The notes under the pieces were generated by a model. That model worked only from the letters and a program-made list of their open reading frames with translations. It was not told where the DNA came from and did not search any database. DNA of 53,951 bases from Promethearchaeota archaeon Loki_b32 (GTDB taxonomy: Archaea > Asgardarchaeota > Lokiarchaeia > Sigyniarchaeales > SOKP01), in the NCBI GenBank assembly GCA_005223125.1, contig NJBH01000026.1, positions 1 to 53,951 on the forward strand, in the 5' to 3' direction. Of this stretch, positions 1 to 53,951 are shown in pieces. A program made the position numbers and the translations under genes. The stretch's first letter is position 1. Every line of letters begins with the position of its first letter.

Positions 1-545
1 AACCCATCGGATAATCCAAATGAGCCCAAACCTGCTGCGAAACAATTATGCTTATGAGACCAGTTAGATGCCCTAATTTTTCGATTAATTCTAAATAATT
101 TCTTATTAAGAGCAGGAGCGAAGGCATTAATTCCAAGCTTTTTTAATTCCTCTATTAAGTATTTTTGAATGTTCATGTTTGCTTGTTCCCCAAAAAGCCT
201 TGTGTGAGCCCATCTTTCAGATGGCATTGTTTTAGAATAAATAAAATTCTCAATCTTAGTTTTATGATTGATAGGTAAAATATAAGCTACTACACTTAGA
301 TTATTATCATTGAACTTAATATTATTCTGATTGCAATATCACTTATAAGCCTCAAAAGGAATTAGATGAAATTTACCGATAATACTGTTATATCTAGTAT
401 AAATACCATCATTTCCATCAACAATTCCTACGAGTACATCTGTTTCGAAAAAAAGTGACCCATCAAGCTTACTCATTTTATTACTCTCATCACCCTTAAG
501 GAATCCATTGATTTCATTGATATACCATTCTTTATTTACATCCAT
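1..545 (-). pseudogene. Epoxyqueuosine reductase (QueG)-like Fe-S protein with an in-frame TGA at 339-341; runs off the window start
   Basis: Reading through the TGA gives ...EAYK*YCNQ...LSVVAYILPI...MPSERWAHTRLFGEQAN...ASNWSHKHNCFAAGLGSFGLSDG, matching the paralog at 27240-28007 (WSHKHVAYIAGLGKFGL). Confidence 0.8.
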
Positions 546-695
546 ACCCCTAACCTCATAAATATAGATTTTATTTTTTGTTTGGTTCTCAAATTTTTAA
601 TTGCTAATTAATTTTTTTCTTATAGCGTGGAGAATAATTATTTAAAGAATAAGTTTAACTAAAGAAATTTAACCGTAATTTAATTGTATTATAAT

Positions 696-983
696 ATGGA
701 TGAAATTGATCTCAAGATAATTCTTCTCTTATTTAACAATTCCAGATTAACATATAGAGAGATTTCAGACTATTTAAGATTATCTGTGAACGCTGTATAT
801 AAACGAGTGCAAAATCTCATAGATCGTAAAATCATACAAAATTTTACCGCTAGGTTAAAACCTTATGCAATTAACGCTATTTATGCGTTTATTTTTGGAC
901 AAAGTAATGCTCAAGATATAGATAAAGCAATAACAGAAATTACTTCTTCACTTTTAGGACTCATAGACATTATTTATTTTTAA
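696..983 (+). pseudogene. Lrp/AsnC-type winged-HTH regulator, apparently 3'-truncated
   Basis: MDEIDLKII...NSRLTYREIS...LSVNAVYKRVQNL is an Lrp HTH. After ~940 the sequence reads as the reverse complement of another gene start. Confidence 0.65.
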
Positions 984-1351
984 TATTTTTAAAATTTGTT
1001 TTAGATTTCTTCTAACAATTTTGATCTTAAATTCTAATAATTTAACTTATTTTATTGTTATTTAGATTTTAGGTGATTAATTTTACAAAACTTTCCCTAC
1101 TCATTAATGTTGATGAAAAAATTATATATTGGGGGAAGAGATCATTGTAAAGATTGCATAAAAGCTTGGCCAGATTACTAATAGTGATAAATAAAACTAA
1201 ACACTTTCATAACTTTTTTTACTCTATTGATGAAAAATTGAAATAAAAAACTTTATTTATTAAATTTATTAAAAAAAAATTCAGAAAAAGTCACATTCAA
1301 CTATACAACTATCAATAGATTTAAATATACAACTTTGATCTATAATTATAC

Positions 1352-1363
1352 ATACACGTGTAT
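1352..1363. promoter_or_regulatory. 12-bp perfect palindrome ATACACGTGTAT upstream of tfb
   Basis: Palindrome seen directly, ~25 bp downstream of a TATA-like TTTAAATA at 1320-1327. Confidence 0.3.
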
Positions 1364-1437
1364 TAAATTATTATCAAATGTTTAATACAGTGATATCATT
1401 TGCGCTTTTTAAATAATTTGTTGCATTGTGACTTATC

Positions 1438-2364
1438 ATGAATGAGCAGTATCGTGACCGATTCTTAAATAATAAAATCGATAAAAATATATTACTTCAA
1501 TCCGAATGTTGTTCTAATCCTTTTGTTGAATCTCGAGATGGAAATAAAGTTTGTTTAAATTGTGGAGTTATTTTTGAGCGAACCTTCGTAGGAAATGAGC
1601 GTAGAGCGTATACCATTGAAGAAATACAAAATCGTCGCAGAACAGAACCCCGCTGGAGAGATTTTGGACCACGAACAATGTTACCATCCACCAAGACAGA
1701 TAGTAAAGGTAAATCTATTGGAGCAAAAGAACAAGCTCTCTTCTCTCGACTCTCAAAAATTCAAAATTCATTAATTTCAAGCATTGAAAGAAACTTTTGG
1801 GAAGCAAAACCAAAATTAAAAATGCTCACTTCAAAACTTAATATACCAGAATATATAGCTGAAACTGCATGGAAAATATACAGTATTGTGGCAAAAAAGA
1901 AATTAACCATGGGGAGATCAATCAATGGGTTTATTTCTGGATCATTATATGCTGCAATTCGAGTTCATGATTTTCCACGCTTATTAGATGAGGTATGTGA
2001 AGCCTCATTAACTCCAAGACGAACAGTTCATAGAAGTTTAGCTATGATTATTCGAGAAGTATTACCTGATCTTAATTTAAGGTATCAACCTATAACTGCC
2101 GAATCACTGGTGTTCCGTTTCGGAAATGAGCTGGATTTACCTATAAAAATCCAAAAAAATGCAATTAACATGCTAAAAGACGCTTCCAGGAATGGTCTTA
2201 AACGTACAGGAAAAGATCCGAAGGGTTTAGCTGCTGCTTGTATTTATATTGCTGCAAAAAATGGATGCATTCGTAAGACTCAATCGAAGGTTGCGGACAT
2301 AGCGAAGATCACAGAGGTTACTTTGAGAAGTCGTGCCAAACAGATAAAAAGTAAGCTTTCATAA
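1438..2364 (+). CDS. tfb: Transcription initiation factor IIB (TFB) paralog
   Basis: Zn ribbon (CC..CLNCG), two cyclin repeats, GKDPKGLAAACIYIA and TQSKVADIAKITEVTLRSR HTH. Confidence 0.93.
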   Translation: MNEQYRDRFLNNKIDKNILLQSECCSNPFVESRDGNKVCLNCGVIFERTFVGNERRAYTIEEIQNRRRTEPRWRDFGPRTMLPSTKTDSKGKSIGAKEQALFSRLSKIQNSLISSIERNFWEAKPKLKMLTSKLNIPEYIAETAWKIYSIVAKKKLTMGRSINGFISGSLYAAIRVHDFPRLLDEVCEASLTPRRTVHRSLAMIIREVLPDLNLRYQPITAESLVFRFGNELDLPIKIQKNAINMLKDASRNGLKRTGKDPKGLAAACIYIAAKNGCIRKTQSKVADIAKITEVTLRSRAKQIKSKLS

Positions 2365-2707
2365 AAGATCTCAGGAAACTGGGCAATTGAATAAATTCTT
2401 TTTTATTTTTCTCTATTCTTAATTTCTCATTGAAATTTTACATACCTAAAAGTGTTGGAAGCTGAAAAAAAGGTGTGCGTGACTCGCAACTTCGGAAAAA
2501 GAAAACTTTATTTATTTGTAAAAAAAATCAACTTACATTAGGTTTTATCTCATTTTATTGTAAGTATCTATTATAATTCAAACTATAATCTTAGTCGTAT
2601 AATAAGACCTAAAAATATCTTGTCTAACTCTTTGAATTAAATGGGAGGCTAACCAAGCACTCTTGGATTTAACATCGATGAATTCAAACTCGATTTAGTG
2701 GTTAAGT

Positions 2708-3769
2708 TCAATCCCCAATATATATATGTCTTGAGTCCAATTGTCTCTTCATATCGTCGGATACAGTCTCTAACAGATTAGAATCAATTTTTAATTCTTT
2801 TATCTTGGGAAGATCTAACACAAAATTTGGTATATTTTTAAAATAATTACCATCTATATCTAATTTTTCTAAATTGATTAAATTGTGAACTGTATCGGGT
2901 AGAGATTTTAGCTTATTTAATTCTAATACTAGTTGTTTTAAATTAGATAAATTGCCTAGTGAATCAGGTAATTCTTTTATTACATTTCCATTCAAATATA
3001 ATTCCTCCAGATACTTTAAAAGCCCAATAGATTTTGGAAGCTCTTCTAACTCGTTACCCCCACAATTTAGTTCTTTAAGGTTGACCAAATTTCCGATCGA
3101 AATTGGTAATTCTGTCAAGTAATTATTAACTAGATTTAATTTTTCTAGCCGCTTGAGATTACAAATCGACCCCGGGATTGATTCTAAATCACAGGATCTT
3201 AAAGCTAAAGTTTCAAGGGCTTTAAGATCCCCAATCCATTTAGGGAGATTTCTAAAATCATTACCATTTAAGTAGAGATGTTTTAAATGTGTCAATTTTA
3301 TTAGATTCTCTGGAAGATATTTTAGTCCACAACCCACGACTTGCAATCGAACAATTTTCTTATTTTCAATTGTTATGGACATTCTCTCATCTTCCTCATA
3401 TTCTTTTATGTCATCAATCTTAGTTGTCTCCCCTAAAAATGCTTCCAGCTCTAATATTACTTCTGCTTCTTTCGGTTCTAATAAGCTGTAAAATAGATCC
3501 TGCCTGCTAATATAATCAGTATATTTTTCTTTTAATAGGTAAGTTATTACTGATGGATACCCAGATCCGAGTCGTTTCACTATCTCTTCCTTAAATACTT
3601 TTACTGCTAGAGGGTCCCCAACCTCGGTTAGTCTTTTTAATAATGGAAATGCCATGTTAGAGTGTAAAAGACGTGTATTGTAACCATTTTCATACCAGAC
3701 TTGTAAATTTGATGAGTGTCCCCAGAATTCTGTTTCAAAAGGTATATTAATGGTTTGATTATTGTGGTC
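2708..3769 (-). pseudogene. Leucine-rich-repeat protein, 5'-truncated at the junction with the IS remnant
   Basis: About 8 LxxLxLxxNxLxxLP repeats. The frame stays open upstream of the ATG at 3655 (NIPFETEFWGHSSNLQVWYENGYNTRLLHSNMAFPLLKRL) up to a TAA at 3770-3772, with no start codon in that stretch. Confidence 0.75.
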
Positions 3770-4385
3770 TTAAAGATCAACCGAGACATTCTTAAAACCA
3801 AAAAATTACGAGTAATCATCGTACTTTCCATAGAAAAAGTGAATAATGAGTTGGGATTAACATGGAGAATCGATGATACCGCACGAGAGGAATGCATGAA
3901 ACATTTTGAAAAATCCATCATCTTTTCCAACAGAAATGAGTGGAGCATGTTAGAAATAGTTAAAATATATCGAGCACAAATCGGGGTGAAACAACAATTC
4001 AAAGAATTGAATAAAAGGGATAGAATCAGTGTAATGCCCATGTACCATTGGACAGATCAGAAGATAAGGGCGCACGTGTTTATTAGCGTGTTAGCCTTAC
4101 TTCTTTCCAATTTACTTTATCTTAAAATTCAATTAGCAGGAATAACTCACTCCAAGGAAGAATGTTTTGAAACCTTGGAAGATATAAAAGAGATTCGCTT
4201 ATATTATGATGATGAATATCCTCCTGATTTGATCCTTACTCAGATGTCCTTACTGCAACGTAGATTGTTTAAAACCTTGGATTTAAAGCGATTTACTGAA
4301 AAATAATTTTTATGTAGTGGAAAAAAAAAAAATTCTCAAATAGAAGCTATATTATCGCATTATAAAATAATAACTTTGAAAGTCA
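3770..4385 (+). mobile_element. IS1634-like DDE transposase, 3' fragment (ORF ends at 4306)
   Basis: IVKIYRAQIGVKQQFKELN...PMYHWTDQKIRAHVFISVLALLL is the IS1634-type C-terminal signature; the expected catalytic E is K. A possible right end TTTGAAAGTCA lies at 4375-4385 (uncertain). Confidence 0.8.
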
Positions 4386-4401
4386 AAAATAAAATATCAT
4401 T

Positions 4402-5550
4402 TTACCCTAAACCAAAAAATGAGATTATCAATGGAATGACTGAAGAGGAGAGCGTAATGACCAATTTCTTAATTGATGTTGGGTTAAAGGGCCAGTCGCT
4501 AACTTCGTCAACTTTTTCATAATAGTCATGAATATTATAAATTGTTTTATATTTCTTATGTATATCCATTTCAGTAGAATTTTTTAATGAAATAGTTTTA
4601 ATTTGTTGTATTAACGAATATTTCAAATTGAATTTATATTGTTTTATTGCTTCGTGAATGTGGATTGTATTTCTATATAAAAGCGTAGAAAAAATAACAG
4701 TTAGCAGTATACTTGTTATAATGTAAAAATATCCTATAATAATATTATTGAACACAAAAAGGACATATAATCCCATTATACTAAAAAATGTACTCAATAT
4801 AATACATGGGATAGAAGTTGATATAATAAATTTACCAATAGAATCAAAAGCACCAATTTTTAAGTCTTCATAGGTTACATTTAAAGGATATTCTTCAGTA
4901 CCAAGTTTATTAAGGCATCTTAAAGTATTTAGTAGAATTACAAGTCCCGAAACAATAAAAATAATATATATAACTGTCCACGATAAAGCCACAAAATAAT
5001 TAATCGTATGTATAACCAGCTTATGACCCTCAAGATAAATACCCTCAGGTCCATAACCGGCCAATGCCGACATACCAACAAAAAAAAAAGAACCTAATCC
5101 ATAAATTATTCCAAAAATAATTGGAAAATAGATTTCGATCTTTGAACTGAAAGTTTCATGAACATAATTTACGTATTTTTTGAAAACTTCCTCTGGTTCA
5201 ATGATTCTTTTGTTAAGGGCTATCAATTCTTCGAGAGATTTAGGTATCTTTTTTGTCAAATGGAAAGCAAAAAATAGAGTACCTACTATAATTAAATCGG
5301 ATAATGGAACCCATGAATTGAAGTAATTCTCTAATCCCCAGATATATACATAATAAATTGACCAAAAAATCACTAAAATTATAAGATAAATATACTTGAT
5401 AGGTGTATCAAACTTGAGTCTATTTCTCCAAAATTTAATGTTTGTTATGAAATTTGATTGTAAATCTCCAAAATTACTATTTGCAGTTTGACTTTTTGAA
5501 TTTTTAATTCTGGATTCATTCATTTGTAATATCATATTCTGAATTTTCAC
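4402..5550 (-). CDS. Multi-pass membrane protein, function unknown
   Basis: About 7 hydrophobic segments; C-terminal WPFNPTSIKKL before a final TM helix. Confidence 0.75.
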   Translation of the reverse strand: MKIQNMILQMNESRIKNSKSQTANSNFGDLQSNFITNIKFWRNRLKFDTPIKYIYLIILVIFWSIYYVYIWGLENYFNSWVPLSDLIIVGTLFFAFHLTKKIPKSLEELIALNKRIIEPEEVFKKYVNYVHETFSSKIEIYFPIIFGIIYGLGSFFFVGMSALAGYGPEGIYLEGHKLVIHTINYFVALSWTVIYIIFIVSGLVILLNTLRCLNKLGTEEYPLNVTYEDLKIGAFDSIGKFIISTSIPCIILSTFFSIMGLYVLFVFNNIIIGYFYIITSILLTVIFSTLLYRNTIHIHEAIKQYKFNLKYSLIQQIKTISLKNSTEMDIHKKYKTIYNIHDYYEKVDEVSDWPFNPTSIKKLVITLSSSVIPLIISFFGLG

Positions 5551-5725
5551 ATGAAACTATAAATATACTTTAACGTAAAAATTTATAAATCTTTTGACAA
5601 AACGATTTTTCACTTTTTGTGAATACACAGAATTTAGTGATAAATAAATCACTCGACAATAAAAACTTCATGACTCAACTTGAAATATCTTAAATATACT
5701 TCCATGTATTTGTTAAATATTTGTT

Positions 5726-5890
5726 AACTTTACTAATCGAGAAAAATACATAAGAGAAATTGTTGAAGAATTAATAAGTCAAAAACAAGCAAAATGGCTT
5801 TCAAAAAAGAAAAATGAAGTAAGAATCTTTTGGAAAACTCTTGAAGTCTGGTCAGATGAGATTTATGACTGGGCTTATGAAAATGGAAAA
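5726..5890 (+). pseudogene. vps25: Internal fragment of ESCRT-II subunit Vps25
   Basis: TNREKYIREIVEELISQKQAKWLSKKKNEVRIFWKTLEVWSDEIYDWAYENGK has the Vps25 W...W..(P/L)EEW...IY.W...G pattern. No start codon; in frame with the ORF at 5975. Confidence 0.75.
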
Positions 5891-7480
5891 ATTAAGAATT
5901 TTGATATCCAAACTAAATCATTTGTTCTTGTTATCAAAATAGTTAAATTAACCCAAAAAGAAGTAACCCATCCAGTGACTAAATTATCTCAAGTAATTGA
6001 TCCAGAGATTGGGATTGGAATTTCTCCATCAAATATATGTGAGGATTTGCTAAATATACTTACTCTATACTTTAGATCCTGGTTTAAATTAATAAAACAA
6101 TTATTTATAGAGGACCAAAACGAGGAATTTTCGCTTATCAAAAAAGATTATAAAAAAATTGCCCCGGGTAAACAAGGAGAAGATTTAACTCATAATTTAA
6201 TAACTATATGTAGTTTAAGAGAAGATCAATTCTATTTAATACAAAAATCTTTATCAAGACTTAATCAATCTTTAAAAAGCGTTGATGACGATATGGAATT
6301 GGGTTTGTTACTCTTGGTTTCTACAATAGAAAATCTATCTCGTAAATACGGTGAAATTGAAGAAGTATTTAATGAAGATCTTGAATTCTATTTAAAATTA
6401 AAGAAAATATTAAAAAATCAAAAGTATACAGAAGTTCTCGAAGGAGAAATTGGTAATCAATTATTTACTGAAATCGGAAACTCGTATGTTAAATTATCTT
6501 ACATTAAAACTAAAGCTAAATTCAAGAATTTTTGCTTATTATATACATCTCCTTATTTGAAAAATGAAAAATTTGAGGAGATGATAAAAAACCTTTATGA
6601 TCTTCGAAGTAAAATTCTACACGCAGGAAAAAGCTTAGTTGTAAACTCGAGAAACGACATTATTTTGTATAACCTTCAAACGAAAGGAGGAAATGTTAAA
6701 AGTTTTTCAGGGAAGAAAGGGAAATATGCGGAACTTGTTAGAATACCTTCTTATAATGATTTATTACAAATTTTAAGTAATATTATAAGAAATTTTATTT
6801 ATTATCTTTTTTCTGTTAAAGATGATAATGAGGATAAAAAATTATATAAGAAGAGCGATATTGTTAAGCGAAATATGGTAGAAGCTTCAATTAATAAAGA
6901 AGGTTATAAACCAGGTTATATAGTTAACCTAAACAGCGATTTTTATAAAAAAGTTGATTTTATCGAGCTAACTAGAATTAAACACCGAATAAGAGAAATT
7001 GAAGGAATAATTTCAGAAAATAATAAGAAGGAGGCTTTAGGTAAATTATAATTAATTTTAGCTCATCAGGATTTTTCAATAGAGTTTTATTATTTTCGAT
7101 GTGCTTGTTATTTGAAAATTAAACTCTTACACGATCTAGATGATTTTGATGGTTGTCTTCAGATATTTGAGGATTATCAAATTAAGGAGATTAATGAAGA
7201 AAATATCCTATATTTTAATCTTAAGGCTTATTGTCCAGCAAAATTAGATATTTTTCAAGAAGCACATAAGATTATCGATGAAGTCATAATAAAGGCTAAA
7301 AAAGACGAACTAAAAGCTTGTTTTCTTGATTCTAAAGGAGAGTTTTACCAATTAGCCAATGATTATCAAAATGCGATTATTTTCTATAATAAATCTTTGG
7401 AATATAAACAAGATCCACCCTATACTTTCCAAGAAGAAACATTAAAGAAATTGAAAGAATGCCAAAAACAATTAGAATAA
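5891..7480 (+). pseudogene. HEPN-domain (ApeA-like) plus TPR protein, split by an in-frame TAA at 7049-7051 and lacking its own 5' end
   Basis: LYDLRSKILHAG is an RxxxxH HEPN motif. ORFs 5975-7051 and 7112-7480 share a frame, separated by one stop. TPR-like FLDSKGEFYQLANDYQNAIIFYNKSLE. Confidence 0.7.
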
Positions 7481-7640
7481 ATGAGTTAAACCAATTTTAA
7501 TAAAGCACAGGAATAGTGGAAATATTTATTTTGGTTTTAATTCTTGATAATAAAGGAAATCTATTCTCAATAACATTTGAGACTTCTTTAATAAAACTAA
7601 TTGCTTCTTAATTTTATTTTTTCTCTTTTTCTCAATTAAA

Positions 7641-8198
7641 TTAAGAATTTTCAGTTTGTTCCTGAAGAAGCGTCCATTTTATTGCAATTCCAGTTACAAA
7701 TAATCCAGCAATTAAAATAGAACAATTAATCAAAATGAAGATTATCCAAAGAAAATTAACCATTATTGGTGTATAAGTAAGGCTATAAATTGCATTTTGA
7801 AATCTGATTGACCCAGAAATTGTACTAATATTTATCTTTCCTAATAGTACTAAGAAATTCATTTTTACAAAACCTCCTAATAAAATTACCATACCGAGAA
7901 CAACCATGTATTTTGCCAATGGCCAACTTTCGATTTTTTTGGAGAGAATTATTTTATACATAAAAAATCCTAAGATTAGAAAGCAAATAGTAGCTATGAT
8001 TAAGAATATCCACAATAAGGTTCCAGAAAGAGGCACTATTTCTGCAGCATAGATAAATTCTGATAATAAAATTGAATCTCCATTAAGAGTGAATGGTGTA
8101 AAATGCATTACTATAATAAATACAATCTCGACTAATGAAACGATAATGAATATAACACCAATGATTTGTAGAAATTTAAGAACTTTTCTGTGTTCCAT
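7641..8198 (-). CDS. Four-TM membrane protein (likely start MEHRKV at 8198)
   Basis: Four hydrophobic helices; the longer ORF-track start would overlap the divergent gene. Confidence 0.75.
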   Translation of the reverse strand: MEHRKVLKFLQIIGVIFIIVSLVEIVFIIVMHFTPFTLNGDSILLSEFIYAAEIVPLSGTLLWIFLIIATICFLILGFFMYKIILSKKIESWPLAKYMVVLGMVILLGGFVKMNFLVLLGKINISTISGSIRFQNAIYSLTYTPIMVNFLWIIFILINCSILIAGLFVTGIAIKWTLLQEQTENS

Positions 8199-8356
8199 TT
8201 TTACACCACTTATTTTATTTAAAAAAGCAAGTAAATTTTTTATTCTATTATATTTATACTTATTATTGTTTTTGGAATTAATATAAATTTTTAATGTTAT
8301 TGGTTTTCTATTAAATTCTAAGTCAATGTAATTATTTATCTCAAATTGATTTTTAA

Positions 8357-9322
8357 TTGAAAAAAAAAGCAAAATTTGATTCGGAAGTCGCAACATGTTC
8401 CCATAAAAACATCAAAAAAGATAGTGGATTTTTCGTTTGTCAAGATTGTGGACTTATTATGGAAGATAGCTTAGCTTTCGAAGAAACAGTACCGACTCGC
8501 GATTTTTTTATAGATTCACAAAGAGATTACGAAAGAAGAATAAGAGTGAGTAATTCTAAGGCACTCCAAGATCCTGTAATAAAAGAAAAATACGATCGAA
8601 TTAAAACACTTGAGAAGTGGTTTAGAGATTATGAATCTGATTTTACTGAACAAAAAAAGACAATTGAATTGTTAAAAAGCCATGGAATAGGGTTAAACAT
8701 TAATAATGTTAAGTATAAAGAAATAAAAGATAGGTATTTAAAGTATAATAAATATCACCGTCATAATTATCAAAACATGGTTATAATTTTCCTAGCGATT
8801 GTTTGGATGGAAATAAAAGACACTACAAATATTCGGATTGAGGAATTCATTAAAGTTTCAAGAGAATTAGGGCATAAAATAAACAAAAAAATGTTAAATA
8901 AGACTATGCTAAAGGTGAAACGGACTGAAAATATGCTAAAAAGTAAAAAAAGCACTTTAGATATCGAAAAAGAAATTAAAAGTAGGATAAAACTAGTTTT
9001 TCAAAAGGATTTAAACAATATTCCTTATCAAAAAGTTCAAGAGTTTTTTAAAGATAAAGTTGAATATGAAAAAATTAAAGTTGGAATGCTATTATTAGCT
9101 GACAGAATATTGAAAAAAATATCATATAGTCAAATTCAGAGTCTTAATTACAAAGCATTTGCAGCGGGATTAATATATTATGTAGGACAAACTCTTGAAA
9201 ATAGAAAAATATTTACTCAAAGTTTAATAGAAAGTACAAGTAAATTCTCAAGTACTACTATTAGAAAGAGATATCATGTATTAAAAAATCTTTTAGGAGA
9301 TCCTCAAGCACTTAAACTCTAA
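8357..9322 (+). CDS. Divergent TFB-like protein (Zn ribbon plus cyclin-fold repeats)
   Basis: CSH...VCQDCGLIM Zn ribbon; YKAFAAGLIYYVG...FTQ...SSTTIRKRY mirrors the TFB C-terminal repeat and HTH. Confidence 0.75.
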   Translation: MKKKAKFDSEVATCSHKNIKKDSGFFVCQDCGLIMEDSLAFEETVPTRDFFIDSQRDYERRIRVSNSKALQDPVIKEKYDRIKTLEKWFRDYESDFTEQKKTIELLKSHGIGLNINNVKYKEIKDRYLKYNKYHRHNYQNMVIIFLAIVWMEIKDTTNIRIEEFIKVSRELGHKINKKMLNKTMLKVKRTENMLKSKKSTLDIEKEIKSRIKLVFQKDLNNIPYQKVQEFFKDKVEYEKIKVGMLLLADRILKKISYSQIQSLNYKAFAAGLIYYVGQTLENRKIFTQSLIESTSKFSSTTIRKRYHVLKNLLGDPQALKL

Positions 9323-9415
9323 TTTTGATTATCATTTCTTAAGCCTGATCCTTTAATAAGCTTTGAATTCATATTAAATAATATTTAAATTAGAATCATA
9401 GTTAAAATAATTAAG

Positions 9416-12295
9416 ATGTCATCATCAGAGAAGAAAAAAGAAATCTATTATTATAACCAGCCAATTGAACACTTAATAAATACTTTCAATTCTGATATTG
9501 ATCATGGAATAACTTCTTCTGAATTAAATGAGAGACATCTAAAATATGGATATAATGAATTACCTAAAGTTAAAAAATCTATTTGGAAGATTTATTTAGC
9601 ACCTATTTTTAATTTTTTAATTGTAATTTTATTGGTTACAGGGATTGTCATAATTATTTTAGGCTCAATTGGGGATACAATAATTACTTTTACTGTTGTG
9701 ATTATTAATTCAGTTACAGCTATAGTCCAACAATTCCGTGCTCAAAAAGCTCTAGAATCTCTAAGAGAAATATCTGCCTTAAAAACGACAGTTTTACGAG
9801 ATGGGATACAACTTGAAATTAGTACCAGAGAATTAATTCCGGGGGATATAGTACTATTAGAACAGGGAGATAAAATTCCTGCGGATGGAAGATTAATAGA
9901 ACAAATGAATTTAACAATTGATGAAGCTCCATTAACAGGTGAAAGTGAACCAGTAGAAAAAACCAGTAATCCCCTAGAAGAAACAGAAATTTCCCTCCAA
10001 AAACAGTCAAATATGGTATTTATGGGAACTTATGTCCAGACCGGTAGAGCAAAAGAATTAGTAACAGGAATAGGAGAAAATACTGAGATTGGCAAAATTT
10101 CTCAAACATTAAATGAAATGGGTAGTATTGAAGATATTCCTTTAACGAGAAAATTAAACAGATTAGGGTATATCTTAGGGACGATTGTTATCATTAATTT
10201 GATTATTTTAATAATTTATAAACTTTCATGGCTACAGATTCAAGAAAATTTCATTCAAAGTCAAATTATTGATGCTTTAGTAGATTCTATATTGAGAGCT
10301 ATGAATATTGTCCCCATTAATTTACCATTATTATCTACTCTTGTTCTAATCACTGGAGTTCTAAGGATGGCGCAAACTGGAGTCATTATCAAAAACTTAT
10401 CTGCTATAGAATCTCTTGGACGAGTTTCTGTAATTTGTTCAGATAAAACTGGTACTATTACTAAAAATGAGATGACTGTTGAAAAATTTTGGATAAACGA
10501 AGAAGAATATGAAGTCACTGGATCTGGATATGAGGCAGAGGGAGAAATTGTAAAAAATGGAACTCCTATTGATTTAAGCAATAATGCTACATTCCAAAAG
10601 TTTATTGATTCTATGGTCGTCAATAATAATGCGAAACTTGTATTTGAGGATGTTAAAGTAAGATTAAGAGATTTAAGAGAAAAAGCAGTCAGAAGAGCAC
10701 TAGGATCGCCTACAGAAGCGGCTTTATTAGTGTTAGCAGAAAAAGCTGGTTATTATACTTACGATCTACAAAAAAAGTATGAAATTATAACTGAATTTTC
10801 TTTTAGTTCTGAATTTAAAAGGATGACATCAATTTTTAAGCCTACTACGGGAAATCCATATTCTCTTGTTTTTTCAAAAGGTGCTCCTGAAAGAATTTTA
10901 AGTATTTCTTCTCAAATAGAAATAAATGGTACCCTTAAATCTCTTGATAATGATTATAAAAAACAAATTTCTAACAAAATAAATGAACAAGCCAATAAAG
11001 GTTTTAGAATTTTAGCAATTGCTTATAGAATAATAAATTCCGTCAATGAACCTAAAAGAGAAGAAACTGAAAAAGATTTGGTATTTTTAGGATTTGTTTC
11101 AATAATGGATCCGCCTCGTATTGGCGTTAAAGAATCTGTTGAAGATTGTAAAAAAGGTGGTATTAAAGTAGTTATGATTACTGGTGATCATCCCGCAACA
11201 GCTCAAACAATAGCTTCTCAAATGGGCATTTTTTCTGAAGAAAATTTGGTTGCAACTGGAGATCAAGTTAAAAATTTAGCTCTATTAGACTTTAATAAAA
11301 CCACAGTTTTTGCCCGTGTAGAACCAACTGATAAAGAGATTATTGTTGAGAATTACCAAAAACAAAATTTTATTTGTGCTATGACAGGTGATGGTATAAA
11401 TGACGCTCCTGCATTAAAACTTGCGAATGCTGGGATCGCGATGGGAATAACAGGAACTGACCTTGCTAAAGAAACTTCAGATATGGTAATAACAGATGAT
11501 AATTTTGTATCTATTAAAAAAGGTGTTAAAGTAGGCAGGGGAATTTTTGCAAAAATAAGAACTATTATCTTTTTCTTTATTTGTACGAATATAATGGAAG
11601 GTGTCATCTTTTTTACCTTTGAAATTTTACAACCATATACGGGATTTGAATTGTTTGCGTCAAATTGGCAACATATCTATATCTTTGGAATATTGCATTC
11701 TCTTCCATCCTTAGCATTAGTTGTGGATAATCATCCCAAAGATATTATGAATGAAACTCCGAGAAATGAGGAAGAACTATTGAATAAAAATTTATGGATA
11801 TTCCTACTAATACAAGCTTTTCTTGGAGGATTAGGTTTAGTCTTGGCATTACAGTTAACCACAGAAGGTATAATTCCACTGAATCCTTGGAATACAAATA
11901 GCTCTTTAAGTTATATTCCCACTGGAGCAACTGAACCCGATATGATATATATGAAAGCAAGAACAATGTTTATTACAGTTATCTATCTCTTTGAATCATT
12001 TTTTATCTGGACATTTAGACGACCAAATAAATCTCTATATAAGAGTTTAAAGGAAGAAATAAGTTATACACTATTAGTCATATGCTTATTCACGTTAGGA
12101 TTGCATATCTTCTTTATTTGTTTTTCCTATAGTGCAAATTATTACATAAATGATGTATTTGGTTTAAATCTACAAATAAACTTTTTGTTTCTAAGTGGGA
12201 CTGATTGGTTAATTTGTATTATGCTTGCCCTTCCAGGAATTGTCGGTATAGAGTTATTTAAGTACTTTGCTAGAGAGAAGAATATTCATTTTTAA
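9416..12295 (+). CDS. P-type ATPase, P2-like scaffold with non-canonical TM4 motif PINLP
   Basis: TGES, CSDKTGT, KGAPE, DPPR, MITGD, TGDGINDAPAL; about 10 TM. Confidence 0.95.
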   Translation: MSSSEKKKEIYYYNQPIEHLINTFNSDIDHGITSSELNERHLKYGYNELPKVKKSIWKIYLAPIFNFLIVILLVTGIVIIILGSIGDTIITFTVVIINSVTAIVQQFRAQKALESLREISALKTTVLRDGIQLEISTRELIPGDIVLLEQGDKIPADGRLIEQMNLTIDEAPLTGESEPVEKTSNPLEETEISLQKQSNMVFMGTYVQTGRAKELVTGIGENTEIGKISQTLNEMGSIEDIPLTRKLNRLGYILGTIVIINLIILIIYKLSWLQIQENFIQSQIIDALVDSILRAMNIVPINLPLLSTLVLITGVLRMAQTGVIIKNLSAIESLGRVSVICSDKTGTITKNEMTVEKFWINEEEYEVTGSGYEAEGEIVKNGTPIDLSNNATFQKFIDSMVVNNNAKLVFEDVKVRLRDLREKAVRRALGSPTEAALLVLAEKAGYYTYDLQKKYEIITEFSFSSEFKRMTSIFKPTTGNPYSLVFSKGAPERILSISSQIEINGTLKSLDNDYKKQISNKINEQANKGFRILAIAYRIINSVNEPKREETEKDLVFLGFVSIMDPPRIGVKESVEDCKKGGIKVVMITGDHPATAQTIASQMGIFSEENLVATGDQVKNLALLDFNKTTVFARVEPTDKEIIVENYQKQNFICAMTGDGINDAPALKLANAGIAMGITGTDLAKETSDMVITDDNFVSIKKGVKVGRGIFAKIRTIIFFFICTNIMEGVIFFTFEILQPYTGFELFASNWQHIYIFGILHSLPSLALVVDNHPKDIMNETPRNEEELLNKNLWIFLLIQAFLGGLGLVLALQLTTEGIIPLNPWNTNSSLSYIPTGATEPDMIYMKARTMFITVIYLFESFFIWTFRRPNKSLYKSLKEEISYTLLVICLFTLGLHIFFICFSYSANYYINDVFGLNLQINFLFLSGTDWLICIMLALPGIVGIELFKYFAREKNIHF

Positions 12296-12408
12296 TCTTC
12301 TCATTTTAAGATCACAATTTAAATTAAATGATTATTATAGGTTATTTATTATATTGAAATTAGAATTCAATTTTCATTAATTATTTTTAAAAACTTTGGT
12401 AGCCCCGT

Positions 12409-15291
12409 ATGGAATCTACAGAAGAATATTTTTATAATATTGAATTAGAGCAAATCTATAAAAAATTTCAGACAAATCCTGATAATGGATTAACTCTAAA
12501 AGAAGTTAATAAAAGATTAGAAAAATTTGGCTATAATGAAATTCCAAAAGTATCTAAAGGTTTCATTAAAATCTATTTAGCTCCATTATTTAACTGGTTA
12601 ATTGTAATTTATTTAATTGGATCTTTAATTTTATTTTTAGCATGGTTATTTGGTGGAGAAGGTGATGTGACTTTTATTGCAATAACCTTAGGAATTGTGC
12701 TTCTAAATTGTTTAGTTGCAATCATTCAACAATATCGAGCTACAAAAAAACTTAATGCTTTACGTGAATTAACGGCTCCTACATCGACAATTATTAGAGA
12801 TGATCAAAAACAAGATATTCCTACCAAAGAAATTGTAGTTGGCGATTTATTAGTTTTAAATCAAGGAGATAAAATCCCTGCTGATGCTAGAATAATTGAA
12901 TCATATAATTTAGTGATAAATGAGGCTTCTTTAACAGGAGAATCCGAGCCTGTAAGAAAGGCTGAGCTAGGAAAACTCTTAAAGAAAAGAGATATCTCCA
13001 TTGGAGAGCGTAATAATATGGTATTTTATGGAACCTATATCTCTACTGGAAATGGTAAATCAATTGTTGTCAAAACAGGTGGTGATACTGAAATTGGAAA
13101 AATTTCTCATGGATTAGAAGAAGCAGGAACCAGTGAAATTCCTATTAGAAAAAAAATGAATAATTTTGGAAAGTGGTTAGGACTAATTATTTTTGCTTTT
13201 TGGTTTATAATATTAATGATTCTTTGGGCAGTAAGAGGAGAAGCTGATATTGTAGAAAGTATGAATTCCGCGCTTGATCTAATGCCAATCAATTTGCCAC
13301 TGCTCACAACTATTGTTTTGATTACGGGTGTAGTAGCTTTGGCACATCATGGTGTTATAATAAGAAATCTGGCATCTGTTGATAGTTTAGGTAGAGTAAG
13401 CATAGTATGTTCAGATAAAACGGGTACATTAACTAAGAACCAGATGAGCGTTCAACATGTTTGGACAAACGGATCAATATTTCGAGTTACTGGCAGCGGA
13501 TATGCTCCAGAAGGGGAAATAATTTTAATGGATGACCCAAAGAACCCCAATTATGTAAAACATATTGACGATTATCCTTATCTTAAATTATTATTAACTG
13601 CTGGATTTTTAAATAACAACTCAGCATTAATTAAAAATGAAATTGAGATTTCTGGGAAGATTATTCCCAATTGGAATGTCGTAGGTTCTCCAACAGAGGG
13701 TGCTTTAGCAGTATTATTTCAAAAAGGCATGGGAGATTATCTTCTTGATGATTATGAATCTATTACTGAATATCCTTTTGATTCTTCATTAAAAAGAATG
13801 ACAAAACTTTATAAAAGAGATCATGATTACTATTCCTTTACAAAAGGCGCAAGTGAAATTTTAATCCCACATTGTACAAAAATCTTATATAATGATGTAG
13901 AAATTAATTTTAGTGAAGAGATAAAAAATAAGGTAATGGAAATTGTAAATCTATATGCAAATCAGGGTTATCGAATATTAAGTTTATGTTATAAAGTAAT
14001 GGATACAATTCCACCAGAGGGTGATAAAGGAAGAGAAGTTAGTGAATCAAACATGATTTTTATAGGATTTGTAACAATTTTAGACCCTCCTAGAGAAGGA
14101 GTTAAAGAATCTGTAGAACAATGTCATGAAGCAGGTGTAGAGATTGTAATGATTACCGGTGATTCTCCTTCAACAGCAAGAGCAATTGCATCACAAATTG
14201 GTATTGTATCAGATGAGAGTGATATAGCAATTGAAGGAAAAGATATTAAAGATTATGAAGCATACGATGAGTTTAAAAAAATTAAAGTTTTTGCTCGTGT
14301 AGAACCAACTGATAAAGAAGATATAGTAGAACAATATCAGGAACAGAAAAAAGTTGTCGCTATGACTGGTGATGGAGTAAATGATGCTTTAGCATTAAAT
14401 ATGGCAGATGCAGGGGTCGCTATGGGAATAGCAGGAACAGATGTAGCTAAGGAAGCTTCTGATATGGTTATCTCAGATGATTCATTTAACTCAATCGTGA
14501 TTGGTATCCATCATGGAAGAGGAATTTTTGCAAGGATCCGTGTGGTAGTATTCTTTTATATTTGCATCAATATATTTGAAGGATTAGTTCAATTTATATT
14601 AGCAATAATTTTAGATTTACCATATTTCTTAGACGATGCATTTCACTGGCAATGGATATTTCTTTCAATTACCTTACATGTATTTCCAGGTCTAATCTTG
14701 ACTTTTGATTCTACTTCTGATGATGTCATGAAAGAAAAACCAAGAGATTCAGAAGAAATACTTTCTCGAAATATTATGTATCTTCTGTTCATATTTGGAA
14801 TTTTGCTGGCATTAGTCATGGTACTGGTATATTTCGTAACTATGAGTGGAAATTATCCTGTTTTTTTTGAGAATTGGAACTTTGGTGGATTAAATGAAGC
14901 ATACCTCTATTCACCAGAAAATGCTGAATTAAATCCATTTGGGGTAGGCTTAACTGAAGCAAAAGCTCTTACTATGTTAATGGTAACGTTATTCTTTTGT
15001 GAATCATTTCTTATATTTCAAATTAGACGGCCTAATAAGTCTTTAATTAGAAGTCTTATAGAAGATAGTAATAAACGGATGTATCTTATAATAGGCTTTT
15101 TATTTGCGGTTTTCCTTATGTTAATGTATATCCCAGGAGTTCAAATTACATTAGCAAATTGGGGAGTTAATTTTATGTTCATGCTTCTAACCGGTCTTGA
15201 TTGGTTAGTATGTTTCTTGATTTCCTTAATTTGTATTGTTTCTTTTGAGCTTGTAAAATTTTTAGCGCGTAAGAAAAATATATCATTCTAA
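12409..15291 (+). CDS. P-type ATPase paralog, P2-like scaffold with TM4 PINLP
   Basis: TGES, CSDKTGT, KGASE, DPPR, MITGD, TGDGVND; colinear with the upstream paralog. Confidence 0.95.
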   Translation: MESTEEYFYNIELEQIYKKFQTNPDNGLTLKEVNKRLEKFGYNEIPKVSKGFIKIYLAPLFNWLIVIYLIGSLILFLAWLFGGEGDVTFIAITLGIVLLNCLVAIIQQYRATKKLNALRELTAPTSTIIRDDQKQDIPTKEIVVGDLLVLNQGDKIPADARIIESYNLVINEASLTGESEPVRKAELGKLLKKRDISIGERNNMVFYGTYISTGNGKSIVVKTGGDTEIGKISHGLEEAGTSEIPIRKKMNNFGKWLGLIIFAFWFIILMILWAVRGEADIVESMNSALDLMPINLPLLTTIVLITGVVALAHHGVIIRNLASVDSLGRVSIVCSDKTGTLTKNQMSVQHVWTNGSIFRVTGSGYAPEGEIILMDDPKNPNYVKHIDDYPYLKLLLTAGFLNNNSALIKNEIEISGKIIPNWNVVGSPTEGALAVLFQKGMGDYLLDDYESITEYPFDSSLKRMTKLYKRDHDYYSFTKGASEILIPHCTKILYNDVEINFSEEIKNKVMEIVNLYANQGYRILSLCYKVMDTIPPEGDKGREVSESNMIFIGFVTILDPPREGVKESVEQCHEAGVEIVMITGDSPSTARAIASQIGIVSDESDIAIEGKDIKDYEAYDEFKKIKVFARVEPTDKEDIVEQYQEQKKVVAMTGDGVNDALALNMADAGVAMGIAGTDVAKEASDMVISDDSFNSIVIGIHHGRGIFARIRVVVFFYICINIFEGLVQFILAIILDLPYFLDDAFHWQWIFLSITLHVFPGLILTFDSTSDDVMKEKPRDSEEILSRNIMYLLFIFGILLALVMVLVYFVTMSGNYPVFFENWNFGGLNEAYLYSPENAELNPFGVGLTEAKALTMLMVTLFFCESFLIFQIRRPNKSLIRSLIEDSNKRMYLIIGFLFAVFLMLMYIPGVQITLANWGVNFMFMLLTGLDWLVCFLISLICIVSFELVKFLARKKNISF

Positions 15292-15371
15292 ATTGCTTCT
15301 TTTTTCTTTCTTTATTCTTAATTTTGACTAGAATGATTAATTTTTTATTTTGATGTTGATTTCTTTCTTCT

Positions 15372-15914
15372 ATGTTAAAGGGAAAGAGAATTAATTTAGC
15401 TCCAATTAAGAGAGAATATATAGAATCATTTCTCAAATGGTTTAATGATCCAGAAATTACTCAATATTTGGTAAGGTATCGTCCTATGACCAAAATGGGG
15501 GAAGAGGATTGGATTGAAAATCTTAAAAATCAAGAGAATTCTATTCATTTCGCTATCGTCATTTTAGCTGAAGATGGTTCAGAGAAACTTATTGGTAATT
15601 GTGGAATACATAATGTTGATTGGAAAAATAGAGTAGGAGAGTTGGGGATTGTAATTGGAGAAAAAGATTATCAAAACAGAGGATATGGGACTGAAGTGAT
15701 AGAATTGCTATTAGAATACGGGTTCGACACAGTAAATTTAAACAGAATTGAATTATACGTATATGATTATAATATAAGAGCATTAAGATCTTATCAAAAA
15801 GCAGGCTTCACGGAAGAAGGAAGAAAACGGCAATTTATGTGGAATAAGGGAAAATATTATGATGCAATCATAATGGGTATTTTAGCAGAAGAATGGAGTG
15901 AAAAAAAAAAATAA
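15372..15914 (+). CDS. GNAT N-acetyltransferase, RimJ/RimL type
   Basis: ELGIVIGEKDYQNRGYGTE, LNRIELYVYDYNIRALRSYQKAGFTEEG. Confidence 0.92.
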   Translation: MLKGKRINLAPIKREYIESFLKWFNDPEITQYLVRYRPMTKMGEEDWIENLKNQENSIHFAIVILAEDGSEKLIGNCGIHNVDWKNRVGELGIVIGEKDYQNRGYGTEVIELLLEYGFDTVNLNRIELYVYDYNIRALRSYQKAGFTEEGRKRQFMWNKGKYYDAIIMGILAEEWSEKKK

Positions 15915-15925
15915 GAAACTAATAT

Positions 15926-16972
15926 TTATTTTTCTAATTCTTTAAAGTAAGGGATAATTTCATTACGAAAGATTTCATAAACCTGATTAATATCAGGACC
16001 TCGGTTCATAAGAATCATTGCGGTCGCGCCTGCTTCTTTAAACTTTTCTATACTTGCAATGACATCATCAGTAGAACCTAAACAATTAGTGTCTTGAAGG
16101 ATAGTTTCAGGAAGGTTATCTATGCATGATAATTGCTTAGTTGCATCTTTTACTTGCATATCAAAATTATGAATTGTATAATCCGTTGGAAGACATAAAT
16201 CAGGATATATTTGATTAGTTTTTGTTGGATTGAGCACATAGGAAACTCTGAAGAATTCACAGCGTTTAACAGCATTTTCCGGAGTTTCATTATCTATAGC
16301 CACAAAACAATTATATGTATAATCAATTTCTTCTGGATTTCGCCCTACTTTTTTAGCGGCTTCAACTATTTCTTTTTTATTCTCTTTAAATGATCTAGCT
16401 GACTCTACAAAAGGATACCATCCATCTCCTAATTCACCAGTCATTTGACGAGTTTTGGGACTGTTTGCTGCAATATATATAGGAGGAGTATTTTGAATAG
16501 GTTTAACTTGGATATAAGCTCGGTGAATATTACCCCAAAAATCACTTTTTCTACTTACTTTACGTTTTGTCCAAAATTCTCTTAATAACTCAATGTATTC
16601 TCTTAATTTCGATATAGATTTATCACGATTCAATCCGTACATATCAACATTCATTTTTTCTCCTGCACCGAGACCTATCATAGCTCTTCCATTTGAAATT
16701 TGGTCGAGAGTAGCAACTTTTTGAGCCATTAGTGCAGGATGAAACCTATGAGGATCAGAAACACCAGTACATAATTTAGCCTTATTAGTGATCATTGCGA
16801 TTGAGGTGAGAAACATAAAAGCATCAAAACAAGTACCGGGCCCTGGAGGTAGCATTACTGTATGATCTGCATAAAACACATATTCAAAACCACATTGTTC
16901 GGCTTTTTTAGCTCCTTCATACATATAATCAAGCCGAGGGGTGGGAACTGGGATTGAAAATCCAAACTTCAT
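15926..16972 (-). CDS. LLM-class (luciferase-like, probably F420-dependent) oxidoreductase
   Basis: ADH, GVSDPHRFHPALMAQKVATLDQISNGR..GLGAG, PPIYIAA, DGW. Confidence 0.9.
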   Translation of the reverse strand: MKFGFSIPVPTPRLDYMYEGAKKAEQCGFEYVFYADHTVMLPPGPGTCFDAFMFLTSIAMITNKAKLCTGVSDPHRFHPALMAQKVATLDQISNGRAMIGLGAGEKMNVDMYGLNRDKSISKLREYIELLREFWTKRKVSRKSDFWGNIHRAYIQVKPIQNTPPIYIAANSPKTRQMTGELGDGWYPFVESARSFKENKKEIVEAAKKVGRNPEEIDYTYNCFVAIDNETPENAVKRCEFFRVSYVLNPTKTNQIYPDLCLPTDYTIHNFDMQVKDATKQLSCIDNLPETILQDTNCLGSTDDVIASIEKFKEAGATAMILMNRGPDINQVYEIFRNEIIPYFKELEK

Positions 16973-17092
16973 AATAATTAAAATTGTTTGAATCTTAAAA
17001 ACTTCCATGTTCTCCTAACATTTGGGCTAGATTTCAAACTAAAAGGATAAGTTATAAATTATTATTAGATAATATATTTTTAGAATCAATTT

Positions 17093-18232
17093 TTGGAAAG
17101 TGATATTATGGATATTAATGATATAAAAATCGGTACTGAAGGAAGTTTCATTGGCCCCTTTGAAAAAGGAATTGCTAATGTAAAAAGGATAGAAGAGAAT
17201 GGGTATGATTCAGTATGGTTTGCGGATCATCTGATGGGGTGGACACCGGAAAGTATATGGACCCCTGATATTATTAGAGCTGCTGAATTTCAAGATAGCC
17301 CACATTTATTTCATGAAGTATATTCTACTATAGCAGTTGCTGCTTGGAATACCAATAAAATTAAATTAGGTACAAGCGTAACTGAAACTTTTCGAAGAAA
17401 TCCTGCTGTTTTAGCTCAAACATTATTAACACAAGATCATATCTCAAAAGGAAGAGTAATATTAGGTATAGGTGCGGGGGAAGGTGAAAATGTAATACCT
17501 TATGGAATTAAATGGGAGAGTCCTGTAAGTAGGTTAGAGGAATCCATTCAAATAATTAAGCTACTATGGAAGAGCGATAAAAAAGTAAATTTTGAAGGAA
17601 AATTTTGGAATTTGAAAAACGCTGTTCTTTCTCTAAAACCATTCAAGAAAGGAAAATACCCACCGATTTGGATTGCCGCACATGGTCCCAAAATGCTTGA
17701 TTTAACCGGAAGATTAGGGGATGGTTGGATACCTGCATATTCTGATCCTGAATCATATAAATATAGACTAGATCATATCAAAAATTCAGCAAAAAAAGCA
17801 AATAGGGATCCAAATGAAATTACTCCTGCTCTTTTTAGCTTTCTTGTTATTGATGAAGAACATAATATCTGTGATGATATGCTTGAAAATCCCGTAATTA
17901 AAAATCAACTATTAACTATGCCTCCTTCAATGTATAAAAAATATGGAGCAATTCATCCTTTTGGAGAGGATTTTTATGGATTACTTGAATATATACCAAC
18001 AGAATATGATAGAAAAACAGTATTAGAAGCAATAGATAAAATCCCCGCAAAAATGTGTGATGATAATACTTTACATGGGACCCCTGATGAAATTATCAGT
18101 AAAATTGAAGAATATGCTAAAGTGGGTCTAAAACATATTGTTCTTTATAATACAACTTATTTAGCGGATATTACCAAGATAAAAAGTTCATTTGGCTTAT
18201 TGAAAAAAGTATTAGAATATTTTCATGGATAA
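17093..18232 (+). CDS. LLM-class (probably F420-dependent) oxidoreductase, divergent from its paralog
   Basis: GYDSVWFADH, RRNPAVLAQ...DHISKGRVILGIGAGE, PPIWIAAHGPKM, GDGW. Confidence 0.9.
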   Translation: MESDIMDINDIKIGTEGSFIGPFEKGIANVKRIEENGYDSVWFADHLMGWTPESIWTPDIIRAAEFQDSPHLFHEVYSTIAVAAWNTNKIKLGTSVTETFRRNPAVLAQTLLTQDHISKGRVILGIGAGEGENVIPYGIKWESPVSRLEESIQIIKLLWKSDKKVNFEGKFWNLKNAVLSLKPFKKGKYPPIWIAAHGPKMLDLTGRLGDGWIPAYSDPESYKYRLDHIKNSAKKANRDPNEITPALFSFLVIDEEHNICDDMLENPVIKNQLLTMPPSMYKKYGAIHPFGEDFYGLLEYIPTEYDRKTVLEAIDKIPAKMCDDNTLHGTPDEIISKIEEYAKVGLKHIVLYNTTYLADITKIKSSFGLLKKVLEYFHG

Positions 18233-18258
18233 GATTTTACTATAATTAATTTTTTTTT

Positions 18259-19029
18259 TTATTTAAATCCTTGACAAAAAGAATCAACATTTTTGGGTAA
18301 TACGCTATGATTATAACCTCCTTCTAATAAAGCATATCGTCTTCCCTTGCACAATTTTTCCGAATACTCTTTCATTAATCTGCCTAATTCAAAATAATCT
18401 TCAGGGTATAAAAGATGACCCCAATCTTCAATACCTTGGTCAAATCCCGCACTGGCGACAAAGATATCAATATCATTTAATTTTTGCATATATGATTCAA
18501 CTTCTTTTAAATAATGAGAGGGACTACTTGAATCAGGATTAAGAATCTTTACTCTGAAGTTATCACTTCTATTTTTTAAGATATTGACATTTCCATCACC
18601 AAAGTGAAGATCGAAATCTAAGATAAATGCTGAGTTAATCTTCTTATCCGAAAATAGCTTAAGTAAACTAATACTAATATTATTAAAATAGCAGAAACCC
18701 CAGCAAGAATCAGCAGAAGCATGGTGTCCGGGAGGTCTGATAACAGCGAAAGTTGGATTACCCTGATAACCTTCTTCAGCTGCTAAAATTGCTCCTCCCG
18801 CTGCTAAGGAGGCTAATTCATATAGTAATTTATCCCTTCTAATAGATTGGAGGTGTCTTGATGTATGAGCCCTTAAAATATCTTCTTCTTTAGCAGATCC
18901 AGGCGTAATTATCTCATATTCATTATTTTTTGAAATCTTACTCATTATTCCTTCTAAACGACCTGTAGACGCAGCTGGATCCCAAGCATATTCTGAATTA
19001 AAATATTTTTCATGAAAAATGATTTTCAT
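18259..19029 (-). CDS. Zn-dependent deacetylase, histone deacetylase/AcuC family
   Basis: RPPGHHA, GFCYFNN, DFDLHFGDG, SAGFD, LEGGY. Confidence 0.93.
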   Translation of the reverse strand: MKIIFHEKYFNSEYAWDPAASTGRLEGIMSKISKNNEYEIITPGSAKEEDILRAHTSRHLQSIRRDKLLYELASLAAGGAILAAEEGYQGNPTFAVIRPPGHHASADSCWGFCYFNNISISLLKLFSDKKINSAFILDFDLHFGDGNVNILKNRSDNFRVKILNPDSSSPSHYLKEVESYMQKLNDIDIFVASAGFDQGIEDWGHLLYPEDYFELGRLMKEYSEKLCKGRRYALLEGGYNHSVLPKNVDSFCQGFK

Positions 19030-19205
19030 AATTGTCTCATCCTTATTTAATTACATTTAAAAGAACATATGATGAATTATATTTTAATCATTTTGTAAGA
19101 TTAATAGATTTTGATAAAAAAAATGACAACAAATAATGATCATGGATAAAAACAACAACTAAGAAGAAAAAATAAATAGAAAAGAAAAATAATTACAGAT
19201 AAAAT

Positions 19206-20159
19206 CTATAATCTTTTACTTAATTTCTCAATCATATCTTTTGTCATGGAAGCAAGATCATAACTGGGATCCCAATTCCATTCTTCACGAGCAAGCGAAT
19301 CATCTATCGATTTTGGCCAAGAATCTGCAATTTCTTGTCGAAAATCTGGTTCATAATCTATTTGAAATTCTGGAATATGTTTCTTAATTTCAGCAGCAAT
19401 TTCTCCGGCAGAGAAACTTATGCCTGTAACATTATAAACACGACGCTTTAATTTTAAATTATCTGCTTCTAAAAGATCAATCATGCATTTATTACAATCT
19501 GGCATATACATCATAGGTAAATAAGTATCTTCTTTAAGAAAGCAGGTATATTGTTTTTTCTTGATAGCTTCATAAAAGATCTCAACAGCATAATCGGTAG
19601 TCCCTCCCCCTGGAAGCGTTTCACTACTTATTATCCCAGGAAGTCTCATTGAACGAGTATCAAGCCCGTATTTCTTATAATAATATTCTGCTAAAAGTTC
19701 TCCAGCTACTTTAGTGATGCCATACATCGTTGTTGGCTCCAATATAGTAGTATTTGGAGTATTATCTCTTGGAGTAGTAGGACCAAAAGCAGCTATAGAA
19801 CTTGGCCATATTACATTTTTAATCTTGTAACTTCTACTAGTTTCAAGGACATTTATTAACCCATTTATATTTATATTCCATGCAGTCTGAGGCATTTTTT
19901 CTCCAGTAGCTGAGAGAATTGAAGCCATATGAAAGATTGTATCTATTTCATACTCATACAAAACCTTTTTGAGGGCATCGATTTCTAATGCATCCAAATA
20001 AATAAAAGGGCCACCTTCTTTTAGTATTTTGGGGGGAGGTGTACGACGTCCAGTGGCTATTACATTATCATTTCCATATTTTTCTCTAAGTGCAGGGACC
20101 AATTCAGTTCCTATTTGTCCACATGAACCAATTACAAGGATTCTTCTCATTTTGATCAT
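19206..20159 (-). CDS. tdh: L-threonine 3-dehydrogenase (SDR/epimerase type)
   Basis: GSCGQIG, PSSIAAFGP, YGITK, PGGGTTDYAV, LPMMYMPD; divergent from kbl. Confidence 0.88.
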   Translation of the reverse strand: MIKMRRILVIGSCGQIGTELVPALREKYGNDNVIATGRRTPPPKILKEGGPFIYLDALEIDALKKVLYEYEIDTIFHMASILSATGEKMPQTAWNININGLINVLETSRSYKIKNVIWPSSIAAFGPTTPRDNTPNTTILEPTTMYGITKVAGELLAEYYYKKYGLDTRSMRLPGIISSETLPGGGTTDYAVEIFYEAIKKKQYTCFLKEDTYLPMMYMPDCNKCMIDLLEADNLKLKRRVYNVTGISFSAGEIAAEIKKHIPEFQIDYEPDFRQEIADSWPKSIDDSLAREEWNWDPSYDLASMTKDMIEKLSKRL

Positions 20160-20318
20160 TTTTTTTATTCAATAGCATTTAGTATTATTCATAGTTTAGT
20201 CAATATAAAAAATTTTATTTATTTCCTAACTGCTGGATTGATAAAACTAATATACTTTTCTAAATACCATTAAATTATTAATTTTCTCAACATACGTAAA
20301 ACTAATAATGGTGATTAC

Positions 20319-21506
20319 ATGAAAAGAGATCCTGTTGCTTTTCTCAAAGAGGAAATGACCGAATTGAGAAATAACAATCTTGAATGGATTATAAGATATC
20401 TTGAAGAAGGCTCAAAACCACATTGTGTTGTAGATGGTAAGGAAGTTTTAATGTTGAACACAAATAACTACCTGGGATTATCGACTCATCCAAAAATAAT
20501 TCAAGCCGCTATTGATGCTACACAAAAATATGGTGCTGGTGCTGGAGCAGTTCCAGTTATCGCTGGTTCCTTTGATTTAACTAAGCAATTTGAAAAAAAA
20601 TTTGCTGAATTTAAAGAAGTAGAAGCATCAATTCTTTGTCAAACTGGATATGCTGTTAATTCGGGCTTAATTCCTATGTTAGTTGGAAAACCTGATATTG
20701 TTGTCTCAGATGAATTAAATCATGGGTCTATTATTGATGGAGTTAGATTATCTGGGGCTAAAAGGATAATTTATAAACATCGCGATGTTGGAGATTTAGA
20801 AAGACAATTAAAGGAAGCGGAAAAAGAAGGTGCTAGAAGAATGTGTATTATTACTGATGGTGTTTTCAGTATGGATGGCGATATGGCACCACTAGATAAG
20901 ATTGCTAAAGTTGCTGAAGATTTTGGAGCCATGATTTTTGTTGATGATTGTCATGGAGAAGGTGTTTTAGGTAATGGTAGAGGTATTGTTGCCCACTTTA
21001 ATCTGCAGGGAAAGGTTCATGTAGAAGGGGGGTCAATGAGTAAAGGGTTTGGAGTATTTGGAGGAACTGTTGCGGGTTCAAAAGATTTAATTGAGTTTTG
21101 TGCAAATAAAAGTAGGACTTATCTGCTTAGCACTGCTCATCCTCCAGGTGTTGTGGCAGCTAATAAAGCATCTATTGAAGTTGTTGAAAGTGAACCAGAA
21201 CATGTAAAAAAAGTATGGGATCATACTAATTACTTTAAAAAAGAAGTTCAAAGTATGGGTTATAATACAGGAAATTCAGAAACTCCGATTATTCCTTTAA
21301 TAGTTGGTGATCCAGGCAAAGCCCAAGAATTAGCTAGAATTCTTTTTGAAGAAGAGAACATATATGGTACACCTATTGTATTTCCTATGGTTGCTAGGGA
21401 ACTTTCTAGAATTAGAGTTCAGATGAATGCGCTATTAACGAACGATGATTTAAATACTGCTTTGGGTTCAATCGAAAAAGTAGGAAAAAAACTAGATATA
21501 ATATAA
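20319..21506 (+). CDS. kbl: Glycine C-acetyltransferase (2-amino-3-ketobutyrate CoA ligase), PLP alpha-oxoamine synthase family
   Basis: NNYLGL, SDELNHGSIIDG, TDGVFSMDGD, DDCHG, SMSKG; adjacent to tdh. Confidence 0.85.
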   Translation: MKRDPVAFLKEEMTELRNNNLEWIIRYLEEGSKPHCVVDGKEVLMLNTNNYLGLSTHPKIIQAAIDATQKYGAGAGAVPVIAGSFDLTKQFEKKFAEFKEVEASILCQTGYAVNSGLIPMLVGKPDIVVSDELNHGSIIDGVRLSGAKRIIYKHRDVGDLERQLKEAEKEGARRMCIITDGVFSMDGDMAPLDKIAKVAEDFGAMIFVDDCHGEGVLGNGRGIVAHFNLQGKVHVEGGSMSKGFGVFGGTVAGSKDLIEFCANKSRTYLLSTAHPPGVVAANKASIEVVESEPEHVKKVWDHTNYFKKEVQSMGYNTGNSETPIIPLIVGDPGKAQELARILFEEENIYGTPIVFPMVARELSRIRVQMNALLTNDDLNTALGSIEKVGKKLDII

Positions 21507-21594
21507 TTTTCTTTTTTATTTCATTTTATTTTCTATTTCTAACTTTCTAACGAAATTATTATTCTTTTACTAACGAAAGTTTGAAATTTGGGAT

Positions 21595-22416
21595 TTAATC
21601 TCTAAATCTACGATATTTTTCGACGTTTCTAGTTCTTTTCATCATTATAATAGCATTTAGAGGGCAGTTATTAAAGCAACGCATACAAAATATACAATTT
21701 GGTCCATATTTTACTTCTGGTTTATCTATAGTCTCCTCTATAGACAGATTGTCAACAGGACACTATTCAACACAAATTTTACATAAATTACAAATATTAC
21801 TATCGGAAGTAAAAAGATTACGAAAACGATTTTCTTCCCATATAAATGTAACACGTTGAAGTACTGCAACGAATCTGGTAAAAGGATCCCTACGCATTAA
21901 CCATTTTTTATTCTTTATAATTTTATCAACGAATTTTCTGATTTTTTTCTCTGCATTATCAAATATTTTCTTCTGCTTCTCTTTTTCCCACGTCATCATG
22001 CTTTTCATTTGTGGAAGATTAGATAATGTTCTGATGTTAATTGCTTGCTTAACCTGAAAACCCCCTTTTTTCAACAATCTTTTCATAAGTAAAGGTGTAT
22101 CTCCACTGAACATTGCCATAGTATCATATACAAAAGCCTGTATTTTTTTTTTCCTTTTCTGCGAAAACAAGCATAGAGTATTTTTTACCCAATCTCTTAT
22201 AATAAATGGAATCCGAGAACCATAAACAGGAAAGCCCACCCCTATAATATCGCTCTCATTTAGGATAATTGGTAATAACTCCTCCCAATTCAAATCTTTT
22301 TTCTCTATTGAATATAACTCAACTAAATGACCTTTTTCTCCGAAAATCTCCTTTATTTTTTGTGTAACCCACCATGTATTCCCAGTACCACTGAAGTAGA
22401 AGATAGAAATTTTCAT
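21595..22416 (-). pseudogene. Flavodoxin plus 2[4Fe-4S] ferredoxin fusion (EFR1-like), interrupted by an in-frame TAG at 21763-21765
   Basis: YFSGTGNT flavodoxin N-terminus; CNLCKICVE*CPVDNL...CIFCMRCFNNCPLNAI continues in frame to a TAA at 21595-21597. Confidence 0.85.
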
Positions 22417-22455
22417 AATAATTAAAAAGAAGTTTCTTTCTTTATCTTATTAAAA

Positions 22456-23040
22456 TCAAAGTGGTTTCGCTAATATTGCTTTAACTCGTAATTGATCAAA
22501 TAAACTAGTGGTCATTGGTTTAATTAGGCAAACAGTATCTGCACCTCTTCCTGTACCACCAATACATATTATATCTTTGCTTAAATCTTGGATCAATCCA
22601 CCATCACTAGCCATGAGAGCAATTTCCATGCATACTTTCATTCCCTGACAAAAATTCGTTCTAAGATATTTTGCTAATATTTCAACAGGTCCCCATTGTT
22701 GTAATGCAATTCTCATACTACGCTCTACTCCACCAAAAGCATGTGTTGTTGAAAAAACAATTAATCCTTTTTGGGTAAGACTTTCTCTTAAATCCTCGGG
22801 GAAAGATTGCCTCTTTTCTAACCCTCCAAAATAATACGTATGAGTTATAATAATGATATTATATCGTTTTGAATCAAATAATTCTGAAGCCTTTTTAGCT
22901 GTTGTTCCTGTTGTACTTGCAATTACAATATCTTGTATTCCAAATTGATCAGCATATTTCTTTGCAATCTCTAAAGCTTTATCAGTATTCTGTGGTCCAC
23001 CATTCTCAAAATAAGTAACTTCAATATTTAAATCTGCCAT
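22456..23040 (-). CDS. Pyruvate-kinase C-terminal-like domain protein (MTH1675 type)
   Basis: YFENGGPQNT, VIASTTGTTA, QGMKVCMEIALMASDGG, GGTGRGADT. Confidence 0.85.
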   Translation of the reverse strand: MADLNIEVTYFENGGPQNTDKALEIAKKYADQFGIQDIVIASTTGTTAKKASELFDSKRYNIIIITHTYYFGGLEKRQSFPEDLRESLTQKGLIVFSTTHAFGGVERSMRIALQQWGPVEILAKYLRTNFCQGMKVCMEIALMASDGGLIQDLSKDIICIGGTGRGADTVCLIKPMTTSLFDQLRVKAILAKPL

Positions 23041-23081
23041 ATTACATCAAGCTTTTTACTTTTAATATTTAAAATATTATT

Positions 23082-23161
23082 TTTTTATTAGGATAGAATA
23101 TGAATCTAATTAAATGAATGTTATTGAGGTTATAGATATTCTAAAAAAGATTTGATATAGT
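23082..23161. repeat. 80-bp imperfect direct repeat, copy 1
   Basis: Aligns without gaps to 24562-24641 (offset 1480), 9 mismatches by manual count. Confidence 0.9.
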
Positions 23162-23168
23162 ATTTTTT

Positions 23169-24455
23169 CTATTCTCTGATTTTACTACTTGTTTTTTCTA
23201 GTGCCTCGTAAACCAAATTGTCTATTCTGAGCCAATCAATTGGAAAAATCCAATCACTGTCTTCTGGACAATATTGTGTTAAGACTATTGAAATTACTTG
23301 ATTCGTTGGATCTATATCAAAGAATGTATTAAACGCTCCACCCCAGCTATAATCTCCAACTCCACTTCTAGACATATTTTCTGCTATTTTCACCTGTACA
23401 CCCAATCCAAACCCATATCCTTCGTTTCTTTTTATTGATACAGGATCTCCATATTTAATATACTGCATATCCAGAAAAGTTTTATTATTTGGTAATTGAT
23501 TAGATGTCATCAACTCTATTGTTTCCTTAGAAACAATTTGATTGTTTTTATATTGTCCTCTATTTAGCATCATTATACAAAATTTCATGTAATCTTCTAA
23601 TGTGGATACCAATCCTCCCCCACCTGACAAGTACTGGATTTTATGTTTGAATCCTTCATAAATAGCCCCTTCTATTTCGATTAATTTGTCGTCTTGATTC
23701 TTTGTATATACTTTTGTTAATTGGTTCCATTTTTCCTTAGGAACGTAAAAATCAGTATCATTCATACCTATTTTATCAAAAATCTGTTCTTTAAGAAAAA
23801 CATCTAATTTCTTTCCTGAAAGTACTTCAATTAGGAAACCCAAGATTTCATGACTGAAAGCATACCACCAATACTCTCCTGGTGCGAAAGCAAGAGGGAG
23901 TGTAGCTAAACGCTTACTAAATTCATCTAACGGTGGCATTATGGGAAACATATCTAGTTTTGTTTTTAGCCTGTTTTCACCAGTAAAACTAAATTTCTCT
24001 CCATATAATTTGTCAACGGGGATTTCTTCGGGATCATCGCCATAACTAAGTCCAGATGTATGAGTAAAAAGCTGTTTGATGGTTATTGGGTTCTTAATTT
24101 CTTCTAATTCAGTTTCACCTGTTTTATCATCATAAGATTTCAATACCTTAAGATTTTTAAACTCAGGCAGATATTTCTCAAGTGGATCATCTAAATCATA
24201 TTTCCCTTGTTCGTGAAGAATTAATGCAGCCAAACAAGTAATTGGTTTTGTCATCGAATATATTCGGAAGATATCATCAAAAGCAATTGGAATCTGATTT
24301 TCTTTATCTTTCCAACCAAATTTATTACAATATACTAGTTTATCTCGATGATAGATTGCACAAAGAACACAACCAGTTATATTATCATCTATATAAGTCT
24401 GAAATTCATGTGATAGCTTTTTAAAAACTACAGGATTTATTTGTTTAATTTTCAT
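23169..24455 (-). CDS. Serine hydrolase, beta-lactamase/penicillin-binding-protein-like family
   Basis: FRIYSMTK (SxxK), LFTHTSGL, PLAFAPGEYWWY, GGGGLVST, WGG. Confidence 0.92.
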   Translation of the reverse strand: MKIKQINPVVFKKLSHEFQTYIDDNITGCVLCAIYHRDKLVYCNKFGWKDKENQIPIAFDDIFRIYSMTKPITCLAALILHEQGKYDLDDPLEKYLPEFKNLKVLKSYDDKTGETELEEIKNPITIKQLFTHTSGLSYGDDPEEIPVDKLYGEKFSFTGENRLKTKLDMFPIMPPLDEFSKRLATLPLAFAPGEYWWYAFSHEILGFLIEVLSGKKLDVFLKEQIFDKIGMNDTDFYVPKEKWNQLTKVYTKNQDDKLIEIEGAIYEGFKHKIQYLSGGGGLVSTLEDYMKFCIMMLNRGQYKNNQIVSKETIELMTSNQLPNNKTFLDMQYIKYGDPVSIKRNEGYGFGLGVQVKIAENMSRSGVGDYSWGGAFNTFFDIDPTNQVISIVLTQYCPEDSDWIFPIDWLRIDNLVYEALEKTSSKIRE

Positions 24456-24561
24456 TAAAAGGAAGTAAGTTGTTCTGGTTTATATTACTTTTTCAAAATT
24501 TAAATCCTAAAATCTGAAATATTTCAGCAAACTTATTAATTTATACTATTAACAATAGAGA

Positions 24562-24641
24562 TTTTTATTAGGTTAGAATATAAATCTAATTAAATGAATA
24601 TTATTGAGGTTAAAGTTGTTCTAAATAAGTATTGATATAGT
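24562..24641. repeat. 80-bp imperfect direct repeat, copy 2
   Basis: Matches 23082-23161. Confidence 0.9.
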
Positions 24642-24714
24642 TTTAAAAAGATCAAAATTTAACATCATTTAATTATAATTTTTTGTAAATTTACTAACAA
24701 ACGTGGGATATTAT

Positions 24715-26121
24715 ATGAGTGAAAGAAAAATTTCATTGAAAGAAAAAATACTATTTGGTGCAAGCGCATTCCCAGATCAATTGACTTACCAAGCTTTTAC
24801 CATTTACGTCTTTACTTTTTATTTTGCTGTTGTAGGCTTAACTATGCTTGAAATGTGGATTGGATTTGTTCTATGGGGTATCTGGAATATGTTTAATGAT
24901 CCAATTTTAGGCGCTTTAAGCGAGAAAACCAAACAGAAAGGTAAATTAGGAAAAAGAAAATTTTATTTAATAATATCATTTGTACCATTGTCATTAATTA
25001 TGATATTCCTATTTACTACGCCCCCCAATTTTAAATTCTGGTATTTTATCTTTATAATTTTTACCTTTGAATTCTTTTATACAATGTTTTCTGTAAATAC
25101 AAATGCTGTTTTTCCTGAAATGTTTCCAACAGAAAAACAAAGAGGAGATGTAAATGTGTTTATAAAAAGTTTAACTATGCTTGCCATAATAATAGCATCA
25201 TTAATTCCAACATTTATTATTGACCCGTTAGTTCCAACTTCATACCCTCCCGATCCAAAAGAAGCTGCTAGCATTCAATTTAATTATATCATTTCAGGTA
25301 TAATTATGTGCGTTATAGTGTTGATCATGGCAATTCTATTTATTTTCTATGGTGTTAAAGAAAAGGAAGAAGAAACTATGGATTTTGAAAGAAGACCTGG
25401 ATTTTTAAAATCAATTAAAATAACTTTTTCTAATAAGACGTTTATAAAATTCACCTTGGGAAACATGCTTATCTGGTATTGTTTTAATTTGTTATTAACT
25501 GTATTTCCATTATACTCTGTTTTTGTACTTGGAAGAGAAGAGGGAGCATTTTTAATTGGTGTTACATTGATGCTAGCCCTTCTTGGTGCTGTAGTATTTT
25601 TACCACTCCACTCTAGAATTAGAGAAAAAATAGGTACTCGTAAAGGTTTGATGATCGGAATGGGAATCTGGATTATTTCTTTATTCCCATTATTGCTTTT
25701 ATCAAATAATGAAACAAGTAGAATACTTTCTATGGTGGTTTTTTTTACAATAGGCTTTGGATTATCAGCTGCTTTATTTTATATTGATTTAATTCATGGT
25801 GATATAATTGATCAAGACGCTTTGAAGTTTGGTGTAAAAAGAGCAGCTAGTTATTACGGTGTGAATGCTTTTATTCACCGATTCTCAATGATCCTTGGTA
25901 TTACCACCATTTACATTATATTTTCGGGAACAGGTTGGAGTAGCTATGTACCAATTGTTGATGATCCTGTTTTAAGAGATCTTGGTTTGAAGGCTTTGAT
26001 GTTTATTTTTCCGTCAATAGCTCTTATTGTATCGATTCTTATCTTTAGACTTTATGATTTACATGGAGAAAAACTCGAAAAAATGAGACAGGAATTAGAG
26101 AAGCATCCTGAATTAAAATAA
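24715..26121 (+). CDS. MFS transporter, GPH/MelB-like glycoside:cation symporter family
   Basis: IWNMFNDPILGALSE..GKRK, DIIDQD...R AASYYG, about 12 TM. Confidence 0.9.
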   Translation: MSERKISLKEKILFGASAFPDQLTYQAFTIYVFTFYFAVVGLTMLEMWIGFVLWGIWNMFNDPILGALSEKTKQKGKLGKRKFYLIISFVPLSLIMIFLFTTPPNFKFWYFIFIIFTFEFFYTMFSVNTNAVFPEMFPTEKQRGDVNVFIKSLTMLAIIIASLIPTFIIDPLVPTSYPPDPKEAASIQFNYIISGIIMCVIVLIMAILFIFYGVKEKEEETMDFERRPGFLKSIKITFSNKTFIKFTLGNMLIWYCFNLLLTVFPLYSVFVLGREEGAFLIGVTLMLALLGAVVFLPLHSRIREKIGTRKGLMIGMGIWIISLFPLLLLSNNETSRILSMVVFFTIGFGLSAALFYIDLIHGDIIDQDALKFGVKRAASYYGVNAFIHRFSMILGITTIYIIFSGTGWSSYVPIVDDPVLRDLGLKALMFIFPSIALIVSILIFRLYDLHGEKLEKMRQELEKHPELK

Positions 26122-26161
26122 TTTTTAATCTTTTTTTTTTATAAGAATTTCTTCTTAGATT

Positions 26162-27091
26162 TTATTTCAATCTTAGTTTTTCTCGCGTTTCATCTAAAGT
26201 TGCTGGTTCTCTTCCAATTTCTTTTGCAACCCTAGCCATTCTTTCCACTAATTGGGCATTACTTTTAACAAGTTCACCCTTTCGATAATAAACAGTATCT
26301 TCAAGACCAGTTCTAATATTACCACCCATACACATAGCTATCATTGTCGTTCTAAGACAATATTTTCCAATAGTTACAACTTGCCATGTAGATCCTTCTG
26401 GAAGTAATTCAACCATATTTAAAAGGTTTCTAACGGTAGCAGGAGCGCCACCTTTAATACCAAGCACAATACTAAAGTGAAGTTTCTCATTTGGCTGAAA
26501 TACACCCATATCGACTAATTCCATAATATTTGCCATATGACTTGTGTCATATACTTCTATTTCAATACCTGCCCCGATTTTTTTACAACCATTAACGTAA
26601 TTTTTGTTAAAATCTATTGGATTATTAAAAATTGAGGATGTTTCCATACCTCTCATATTTGTTCTAAACTCAAAAGTACCAGCGTTTATAGTAAACATAT
26701 CAGGTTGAGGATCAATATTTAATAAATTGATCCTTTCTTCTAATGTAGCCATTTTGAGAGCTTGGCCATACCTTTTTCCTGATTTACTCACCTTAATACC
26801 ATATTCTATACGAGCACCAATTCCATTCCCAATTTGAGTAATAATCGGACATTTTTCTTTTATTAATCTCACTGTTTTGTTATACACATTTAGATCTGCG
26901 GTTGACAAGCCATCTTCTCCCCTTACATGGATATGGCATACTGTAGCACCTGCTTCATAACACTCTAATGCATCTTTAGCTTGTTCTTCAGGAGTAATTG
27001 GTAAATTAGGATTTGACCATTTTCCATGAGCACCTCCTGTAATCGCAGCAGTTATAATTACCTTTTCCTCAGATAATAAATTTGGTTTCAT
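26162..27091 (-). CDS. Beta-keto acid cleavage enzyme (BKACE/Kce, DUF849)
   Basis: IITAAITG, PITPEEQA, HIHVR, GGNIRTGLEDT, SNAQLVER. Confidence 0.92.
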   Translation of the reverse strand: MKPNLLSEEKVIITAAITGGAHGKWSNPNLPITPEEQAKDALECYEAGATVCHIHVRGEDGLSTADLNVYNKTVRLIKEKCPIITQIGNGIGARIEYGIKVSKSGKRYGQALKMATLEERINLLNIDPQPDMFTINAGTFEFRTNMRGMETSSIFNNPIDFNKNYVNGCKKIGAGIEIEVYDTSHMANIMELVDMGVFQPNEKLHFSIVLGIKGGAPATVRNLLNMVELLPEGSTWQVVTIGKYCLRTTMIAMCMGGNIRTGLEDTVYYRKGELVKSNAQLVERMARVAKEIGREPATLDETREKLRLK

Positions 27092-27239
27092 GATTATCTT
27101 AATCTCTTCACATTACTTTTCTTTAAATTATAGAATATTCCTTTTATATTTTAATAATTATTTCTTTCATTTAATCCTCATGTATTAATTTATTACATGA
27201 TCTGTCGATTTTCAAATTTACAATTAAAATAGGGACTCT

Positions 27240-28007
27240 TCACTTAACAGGGTTTTTAAGAGAACAGGGAACTCCACAAGCACACTTCCCACACATATCT
27301 GAAAGACCTAAATGTGAATATATTCGACCATTTTCTAAGCAAACATCATAACATTTTTGCCTATCAAATGATTCTGCCTTTAATGCGTTATAAAAACATC
27401 GATCTATGCATAATTTGCAAGATTTATTATAATAATAAAGACAATATTCTTTCTCTGTTCTATTCGTTGTTTTGATTTTAGCTGATGTTATTAGGCTTCC
27501 TAGTCTCCCACTACATCCTTTTTCAGTTATTATCATTTTATGTAATCCAAATTTACCCAAACCGGCAATATAAGCTACATGCTTGTGAGACCAATAACTT
27601 ACTAGTAAATCTTTATCATAATTATGAGTTGGGGATATATGTAAGGAATCAAAGCTTTCATGTTTTAAATTATCTATTAAAAAAGCATTTATTTTTGTTA
27701 TTATTTTGTTAGTTTCAACATAGGCAATTGCCCATTCTGTAGAAGCAAATTTCCCTTTAGTATTACTCGAAACTATACTTTGATTAAATGGTATAAAATA
27801 TGAAATAACTGTTTTTGCTTGGCTATACAATTCATTTGGTGATTTATGATTTTCATTAACTATATTCTTTAGTTGGAAAAAAAGTGGATCATTCGCTTTA
27901 GCAAATCCTACTATTGGTTCATCCCAATCAGTTTTGAAATTTAAATTTTTTTTAGAATCTTCTATAAAGTCTTTAATCAGATTCTCAATACTCTTTTGCC
28001 TAATCAT
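27240..28007 (-). CDS. Epoxyqueuosine reductase-like Fe-S protein
   Basis: WSHKHVAYIAGLGKFGL, GRLGSLIT, C..CKLCIDRC, CGKCACGVPC. Confidence 0.85.
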   Translation of the reverse strand: MIRQKSIENLIKDFIEDSKKNLNFKTDWDEPIVGFAKANDPLFFQLKNIVNENHKSPNELYSQAKTVISYFIPFNQSIVSSNTKGKFASTEWAIAYVETNKIITKINAFLIDNLKHESFDSLHISPTHNYDKDLLVSYWSHKHVAYIAGLGKFGLHKMIITEKGCSGRLGSLITSAKIKTTNRTEKEYCLYYYNKSCKLCIDRCFYNALKAESFDRQKCYDVCLENGRIYSHLGLSDMCGKCACGVPCSLKNPVK

Positions 28008-28011
28008 TTAA

Positions 28012-28869
28012 TTAAACTTTATTTTTTTCTTTTTTTTTTCCCCATGTGTAGAATCCTTTACCAGTTTTCATCCCTAAATCCCCTTTCTCAACCATATCTT
28101 TAAGGGCATCAGGTGGTTTATCCCTGAGTTCTCCAGTTTCATTATAATAACTCATTTGAACAGCATACACAACATCTAAACCGATAGCATCCATTAATGA
28201 AAAAGGTCCCATAGCCATCCCTGTAAAAATCTTCCAAGCTGAATCGATAGTTTCAATCTCTGCGTGTCCCCCTGCCCAGAGATCAAGAGCTTGTCTTCTT
28301 GCAGCATGCCACATTCTGTTAAAAACGAAGCCAATAATTTCTCTTTTCACAACAATTGGCTTACAGCCGATACTTTCGAGCCATTTTTTTCCCTTTTCAA
28401 ATGTATCTTCACTTGTTTTTGTACCACGCATAATATCTGCCATTGGTCGTAGAGGGATGGGTGGATAAAAATGGATATTTAAGACTTTATCTTTCCTCTC
28501 TACTGCATCTTCAATTTTAGAAACTGGAATCGAAGAACTGTTTGTCGCAATTATACAATTCTTAGGAGCTAATCTGTCGATTTGAGAAAACACTTTTTTT
28601 TTCAGTTCGATATTCTCTGGAATAGCCTCTATTACAAGATCTGCAACATTAACAGCTTGTTCAATCTCATCGTAATATTGAATATTTTCAATTAATTCAG
28701 GTTTTTCCTTTCTTTTTAGCATACCATTAATATACTTTTTTGCATCTTCTAATATCTCTGAATTGATATCAAATATACTTACATTATACCTGTATAAAGC
28801 CGTGATTGCAGCTATTTGTTTCCCTGTGAACCCCGCACCTATTATTGAAACGCTTTTTATTTCATTCAT
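28012..28869 (-). CDS. 3-hydroxyacyl-CoA dehydrogenase family protein
   Basis: IIGAGFTG, VIEAIPENIELKK, ATNSSS, HFYPP, GFVFNR, MGPF..MD.IGLD, G.KTGKGFY. Confidence 0.92.
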   Translation of the reverse strand: MNEIKSVSIIGAGFTGKQIAAITALYRYNVSIFDINSEILEDAKKYINGMLKRKEKPELIENIQYYDEIEQAVNVADLVIEAIPENIELKKKVFSQIDRLAPKNCIIATNSSSIPVSKIEDAVERKDKVLNIHFYPPIPLRPMADIMRGTKTSEDTFEKGKKWLESIGCKPIVVKREIIGFVFNRMWHAARRQALDLWAGGHAEIETIDSAWKIFTGMAMGPFSLMDAIGLDVVYAVQMSYYNETGELRDKPPDALKDMVEKGDLGMKTGKGFYTWGKKKEKNKV

Positions 28870-29037
28870 CTTATTTAATTCTCACATCTTTATAATTAAT
28901 TTTAAGTTATCATTGATAAAATAAGAAGATTCATTAATACTATTTAAGCTGTGTAAAATTTTATTTAATTGTAAATATTATTGCTGATGTGTTGGTAGCA
29001 ATGCTCGATCCTCGAATTAGATTAAATTAAAAATTAT

Positions 29038-29060
29038 AAAACATCTGATTAAGATGTTTT
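29038..29060. promoter_or_regulatory. Perfect 9-bp inverted repeat AAAACATCT-N5-AGATGTTTT, candidate operator
   Basis: Seen directly in the divergent intergenic region 28870-29130. Confidence 0.4.
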
Positions 29061-29130
29061 GACTATAATCTTTTTAAATTTAAAAGATAATATTTAATTA
29101 AAAAACATATTAATAAGGAATTGAGTAAAA

Positions 29131-29364
29131 TTGACTTTATGTTTTGTTTTAATGAATGTACAAGCAGGATTTGTCGAATCTGTCGTTCATGAATTAGAGA
29201 AAATAGAGGACGTTAGAGAATCATTTCCTGTTACTGGAGGGATTGATATAATTGTTAAAGTGGAAGGTCCGGATGTTGAAACAATTGCAAAAACAATTTT
29301 GGCAAAAATTCACAGAATTGAAGGTGTTTCGCGGACTGAAACTCATATAGTAGTTCCCCTATAG
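29131..29364 (+). CDS. Stand-alone Lrp/AsnC ligand-binding (RAM) domain protein
   Basis: VTGGIDIIVKV...IHRIEGVSRTETHIV; no HTH. Confidence 0.88.
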   Translation: MTLCFVLMNVQAGFVESVVHELEKIEDVRESFPVTGGIDIIVKVEGPDVETIAKTILAKIHRIEGVSRTETHIVVPL

Positions 29365-29431
29365 AATAGATAATTAAGAATTCCTTTCTTTTAATTATAG
29401 TGATTTATATCATTTAGTTTTGAAATTAGCT

Positions 29432-30229
29432 TTAATCGCCATTGGAATTTATAGGTTTTTTTTCTATTTTATTTTTAATATATTTAATGTTTTTTTTAAG
29501 TGTTTTTTTTATAGGCTCATCCTTTATATCAAGTTTATCTAATATCTCAACTGCGTCTTCGAATAATTTTAAAGCTTCAGGAAATTGAGCTTTTTTATAA
29601 TACATACCAGGAATTTTAAAAAATTTGTACAAAATACATTGAATTGCAGTGATTATAATCCAAATAAGGATTAATATTGTTAATATCCATTCAATTAAGG
29701 GGTTCAGTGTAACTAATAGAATTATCAAAAAAAGCCCTATAAAGAAACCATAATATGCTAAATATTTCTTAAATTTTGGCCCCTCGTACATTTTAGATTT
29801 AGGTACATAATACATTAAGATACTATAAAGAACTATATAGAAAGAAGAACCCGCAAAACTAAATACGGCTACAAAACCATGAAATATTATAAAAGCTTCA
29901 ATATATGTTTCGTCTGGAATTATACCGACTAGTGCAATACAAACATTTGTCAAAATAGATATCCCTGTCGCTAATCTTCTGATACTATCTTTAATATCTA
30001 CTAATTCTCTTTCAAGATAAATGTAAAATGGAATCATTAAAGAACCAGTCACCACAAAACTAATGCTAAATAACGATTTCGCTTGTCCTTCTCCTAATTC
30101 ACTCACAGTATTTGTTAATGGTGAATATCCGGGAGTTAATGAAGCGATTATAGGTAACATTATAGCCATAAATAAAGCACCACCTAGACCAAATAACGCT
30201 TCCATTTTAGATTCTGATTTTATTCCCAT
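29432..30229 (-). CDS. DUF998-like membrane protein with a C-terminal TPR-like helix pair
   Basis: PGYSPLTNTVSELG, VGIIP..H, EW; tail GMYYKKAQFPEALKLFEDAVEI. Confidence 0.75.
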   Translation of the reverse strand: MGIKSESKMEALFGLGGALFMAIMLPIIASLTPGYSPLTNTVSELGEGQAKSLFSISFVVTGSLMIPFYIYLERELVDIKDSIRRLATGISILTNVCIALVGIIPDETYIEAFIIFHGFVAVFSFAGSSFYIVLYSILMYYVPKSKMYEGPKFKKYLAYYGFFIGLFLIILLVTLNPLIEWILTILILIWIIITAIQCILYKFFKIPGMYYKKAQFPEALKLFEDAVEILDKLDIKDEPIKKTLKKNIKYIKNKIEKKPINSNGD

Positions 30230-30435
30230 TATTCTCACTTTTTTAAAATTAAGGTTCTAGTACACTTCTGTTAAGATTTCACAATTTTCTAACATAAGTA
30301 TGGTCTCAACAATTTATTAAATTTTTGATAAAGATAAAATAATTAGATCTTATTGGGGAGAAGGAGAAAATTTATATGCATAAAAATTTGATATTTATAA
30401 TTAGTTAAAATTATTAAAAATAATGAGATGATCCA

Positions 30436-30987
30436 ATGAGTAAGAAAGGAGATAAATTCACTTTCAAAGTGACAGTGATCGGTGACGGCGCCGTAGGTAA
30501 AACTTCTTTAATAAAAAAATTTACAAAAGGGAATTTTCAAGAAGAATACATCCAAACCATTGGAGCACAATTTTCTAAATATATAGAAGATATAAAAGAA
30601 GATCGATGTAAGTTATTTTTCTGGGATATTGCAGGTCAAGATACATTTCATTTCCTACGACCAGCTTTTTATAAAGCAAGTGTAGCAGCGATTATAGTAT
30701 ATTCTCTTGAAGAGAATGATTCAGGGAAAGAAAGTTTGAAACATGTCCCTAAATGGCATAGTGAGATAAAGAAATTCTGTGGAGATATCCCCGTTGTATT
30801 ATTTGGAAATAAAGTTGATTTAGTTGATGAAAAAGAATTAACCGATGAAAAGATATCAAAATTAAGAGAAAAAAAAGATTTCTTAGGATATTATAGAACT
30901 TCAGCAAAAACAGGCCAAGGAGTTCATGAAGCCTTTCAAGCAATTATCAAAGAATTATATTCTAAATATAAAACAATCTCTGCTTAA
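30436..30987 (+). CDS. Rab-like small GTPase (stand-alone)
   Basis: GDGAVGKTS, QTIG, WDIAGQ, NKVD, SAK; no C-terminal prenylation Cys. Confidence 0.95.
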   Translation: MSKKGDKFTFKVTVIGDGAVGKTSLIKKFTKGNFQEEYIQTIGAQFSKYIEDIKEDRCKLFFWDIAGQDTFHFLRPAFYKASVAAIIVYSLEENDSGKESLKHVPKWHSEIKKFCGDIPVVLFGNKVDLVDEKELTDEKISKLREKKDFLGYYRTSAKTGQGVHEAFQAIIKELYSKYKTISA

Positions 30988-31050
30988 TTAATCTTTTTAA
31001 GAGCTTAAAAATTTCTTAAATTAAAATTTTAAATTAAAGGATGTGCAATT

Positions 31051-31626
31051 TCAAAAAATTTTGTATATAATTTCATTTATATCCTTTTTAGGAACATGCA
31101 TTAATCCTTTTTCATCTTTCCAGTAATCAAATGAACCTTCATAAGGCTCCATTGTAGATTCTTCATCTGGATATCCTAAACTTATTACATGTGTAATTTC
31201 AAAATATTCTGGGATGTTAAATAGTTCTCTTATTTTATCTCTGTCGATTGCTCCCATCCAACAACATCCTAATCCAAAATTAATTGCTCCAAGTAATATA
31301 TTTTCAACTGCAGCACCTACATCAAAATTATAATAAGTTTTCTTTATATTTGTATTTACTAAAACTACAAAATATGCTGTCGGTTTTCTTCCTTCTTCTG
31401 GAGTTCTTTGATCTTCAGGAAGCGAGGAAGCCCACCTTATTAAAGGGAACAATTCTTCTCTATTCTTCTCATTATGGACAATAATAAATTCAAGTCCTTG
31501 AATATTTCTTGCTATAGGCGCTACACGGGCAAAATCAACTAATTTTTTTAAAAGGTCTATTGATAATGGTTTTTGTTTAAATCTTCGTATTGTTCTTCTT
31601 TTGTAAATGATTTCTTCAAAATCCAT
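31051..31626 (-). CDS. Nitroreductase family protein
   Basis: RRTIRRF, AP..RNIQ, DVGAAVENILL.A...GLGCCW, LGYP. Confidence 0.92.
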   Translation of the reverse strand: MDFEEIIYKRRTIRRFKQKPLSIDLLKKLVDFARVAPIARNIQGLEFIIVHNEKNREELFPLIRWASSLPEDQRTPEEGRKPTAYFVVLVNTNIKKTYYNFDVGAAVENILLGAINFGLGCCWMGAIDRDKIRELFNIPEYFEITHVISLGYPDEESTMEPYEGSFDYWKDEKGLMHVPKKDINEIIYKIF

Positions 31627-31646
31627 TTTTATCTGTCTATTTCGTG

Positions 31647-32690
31647 TTATTGCTTAGATTTAATCAAGGCTTTTGCTAATTTACAAAAGCTTTCTTCTAC
31701 ATTTTTACCTGTTAAAGCAGATGTCTCTAAATATTCTAAATTTAACTTTTTCGCGATTTCATTTGCTTGTTCTACTGAAACTTTTCTTTCATCAAGTAAA
31801 TCTTCTTTATTTCCTAAGATAAATCCAATTAATTCTTCATTTTGCATTTTTAGATTTTTAATGACATCATTATACCAATTAGGAATGCTCTCAAATGATT
31901 TAAGATTTGTCAAATCAAAGATTAAAATTACTGCTTCCGACCCTTTATAGAAGTGTCGCCGCATGATCTCGAATTTACTCTGACCAGCGATATCCCATAG
32001 AATCAAATTAGCATAATCATTATCAACTTTAATATTCTTCTCTGAGATACTTACTCCTAGCGTTGGAATATAAGTACGTATAAAAGCATGGTCAGTAAAT
32101 CTTAGAATTGTACTAGTTTTACCAACACTAGGATCTCCACATATTATTATCTTATAATTGTACCCTGATTTTCTTTCTTCTATTTTATTATCTTCCGGAA
32201 ACGCTTCTAATTCAGAGGTTGACTTCTCTTTATTAGATAAATCATCTAAAATTTCTGAAACTCTATTTTTTAATTCATTAATTTCAGTGTAGATGTCATC
32301 TGATTTAGCTTGATTATTTTCTAAATCTATGATTTTTTGAGCACTTTCACTAAAAGCGGATTCAAGATAATCGATATATTTGTAGAATATGAGATCGTAT
32401 GCCTCTTTAAATAATAAAGTAATTGACGATACTGCTGCACCTCCACGTCGAGATTCATCTGCACGTTCAATATACTTTGTTATGCCTTTTAAATTCAACA
32501 TAGGAAAAGGGATAATAACTAAAGATTGTGGAATAACACCTTGGTCAGTTGAGAGCATGGTAATTGATTTTATACCAACTGACATACTAATATTGTCAGA
32601 CAAATCAATCGGATCCCATAAGAACGGTTTAGGGCCTATTTTCTCGTCTAATAATGTGTATACTATAGCGGTAATTATTTCTTCTGACAT
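31647..32690 (-). CDS. Longin-like domain fused to a Rab-like GTPase
   Basis: N-terminal DEKIGPKP..IIPFP..DESRRG; C-terminal GDPSVGKTS, PTLG, WDIAGQ, NKED, SAL. Confidence 0.9.
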   Translation of the reverse strand: MSEEIITAIVYTLLDEKIGPKPFLWDPIDLSDNISMSVGIKSITMLSTDQGVIPQSLVIIPFPMLNLKGITKYIERADESRRGGAAVSSITLLFKEAYDLIFYKYIDYLESAFSESAQKIIDLENNQAKSDDIYTEINELKNRVSEILDDLSNKEKSTSELEAFPEDNKIEERKSGYNYKIIICGDPSVGKTSTILRFTDHAFIRTYIPTLGVSISEKNIKVDNDYANLILWDIAGQSKFEIMRRHFYKGSEAVILIFDLTNLKSFESIPNWYNDVIKNLKMQNEELIGFILGNKEDLLDERKVSVEQANEIAKKLNLEYLETSALTGKNVEESFCKLAKALIKSKQ

Positions 32691-32778
32691 CGCTGAGCTA
32701 TGTTGGTAATATAAATTATAAAAATTTAAATTAATAAGAATTTGTAAATTTGACGGTTTTTGTACTTATAAATCAAAA

Positions 32779-32802
32779 TTCGTGAAATTTCCCTTTCACG
32801 AA
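32779..32802. promoter_or_regulatory. Perfect 9-bp inverted repeat TTCGTGAAA-N6-TTTCACGAA upstream of the longin-Rab gene
   Basis: Seen directly, about 90-110 bp upstream of the start at 32690. Confidence 0.4.
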
Positions 32803-33091
32803 GAATTAGATTTTTACGATTTACTTTGAAATATTATGTTTTTGGCATTATCATCCTGATTTGGAAATAAATCATTAGGGACACTAATTTTTTCTAGTGC
32901 TTTTGCAACAATTAATTACAACAAATTAATAAAAAACTACTTTATATTTATAGGATATTCTGGTTATTTAGTGATCATATAATATACTAAAAAAACCAGA
33001 ATTCTCAAGGATATCTTATCTATTTAATAAAAAATAGTAAAAAGAAAAAAAAGTATATTTTTTAATTTTTTTATATGAAATTGTTAATTAT

Positions 33092-33538
33092 CTATTCTCC
33101 GCCAACGAATTTATCAATAACAAACGCCGCTATCGATAAACATCCAGCAATGATAATACCGATGGGTGCAAAGCCAATAACAGCATCCTCTGTCGCTTCA
33201 AGTATAAGCGCTAAAATTGGGAAAATTAACATAGCAATTCCAGCTAGTACATAGATTAACCAATCCCACTTCCATTCTTTACCTTTCCAAGTACTGATAC
33301 TCAATAATAAAAGTGCTGCGATTGACATCATTGTTAATCCAAAAGTCCAAGCTTGTAATCCAGCTCCAACCCACATATCTGCTGGATCGCCCCAATATTG
33401 AACAGCACCTGTAAGCCAACCGGTTATATCAAAACCAAATCCTGAGTCGGCAGTACCCCATGGTGTTAATATTGCTATTAACGCTAAAACTGCAGCTATT
33501 AAGGCATAAAACCAAGAGTCTTTCTTAAAATCTACCAT
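33092..33538 (-). CDS. Small four-TM membrane protein
   Basis: Four hydrophobic helices, TM1 ending LTPWG followed by a ~35-aa loop. Confidence 0.8.
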   Translation of the reverse strand: MVDFKKDSWFYALIAAVLALIAILTPWGTADSGFGFDITGWLTGAVQYWGDPADMWVGAGLQAWTFGLTMMSIAALLLLSISTWKGKEWKWDWLIYVLAGIAMLIFPILALILEATEDAVIGFAPIGIIIAGCLSIAAFVIDKFVGGE

Positions 33539-33862
33539 TTTTTTTCACTCTATTTATTTAAACTAAAATTGATTTTCATAAATTTTTTTGTTAATTTCTT
33601 CTTTATTCACAAGATATTTAAATGTTATCTAAAATACTCCTTCATTAATTATTAAAAGTAAAATATACTAAAAGATAACCTCTCAGTAAAATAATTAAGT
33701 CCTTGATCTTAGAATAAGTTGATAATGATTATAAGATTTTAAGTCTTCAACAATTTATCCTACCTCGGTGTTAATTCTCAAAATAAGAAGGTTGACCAGC
33801 TACAAGGCATTGAGAAAGATACATACAAAAATGTGCAAGATTTGGATCAAAATAATAAATTA

Positions 33863-34912
33863 CTATAATCGAGATTCATACAATAACTTCGCAATGGTTG
33901 AAAACGCATAATTCACATTTTCTCCCAATAGTGCTGAAGTTTCAATAAATCCTAATTTTAATTTACTTGCTAATTGATCTACTATTTCAGAAGATATCTT
34001 ACAACTATCTTTCAAATCTTTTTTATTTCCAATTATGAATCCAACTAATTCTTCAGAGCGGTCTTTCACTTGATCAACTACATCTGAAAACCATTTAGGT
34101 ATATTATCAAAAGATTCAGGTTTTGTCAAATCGAACACTAAAAAAACCGCATCTGAACCTCGGTAGAATTGTTGTCTCATTGTTTGAAATTTTTGTTGGC
34201 CTCCTATATCCCAAAGTGTTAATTGAATAACAGTTTGCTCGATCTTAAAGATTTTGTCGCTCACCATGACCCCGAGAGTTGGCACGTAATTTCTCCTGAA
34301 CGCATTATTAGTATATCTTAAAATTAATGAAGTTTTTCCAACATTTGGGTCCCCCACTATAATAATTTTAAATTGATAATCTATTAAACTTCGATCTTTA
34401 ATTTGTTGTTCAGGAAATTCTTCACTCGCAATCTCTTGTTGAGCAACCTCTTGAAGTCTTAGTTCTTCTAAAAGGCTAGAGATATTAAATTCAAGATGTT
34501 CTAATACATTTATGAAATCTTCTCTAGAAGCCCCTGATTTTTCTAGACTTACTATAGTTCCAGAAAGATTATTGAAAGGAATAGAAAGTTCATTAAGATA
34601 TTTATAAAAAATGACATCAGCATTTTCTTGAAATAATAAAACTATTGCAGATTGACCAATGTTTCCTCGTCTAGAAGGATCATCCCATTTAATATATTTA
34701 ACTAATCCCTTTAAATTCTTTGAAGGAAAAGGTAATATTACTAAAGATTCTGGAACCAGCCCTTTCTCTCCTGATAATATCGTTAAAGCTTTTATACATA
34801 TATGAATAAGATCCATCTGTGAAAATTGAGTAGAAAGCCAAGCTACTGGATTTGGACCTAATTCGTCGTTCATTTCTACATAAACAATCCCTGATATTAT
34901 TTTCTGCTCCAT
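33863..34912 (-). CDS. Longin-like domain fused to a Rab-like GTPase (paralog of 31647-32690)
   Basis: N-terminal DELGPNP..ILPFP..DPSRRG; GDPNVGKTS, PTLG, WDIGGQ, NKKD, SAL. Confidence 0.9.
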   Translation of the reverse strand: MEQKIISGIVYVEMNDELGPNPVAWLSTQFSQMDLIHICIKALTILSGEKGLVPESLVILPFPSKNLKGLVKYIKWDDPSRRGNIGQSAIVLLFQENADVIFYKYLNELSIPFNNLSGTIVSLEKSGASREDFINVLEHLEFNISSLLEELRLQEVAQQEIASEEFPEQQIKDRSLIDYQFKIIIVGDPNVGKTSLILRYTNNAFRRNYVPTLGVMVSDKIFKIEQTVIQLTLWDIGGQQKFQTMRQQFYRGSDAVFLVFDLTKPESFDNIPKWFSDVVDQVKDRSEELVGFIIGNKKDLKDSCKISSEIVDQLASKLKLGFIETSALLGENVNYAFSTIAKLLYESRL

Positions 34913-34917
34913 GATTA

Positions 34918-34947
34918 TCTGAAATTTAACTTTCTGAAATTTAACTT
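34918..34947. repeat. 15-bp perfect tandem duplication (TCTGAAATTTAACTT x2) just upstream of the start at 34912
   Basis: Seen directly. Confidence 0.8.
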
Positions 34948-35060
34948 AATAAAGAAGTTATTGATATATAATCTGTAAATATTTCGCTTTTAACTAATAA
35001 TATAATTATTTTATATAAATAATAATTGCTGAAAAAAAAAAGAATATTAAAATTAAAATT

Positions 35061-35771
35061 TCATTTCAGACCAAAATACATAAACCAGAAACTACTCAAA
35101 TATCCAATTCTCACTATAATTCCCATAATTCCAGGCTCAGTTAATCCTTCCAATAATCCAAATATACAAAAACAGATTGCCCCCGCTGATAATAAAAGAA
35201 AGTTTTTACGTATAACTCCTGAAGATTGAAAGCCTTTATATAAAAATCCAAGGCCTAAAAAGATTAGAACTGTTATTAACATAATACCCATTAATATTCC
35301 CGCAGAAGTCATTAAATTGACGTTATAATCAATCAAATTTGCACTAGGTATTATTGGTGGTACCGGATCAAAATTAAAAGATCCTAAGGGATACATAAAT
35401 ATTATGATTTCAAAGATTAATGAAATAACTAAAGATATGAGTATAATATACTTTTTTATATTAGGGGTTAATAATTCTGCGCCGATATACATTGCAGTAA
35501 TAATTACAGGAGCAAACCAAATATAAGATAAAATAGCAACTATACCATTGGTATTAATTATATTCTCTTTAATTATGAGAACAAATAGGAAATCCACAAA
35601 AACGCCCATAAACACAAGACCAGCAAATAAGGTTGTTAAACCTAAATATGCAAGTAGTTTGGCATTTGTCTTTTTTGATCTATAGATAAAGAATAAACCA
35701 AATATTATACCAAAAATCACTACGCCTGAAGCAGTGATTCCATCAATCCAACCGTCTACTTCTAATGCCAT
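35061..35771 (-). CDS. Seven-TM membrane protein, function unknown
   Basis: About 7 hydrophobic segments, no soluble domain. Confidence 0.8.
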   Translation of the reverse strand: MALEVDGWIDGITASGVVIFGIIFGLFFIYRSKKTNAKLLAYLGLTTLFAGLVFMGVFVDFLFVLIIKENIINTNGIVAILSYIWFAPVIITAMYIGAELLTPNIKKYIILISLVISLIFEIIIFMYPLGSFNFDPVPPIIPSANLIDYNVNLMTSAGILMGIMLITVLIFLGLGFLYKGFQSSGVIRKNFLLLSAGAICFCIFGLLEGLTEPGIMGIIVRIGYLSSFWFMYFGLK

Positions 35772-35913
35772 CTTTGAGTCTCACCACAAATTATTAATTT
35801 TATCCTAAGAAAAGGAATAGTTATTAGTTTAATATATGGTGTTTCAGTTTAATAAATGCTATGTATAATGAGATAAATTCTTAAATATTCATAGTATATT
35901 TAAGACGATAAGA

Positions 35914-36189
35914 TTAATCTTTAATTTTCTCTAAGATAGATATGATTCGGTAAACGGTTGTGCGTTGTGCAAAAGGAATATTTGCATCTTGCGCAAGATC
36001 ATCAACCATATACATTATATTACTGGAACGGACACCTGGAGTTTCATCCTCATTATGTAATTCATTAATGCTTCTCTGTGCAACTCTTTTTATGTTTCTG
36101 GGTACACTACGGTCTTTTATCATACCATTCAAAAGATATTCAACATTTTCAAAGCCTTTTTTTTCTTCCTCAGTTATTGCCCTTGGCAT
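35914..36189 (-). CDS. UPF0147 family protein
   Basis: DRSVPRNIKR, D.NIPFAQRT signature; likely start MPRAIT. Confidence 0.88.
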   Translation of the reverse strand: MPRAITEEEKKGFENVEYLLNGMIKDRSVPRNIKRVAQRSINELHNEDETPGVRSSNIMYMVDDLAQDANIPFAQRTTVYRIISILEKIKD

Positions 36190-36280
36190 TAAAAACACTC
36201 TTTTTGGTGATCTTTTCAATGAGTAAAAAGTTTAAAAATTAAAATATTTTTTAAAATTTAATTTTTGTGATTTTAAGTAA

Positions 36281-39193
36281 TTAGTAGATGCCAAATTCAC
36301 GAATTTCTTTTTTGAGAATAGGGATTTTTTCTTCAAACTCTTGTATTTGGTTTTCGTAATCACTATAAAAATCATCAAATTTCTTGATTTCCCTCTCATC
36401 AATAGCTTTTACAAAATCATAGGAAATTTTTTGGATGTTATTAAAAATTTGATTAAATTGTTCTGTAGTTTCTATTAGTTTTTTATTTACTATCTTACCT
36501 TGCTTTCTAACCATATTTCGAAGTTTACCACGAGGAATTCGAATTTTATTTATTAAATTATCACATTCATTTAAAAACTTGTAAGATTGAGCTTTATTAT
36601 TATCATCGAGTTTAGCTTCAATTATTTCTGTTCGCCATGTATTCATTCTACCTCTAGCAAACGTATCAAAGTTCAATGAGAGAGAATCAATACCTTCTCG
36701 TACTAAAAATCGAAGAAAGTCGGGGTCATCACTTGGGGCTTGTCCGCATATCCCTACTTTTCTCCCGAACTCATGAGCTGTTTTAATTAAGTGACTTACT
36801 GATCTTCTTATTGCTTCACTATTTGTATTATAATTGTAATTATTCATTAAAGGAATCATTTTTTCATTATCTCGCCCTACTCCATACGTGAGTTGAGTAA
36901 GGTCATTTGATCCTATGGAGAATCCGTCGAAAAATTGGCTAAAAATATCAGCTAAAATAATATTTGATGGAATTTCTGCCATAACATAAACTTTTAGATC
37001 GTCTTGACCTCGAATTAATCCTTCGCTTTCCATAATATCCATAATCCTTTGGGCTTCTTCGGGGCTTCTACAGAAAGGTAACATAGGTATAATATTTCTT
37101 AACCCCCAATCTCTAGCTTTTTTAATCGCCCGTAATTCTAACATAAAAGCTTGCTGAAATTCGTCGTGTACATACCGTGAACAACCTCTGAATCCTAGCA
37201 TAGGATTATTTTCTTCTCCCTCATAAATCCAACCACCAATTAGATTAGCGTATTCATTAGTCTTAAAGTCTGAAAGCCTTACGACACATTCAGCAAGGCT
37301 TTCATCTCCCAGTCTTTTCCAAACACCTGCAGCAATAGTAGCAATTCCTTCTGCTAATTTTTGTATATAGAACTCTTCTTTATCATCATACCCTACTGTC
37401 AATTCTCTGATCTTATCTAATGTCTGCTTTAATCTCAAGATCTCTTGACTAAAAGGATCTTTATGATATAAATCACTTTTTTTAATGTTCTCTATTCTTT
37501 TCCTTTGTTCTAATAAAATATCATATCTCATTATTAATGCTTCAAAATCTATTAATGCATTAGGGTGAATTTGAATCTCGTCGTTAATTATAAATTCTAG
37601 CCTTGCCAAACCAGTACCATCAGGATGTTTGCCAGAGGAGAGGGCTCCTTTGGGAATTCCTAGATTGACTAGTACTTTCGTCTTTGTTCTTGGAAGTTTG
37701 GCAAATTCAATTGTATCAGAGTCATATTCTGCTGCTTTTAACCAAATTCTTGGCTCTCCTTGGCTACAATCAATTGTAACATATTCATTTCCTTCACGTT
37801 GTTTTTCTTTCATAATTTGTACGATATTATCTGCTCCAACTATTGATGATATATTTAACTCTCTCGAAACAATCGCAGCATGACATGTAGGACCACCTTT
37901 TTCTGTTATTACTCCTCCTAAATTTTGCATGTAAGAAGTCCAATCAGGATTAGTTTCCTCAGTAATCAGAATATCTCCTTCCCTTAATAAGTGAGCGTCA
38001 TTTATCGATTCTATAATCTTAATTTTTCCATATCCTATTCTTCTGCCGATTGCAGTACCAGAATTTTCAACAAGATAGCCATCTTTTTCTAATTTGTCTG
38101 GGTTTTCAAGAAGATAAAATACTTCTTCTGTATCACCTTTTTGTGAATGAACGGTTTCTGGACGTGCTTGGACAACATAAATTTTGCCATTATTACCTAA
38201 TGCCCATTCAATATCCATTGGTGTATTATAGTGTTCTCTTATTTTTTGGGCATAATCTGCTAAAATTAAAACTTCTTTATCCGTTAGACAATACTTCATC
38301 TGTTTTTCTTCTGGGATGGGTATGACTTCTGTTCCAATTTGTTCTCTACCCTCGGAAAATATCATCATATTTTCTTTTCGCACGAGTTCGCGTCGAATTA
38401 TACGAAGTTTTTTAGGATCATGCTTAAAAACAAGAAACTCATCACCTTTTTCAGCACCTTGTACAAGTAATTCTCCCAAACCCCATGTTCCTCTAATAGC
38501 TACAACATTTGAGTTTCCAGAATCGGGGTCTTCAGTGAACATTACACCTGATGCCTTGACTCCTTCTAAACCTCCAGCCATTTCTTGGACCCCTACTGAG
38601 AGTTTAACTATAAAATGATCGAAGCCTGCTCGTTCACGGTACATAGTAGCTCTTGTAGTAAAGACTGAAGCCATATCCTTTAAAATATATTCAAGAATTT
38701 CATTTTCTCCAGAAATATTTAAGTGGGTATCTTGTTGCCCTGCAAATGAAGCGTCAGGTAGATCTTCTGCTGTAGCAGAACTTCTCACAGCAAATGTAGA
38801 TTCTTCACCGATTTTTTTTATTAATGTTTTGTATGCTTCTAAGATTTCATCTGCTAAAGAGTCAGGAATTTTAGATTGTTCTATAACATATCGAATGTTT
38901 GCACAAATTTTATCAACTTTTTCTACAGCTTTGATATCTTCTGATTTCAATTCGTTGGAAATCTTTTTAATGTCTCTCGCAATTAATTCTCGAAGAGATA
39001 TTTTTTTTTCTTTTATAGTATAAAAGTTTGAATCTAAAACATAATCAAAAGCTTTTGATGTAACAGCAAATCCAAGAGGTACTGAGATTCCAAAAGAGAG
39101 TAATTCTCCAAGAGAAGCATTTTTGCCCCCTACAAGAGGAACATCTCCCACCCGTAAATCTTCAAAGAATTTTATATATCTATAATCACTCAT
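36281..39193 (-). CDS. ppsA: Phosphoenolpyruvate synthase (pyruvate,water dikinase)
   Basis: VGGKNASLGE, AVRSSATAEDLPDASFAGQQDT, TCHAAIVSRE, NPMLGFRG, SIGSNDLTQL, GICGQAPSD. Confidence 0.96.
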   Translation of the reverse strand: MSDYRYIKFFEDLRVGDVPLVGGKNASLGELLSFGISVPLGFAVTSKAFDYVLDSNFYTIKEKKISLRELIARDIKKISNELKSEDIKAVEKVDKICANIRYVIEQSKIPDSLADEILEAYKTLIKKIGEESTFAVRSSATAEDLPDASFAGQQDTHLNISGENEILEYILKDMASVFTTRATMYRERAGFDHFIVKLSVGVQEMAGGLEGVKASGVMFTEDPDSGNSNVVAIRGTWGLGELLVQGAEKGDEFLVFKHDPKKLRIIRRELVRKENMMIFSEGREQIGTEVIPIPEEKQMKYCLTDKEVLILADYAQKIREHYNTPMDIEWALGNNGKIYVVQARPETVHSQKGDTEEVFYLLENPDKLEKDGYLVENSGTAIGRRIGYGKIKIIESINDAHLLREGDILITEETNPDWTSYMQNLGGVITEKGGPTCHAAIVSRELNISSIVGADNIVQIMKEKQREGNEYVTIDCSQGEPRIWLKAAEYDSDTIEFAKLPRTKTKVLVNLGIPKGALSSGKHPDGTGLARLEFIINDEIQIHPNALIDFEALIMRYDILLEQRKRIENIKKSDLYHKDPFSQEILRLKQTLDKIRELTVGYDDKEEFYIQKLAEGIATIAAGVWKRLGDESLAECVVRLSDFKTNEYANLIGGWIYEGEENNPMLGFRGCSRYVHDEFQQAFMLELRAIKKARDWGLRNIIPMLPFCRSPEEAQRIMDIMESEGLIRGQDDLKVYVMAEIPSNIILADIFSQFFDGFSIGSNDLTQLTYGVGRDNEKMIPLMNNYNYNTNSEAIRRSVSHLIKTAHEFGRKVGICGQAPSDDPDFLRFLVREGIDSLSLNFDTFARGRMNTWRTEIIEAKLDDNNKAQSYKFLNECDNLINKIRIPRGKLRNMVRKQGKIVNKKLIETTEQFNQIFNNIQKISYDFVKAIDEREIKKFDDFYSDYENQIQEFEEKIPILKKEIREFGIY

Positions 39194-39304
39194 ATTAAAG
39201 AGAAACCCTTAAGCTATTGTTTTAATGAGATTTTCTCTTATTTTAATTATTATTCTTCTAATTATAAATTAAACGTTTATAAAAAGAGTAACGTTGAAAC
39301 TAGA

Positions 39305-39823
39305 TTATTTTAACTCTTTTTCAAAAACCTCAAAATCAGAAGCAGTATATAAGCAAAATACTACTTTTTCAATTTGAGTATCTGTTTGTAAATATTCTTT
39401 AGTGGTATCGATCATAATTTTAGAACATTTCTTTATTGGAAAACCAAAAATACCTGTTGATATAGCAGGAAATGCAATAGATTTTAAATTAAATTTATCC
39501 ATTAATTTTAAACTATTTACAGTAGCACTCCTTAATTTTTTATCCTCATCTCCTTCTCCCATTCTTGGTCCAACCGCATGAATTACATGTTTTGCTTTTA
39601 AATTCCCACCCGTTGTAATTACAGCATCCCCTACAAATGTACCTCCAATTTTGTTACATTCATCTTGAATAATTGGTCCTCCCTTTTTCCTTATTGCTCC
39701 TGCCACGCCTCCGCCCAATATAAGGCGGTCATTTGCCGCATTTACAATGACATCTATTTGTAAATCAGTAATATCTCCTTGAATCAAACTAATTTTTGAA
39801 TTTTTTACCTTTAATTCTTTCAT
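39305..39823 (-). CDS. Macro-domain protein (ADP-ribose hydrolase, YmdB/MacroD type)
   Basis: GDIT, IVNAAN..L..GGGVAGAI, VIHAVGP, AFPAISTGIFGFP. Confidence 0.93.
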   Translation of the reverse strand: MKELKVKNSKISLIQGDITDLQIDVIVNAANDRLILGGGVAGAIRKKGGPIIQDECNKIGGTFVGDAVITTGGNLKAKHVIHAVGPRMGEGDEDKKLRSATVNSLKLMDKFNLKSIAFPAISTGIFGFPIKKCSKIMIDTTKEYLQTDTQIEKVVFCLYTASDFEVFEKELK

Positions 39824-39878
39824 GATATATAACATTTATTGTTTTCAATTAAGTAAGAAATAAAAATAAAAAGAAGAG

Positions 39879-40583
39879 TTATTGGTCTTCATGACCCTTT
39901 TTGAAAATCTCATCAAGTTTAGCCCTATCTTCATCAGTCATTTTGCTCATTGCATCCATGTTTTGCCTCATTAAGTCCATCATTATTTTTTGGGAGATGA
40001 GTTGATTTAATACAGGTAATGCGATCCTCATACGAGTTAATTCGTAATGCATGATTTTTGCTGTTTCTCTCATCTCTTTTAAATCTTCTTTAGTCATTCC
40101 TTCTTCGCCAATTCCAGGACAATCTGCATCAACTACAATAAAGTTTTTGCCATCAAACTCTAATGGATATGTTCTACAACTTAAAGGGCGGTTTTCGTAA
40201 ATTAAACATTTCTTGTCATCTTTATTGTATAAAGGACATTTTACATCAAGTAGTTCCTCGATAGATACACCACCAAATGGTTCTTTTGGGCTTGTTTCTT
40301 CTTCTCCTTCCTTCGGAGGTGGTGCTAGAGGTTTTAATATTAAATCAATCCCTGCATCTGGTTTTTGATAAATATCCAAATATGGCATAAAGTTTGCAAC
40401 AACTCCATTCTTAGCCCACATTTCTAAATCCCAAAATGTTATGGGAATAGGACCTCTTGCGGCACAACAGTTATTACAGCGCGTACATTTAAAGGAAAAT
40501 TTTGTTTTAGGCTTTTCCTCAACAGATTCTTTTTCATCCTCTTTCAGTTCAGATGTTTGAGTTTCTTTATCATCTTCAGACAT
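39879..40583 (-). CDS. YkgJ-family cysteine-cluster protein
   Basis: FKCTRCNNCC, CPLY..CLIYENRPLSCRTYP, CPGIG. Confidence 0.9.
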   Translation of the reverse strand: MSEDDKETQTSELKEDEKESVEEKPKTKFSFKCTRCNNCCAARGPIPITFWDLEMWAKNGVVANFMPYLDIYQKPDAGIDLILKPLAPPPKEGEEETSPKEPFGGVSIEELLDVKCPLYNKDDKKCLIYENRPLSCRTYPLEFDGKNFIVVDADCPGIGEEGMTKEDLKEMRETAKIMHYELTRMRIALPVLNQLISQKIMMDLMRQNMDAMSKMTDEDRAKLDEIFKKGHEDQ

Positions 40584-40691
40584 TAAAAATCTCACTTGAT
40601 AATATATAATATTATTAAATTGGTATAAAATAAAAAAATATATCTTTGAAAAAAAATTTTATTTTTATTCAATATAAAAAGACTTGAATTT

Positions 40692-41291
40692 TTAAGATGT
40701 TGTAAACAAATCCTCCTCATCTAATAAGTTTCCAAGTCGAATTAATGCTGGTTCAACCATTTTTTTCTCACGGATCCCTGTTAAAACCACTTTTCCTGTA
40801 CTAAATATTAAAAAGACAGATTTTATTGGATTAGTTGTTTTGTATATCAACCCTGGAAAAACTTCTGGTTCGTAAATGGCGTTATCTAATCTTATTGCTG
40901 CTAGATTCAAATTAATTTCTATGTAGAAGTTAGCTGTAATTACAAGATTTACAATTTGTGGTTTTATTGAGTTAGGATCAATCCGAATCTTGAAAATATC
41001 ATTTAACTTAAAAATTAATCTTTTAATAACCAATTCAATTTGGTTAAATAACTTCAAACCAGTCAAAATTAGTTTTCCATTTCTGAAGAAGATAATTACA
41101 CATCTAGGATGGGTAAATCGAATAAAAAGTCCAGGAAAGCGTTTTGGATTATATTCTGTATTGTTAAGATTTATTAAAATTTCATTAAGATCAAAATTTT
41201 CTTCTTGGTTTAAGATTTCTTTGACGACAATATTTTGGATAACATAAGATAAGCTCTTTTTGTCATCTTTCAATTTTATTCTTAGAACCAT
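40692..41291 (-). CDS. tbp: TATA-box-binding protein, divergent paralog
   Basis: IQNIV..YNPKRFPGL..FFRNGKLILTG and IVNLV..YEPEVFPGLIY..LIFSTGKVVLTG. Confidence 0.92.
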   Translation of the reverse strand: MVLRIKLKDDKKSLSYVIQNIVVKEILNQEENFDLNEILINLNNTEYNPKRFPGLFIRFTHPRCVIIFFRNGKLILTGLKLFNQIELVIKRLIFKLNDIFKIRIDPNSIKPQIVNLVITANFYIEINLNLAAIRLDNAIYEPEVFPGLIYKTTNPIKSVFLIFSTGKVVLTGIREKKMVEPALIRLGNLLDEEDLFTTS

Positions 41292-41608
41292 TAATGGACT
41301 CCTAAATTTTTCTTCATTCTTAATTTTCCCATTTAATTATTAAATTAACATTCTATTTAATTCTACTTTTTAATCCCAGTTTAAATACAAATTGCTTTAT
41401 AACATTTCTCTGTTAATTTAATGCTTGGATTTGATGGAAAGATTAAAGAATGAGAGAAAAAAAATGAAAAGTGGAATTCAGAAATCATGAACAAAGAAAT
41501 TCTAAAAAGTAATATTAAATTAAAGGGATAACGATATAACCATTCTAATAAAGATTTTTAATAAAGCTTAATTTATACTTTTAAAATATTGCCTTGAAAG
41601 TATAAACT

Positions 41609-41842
41609 ATGAAAGAATTTACATTAAAAAAGATATTTGTTTGGTTAATGTTAACAATTAATTTATTATTTGCTTTTGTAATTGGTTTAACAATTCCATT
41701 ATTAGAATCGGAGAGTAATTTTAATCTTGGATTTGTTATGATTCCATTGCTAGTAATTCTCAATTATGTAATAGTAGATAGGTATCACTATTATCTCAAA
41801 CATACTAAAAGAAACGAGGAAGAATTGGATGCAAATATTTGA
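41609..41842 (+). CDS. Small two-TM protein overlapping the archaeosortase start
   Basis: Two hydrophobic helices; 14-nt overlap with the next gene. Confidence 0.75.
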   Translation: MKEFTLKKIFVWLMLTINLLFAFVIGLTIPLLESESNFNLGFVMIPLLVILNYVIVDRYHYYLKHTKRNEEELDANI

Positions 41843-42701
41843 GAACTTGAGCAAAATTAAGAAACCTATTATTGAATACGATGAAAGAAGATATATTTTT
41901 TCCATTAGATCTCTAATTCTTTTAACTATTGGAGCACCAATATCTGCTTATTTAATTTACCTATTCTTTGATTGGGAAGCTCAATTTTGGTTGCATGAGA
42001 TAGTCGTAAAACAAACAGTTTATTTCTTAAATTTATTCTTTAATATGGGCGCAGAAGCTCAATTTGCTCCAAGTGGGAAATATTTCTGGAAGTTTTCAAT
42101 TCCAGGACAGAGCCCAATTTATTTCGAGACGTTTTGTACTGGAATTCAAGCAATATGTATTTTCGCAGGTATTATTATTTTTACTCCCCACAGTCAAGAT
42201 CCAACTGCTAGAGAAGATATAGTGTGGAGAAAAACAAAGGCTCTTATTGTTTCATCAGTTATCTTTTATGTTGTTAACATAATTCGTATGATAATTCAAA
42301 TTAATTTATATTATATCGGGTATGAGTGGGCTGATATACATTTCTCTATAAGTGCAGCTAGTTCATTTATCGCAGCGATAATAGTACTTTTAATGCATAA
42401 ATGGATTCCTGAATTTATAATATCTATTATATATACAGGAACGCTAGTAAGTGAGCCTTTAAAACAAAAGAGGAAAAAACAAGTAAAGGAAATGGTGGAA
42501 AAATCTAATAAAGCTGAATTAAAACCGATGCGTAAAATTTTAAAAATGGAGAAAAAAACTTTTTCAAGAGATATTTCTAGTTGGTCAGACGATTTTGGTT
42601 ATACTATTGAAGGAGATTACTTGGTTATTCCACCTGAAAAAGCATCTAAATTTATAGAATTATTAATGCAAGATAAACCATTTCTAAAAGAGAGCGAGTA
42701 A
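41829..42701 (+). CDS. Archaeosortase/exosortase-family membrane protease with a C-terminal soluble domain
   Basis: Cys-Arg-His triad motifs FETFCTG, VNIIR and ADIH within a multi-TM core. Confidence 0.85.
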   Translation: MQIFENLSKIKKPIIEYDERRYIFSIRSLILLTIGAPISAYLIYLFFDWEAQFWLHEIVVKQTVYFLNLFFNMGAEAQFAPSGKYFWKFSIPGQSPIYFETFCTGIQAICIFAGIIIFTPHSQDPTAREDIVWRKTKALIVSSVIFYVVNIIRMIIQINLYYIGYEWADIHFSISAASSFIAAIIVLLMHKWIPEFIISIIYTGTLVSEPLKQKRKKQVKEMVEKSNKAELKPMRKILKMEKKTFSRDISSWSDDFGYTIEGDYLVIPPEKASKFIELLMQDKPFLKESE

Positions 42702-42754
42702 ATTTTATCTTCTTTTTAATAAATTATAATAATAAATAGAGTTTTTATTGAATT

Positions 42755-43657
42755 ATGTTAAATTTTGAATCTGAACAAAAAACATTCAAAATGGGTAACG
42801 TTAAATTCGGTGGTCAGCCCGGAGAAAATCCGATTGTTATGGTAGCAACTGTTTTTTATACAAAACATGCCGCATTGTTGGATGAAAAAACCGGTAAATT
42901 TGATAAAAATATTCTCGAACAAGAGTTAAATGATTTTACAGAAGTTATTGAAGAAACACAATTACAAGGAGTAATTGATGTAGTTGGGGCATACCCAGAA
43001 GTGTTGATAAAGGAATGTGAGTTTATTGCTGATAATGTGGAATATCCATTCTTAGTTGATGGTCTGAATGATACTTCTAGAATTCCCGCTATGAAAGGAT
43101 TACAGGAGATCGGATTATTGGATAAAGCAATATTAAACAGTATTGATGAAAATACTAATGATGAGAATCTAGAAAAACTAAAAGAAATTGGAGTAAAAAA
43201 TGCTGTTTTATTAACATTTGGAAATAAATATATGTTTCCACAGCAGAAGTTAAAATTCTTAAAAGAAATTTTGATTCCTAAAGCTCAAAAAGCTAATATT
43301 GATAATTACATCGTTGATACGGCTGTTTTGGATTTACCCTCAATTTCCATTAACTTTGAAACTGTAGGATTAATTAAAAAAGAACTAGGATTGCCAGCTG
43401 GATTCGCTCCTGCTAATGCGATTTATGGGTGGAGTTTTGTTAAAAAGTATGGTGAAAGCGCTCGATGTGGTGCAATTGCTTCCATAATGGCCTATTGTGC
43501 TACTGCACCTAGTGATTTTATATTGTTTGGACCAATAAAATTCGCTAAATGTGTTGTACCTGCAATTGCATTGATTTCTGGAGTTAATTCCTACTATCAA
43601 AAGAGAGTAAAAAGAAAGAAAATATCTGAGCGAACACCATTAAAAACAATTTTTTAA
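42755..43657 (+). CDS. Stand-alone MtrH-like pterin methyltransferase
   Basis: KFGGQPGENP, PFLVD, ILNSI, VDTAVLD, GLPAGFAPANA, DFILFGPI. Confidence 0.88.
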   Translation: MLNFESEQKTFKMGNVKFGGQPGENPIVMVATVFYTKHAALLDEKTGKFDKNILEQELNDFTEVIEETQLQGVIDVVGAYPEVLIKECEFIADNVEYPFLVDGLNDTSRIPAMKGLQEIGLLDKAILNSIDENTNDENLEKLKEIGVKNAVLLTFGNKYMFPQQKLKFLKEILIPKAQKANIDNYIVDTAVLDLPSISINFETVGLIKKELGLPAGFAPANAIYGWSFVKKYGESARCGAIASIMAYCATAPSDFILFGPIKFAKCVVPAIALISGVNSYYQKRVKRKKISERTPLKTIF

Positions 43658-45156
43658 GCGATATATCTTAATAACAGGTCTTTTGTTTGATTTAAAAATT
43701 CTGATAATTGCTTATTTATTGTCTTTTTTCTCTTTTCATCATCTATTAAAAATAGAAGAAACATATTATTTTCTTCAATTTGGATTTTTTTAAAAAGTAT
43801 CACTGAATTAGCAACTTTAAATATTGCTTCTTCTTTCTGTAGAGCCTTGAATTTAGCAAAAATTTTAAATAACACAGTAAATTGCGGAGCTGTTACTTCA
43901 AATACATTCATTACATCTGCTTTTGGTATTTTAATTAATTCCATTGCTTCATTACTGTAAAAATCTGCTAAAACTAATCCATCACTGCTTAGTAATAGAG
44001 TCAAATAGGAATTTGTTGTTAAAGAGAAATTTCTAAGATTATGGTTAATCAAATCTCTATTTGGGCTTAATTTTGATATCCCAGAAGAAAAAGCGCGTAA
44101 TATTGTAAAAATTTGAAAGATGCTAGTTATAAAAATTTCGAGTGGTTCATCAGAAGTAATTTTAGCTAGTTTTTTTTTAATAAATTCAATATTTTCTTTA
44201 AGTTCCAATGTTTTTATGACGTCAGAATCTCCTTTAGATAAAATATAGATTATAGGAGTATTTTGATTGAATTTATTCAAAACATTTTTTAAACTTTGAA
44301 GATAATCGATACTCTCTTCGAATCTCTTTCTATTTTTTATATCAATAAAATAAAAAAGTAAATCTGCTTCATATAAGTAGATTTCTGCTTTATTAATATA
44401 CTTCTCTCTAAATACAAATTGTCCTCCTAAATCCCATAAAAAGATTGTTGCACCTAGTGCTTCTATAGATTTTATACTTGCACCAGCAGTGGGTTTTAAT
44501 CCAATTAATTTACTATATTTACGATCAACAGAAAGTAGAAAACTAGTTTTACCTGAGTCGTCTAATCCTGCGAACAAAATTTTCATCTTTCGGTGCGTAG
44601 TAATAGGTGTTGAGGGGCTTTTTTCAATTTCTATTAAGCCTAATAAAAGATCATCACGGAAAAGAGGTTCAATATCTTGACGGGGCGGATAAATTTTTTC
44701 GATATCTTTGTCAAAAGATTTGAAAAATTCATATACTACTGGTTTAATTCGATTCATGTTATTATACAAAAAACTTCGACTATTCTCTTCTACTAATATT
44801 GAAAAAGCCGTAGCTACAGGGTGATCTGAGTTTATTCTAATAAAATGGAAATATGTAAGCGAGGTAGTATTAAAATCAGGATACGGTAAAATTGCATAAT
44901 ATTGTATTTTTTGTAGATCTGTCTCTTGGGATACTATTTTATCACTAATAAACAAACTTAAATTTTTAATAGAAATTTGAGTTATATCTCTATATGTTAA
45001 AATAAGATTATCTTCCCTATTTGATTCTTCGCTAATTTCTTTTAATTCTTTTTCTGTATAATAATTGGGGAAGCAATAAATTGGAGCTGGGCCAAGCTCT
45101 CCATATACACTAAAAACAAAACCCTTTATAATTGAAGATTTGAGTAATTCTTCCAT
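43654..45156 (-). CDS. Longin-like + Arf/Rag-like GTPase + roadblock-like three-domain protein
   Basis: GELGPAP..ILPYP; GLDDSGKTS, PT, WDLGGQ, SKGD, TSI; C-terminal LLLSSDGLVLADFY. Confidence 0.88.
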   Translation of the reverse strand: MEELLKSSIIKGFVFSVYGELGPAPIYCFPNYYTEKELKEISEESNREDNLILTYRDITQISIKNLSLFISDKIVSQETDLQKIQYYAILPYPDFNTTSLTYFHFIRINSDHPVATAFSILVEENSRSFLYNNMNRIKPVVYEFFKSFDKDIEKIYPPRQDIEPLFRDDLLLGLIEIEKSPSTPITTHRKMKILFAGLDDSGKTSFLLSVDRKYSKLIGLKPTAGASIKSIEALGATIFLWDLGGQFVFREKYINKAEIYLYEADLLFYFIDIKNRKRFEESIDYLQSLKNVLNKFNQNTPIIYILSKGDSDVIKTLELKENIEFIKKKLAKITSDEPLEIFITSIFQIFTILRAFSSGISKLSPNRDLINHNLRNFSLTTNSYLTLLLSSDGLVLADFYSNEAMELIKIPKADVMNVFEVTAPQFTVLFKIFAKFKALQKEEAIFKVANSVILFKKIQIEENNMFLLFLIDDEKRKKTINKQLSEFLNQTKDLLLRYIA

Positions 45157-45250
45157 TCTCCTAAAAATTTGTATTTGATTTTTAAGATGTAAATTTCTTA
45201 ATTTAATTTAAGCAAATTTAATTATTAATAGCTTTATATTTAAATCATAT

Positions 45251-46219
45251 ATGTCTCTGAAAAAAATCGCTAAAATCGCTGCTAACATAAGGAATAACCC
45301 ATATATTATTGAAAAACAAGAAATAAATCCTATTGTACAATATATTGATAAAAATTCTTTTAAGAGCACCAAAATATTCCGTGATATTGGAGAAGATTCA
45401 GCAGCGATAGATGATGATGAAAAGTTAATATTAATTACAACTGATAGAATCAGGACTTCCTTCATCGAAAATTTTCCATTTGGTGCTGGATTTAGTTCTA
45501 TTTTGGTCAGTGTTGATGATATTTATGCGTGTGGGGGTATTCCATTAGCAGCTAGTATTATTATTTCTGTAAAAGACCCTAAGACATGTAATGAACTATT
45601 AAAGGGGATATGTGAAGGTTCAAGAAAATTCCAAATCCCAATTATAAGGGGACACACCAATGTTAATAGTAAGTGCTATGAATTAAGTACTACGATGATT
45701 GGTGAAATAAAGAAAGAAGATTATATATCTGCAGGAAACGCACAAATTGATGATAAGATTATTTTAGCTGTTGATTTCGATGGGAAAGTAGGGAAAGCTA
45801 GTAACCTTTATTATGATACTACAACCTTTAAAGATTCAGAGATAGTTTTAAAAAAAAGAAGAGCTATGAATGTTGTTGCAAGCACACATTTAGCAAACGC
45901 ATCTAAAGATGTTTCAAATGGGGGGATATTTGGTACTTTAATCCAGTTGATTAAATATTCAAATGTAGGAGCAGATGTGAACATTAATAGAATTATACTT
46001 CCGCCAATATTATCTGAAAGTGAATATGATTTAAATACATACGTTAAAATGTATTTAACTACTTCTTTTATATTAACTGCTCCAGAAAATAATTGTGAAA
46101 AGATATTTGATATATTTAGAGAATATGGATTGGACGCTCAAGTTATTGGGGAGATTATTGCTCAGAATAAATTGAAAATAAATGATGGTAACGATTCAGT
46201 TGATGTAATCCGATTTTAA
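45251..46219 (+). CDS. AIR-synthase-related (PurM/ThiL superfamily) protein
   Basis: GEDSAAI, GAGFSSILVSVDDIYACGG.P, RGHT, KDVSNGGIFGTL. Confidence 0.85.
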   Translation: MSLKKIAKIAANIRNNPYIIEKQEINPIVQYIDKNSFKSTKIFRDIGEDSAAIDDDEKLILITTDRIRTSFIENFPFGAGFSSILVSVDDIYACGGIPLAASIIISVKDPKTCNELLKGICEGSRKFQIPIIRGHTNVNSKCYELSTTMIGEIKKEDYISAGNAQIDDKIILAVDFDGKVGKASNLYYDTTTFKDSEIVLKKRRAMNVVASTHLANASKDVSNGGIFGTLIQLIKYSNVGADVNINRIILPPILSESEYDLNTYVKMYLTTSFILTAPENNCEKIFDIFREYGLDAQVIGEIIAQNKLKINDGNDSVDVIRF

Positions 46220-46349
46220 TAATTTTTAGTGAGAAAATCATGCCGGATTGCACAAAAGTTTAATCCTAATTCACCAAGAATTTTATGATTGAAATTAAAA
46301 ATGAGATTAAATTTAATCAAAATTCTTACCAAGATTTCACTTGGTTTTA

Positions 46350-47060
46350 TTAAATAAGGCTTGAATGACATAAATTACATTTTGTACGAGTTGAATCATT
46401 CATAGCACCACACATCGGACAAATAATTTTTCGTGATTTTTTCAATTGAATCTCGGCTTCCTTTTCTGCTCTAAATTTTGCCATTTTTTCCGCAACATCT
46501 CTTGCCTCTTTTTCCCTTGCCTCCCTTTCTGCTTTTTCTCTCGCTTCTCTTTCCACCTTTTCTTTTGCCTCTCTTTCAGCCTTTTCCTTAGCTTCCCTTT
46601 CTGCTTTTTCTTTCGCCTCTCTTTCAACCTTTTCCTTAGCCTCCCTTTCTGCTTTTTCTCTAGCATCTCTTTCAGCCTTTTTCTTAGCCTCCCTTTCTGC
46701 TTTTTCTTTGGTTTCTCTTTCAGCCTTTTCCTTAGCTTCTTTTTTCGCTTCTCTTTCAGCCTTTTTTTTAGCCTCCCATTCCGCTAATTCTTTGACTTTT
46801 CGCTCTATTTTTTCTCTATCTTCCTTTTCTGCTCTTTCGATCTCTTTTTTTTCCTTTCTTTGTTCCATGGCAATTTTTGCTTTTTCTTTGCTGTCTCCTA
46901 CTTTCTCCTTTACTTTTGTAGCAAATTTACCTAAACTTTGTTTACTACCTCTTAATTTTCCTTTTAATTTAGCTTTAAGAGTACCTTCGGTTTCTTTTTC
47001 TAACTCTTTCGAATTTTCTGAAGCAGTTTTGGTATCTTCTTCATTATTGGATTCATTCAT
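46350..47060 (-). CDS. E/K/R/A-rich helical repeat protein with a C-terminal zinc ribbon
   Basis: (AEREAKEK)n tract; CPMCGAMN...CNLC. Confidence 0.85.
   Translation of the reverse strand: MNESNNEEDTKTASENSKELEKETEGTLKAKLKGKLRGSKQSLGKFATKVKEKVGDSKEKAKIAMEQRKEKKEIERAEKEDREKIERKVKELAEWEAKKKAEREAKKEAKEKAERETKEKAEREAKKKAERDAREKAEREAKEKVEREAKEKAEREAKEKAEREAKEKVEREAREKAEREAREKEARDVAEKMAKFRAEKEAEIQLKKSRKIICPMCGAMNDSTRTKCNLCHSSLI
46509..46784 (-). repeat. Coding 24-bp tandem repeat, about 11.5 units, with alternating 48-bp higher-order structure
   Basis: Units mostly alternate GCTGAAAGAGA... and GCAGAAAGGGA... Confidence 0.85.
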
Positions 47061-47169
47061 TTAGATTAACACTATTAAGTAGTTTTATTAGATAAGATTA
47101 ATATCACCAATATTAATATTTTATTTTTATCATTATTTTAATAGTTAAAATATTATCAGTAAGAGAAAA

Positions 47170-47706
47170 TTGGGTCTGAATAAGATGAATGTTGATTTTA
47201 AAAAGAAGTTTAAAGGGATAATTTCAGTAATTGGAGCTAGTGAAATCGATAAGAAAACTGAGGTTTTAGCGTTTGAAATAGGTAGATTACTTGCTCAAAA
47301 TAAATTCATCGTATCTTGTGGTGGTCTTTCAGGTGTAATGGAAGCAGTATGTAGAGGTGCAAAAGAAGAAAATGGATTAACTATTGGAATAATTCCTCAT
47401 GTAGAAAAATCTGCTGCAAATAAATATATTGATATTGTTATTCCTTGTCCATTTTCCCAAGCGAGAAATATTGTGGTTGTTCTCAGTGGTGATGCGTGTT
47501 TAGCTATTAGTGGTAAAGCGGGGACATTATCAGAAATTTGTTTTGCCTGGATATATCAAAAACCAATTGTAGCACTTACTAGTGTTAAGGGATGGTCATC
47601 AAAAATTGCTAATAAAAAATTAGATGATAGAAGAAATGATAAGATCTATGGCGTGGAAACACCACAAGAAGCAATTTCGAAAATCAAAGAATTACTTAAT
47701 AAGTAA
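47170..47706 (+). CDS. LOG-like Rossmann protein (TIGR00725 type)
   Basis: CGGLSGVMEAVCRGAK, TIGIIP, ARN, GTLSE. Confidence 0.9.
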   Translation: MGLNKMNVDFKKKFKGIISVIGASEIDKKTEVLAFEIGRLLAQNKFIVSCGGLSGVMEAVCRGAKEENGLTIGIIPHVEKSAANKYIDIVIPCPFSQARNIVVVLSGDACLAISGKAGTLSEICFAWIYQKPIVALTSVKGWSSKIANKKLDDRRNDKIYGVETPQEAISKIKELLNK

Positions 47707-47845
47707 TAAGTCTAATCTTTTAATTTAAAGAAGATATTGCAAAAAGAGAAATAATACAAAATCTAAAATAGTATGTTATAATTTTTTATCTTACAAAAAG
47801 AATATATTTATATTGAAATTACTTATATAAGGTTAAAGGTGAAAT

Positions 47846-48817
47846 TTGACTTTGGAAAAGAATCTGAAACAATCAATTTTATACTTAAAAAAAGAAGAAC
47901 CTGAAATGGTCGTAAGCCCTAATAAGGTTCTCTTTACAGGCTTAGATGATGCCGGCAAAACGAGCATTATTTTATCACTTCAAAGAGAATTTTCAAAAAT
48001 TGCAATCCTTTCCCCCACAAGAGGTGCACAGCGAAGAATATTCAATTTTTTGGATAAAGAAATCTCAGAATGGGATTTAGGCGGACAATTGGCATATCGT
48101 ATTGCCTACTTAAAAAATCCAGGCAAGTATTTTGAAGGAACTGAAATTGCAATCTATGTAATTGACATTCAAAACAAATCAAGAATACCGGAGGCTACAA
48201 GTTACTTTAAAGATGTAATAGAACAATTTAAAGAATTAGAAATTGAACCCCCGATATATGTATTTCTTCATAAATTTGATCCTGCTTTACGAAGAAGTGC
48301 CCAAAATGAAATGGAATTGTTAATTATAGATTTAAAAGATAAATTAAGAGACACTAAATATAAAGAAATTTATTATTATGAAACTTCTATTTATGATTTT
48401 GGTTCAATTATCACAGCTATGTCTGAGATTCTTTTAAGTCTATATCCAAAATCAGAATTAATAGAAAAAACAATTCATGAATTTGCTAAAAAAGTAAACT
48501 CTGAAGGAGTCGTAATAATTGATGACAATTCATTAATTATTGGATCTTACTATAAGGATGAAGAAACAAAACATCTTTTAACAGCCTCAACCCCATATTT
48601 CTTGACGTTGCATGATTCCTTCCAGTTTACCAGTCCCATGGAAGAAAAGTATGAAAATAGAATGATCGTTCAAAGATTTGGCAAGAACTTCATATTTAAA
48701 CAAATAACGCTAAAGAAAGAGTCAGAACCATATTATTTAATACTTTTAAAGGAGGATCCAGTTTTCCGTAAAGAAGATCTCGAATCCTTCGCAAACTTAT
48801 TAAAAGAGATTTTATAA
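47846..48817 (+). CDS. Arf/Rag-like GTPase with a C-terminal roadblock-like domain
   Basis: GLDDAGKTS, PTRG, WDLGGQ, HKFD (Rag-type HKxD), ETSIYD; C-terminal VVIIDDNSLIIGSYY. Confidence 0.9.
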   Translation: MTLEKNLKQSILYLKKEEPEMVVSPNKVLFTGLDDAGKTSIILSLQREFSKIAILSPTRGAQRRIFNFLDKEISEWDLGGQLAYRIAYLKNPGKYFEGTEIAIYVIDIQNKSRIPEATSYFKDVIEQFKELEIEPPIYVFLHKFDPALRRSAQNEMELLIIDLKDKLRDTKYKEIYYYETSIYDFGSIITAMSEILLSLYPKSELIEKTIHEFAKKVNSEGVVIIDDNSLIIGSYYKDEETKHLLTASTPYFLTLHDSFQFTSPMEEKYENRMIVQRFGKNFIFKQITLKKESEPYYLILLKEDPVFRKEDLESFANLLKEIL

Positions 48818-49014
48818 ATAGAGGAGTTTAGTTAAAATTATTTCTATTTGAAAACGTTGTATATTGGTTTCATTAGTACTAACATTAATAAAATTTAATT
48901 TTTATTTATATTTTATATTATAAACACTAAAAAAGGATATTTTCATTATTTATCTTATAAAGATTAACTGATTAACGAGATTAACCAAAAGAATCAAAAA
49001 GTGGGATTATTCTA

Positions 49015-50085
49015 TTGATCATATGTCAGAATTGTGGTACTACTAATAATGAAATTAATACTCGCATTTGTAGGAATTGTGGTGCATTATTACCAGTTTC
49101 CTCCAAATCACGTAGAGTAAGAGGGCAAAGAATTAGTACGGAAAAGAAAAAAAAACAGAAAGCAACTAAACAACCAAAACAAAAACCTGTTAAACAAGAA
49201 AAAAAAGTAGAAGATAAATTAGAATTAGAAGAAATCCCGAAAGAAAATGGGATTATTGATAAAGAATTGGAGTTACACGAGATTCCCACTACTGTCCAAG
49301 AAGATTTTGAAATTCAAGCCCCTGAAGAAAGTAAATCAACAATTTTACAAGAAATTCCAGCTCAACCTTTTAAAGGATCAATAATAAACTCTCGAAGTGG
49401 TGTCAGATCACCTCCATCCCTACCTACTCTCCCTCCTCGCTCTGGGGACACAATTTCTAATGCTTTTTCAGAACTTAAAAAATCAGTATTAGAAGAACAA
49501 GAGGAATATAAAGAAATTCCATTATCTCCAATTCCCTTAGAAACTAGCGTAAGCGAAGAATCAGTTAGAAAAAGAAATCAACTAGAAAAAGATATGACAG
49601 AAGTTTTAGGATTTCTTTCGAAAAAAATCTCAGTTAAAAAATTGGAAATTCCTAAAGCTAAGACAAAACAAAAAGAGGAACCGAAGGAAGAAATTCCACC
49701 TTCGAGTATGAATGAAATCTTGAAAAGATTAATCACATTAGACTTAAATATTGAAGCGTCCGCAATAATAAAAACAGATGGAACGATATTAGCGTCAGCA
49801 ATCTCAAGTAGAATTTCTGATTCTTTATTTGCTACAATTGCTATGAATCTTTCAACGATAGGAACGGATATTATAGAAGGATTAGGTGCTGGTACATTAA
49901 AATCTATTTCTCTAAAAGCCACAGAAGGAGTTTTAGATCTAGCCCCTATCGATAAAGAAAATCCAAGCGTTGAAGATATGTTTTTAATATTATTTTCTCA
50001 TCCCAAAGTAAAAAGTGGAATAATATCCTTTGCTGTTAGTATAGTCAAAAAACAAATTAAGAATTATTTAGGTTTAAAAAAATAA
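49015..50085 (+). CDS. Zinc ribbon + disordered linker + roadblock/LC7 domain protein
   Basis: CQNCG..N....CRNCG; P/E/K-rich linker; EASAIIKTDGTILAS...KSGII. Confidence 0.85.
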   Translation: MIICQNCGTTNNEINTRICRNCGALLPVSSKSRRVRGQRISTEKKKKQKATKQPKQKPVKQEKKVEDKLELEEIPKENGIIDKELELHEIPTTVQEDFEIQAPEESKSTILQEIPAQPFKGSIINSRSGVRSPPSLPTLPPRSGDTISNAFSELKKSVLEEQEEYKEIPLSPIPLETSVSEESVRKRNQLEKDMTEVLGFLSKKISVKKLEIPKAKTKQKEEPKEEIPPSSMNEILKRLITLDLNIEASAIIKTDGTILASAISSRISDSLFATIAMNLSTIGTDIIEGLGAGTLKSISLKATEGVLDLAPIDKENPSVEDMFLILFSHPKVKSGIISFAVSIVKKQIKNYLGLKK

Positions 50086-50121
50086 AATTGCTCCACAACA
50101 GATATAAAGGGTATTTCTGAC

Positions 50122-50916
50122 TTAATTTAATCTTTTTTGTATATATATTTTATTAATTTGAATAATCTTAAAATACTTTAAATTATTATGTAATTCTTGC
50201 AAAAACGAGTTCAATTCGTAGATTGAAACAAGAGGAATTTGATTATTATTAATTTTTATACTATTATCCTCTAAAGTAACCATTAAAGGTATTATTATAA
50301 ATGGTAATCGCTTCTTAAGATTCAATTTGCTGCCTAATAATTCTTGAACTAGCTTTGAGAATATTTCAGGATTTTTTTGAAGGGCTATAGCTCGATTATA
50401 CTGTAGATTTGCTGCTTTATTAATAGAACTGAATGAATCCTTACGTTTCCATTGTTTTGCGTCAACCAATAAAACGTATTTTGAATAAATCCCAATAACA
50501 TCAATTTCATAACGTTTTTGCGAAGTTTTGGATTTAAAAGTTGATTTATCTGAAAATCTAAAATTTTTTGTTGTAATATAATTATTTCTTGAAAGAATTT
50601 CTTGAACTAAAATTTCGAAACCGTCATAATTTAATATCTCAGAGAACCGTTTAATATCAAATTCTAAAGTGCTGATTGCATCTATTATAAATAGAATCTT
50701 GTTAATTACAACATAGTTTTGATAATTCCCTTTCTTAATAAAGATAAAATTGAAATTCCCCAAAAAATCTCTTAATTCATACTGATTAAATTGAATTAAG
50801 AAAGGAATTTCTGAAGGTTCCCACCAAATTTCAAAAACATTTGTATCTGTTTCCCTTAAAATATGATATATATCTGTATAAAACTGTCTTAACGAAATCT
50901 GAGAATAGATTTTCAT
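50122..50916 (-). CDS. PD-(D/E)xK nuclease-fold protein (Mrr/NERD-like)
   Basis: FEILVQEIL, YEIDVIG...LVDAKQW. Confidence 0.8.
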   Translation of the reverse strand: MKIYSQISLRQFYTDIYHILRETDTNVFEIWWEPSEIPFLIQFNQYELRDFLGNFNFIFIKKGNYQNYVVINKILFIIDAISTLEFDIKRFSEILNYDGFEILVQEILSRNNYITTKNFRFSDKSTFKSKTSQKRYEIDVIGIYSKYVLLVDAKQWKRKDSFSSINKAANLQYNRAIALQKNPEIFSKLVQELLGSKLNLKKRLPFIIIPLMVTLEDNSIKINNNQIPLVSIYELNSFLQELHNNLKYFKIIQINKIYIQKRLN

Positions 50917-51197
50917 TAATTTAAAAATAACATCTCAGTAAAATAAATTAAAGAGAGTATAAGAATTCTGAAACTACTAAAAAAAACATTAGGAAGTGAT
51001 TTTTTCATAGGGGATTTCTATGAATTTGCCAGGAAAATGCGATAAAAATTAATTACCTTCATCTATATCTTACTTCTTAATAATTTGATGATAAATCTTT
51101 AGCTTTAATCAGTTAATAATATTTTTTTTAATAGACTCTCAGCTATTATTAATCAAGGTATTTATTTTAAAAATGAAAATAAGCTGTTATCATAATT

Positions 51198-53006
51198 ATG
51201 GATTTATTACCTAGAGTATTTAGAACTGAAGGAAACATAGCAGAATTCGATTCCGTTAAGATTTTTGAAAGCATATTAAAAGAGACACATATGAAAGAAA
51301 CAGATGCTAAACATATAACTGAATTAGTAGTAAGAAGGATAATTAGTTCTGGTATTAAATTTCTTTCTGGCCCCCATATAAGAGAAATTGTCTGTTCAAT
51401 ACTTTCAGAACAACATTTTGAGAACGAACGAAAATTATATACGCGAATTGGTATGCCTCTAATGGATTATGAAGAAATTCTTGAAAAAGGACATAGTGAT
51501 CAACCAAATTTGCGAATTAATCCAGAAAAAATCAATCATTGGTCAGCAAACCAAATAGCAGAAGAATATGCTCATTTAAGATTACTTGACAACGAAGAAT
51601 CTAAAGCGCATCTATATGGTGATATTCATATTAATGGATTGTGTTATTTTGATTTGAGACCATTCAGTCAAATTTGGGATCCCCGTATAATATTAAATAA
51701 TGGATTTCCTCCAATAAATAATCTAAAAGGTCACTTAAAGCAAGGCTTACCAAAAGATCTCGCTTCCGCCTTTTTTCAGATTTTTGCATGGCTCGGAACT
51801 GTTCAAAGTGAATTTTATGGGTGTCAAGGTTTCAATTTAATAACAATTTTTTTAGCACCCTATATTTCAAACTTATCTGAAGAAGAAATCAAACAAAGAA
51901 TTCGAAAATTAATTTATTTGATAAATAATTTACCACTTATTATTGGGCGTGAAGTTCCATCAATATTATTATCTTCATGTATTTCTATCCTTGATGTCTT
52001 CTCTAATGTTCCTGTTATAGATTTTAAGGGAAAAACCAAGAATGTTTACGGAGATTATCAAGAACAATGTTTAAAATTATTTAAAGCACTAATTTTCCTA
52101 TTTAAAGAGAGAAGTCAGAAAAATATTACTAATTCAACACCAAAACACCAAATAATCCTAAATAATAAATTTATCAAAGATGTAGAAGGTATTTACTCGA
52201 ATTTTTGGGATGATATTAGCACGAATGGAAATAATTATTTTATGAATTTATGTTTGGATACATATACTAAAAAAAATATTGATAAACTTTCTAAGAATAA
52301 CTTTTATAATTACGGACTTCTTCAGAATATTAGCTTAAACTTACCTAGATATGCTTATATTAGCCGAGATGAAGAGGACTTTTTGGAAATATTAAGATCG
52401 AAACTAATACTAAGTTCAGAAATTTTACTAAAAAAATACAATATAATAGAAAAAAGATTAGAATCAAATCATTTACCTTGCTGTAGTAGTATTTATAATA
52501 AAGAACCACTTTTTAAATTAGAAAATCAGAGTTTGTCATTTAGCTTGGTTGGATTGAATGAGTCAATAAAAACTTTAACAAATTATGAACTCCACGAACA
52601 TTCAGAAGCAGTTAAGTTTAGTTTGAGGATTTTAAACGAGCTAAATAAAATATGTGTAGAATTAACAGAAGAAAATGATAAAAACTTTATATTAAGTGAA
52701 AATATCTCAAAAAAAGCAATTAAAAGATTTGCAAAATTAGACTTAAAACATTTTCCAAAAGAAGTTAAATTATTACATAACAGCAATAATTACGAGTATA
52801 CAAATTCAATTCATTTTCGTAATGATATTAAGATTGATTTGCTTAAGAGAGTAGAAATTCAAGGAAATTTTCATCGCCTCATTCAAAATGGAGCAATTGA
52901 ATGTATTCCTTTAAATGAACTTAAAGAAAATAATTTGATCCTTAAAGAATTTATCAATATAATATGTGAAAAATCAAGAATTTCAAGCGTAAAGTTTTAT
53001 TCTTAA
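51198..53006 (+). CDS. ATP-cone + degenerate class III ribonucleotide reductase (NrdD-like) protein
   Basis: ATP cone (RVFRTEG..FDSVKI..IREIV), AHLYGDIHI, SLNLPR, LVGLNE, RFAKLD, YTNS; no C-terminal CxxC or RxxGY. Confidence 0.8.
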   Translation: MDLLPRVFRTEGNIAEFDSVKIFESILKETHMKETDAKHITELVVRRIISSGIKFLSGPHIREIVCSILSEQHFENERKLYTRIGMPLMDYEEILEKGHSDQPNLRINPEKINHWSANQIAEEYAHLRLLDNEESKAHLYGDIHINGLCYFDLRPFSQIWDPRIILNNGFPPINNLKGHLKQGLPKDLASAFFQIFAWLGTVQSEFYGCQGFNLITIFLAPYISNLSEEEIKQRIRKLIYLINNLPLIIGREVPSILLSSCISILDVFSNVPVIDFKGKTKNVYGDYQEQCLKLFKALIFLFKERSQKNITNSTPKHQIILNNKFIKDVEGIYSNFWDDISTNGNNYFMNLCLDTYTKKNIDKLSKNNFYNYGLLQNISLNLPRYAYISRDEEDFLEILRSKLILSSEILLKKYNIIEKRLESNHLPCCSSIYNKEPLFKLENQSLSFSLVGLNESIKTLTNYELHEHSEAVKFSLRILNELNKICVELTEENDKNFILSENISKKAIKRFAKLDLKHFPKEVKLLHNSNNYEYTNSIHFRNDIKIDLLKRVEIQGNFHRLIQNGAIECIPLNELKENNLILKEFINIICEKSRISSVKFYS

Positions 53007-53166
53007 AAAGATCTAATATTTTAGATTTTTGGTAAAAAGATTATTTAATAAGAATAATTATTTTGATTATATTGAAGTAATATTAAGATATTAAAATATT
53101 TTTAAATATTCATTAGTTTAAACTTTAGATAGAGTAAGATCTTCCTAATAAAATAATGGGGATTAT

Positions 53167-53951
53167 TTGACCAAATCAAAGGATAAGAAAAAAAAAGGCA
53201 AACCAAGTGAACAGCAAGACACTGAATCTAAATCGAATATTATAAAAGCAGTTGTCTTAAGTATATTTGATGAAAATGGACCTACTCCCAAGATTTACTG
53301 GCCATATGATTTAGTTGAACAATCGGGACTTTTAATTGCTATGAAAACAATTAGTTTATTAATGGGGGATGCTACTTATCAAGATGGGATAGGAACAGAA
53401 GGAGTTAATTATTTTGGAATATTACCTTTTCCTGATCTAAAATTAAATGGGTTGACGTATTTTTTCCTTATACCTGATGATGAAGCACGTGGTAAAGCAT
53501 TAGCTGCAACTATTACTGTATTAATTGATGAAGAAAATAAAGTTTTTTTCTATGAAAACATGAAATATTTAAGAATTATAATAGATAAAGCAGCTACCCA
53601 AATTCAGAATAATAAGCAACATAGTGAACGAGAAATAATTATGGATGAGATAAGGGAAGAACTTTTTGAATTTGCTAATGAATTAAAAGATCCCTTTTCT
53701 ACTAAAAGACAAATTAAAATTTTATTAACAGGATTAGATAAAGCAGGAAAATCAAGTTTTATGTATGGAATTAGAAGGAAATATTCTCAAATTATTAAAT
53801 CATTACCAACTAAAGGCGTAGAAAGAACTGAAGAAAAAATTTTTGAAGAACAAAATTCTCAAATTTCTGTATGGGACTTAGGAGGCCAGAAAAAATATCG
53901 AGAAAGATATCTTGAACAAAGTAAAGTCTATTTATATAATATTGATCTAAT
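53167..53951 (+). CDS. Longin-like domain fused to an Arf/Rag-like GTPase (partial, runs off the window end; absent from the ORF track)
   Basis: From TTG at 53167: ...AVVLSIFDENGPTPKIYWP...ILPFPDL..LTYFFLIPDDEARGKALAATITVL...GLDKAGKSS..PTKG..WDLGGQ. Confidence 0.88.
   Translation, partial: MTKSKDKKKKGKPSEQQDTESKSNIIKAVVLSIFDENGPTPKIYWPYDLVEQSGLLIAMKTISLLMGDATYQDGIGTEGVNYFGILPFPDLKLNGLTYFFLIPDDEARGKALAATITVLIDEENKVFFYENMKYLRIIIDKAATQIQNNKQHSEREIIMDEIREELFEFANELKDPFSTKRQIKILLTGLDKAGKSSFMYGIRRKYSQIIKSLPTKGVERTEEKIFEEQNSQISVWDLGGQKKYRERYLEQSKVYLYNIDL

Follow-up and report, generated by a model that had tools for sequence, protein, structure and literature searches.

Tandem P2-type ATPases of an Asgard archaeon belong to an apparently undescribed branch of the calcium-pump class and probably carry something other than Ca2+

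P-type ATPases are divided into classes that are defined by the chemistry of the transport site. In P2A pumps, the glutamate of the TM4 motif PEGL and the Asn and Asp of TM6 are Ca2+ ligands, and to our knowledge the well-studied single-site Ca2+ pumps (SPCA, PMCA and LMCA1) all use site II. The P4 lipid flippases have DGET as their A-domain motif, P4B pumps need no CDC50-type beta subunit, and the TM4 motif of P5 pumps is PP(E/D/A/V)xP. Since the classification of 1998, P6 is the only new P-type family to have joined (PMC10654040); its mycobacterial member CtpE has retained PEGL and carries Ile instead of the TM6 Asp, and in a P1B-4 pump a histidine has been described as internal counter-ion (Palmgren 2023, PMC10654040). 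P4 pumps are regarded as exclusive to eukaryotes and their origin as unknown (PMC10654040). In Asgard archaea, a survey of transporters took the Ca2+-pump label as an argument for eukaryote-like Ca2+ signalling (PMC7997004).

The window analysed here, a stretch of 53,951 nucleotides from Promethearchaeota archaeon Loki_b32, contains two pump genes in tandem (Table 1), whose products are 43% identical and whose open frames are complete, with zero stops or frameshifts. The motifs TGES, DKTGT, KGAxE, DPPR and GDGxND are intact in both, which bears out the P2-type cytosolic motifs ascribed to these frames in a preliminary description of the DNA, made from its letters. The two PINLP motifs lie, on translation, exactly where that description had placed them, and TM5 (TNIME, INIFE), TM6 (GILHSLP, ITLHVFP) and TM8 (FES, CES) had also been read correctly. 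The general architecture is that of P2 pumps, with five Pfam domains above their cut-offs (Cation_ATPase_N, E1-E2_ATPase, Cation_ATPase, Hydrolase and Cation_ATPase_C), ten TM helices and the closest proximity to P2 by both sequence and fold. A promoter for pump 2 inside the 113-bp spacer is possible; the matches of a scan for bacterial-type promoters and terminators, whose bacterial consensus is ill-suited to archaea, equalled the shuffled expectation.

Table 1. Positions of the two pump genes and of their motifs in the window.
Feature	Positions	Strand	Remarks
Pump 1 ORF	9416..12295	+	959 aa; P2-type ATPase, PINL/His clade, subclade A
TGES, pump 1 / pump 2	9935-9946 / 12934-12945	+	translation
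TM4 PINLP, pump 1 (P300-I301-N302-L303-P304)	10313..10327	+	replaces PEGLP; unwound part of TM4
DKTGT phosphorylation motif, pump 1 (D343)	10442..10456	+	translation
DPPR, pump 1 / pump 2	11108-11119 / 14083-14094	+	translation
TGDG[IV]ND, pump 1 / pump 2	11384-11404 / 14365-14385	+	translation
TM5 TNIME, pump 1 (N725, E728)	11585..11599	+	= SERCA N768/E771, retained site-I ligands
TM6 GILHSLP, pump 1 (F757, H761)	11687..11707	+	SERCA N796 and D800 positions
TM8 LFESFF, pump 1 (E860)	11987..12004	+	= SERCA E908
Spacer pump 1/pump 2	12296..12408	+	113 bp, AT-rich; sequence read
Pump 2 ORF	12409..15291	+	960 aa; paralogue, same PINL/His clade, subclade B
TM4 PINLP, pump 2 (P293-P297)	13285..13299	+	translation
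DKTGT phosphorylation motif, pump 2 (D336)	13414..13428	+	translation
TM5 INIFE, pump 2 (N721, E724)	14566..14580	+	N-x-x-E kept
TM6 ITLHVFP, pump 2 (H757)	14668..14688	+	His at the SERCA D800 position
TM8 FCESFL, pump 2 (E865)	14995..15012	+	TM8 Glu kept

Residues of the transport site were mapped by HMMER alignments of pump 1 to Listeria LMCA1 and to SERCA2. At the positions of the P2A ligands E309, N796 and D800 of SERCA, pump 1 has I301, F757 and H761, and pump 2 has Ile, Ser and His; in the same alignments N302 falls on G310 and L760 on T799, and the TM5 pair N725/E728 and the TM8 residue E860 fall on N768/E771 and E908. Throughout the clade formed by these pumps and their relatives, here called PINL/His, the E309 position is never Glu and the D800 position is always His, the TM8 Glu is present in 29/30 members vs 37/93 canonical pumps, and the site-I residues are better conserved than in canonical pumps. 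The pocket positions have gained volume, in TM4 by 31 (E309I), 54 (G310N) and 67 (A313L) cubic angstroms, and in TM6 by 55 (N796Y/F), 42 (D800H) and 31 (G801S/T). Positions specific to the clade are few and run along the transport path (P63, Q106, N302, L305/L306, T313 and H761), and the acidity of the cytoplasmic cation-entry funnel is neutralised, SERCA E109 being replaced by Gln and Q56 by Pro. The AF2 model of pump 1 (pLDDT 82.9) has helix breaks at 297-302 in TM4 and at 761-762 in TM6, and the predicted unwinding of TM4 (P300-N302) and break of TM6 (H761) would resemble those of ion-binding P-type pumps.

The combination of P-[IFVLW]-N-[LIF]-P, N-x-x-E, TM6 His and TM8 Glu was found in 122/122 close homologues and again in 30/30 full-length representatives of the clade (about 30 clusters, 35-50% identity), among which P300, E728 and H761 never vary, while N302, N725 and E860 show conservation of 90% or more. 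This recurrence is far beyond chance and identifies the signature as a family trait, not decay. In phylogenies, the PINL/His members make up one clade (SH-aLRT 100; stem lengths of 0.36-0.41) amid prokaryotic PEGL/Asp pumps and, with both paralogues intact and the signature conserved throughout so deep a clade, the earlier argument for selection rather than decay is upheld.

All named members of the clade are Asgard archaea, including the cultured Promethearchaeum syntrophicum, and it was detected in 12 of the 27 Asgard families sampled, over much of the phylum and often in 2-5 copies per genome; subclade A consists of the window's own family and Helarchaeota. Two further archaeal phyla, sampled with 602 genomes, did not yield a single member. 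Its limitation to Asgard archaea is thus based on member names, on these two phyla and on an all-protein representative search. Among ten divergent representatives only those from Helarchaeota bear names, and it was a second homology search that settled the range. In the ESM Atlas, the only matches were the cluster of the protein itself, rich in Promethearchaeota, and P-type clusters of a generic kind, and a contig search with generic GDGxND/DKTGT patterns, which had ordinary bacterial P2A pumps among the matches listed, is uninformative on range. We found no description of the PINL/His clade in the literature, and it is apparently a large, Asgard-only and so far undescribed branch of the calcium-pump class.

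The two paralogues derive from an old duplication, and their tandem order is preserved inside the window's own family. Since clade members occur alone or at unlinked positions in most Asgard families, there is no need to postulate an obligate heteromer, and we rejected this idea; a difference between the copies in regulation or specificity is more probable than an obligate complex. Across 21 loci, drawn from 10 or more Asgard families, no neighbouring gene is conserved beyond close kin, so that no operon partner can be proposed, in agreement with the initial remark that no CDC50-like gene was recognisable nearby. The genomic context likewise gave no hint of function, be it a regulator of metal response or an operon for ion homeostasis.

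Family models and structures both direct these proteins to P2. On the P-type superfamily model TIGR01494 they score 290 and 294 bits (cut-off 62.3), whereas they stay below the cut-offs of the P3A model TIGR01647 (349 and 339 bits vs 615) and of the P5 model TIGR01657 (243 and 246 bits vs 618). Their TM4 reads V/M-P-I-N-L-P, with one Pro ahead of the Ile, which differs from the P5 motif, and the absence of PEGL together with a His in TM6 separates them from CtpE-like P6 pumps. The top matches of the PDB sequence search and of Foldseek are all P2, the nearest structures being SPCA1, SERCA, LMCA1 and PfATP4; P2 pumps come first in the structure ranking and P4 pumps lower than P3, with Z values in the VIA search of 30-33 for P2 vs 26-27 for P4, and the TM5-10 half by itself matches only P2A, P2B and P2C structures.

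We consider it rather likely that the two proteins are P2-type, SERCA-like pumps of an Asgard-specific subfamily, which export one small cation per ATP through a rebuilt site. Site II would have been abolished by bulkier side chains that fill it, the TM4 Glu giving way to Ile, Phe or Val, the TM4 Gly to Asn, the TM6 Asn to Tyr or Phe and the adjacent Ala/Val to Leu. Site I would have been kept and tightened: the TM5 Asn and Glu and the TM8 Glu remain, the bridging TM6 Asp is exchanged for a His that never varies, and the new TM4 Asn would lie near it. The result would be one small pocket, lined by two carboxylates, one histidine and either one or two amides, in which the His may be a direct ligand or a built-in counter-ion; this single-site geometry is suggested by alignment and side-chain volumes. 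Since all catalytic motifs are intact, the usual E1-E1P-E2P-E2 cycle is expected, presumably with one small cation leaving the cell per ATP. For pump 1 and pump 2 alike, the direction of transport and the identity of the ion are our inference: the chemistry favours H+, as a tentative candidate, or, with slightly less weight, a divalent transition metal (e.g., Mn2+, Fe2+, Zn2+, Co2+ or Ni2+), and another small cation is improbable. Neither H+ nor a metal fills an obvious physiological gap, because archaea use A-type ATPases for H+ and the host genome has two P1B-type metal pumps. With the transport site rewritten in a distinct subfamily, the substrate is probably not Ca2+ and, with one site filled and the other rebuilt on a His, the pumps are probably neither Ca2+ pumps nor kin of the flippases. 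From the first proposal of a remodelled subfamily, possibly intermediate toward P4 or convergent on it, the distinct and selected subfamily, the rewritten site and a probably non-Ca2+ substrate stand, and the P4 relationship is not supported.

The pumps could instead be carriers of a lipid or an organic cation, similar to P4 flippases or P5B polyamine pumps by convergence or by deep kinship, in which a hydrophobic TM4 gate would be combined with a Glu/Glu/His/Asn pocket that binds an amine head group or a polyamine; we regard this as unlikely. Its appeal lies in the Ile, Phe or Val at the E309 position, in the lost acidic entry funnel and in a family limited to Asgard archaea, the nearest prokaryotic kin of eukaryotes, when P4 pumps are eukaryote-only and of unknown origin (PMC10654040). 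The trees were built without eukaryotic P2, P4 and P5 sequences, and the comparison with these classes is therefore one of HMM scores and of ranks in the structure search; the pumps score no higher on the P4 and P5 models than ordinary Ca2+ pumps. On the P4 model TIGR01652 (NCBIfam), where the cut-off is 431, they reach 118 and 103 bits, compared with about 476 on P2A models, and because canonical PEGL pumps score alike on it (75-112 bits), the proteins have not moved closer to P4 or P5. A true P4 homologue was sought in 101 Asgard genomes, none of which gave a hit over the P4 cut-off. The A-domain motif is TGES, not DGET, in both copies and in 122/122 homologues, so that a caveat voiced at the outset extends to the whole set, and P4 pumps are not alone in having Ile or Val behind the TM4 proline, since an archaeal P3A proton pump has the similarly hydrophobic IPVAQP. 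In addition, two buried carboxylates are strictly conserved, only P2 structures resemble the TM5-10 half, P4 structures (17-19% identity) rank under both P2 and P3, and no partner gene is conserved. The suggestion of a lipid or organic-cation substrate is weakened because side chains at the pocket positions have grown in bulk instead of shrinking. Kinship with P4, or a step toward it, as had been envisaged as possible, is not supported in view of the low P4 scores, TGES, the precedence of P2 structures and the lack of a conserved partner gene, and the pumps are probably not relatives of eukaryotic lipid flippases.

It is quite improbable that the annotation is correct and that Ca2+ (or Ca2+/Mn2+) is exported through a modified single site, even though PMR1/SPCA, SERCA and LMCA1 are the best family and structure matches and the Ca2+ ATPase label appears in the source annotation and in the published Asgard transporter survey (PMC7997004). 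There is no canonical PEGL pump in the host genome, which would therefore need some route of Ca2+ export. However, the scores are far under the cut-offs of the SERCA equivalog TIGR01116 (472 and 429 bits vs 703) and of the PMR1 equivalog TIGR01522 (476 and 479 bits vs 798), models on which canonical control pumps reach 700-823 bits. All of E309, N796, T799 and D800 are replaced, and site II, on which the well-studied single-site Ca2+ pumps depend, is destroyed in the clade. Many Asgard genomes have a canonical PEGL pump alongside the PINL/His type, which argues for different jobs.

An Asgard invention, in which a P2 scaffold moves a bulky amphipathic or organic cationic substrate (for instance, a polyamine or the head group of an archaeal lipid with an amine), is highly unlikely, although a funnel stripped of its charges and a hydrophobic residue at the gate would be compatible with an amphipathic substrate, too. 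Scarcely credible is an ATPase that transports nothing and was retained for sensing or scaffolding, or a decaying pump, since the catalytic motifs and the polar residues of the membrane core are conserved down to 35% identity and both paralogues have been retained since the old duplication without stops or frameshifts, despite a cargo site unlike any characterised one and the transport-independent roles discussed for some P4B pumps (PMC10654040).

If the preferred reading of a small-cation pump with a single rebuilt site is right, a deep and well-populated clade has a site-I-only pocket centred on histidine, while its members are annotated everywhere as Ca2+ pumps; the argument for eukaryote-like Ca2+ signalling is probably unsound for PINL/His proteins. 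Identification of the substrate would establish a new specificity class of P2 pumps and correct the models of ion homeostasis for the nearest archaeal relatives of eukaryotes. A lipid or organic-cation substrate, if true, would have direct consequences for the question of how eukaryotic flippases arose, and a bulky amphipathic or organic cationic one would make the clade a prokaryotic analogue of the P4 and P5 pumps, which are confined to eukaryotes, or perhaps their distant precursor, and provide a handle on the pre-eukaryotic rise of membrane asymmetry and remodelling.

Among the described systems, the P4 flippases ATP8A1, Drs2 and Neo1 resemble the clade in TM4, where PISL stands beside PINL, with Ile at the position of the Glu and no acidic residue, but they are only 17-19% identical, have DGET instead of TGES and differ from a clade that conserves a buried Glu/Glu/His. 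CtpE is likewise prokaryotic and P2-like and has its TM6 Asp replaced, whereas the PINL clade is without PEGL and has His in TM6. The P3A H+-ATPases AHA2 and Pma1 are also hydrophobic after the TM4 proline, have a lone protonatable residue at the TM6 D800 position and need no beta subunit, as may hold for the PINL clade, too; however, they combine a TM6 Asp with a TM5 Arg, where the clade has a TM6 His with TM5 Asn/Glu and no TM5 Arg, and AHA2 (23% identity) lies below P2 pumps in the structure search. The P2A pumps (LMCA1, PDB 6zhf/9euq; SPCA1/PMR1; SERCA) match the clade best by HMM, by sequence and by structure; it sits among such pumps in trees, and at 28-31% identity they have in common with it the domain order, the ten TM helices, the catalytic motifs, N-x-x-E in TM5 and the Glu in TM8. 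They differ from it in having PEGL where the clade has P-I-N-L, in N796/T799/D800, which have become Phe/Tyr, a hydrophobic residue and His, and in the entry-funnel Glu, which has become Gln, and the clade scores about 300 bits under the P2A cut-offs. LMCA1, SPCA and PMCA have kept site II and lost site I; in the PINL/His clade the reverse would have taken place.

The two pump genes lie in tandem and in the same orientation, separated by an AT-rich spacer of 113 bp, and their products, P0001 (pump 1) and P0002 (pump 2), are 43% identical over the full length. Each has the complete P2-type domain set in Pfam (Cation_ATPase_N, E1-E2_ATPase, Cation_ATPase, Hydrolase and Cation_ATPase_C) and the full set of catalytic motifs (TGES, DKTGT, KGAxE, DPPR and TGDGxND), and translation of the window gives PINLP in both pumps exactly where the preliminary description had put it. 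They are the only P2-like pumps of this genome, which has no canonical PEGL/Asp Ca2+-ATPase (contigs C39 and C21), unlike many other Asgard genomes, which have a canonical pump in addition to the PINL/His type; its other P-type pumps are two P1B-like genes on contig C21, whose open frames span 967 and 717 aa.

Pump genes and neighbouring features in the window
Feature	Position	Strand	Remark
Pump 1 (P0001)	9416-12295	+	ORF, 959 aa
Pump 2 (P0002)	12409-15291	+	ORF, 960 aa
GNAT acetyltransferase	15372-15914	+	downstream of the pumps
Luciferase-like monooxygenase	15926-17008	-	divergent from the 17093-18232 gene
Luciferase-like monooxygenase	17093-18232	+	divergent from the 15926-17008 gene
ORF with histone-deacetylase domain match	18259-19029	-	256 aa; two stretches, part of the 298-position profile
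NAD-dependent epimerase/dehydratase	19206-20159	-	few kb from the pumps
Divergent neighbour of the epimerase/dehydratase	20319-21506	+	few kb from the pumps

The GNAT gene and the two monooxygenase genes are not conserved beside the pumps in other families, and the ORF with the deacetylase match may encode a shortened or rearranged deacetylase. The epimerase/dehydratase gene and its divergent neighbour also lie near the pumps in three further genomes, one from the window's family and two from a distant Asgard family (loci L104, L116 and L117), a weak recurrence that may be due to chance.

The preliminary description had proposed a subfamily with a remodelled site, and the pattern is indeed a family signature: P-[IFV]-N-L-P, N-x-x-E, the TM6 His and the TM8 Glu are present in all 122 close homologues (67-97% identity), and a search for distant homologues among 1.84 billion cluster representatives gave about 30 further full-length clusters with the same pattern at 35-50% identity, followed in the ranking by canonical PEGL/NLVTDGLP pumps. 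When 30 distant representatives were aligned, P300, E728 and H761 (pump 1 numbering) were invariant, and N302, N725 and E860 were at least 90% conserved. One clade representative, P0129, has DKMGT in place of DKTGT at the phosphorylation motif, which may reflect true variation or an error in sequencing. The PINL/His clade is a real, conserved P2-type subfamily with a new site chemistry, and apparently one not described before: it is absent from a 2023 review in which P6 is the sole family added after P1-P5 and further prokaryotic families are expected (Palmgren 2023; PMC10654040), and no description was found in full-text searches of non-subscription journals.

All clade members bearing organism names are from Asgard archaea, namely MAGs labelled Loki-, Hel-, Hermod-, Thor-, Hod- and Odinarchaeota, Ca. 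Harpocratesius and the cultured Promethearchaeum syntrophicum. Matches of clade strength (E at most 1e-175) were obtained in 12 of the 27 Asgard families sampled, with the motif present wherever inspected (25 genes at 20 loci), and each of the 21 weaker matches, which came from the other Asgard families and from second copies, proved to be a canonical pump with PEGL or PEAL; two other archaeal phyla (301 genomes each) gave no match at E at most 1e-165. Two maximum-likelihood trees (IQ-TREE, LG+G4, short search, SH-aLRT as the only support), one of 77 rows rooted on an archaeal P3A pump and one of 62 rows, 24 of them cut from Asgard genomes, both unite the His-bearing sequences in one clade with a long stem (0.36 and 0.41) and a support of 100, placed among prokaryotic PEGL/Asp pumps, for which the trees give little backbone resolution. 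P0001 groups with orthologues of the window's own family and Helarchaeota, while P0002 groups with own-family orthologues near forms of at least eight other Asgard families; the duplication behind the pair is therefore old. Wherever both copies were located in a genome of the window's family, they keep the tandem order, with a gap of about 1 kb in some; outside this family the order is not conserved.

The TM4 motif had also been read as flippase-like, with a possible intermediate toward, or convergence on, the P4 pumps, which are regarded as unique to eukaryotes (Palmgren 2023; PMC10654040). On TIGR01652, the P4 model, the two pumps score 118 and 103 bits, against a cut-off of 431, and they reach about 245 bits on the P5 model and about 476 bits on the P2A models. 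Other clade members score 86-126 (P4) and 236-254 bits (P5), and three canonical PEGL controls 75-112 and 248-270; because the clade scores as these Ca2+ pumps do, it is no closer to P4 or P5 than any Ca2+ pump, and has drifted from the P2A models by about 300 bits without approaching either. No P4 homologue above the TIGR01652 cut-off was found in 101 Asgard genomes, and control bacteria gave equally low scores. Structure also matches P2 first: the TM5-10 membrane half alone retrieved only P2A, P2B and P2C structures (E up to 1), the top 50 Foldseek matches of the P0001 AlphaFold2 model were all P2 pumps, and a scan of all representatives ranked PfATP4, SPCA1, LMCA1 and SERCA2 best, in this order (Z 30-33, identity 26-31%), then MgtA and AHA2 (Z about 28.7, 23%) and after these P4 pumps (Z 25-27, 17-19%), these gaps in Z being modest and partly conformation-dependent. 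An archaeal P3A proton pump (920 bits, cut-off 615) has IPVAQP in TM4, with a hydrophobic residue after the proline as in the PINL/His pumps, so such a residue is no flippase hallmark, and no neighbouring gene was conserved past close relatives in 21 pump loci. A P4-like nature is thus unsupported by model scores with controls, structural searches, the P3A comparison or neighbourhoods, the flippase reading is improbable, and a lipid or organic cation is an unlikely substrate.

Short PEGL-type pumps (773-856 aa) with a TM4 of the Ca2+ type occur in methanogen and DPANN genomes (loci L092, L093 and L096). On the P3A proton-pump model, with its cut-off of 615 bits, they reach 464-489 bits, which makes them a group intermediate between curated families. 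Five proteins of about 1630-1710 aa (P0160, P0172, P0212, P0218 and P0230), which P0001 matches in several stretches confined to the C-terminal half (roughly residues 740-1580), are double-length fusions in which a long N-terminal part of unassigned nature precedes a PEGL-type pump.

HMMER alignments to Listeria LMCA1 and SERCA2 fix the residue register of pump 1, and the earlier account of TM4, TM5, TM6 and TM8 is therefore right in all details: P300, I301 and N302 correspond to SERCA P308, E309 and G310 (TM4), N725 and E728 to N768 and E771 (TM5), F757, L760 and H761 to N796, T799 and D800 (TM6), and E860 to E908 (TM8). Between 30 clade members and 93 canonical pumps, clade-specific positions are few and mostly along the ion path, namely P63 (SERCA Q56), Q106 (E109), N302 (G310), L305, L306, T313 and H761 (D800). 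Side-chain volume increases at and beside site II (in cubic angstroms, E309I +31, G310N +54, A313L +67, N796Y/F +55, D800H +42 and G801S/T +31), site-I residues are retained, and the TM8 Glu is found in 29/30 clade members versus 37/93 canonical prokaryotic pumps (52/93 have Gln). The AlphaFold2 model of P0001 (pLDDT 82.9, pTM 0.74) has TM4 unwound at 297-302 and TM6 broken at 761-762, as in ion-binding P-type pumps. The predicted pocket is thus site-I-like, with two carboxylates, one or two amides and one histidine.

With such a pocket, PINL/His pumps would run an ordinary Post-Albers cycle, moving one small cation per ATP. A His between two buried Glu is ill suited to Ca2+, Na+ or K+ and well suited to a proton relay, a borderline divalent metal or a built-in counter-ion. 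We tentatively put forward H+ as a candidate substrate; a transition metal is a more doubtful candidate, and some other small cation would be quite unlikely. A P1B-4 pump uses His as a counter-ion (PMC10654040). A survey of Asgard transporters filed the pumps as putative Ca2+-ATPase (TC 3.A.3.2.21) and read them as supporting Ca2+ signalling (PMC7997004); with the His so placed, Ca2+ after all is distinctly improbable. That proteins with a full catalytic set should have no transport role is hardly credible. LMCA1, SPCA and PMCA work with site II, their site I being disabled, whereas the PINL/His clade, in which site II gains volume while the site-I residues stay, is their mirror image, with site II filled and a site-I-like pocket kept.

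Follow-up and report, generated by a model that had tools for sequence, protein, structure and literature searches.

An arginine-less longin-GTPase-roadblock protein of a Lokiarchaeial genome and its arginine-bearing paralogue: a candidate asymmetric pair

Introduction

In eukaryotic amino-acid signalling the Rag GTPases are unequal heterodimers, and the longin GAPs consist of one catalytic and one non-catalytic subunit. Whether an asymmetry of this kind might also exist in archaea is a question raised by a stretch of 53,951 nucleotides from Promethearchaeota archaeon Loki_b32 (contig NJBH01000026.1 of assembly GCA_005223125.1; hereafter, the window). It contains a gene (gene A, 43654-45156, minus strand) for a longin/Rag-like GTPase/roadblock protein without a longin arginine finger and, about 8 kb away, the 5' part of an arginine-bearing paralogue (gene B, 53167-53949, plus strand). 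A first-pass annotation, made from the sequence, had proposed that the two products form an asymmetric dimer.

Neither the three-domain architecture nor the Asgard folliculin-type longins are new to the literature: the combination of longin, Rag-like GTPase and roadblock was described by Tran et al. (2024; PMC10933270), who modelled homodimers for such architectures with AF2, and the GP motif and one-fingered longin pairs were described in PMC12290439 (Traffic 2025). In the literature searched we found neither a description of an Arg-plus/Arg-minus longin-GTPase-roadblock (LGR) pair nor a paper on LokiRagO or LokiRagM.

Results

The translation of gene A comprises 500 aa with no interruption. 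Along the chain, a longin domain (residues 1-185; 44602-45156, minus strand, as are all features of A) is followed by a Rag-like GTPase domain (residues 190-362; 44071-44589) and by a C-terminal roadblock domain (residues 363-500; 43657-44070) that packs on the G domain, with no DENN module after the longin. The protein matched Pfam Gtr1_RagA (PF04670) over residues 192-403 with 71.5 bits (cut-off 22), and Arf (PF00025) with 65 bits, and its AF2 monomer model (pLDDT 80.5, pTM 0.80) displayed the beta-beta-alpha-beta-beta-beta-alpha-alpha topology of a longin at residues 10-179. The longin fold is present in A, and the fusion of the three domains claimed by the first-pass annotation was borne out. 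The G motifs are intact (G1 GLDDSGKTS, switch I Thr223, G3 WDLGGQ, G4 SKGD and G5 TSIF) and invariant in 120-121 of 121 sequences, and by its motifs A is a working Rag-like GTP switch. We rejected SKGD as the sign of a dead GTPase, as Ser307 was found in 120/121 orthologues and [ST]K.D throughout the A lineage.

In the longin domain of A, the GELGPAP motif (residues 19-25; 45082-45102), which carries the GP motif (Gly22-Pro23), occupies the beta1-beta2 turn, and ILPYP (residues 89-93; 44878-44892), a conserved P-x-P, the beta3-beta4 turn. The segment beta4-loop-beta5 (residues 100-121; 44794-44859) reads LTYFHFIRINSDHPVATAFSIL; it contains no Arg-Gly, and its loop is two residues shorter than that of B. 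The translation thus agrees with the annotation, which had noted the two motifs and the absence of D-x3-R-G. This absence is not peculiar to the window: among 120 orthologues of A (about 500 aa, 59-90% identity) none had a conserved arginine in the loop, even though Gly22 and Pro23 were kept in 120/120 covering sequences, and Pro91, Pro93 and many other longin residues were invariant. At none of the loop positions 107-112 did arginine occur in more than 50 of 121 sequences; position 107 was variable (R50/K17/E17/N16), and in the other loop columns arginine was present in no more than 5/121. The candidacy of Arg107 as a substitute finger was rejected on account of this variability and of its alignment with Pro103 of B, not with Arg108.

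Gene B is cut by the contig end after 261 codons. As the annotation had suggested, it could be completed from adjacent sequence: the remainder lies at the end of contig C41, in reverse orientation, giving a protein of about 487 aa, and full-length B orthologues measure 470-490 aa. The open reading frame at 53167 reads PDDEARG, and its DDEARG loop (53476-53493, plus strand; Asp104...Arg108-Gly109) contains the candidate arginine finger. The retention of the arginine in this paralogue, also claimed in the annotation, extends to its orthologues, since Arg108 and Gly109 were present in 120/120 of them, and Ala107-Arg108-Gly109 and Gly38-Pro39 were invariant or nearly so. In both the family of the window and its sister family, every B-lineage protein has ARG, and all examined proteins of either lineage have GP.

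B is the closest paralogue of A in every domain. A profile-profile alignment of the two longins gave a probability of 99.6% (E 3.7e-24) and placed the Arg-Gly of B opposite a 2-residue gap in A. By sequence, then, the longin of A and the folliculin-like, Arg-bearing one of B are homologous, and A qualifies as a genuine non-catalytic longin paralogue. The two also differ outside the loop, as A has an insert at about residues 31-55, between beta2 and alpha1, and an invariant motif, Arg56-Asp57-x-Thr59-Gln60, neither of which is present in B.

The likeness to folliculin comes from the Arg-bearing proteins. Nine of 11 Arg-bearing longins (9 B-type and the two longin-Rab fusions described below) matched Pfam Folliculin, with a best E of 3.9e-5, below the gathering score, and these matches cover the region of the DDEARG loop; the longin of A matched no Pfam family up to E 10. 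When the Arg-bearing longins were compared with PDB sequences by phmmer and three profile searches, FLCN, NPRL2 and SMCR8 were not found, and 8yqg, a Lokiarchaeial longin, was the only match (lowest E 8e-10). Structure searches with full-length models returned match lists filled by GTPases, and ESM Atlas gave only Promethearchaeota fragment clusters (scores 0.78-0.86); in one cluster NPR2 proteins made up 19% of the members, which we take as a lead only. The link to folliculin is a putative one, resting on the sub-threshold Pfam matches of B and on shared motifs.

A tree was built from the GTPase-roadblock columns only, leaving out the longin columns. It recovered an LGR clade (support 100), within which the Arg-less forms all group together (97), next to the Arg-bearing clade (88). 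We infer that A and B derive from one duplication of an ancestral longin-GTPase-roadblock gene. Since the Arg-less forms are a single clade in a tree to which the longin did not contribute, a single loss of the catalytic arginine is probable, at the point where the A lineage arose and before the split of the two families of the order. The sister family shows the same arginine split in 12/12 A-lineage and 11/11 B-lineage proteins. The lack of arginine being ancient and maintained throughout the A lineage, the proposal of the annotation survives the objection that orthologues might normally retain this residue.

The asymmetry goes beyond the finger. In the sister family the catalytic Gln was lost in 7 of the 12 A-lineage proteins and the P-loop in 1, whereas the B lineage kept WDxGGQ in 10/11; this loss of GTPase residues is consistent with a non-catalytic role of the A lineage. 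The longin of A has also evolved faster, with 41-62% identity against 68-73% for that of B in the same genomes, in which the G domains of the two proteins evolved at a similar pace. In one genome (G165) the G domains of A and B have both decayed, and the Rag-like and AIR-synthase-like genes next to them show no acceleration.

The Arg-plus and Arg-minus forms co-occur across genomes, as the pairing put forward in the annotation would have it: both genes were found in 107/135 genomes of the window's family, usually as single copies, and A was present in 118/135 genomes of this family and in 13/14 of the sister family. Within one order, this co-occurrence reflects largely shared ancestry and is not independent evidence. 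Across the genera of the window's family the two genes are divergently oriented and mostly 6-12 kb apart, with a maximum of about 20 kb, and one sister-family genus also has them linked, at 4-10 kb. In some genera A and B are unlinked; a distance of 81 kb separates them in one closed genome, and another genome has them on different large contigs. The two genes are not an operon, as housekeeping genes intervene; the genes around and between A and B are MtrH-like, AIR-synthase-like, SLOG, NERD and NrdD-like. A search for an A+B fusion found none, in that no match to the A longin exceeded 875 aa, which is weak evidence.

In G138 and its relative G213, two species representatives, A is cleanly deleted between the same flanking genes. 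The G138 genome is 99% complete, and its B keeps GP, ARG, GKT, DLGGQ and NKYD; at 81%, this B is better conserved than the genes next to it (70-78%). The clean deletion of A together with the retention of all catalytic motifs of B implies that B does not need A, and an obligate A:B heterodimer is unlikely. The other absences were less informative. Eight genomes had B without A and 11 had A without B. Seven of the former were examined: G138 was the one real deletion, in five the flanking MtrH-like gene was absent too, and in one the slot of A lay off the contig. Six of the latter were examined and all corresponded to contig ends, N gaps or an off-contig slot; the remaining five are low-completeness genomes. 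Apart from that of G138, these absences say nothing on co-dependence and were set aside; most of the single absences examined fell at contig ends or in N gaps.

Other potential partners are encoded nearby. A Rag-like GTPase-roadblock gene with no longin domain (47846-48817, plus strand; Pfam Gtr1_RagA, E 1.8e-26) specifies a product that matched 8yl2, the homotetrameric LokiRagO, with E 3.2e-88, and in both families a gene of this type is conserved next to A and/or B. Directly downstream of it, in 9/9 family genomes in which the cluster was read, is a gene whose representative in the window (49015-50085, plus strand) would encode a Zn-ribbon/low-complexity linker/roadblock-like protein, judging from weak Zn-ribbon matches and a Robl_LC7 match below threshold (E 0.075). 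Besides A, the window has three Arg-bearing GP longins; two longin-Rab-like fusions, at 31647 and 33863, bear the arginine, and stand-alone Arg-bearing longins occur in other Asgard families. Among the solved Lokiarchaeial relatives, 8yl2 is a homotetramer, 8zla (LokiRagM) a monomer and the longin 8yqg a homodimer.

Discussion

We tentatively favour the reading that A and B make up an asymmetric pair in which A is the regulatory half, without a finger, having lost its arginine once after the duplication and pairing only facultatively, and we put the chances of this reading somewhat short of even. The contact between A and B would be made by their roadblock domains, as between RagA and RagC, and also by their longins, as in FLCN:FNIP or SMCR8:C9orf72. 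Arg108 of B would then be the sole arginine finger for both GTPase domains, and as a consequence the two nucleotide pockets would be handled unequally. Because B is intact in the lineage from which A was deleted, A and B would pair in a facultative or regulatory way and not obligatorily. The full version of this proposal, an asymmetric heterodimer held by roadblock-roadblock and longin-longin contacts in which one finger of B serves two unequal Rag-like GTPases, is in our judgement unlikely, albeit realistic. If true, A:B would be an archaeal precursor, in two chains, of the Rag heterodimer combined with a FLCN:FNIP or GATOR1-type GAP, and the one-fingered asymmetry of eukaryotic nutrient signalling would predate eukaryotes and have arisen within fused proteins.

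For a pairing we counted the homology of the longins, the arginine split, the tree, co-retention, linkage, the asymmetry beyond the finger, the correlated decay in G165 and the one-fingered precedent. Against it we counted the deletion of A in G138/G213, the lack of co-transcription, the unlinked cases, the lack of a fusion and the homo-oligomeric or monomeric relatives.

Several of these latter observations would be accounted for if A and B were independent switches, each a homodimer or a monomer, B with a built-in GAP finger and A with a longin repurposed as a non-GAP platform for a GTPase or effector, or with a GEF-like role of the kind that most longins have, the GTPase of A relying on intrinsic hydrolysis or on another regulator. 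We regard this as quite plausible, if on balance doubtful. It agrees with the well-conserved B left behind by the deletion, with the lack of an operon and the separation of the genes in some genera, with the homo-oligomeric or monomeric state of the solved Rag-like and longin relatives and with the homodimers modelled by Tran et al., and the insert and Arg56-Asp57-x-Thr59-Gln60 motif of A suggest a distinct surface. However, it leaves unexplained why repeated loss of GTPase catalytic residues is confined to the A lineage, which nevertheless persists, as a self-standing switch deprived of its P-loop or Gln would be expected to be lost and not kept, nor does it explain the joint decay of both G domains in G165 with unaffected neighbours. 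An improbable variant of pairing would have A joined to, or regulated in trans by, a protein other than B, either through its roadblock domain by the LokiRagO-type 47846 product or by an Arg-bearing longin, such as the 31647 and 33863 fusions or the stand-alone forms. The 47846-type gene does stay beside A (in one genus) or beside B (in G165) even when these two are no longer close together, and other Arg-bearing longins occur in the window and in other Asgard families; but the 47846 orthologue crystallised as a homotetramer, B is closer to A in every domain, and unrelated housekeeping genes are also kept nearby, so that the proximity may amount to inherited gene order.

The faster evolution of the A longin, the deletion of A in one lineage and the decay of G motifs in the sister family could also be read as the slow decay of a redundant duplicate, of which the missing arginine was the first step. 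The conservation of A largely refutes this reading, which we consider hardly credible: an intact 500-aa protein is found in 118/135 genomes of the window's family and 13/14 of the sister family, its G motifs and many of its longin residues are invariant, and the lineage has been kept since before the two families split.

Our favoured reading, a facultative pair, has parallels among known systems. In FLCN:FNIP, NPRL2:NPRL3 and SMCR8:C9orf72, as in A/B, one paralogue is Arg-bearing and the other Arg-less; the Arg-less member of the eukaryotic one-fingered pairs is the faster-evolving one, as is A, and C9orf72 has kept the GP motif, as A has. By analogy, the A/B split recalls the unequal pairs of regulators in the nutrient signalling of eukaryotes. 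Unlike the eukaryotic longin GAP pairs, A and B lack DENN and each have their own GTPase and roadblock, the Arg-bearing B persists without the Arg-less A in one lineage, and the heterodimer is a proposal. Compared with the eukaryotic Rag/Gtr proteins (RagA/B-RagC/D, Gtr1-Gtr2), LokiRagO (8yl2) and LokiRagM (8zla), A has an additional N-terminal longin and its G4 is SKGD; the eukaryotic Rags are heterodimeric, in contrast to the homotetramer and monomer of the solved Lokiarchaeial relatives.

Among archaeal proteins, the LGR proteins of 'Ca. Prometheoarchaeum syntrophicum' MK-D1 (PMC10933270) have the same domain order, Rag/Arf-like class and taxon as A, the orthologues of which carry the source labels Promethearchaeota or Lokiarchaeia; that paper makes no mention of folliculin-type motifs or of the Arg-bearing/Arg-less split found here. 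With the Asgard FLCN/SMCR8-type longins (PMC12290439), B, the longin-Rab-like fusions and the stand-alone relatives have GP and Arg-Gly in common, and A shares the GP motif without the finger. That 2025 survey left open which GTPases are served by the Asgard GP-motif longins, a question to which the present fusions of longins with their presumed client GTPases give an answer.

One archaeal gene family harbours an ancient, stably inherited split into finger-bearing and finger-less forms, and in both forms the longin is part of the same chain as a Rag-like GTPase. A and B make a small system that should express in bacteria and that is suited to asking whether folliculin-type longins are GAPs in archaea, whether they would act in cis or in trans, and whether asymmetry arose by duplication of a homodimer. 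New here are the repeated loss of the catalytic Gln or P-loop in the A lineage of the sister family, almost never seen in B, and the clean deletion of A next to a fully intact B in the lineage of G138 and G213.

Domain architecture of protein A and completion of its paralogue B

Translation of positions 43654-45156 (-) of this contig, which belongs to an Asgard MAG of ~4.1 Mb with a G+C content of ~30%, yielded without interruption the 500-aa protein A, with the motifs GELGPAP at residues 19-25 and ILPYP at residues 89-93, and a loop at residues 100-121 reading LTYFHFIRINSDHPVATAFSIL. Pfam assigned residues 192-403 to Gtr1_RagA (71.5 bits vs a cut-off of 22), with an additional match to Arf, and the AF2 model (103 sequences, pLDDT 80.5, pTM 0.80) showed a longin topology at 10-179, then the GTPase domain and, at 366-499, a roadblock topology. 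The translation, the Pfam matches and the model thus confirmed the architecture and motifs first described for this gene. As a Rag-like GTPase, protein A is intact and strongly conserved: the motifs GLDDSGKTS, Thr223, WDLGGQ, SKGD and TSIF were each present in 120-121 of 121 sequences. The GTPase is not degenerate, and SKGD is the usual form of G4 in the A lineage.

Residues 31-60 of A correspond to positions 44977-45066 (-). Between beta2 and alpha1, A-type longins harbor an insert of ~15-25 residues with a short helix, followed by an Arg56-Asp57-x-Thr59-Gln60 motif that is invariant in A and absent from B. The fold topology puts both at the far end of the sheet from the GP motif and the finger loop, so that they probably constitute a separate interaction surface.

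The frame of the paralogue B, starting at 53167 (+), reaches the contig end after 261 codons. Its remainder was found, on the reverse strand, in the terminal stretch of contig C41, which overlaps the window by 178 nt (53772-53949) with four mismatches, suggesting strain heterogeneity. Completed with this adjoining sequence, which supplies the rest of the GTPase and the roadblock domain, B comprises ~487 aa, a length matched by its full-length orthologues. Assembly breaks seem to be frequent at this position: the B orthologues of many related MAGs are likewise terminal on their contigs or truncated within the GTPase domain, with open frames of 227-289 aa. B is adjoined by a gene for a 602-aa NrdD-like protein (51198-53006, +). 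In two genera the place of this gene is taken by a short ORF of 145-162 aa (L013 10480-10917, L016 10277-10714, L018 4183-4671 and L031 3076-3564) that aligns to ~95 residues of the NrdD-like protein and is possibly just its ATP-cone part.

Origin of the lineage lacking the arginine finger

The longins of A and B are homologous (hhalign 99.6%, E 3.7e-24), with a two-residue gap in A opposite the Arg-Gly of B. The absence of the arginine from A, reported in the first-pass annotation, is real and constant: in 120 orthologues (59-90% identity) Gly22 and Pro23 are always kept and the P-x-P turn is invariant, but no arginine is conserved in the loop, where position 107 is R50/K17/E17/N16 and every other column has Arg in at most five sequences. 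Orthologues of A, therefore, do not normally retain this residue. B, as initially noted, does keep it, within PDDEARG (Arg108-Gly109); Ala107-Arg108-Gly109 and Gly38-Pro39 were invariant or nearly so in 120 B orthologues. Sub-threshold Pfam Folliculin matches were detected for the longin region of B and in 9 of the 11 Arg-bearing longins scanned (best E 3.9e-5), and none for the longin of A.

A search with the A longin against 1.84 billion representatives retrieved only 53 clusters, every one of A type. In a maximum-likelihood tree built from the GTPase-roadblock columns only, thereby excluding the columns of the trait itself, and rooted on longin-less Rag-like neighbours, the longin-GTPase-roadblock proteins formed a single clade (100), within which all Arg-less proteins grouped together (97) and adjoined an Arg-bearing clade (88). 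The divergent forms of f2, the sister family in the same order, fell inside the Arg-less clade, and their genes adjoin the same AIR-synthase-like gene as A, which identifies them as positional orthologues. Hence the A/B duplication, and probably also the loss of the finger, preceded the split of the two families. A has had a GP-motif longin without the finger since its lineage originated, whereas its sister B always has it. The proposal that this longin is non-catalytic is well supported, and from its sequence it would be unable to serve as a folliculin-type GAP.

Among 200 sampled genomes of the phylum, no order other than this one gave strong matches to A and B; in other Asgard families the Arg-bearing longins are stand-alone or occur in different fusions. 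The three-domain architecture was already published for MK-D1 (PMC10933270), and in the literature searched we found no description of a division of this protein family into Arg-bearing and Arg-less lineages, nor of the deletions and decay presented below.

Distribution, deletion and decay of A and B

The co-occurrence of both forms was examined in 135 genomes of the family, where A was found in 118, B in 115 and both in 107, nearly always as single copies. In most genomes they share a contig, divergently oriented and usually 6-12 kb apart (maximum ~20 kb). One f2 genus shows a similar divergent arrangement (4-10 kb); in the closed genome of another they are 81 kb apart, and in a third they lie on separate large contigs. 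As the conserved block also includes MtrH-like, AIR-synthase-like, SLOG, NERD and NrdD-like genes, the linkage may be a matter of inherited gene order and not of functional clustering.

In genome G138 (99% complete), ~700 bp of AT-rich DNA fill the slot of A between the AIR-synthase-like and MtrH-like genes (L031 16417-17135, contig C51), with no remnant of A, which is also absent from the rest of the genome. G213 (L033 1430-2150, contig C47), 94% identical in nucleotides over the region, shares this deletion, which is thus not an assembly artefact. In these two related species representatives the slot contains a short open frame encoding a ~65-aa hydrophobic peptide. The B protein of G138 retains GP, ARG, GKT, DLGGQ, NKYD and TSIF, and is 81% identical to that of an A-containing sister genome (neighbouring genes, 70-78%). 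The other one-sided absences examined were uninformative, owing to contig ends, N gaps or a missing flanking gene.

Within the same genomes the longin of A evolves faster (41-62% identity vs 68-73% for B), and the G domains of both proteins at a matching pace. In the f2 A lineage 7 of 12 proteins have lost the catalytic Gln (reading WDIPGK/S, WDVN-K or other variants) and one has lost the P-loop; in the f2 B lineage WDxGGQ is retained in 10 of 11. In genome G165, from one genus of f2, both G domains are decayed: the A-lineage protein (L039 1501-3045, contig C27) lost the P-loop, now GLKHSEINRF, and the G3 motif, and the B-lineage protein (L022 797-2161, contig C11) lost DxxGQ, now WDYKPK, and the switch I Thr, keeping ARG and GP. 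These are probably a pair of pseudo-GTPases; the LokiRagO-type and AIR-synthase-like genes of G165 are no more divergent than in sister genera.

Do A and B act as a pair?

Most likely, A would partner B asymmetrically, as the regulatory member that lacks the finger. The faster A longin, the Gln and P-loop losses in f2 and the joint decay in G165 count for such a coupled pair, and we regard pairing of A with B as a serious, if tentative, possibility. Against an obligate pair, which is disfavoured, count the deletion of A with B intact, the failure to find any fused A+B protein and the oligomeric states of the solved Lokiarchaeial relatives, namely one homotetramer, one monomer and one longin homodimer. 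Any partnership would be facultative, as B remains unchanged where A is missing. That A and B are instead independent homo-oligomeric switches is plausible but somewhat doubtful; that A has partners other than B appears improbable. The A:B heterodimer is an attractive and testable, though unproven, hypothesis.

Other longin and Rag-like genes of the window

The window also encodes two longin-Rab-like fusions of ~348 aa (31647-32690 and 33863-34912, both -), with a GP motif, D-x3-R-G (DESRRG and DPSRRG) and a Rab/Ras-like GTPase (Pfam Ras, E ~1e-46). Each resembles a longin of folliculin type permanently joined to a Rab-like client, and one or two such genes, of ~350 aa, occur in most related genomes checked.

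The longin-less Rag-like GTPase-roadblock protein encoded at 47846-48817 (+) is closely homologous to LokiRagO, a homotetramer (PDB 8yl2, E 3.2e-88), and its gene adjoins A or B even in genera where these are apart. Directly downstream of it, in the nine genomes of the family in which the cluster was read, lies the gene type found here at 49015-50085 (+). It encodes a Zn-ribbon protein in which a long linker is rich in Lys, Glu and Pro and the C-terminal 130 aa match Robl_LC7 no more than weakly (E 0.075).
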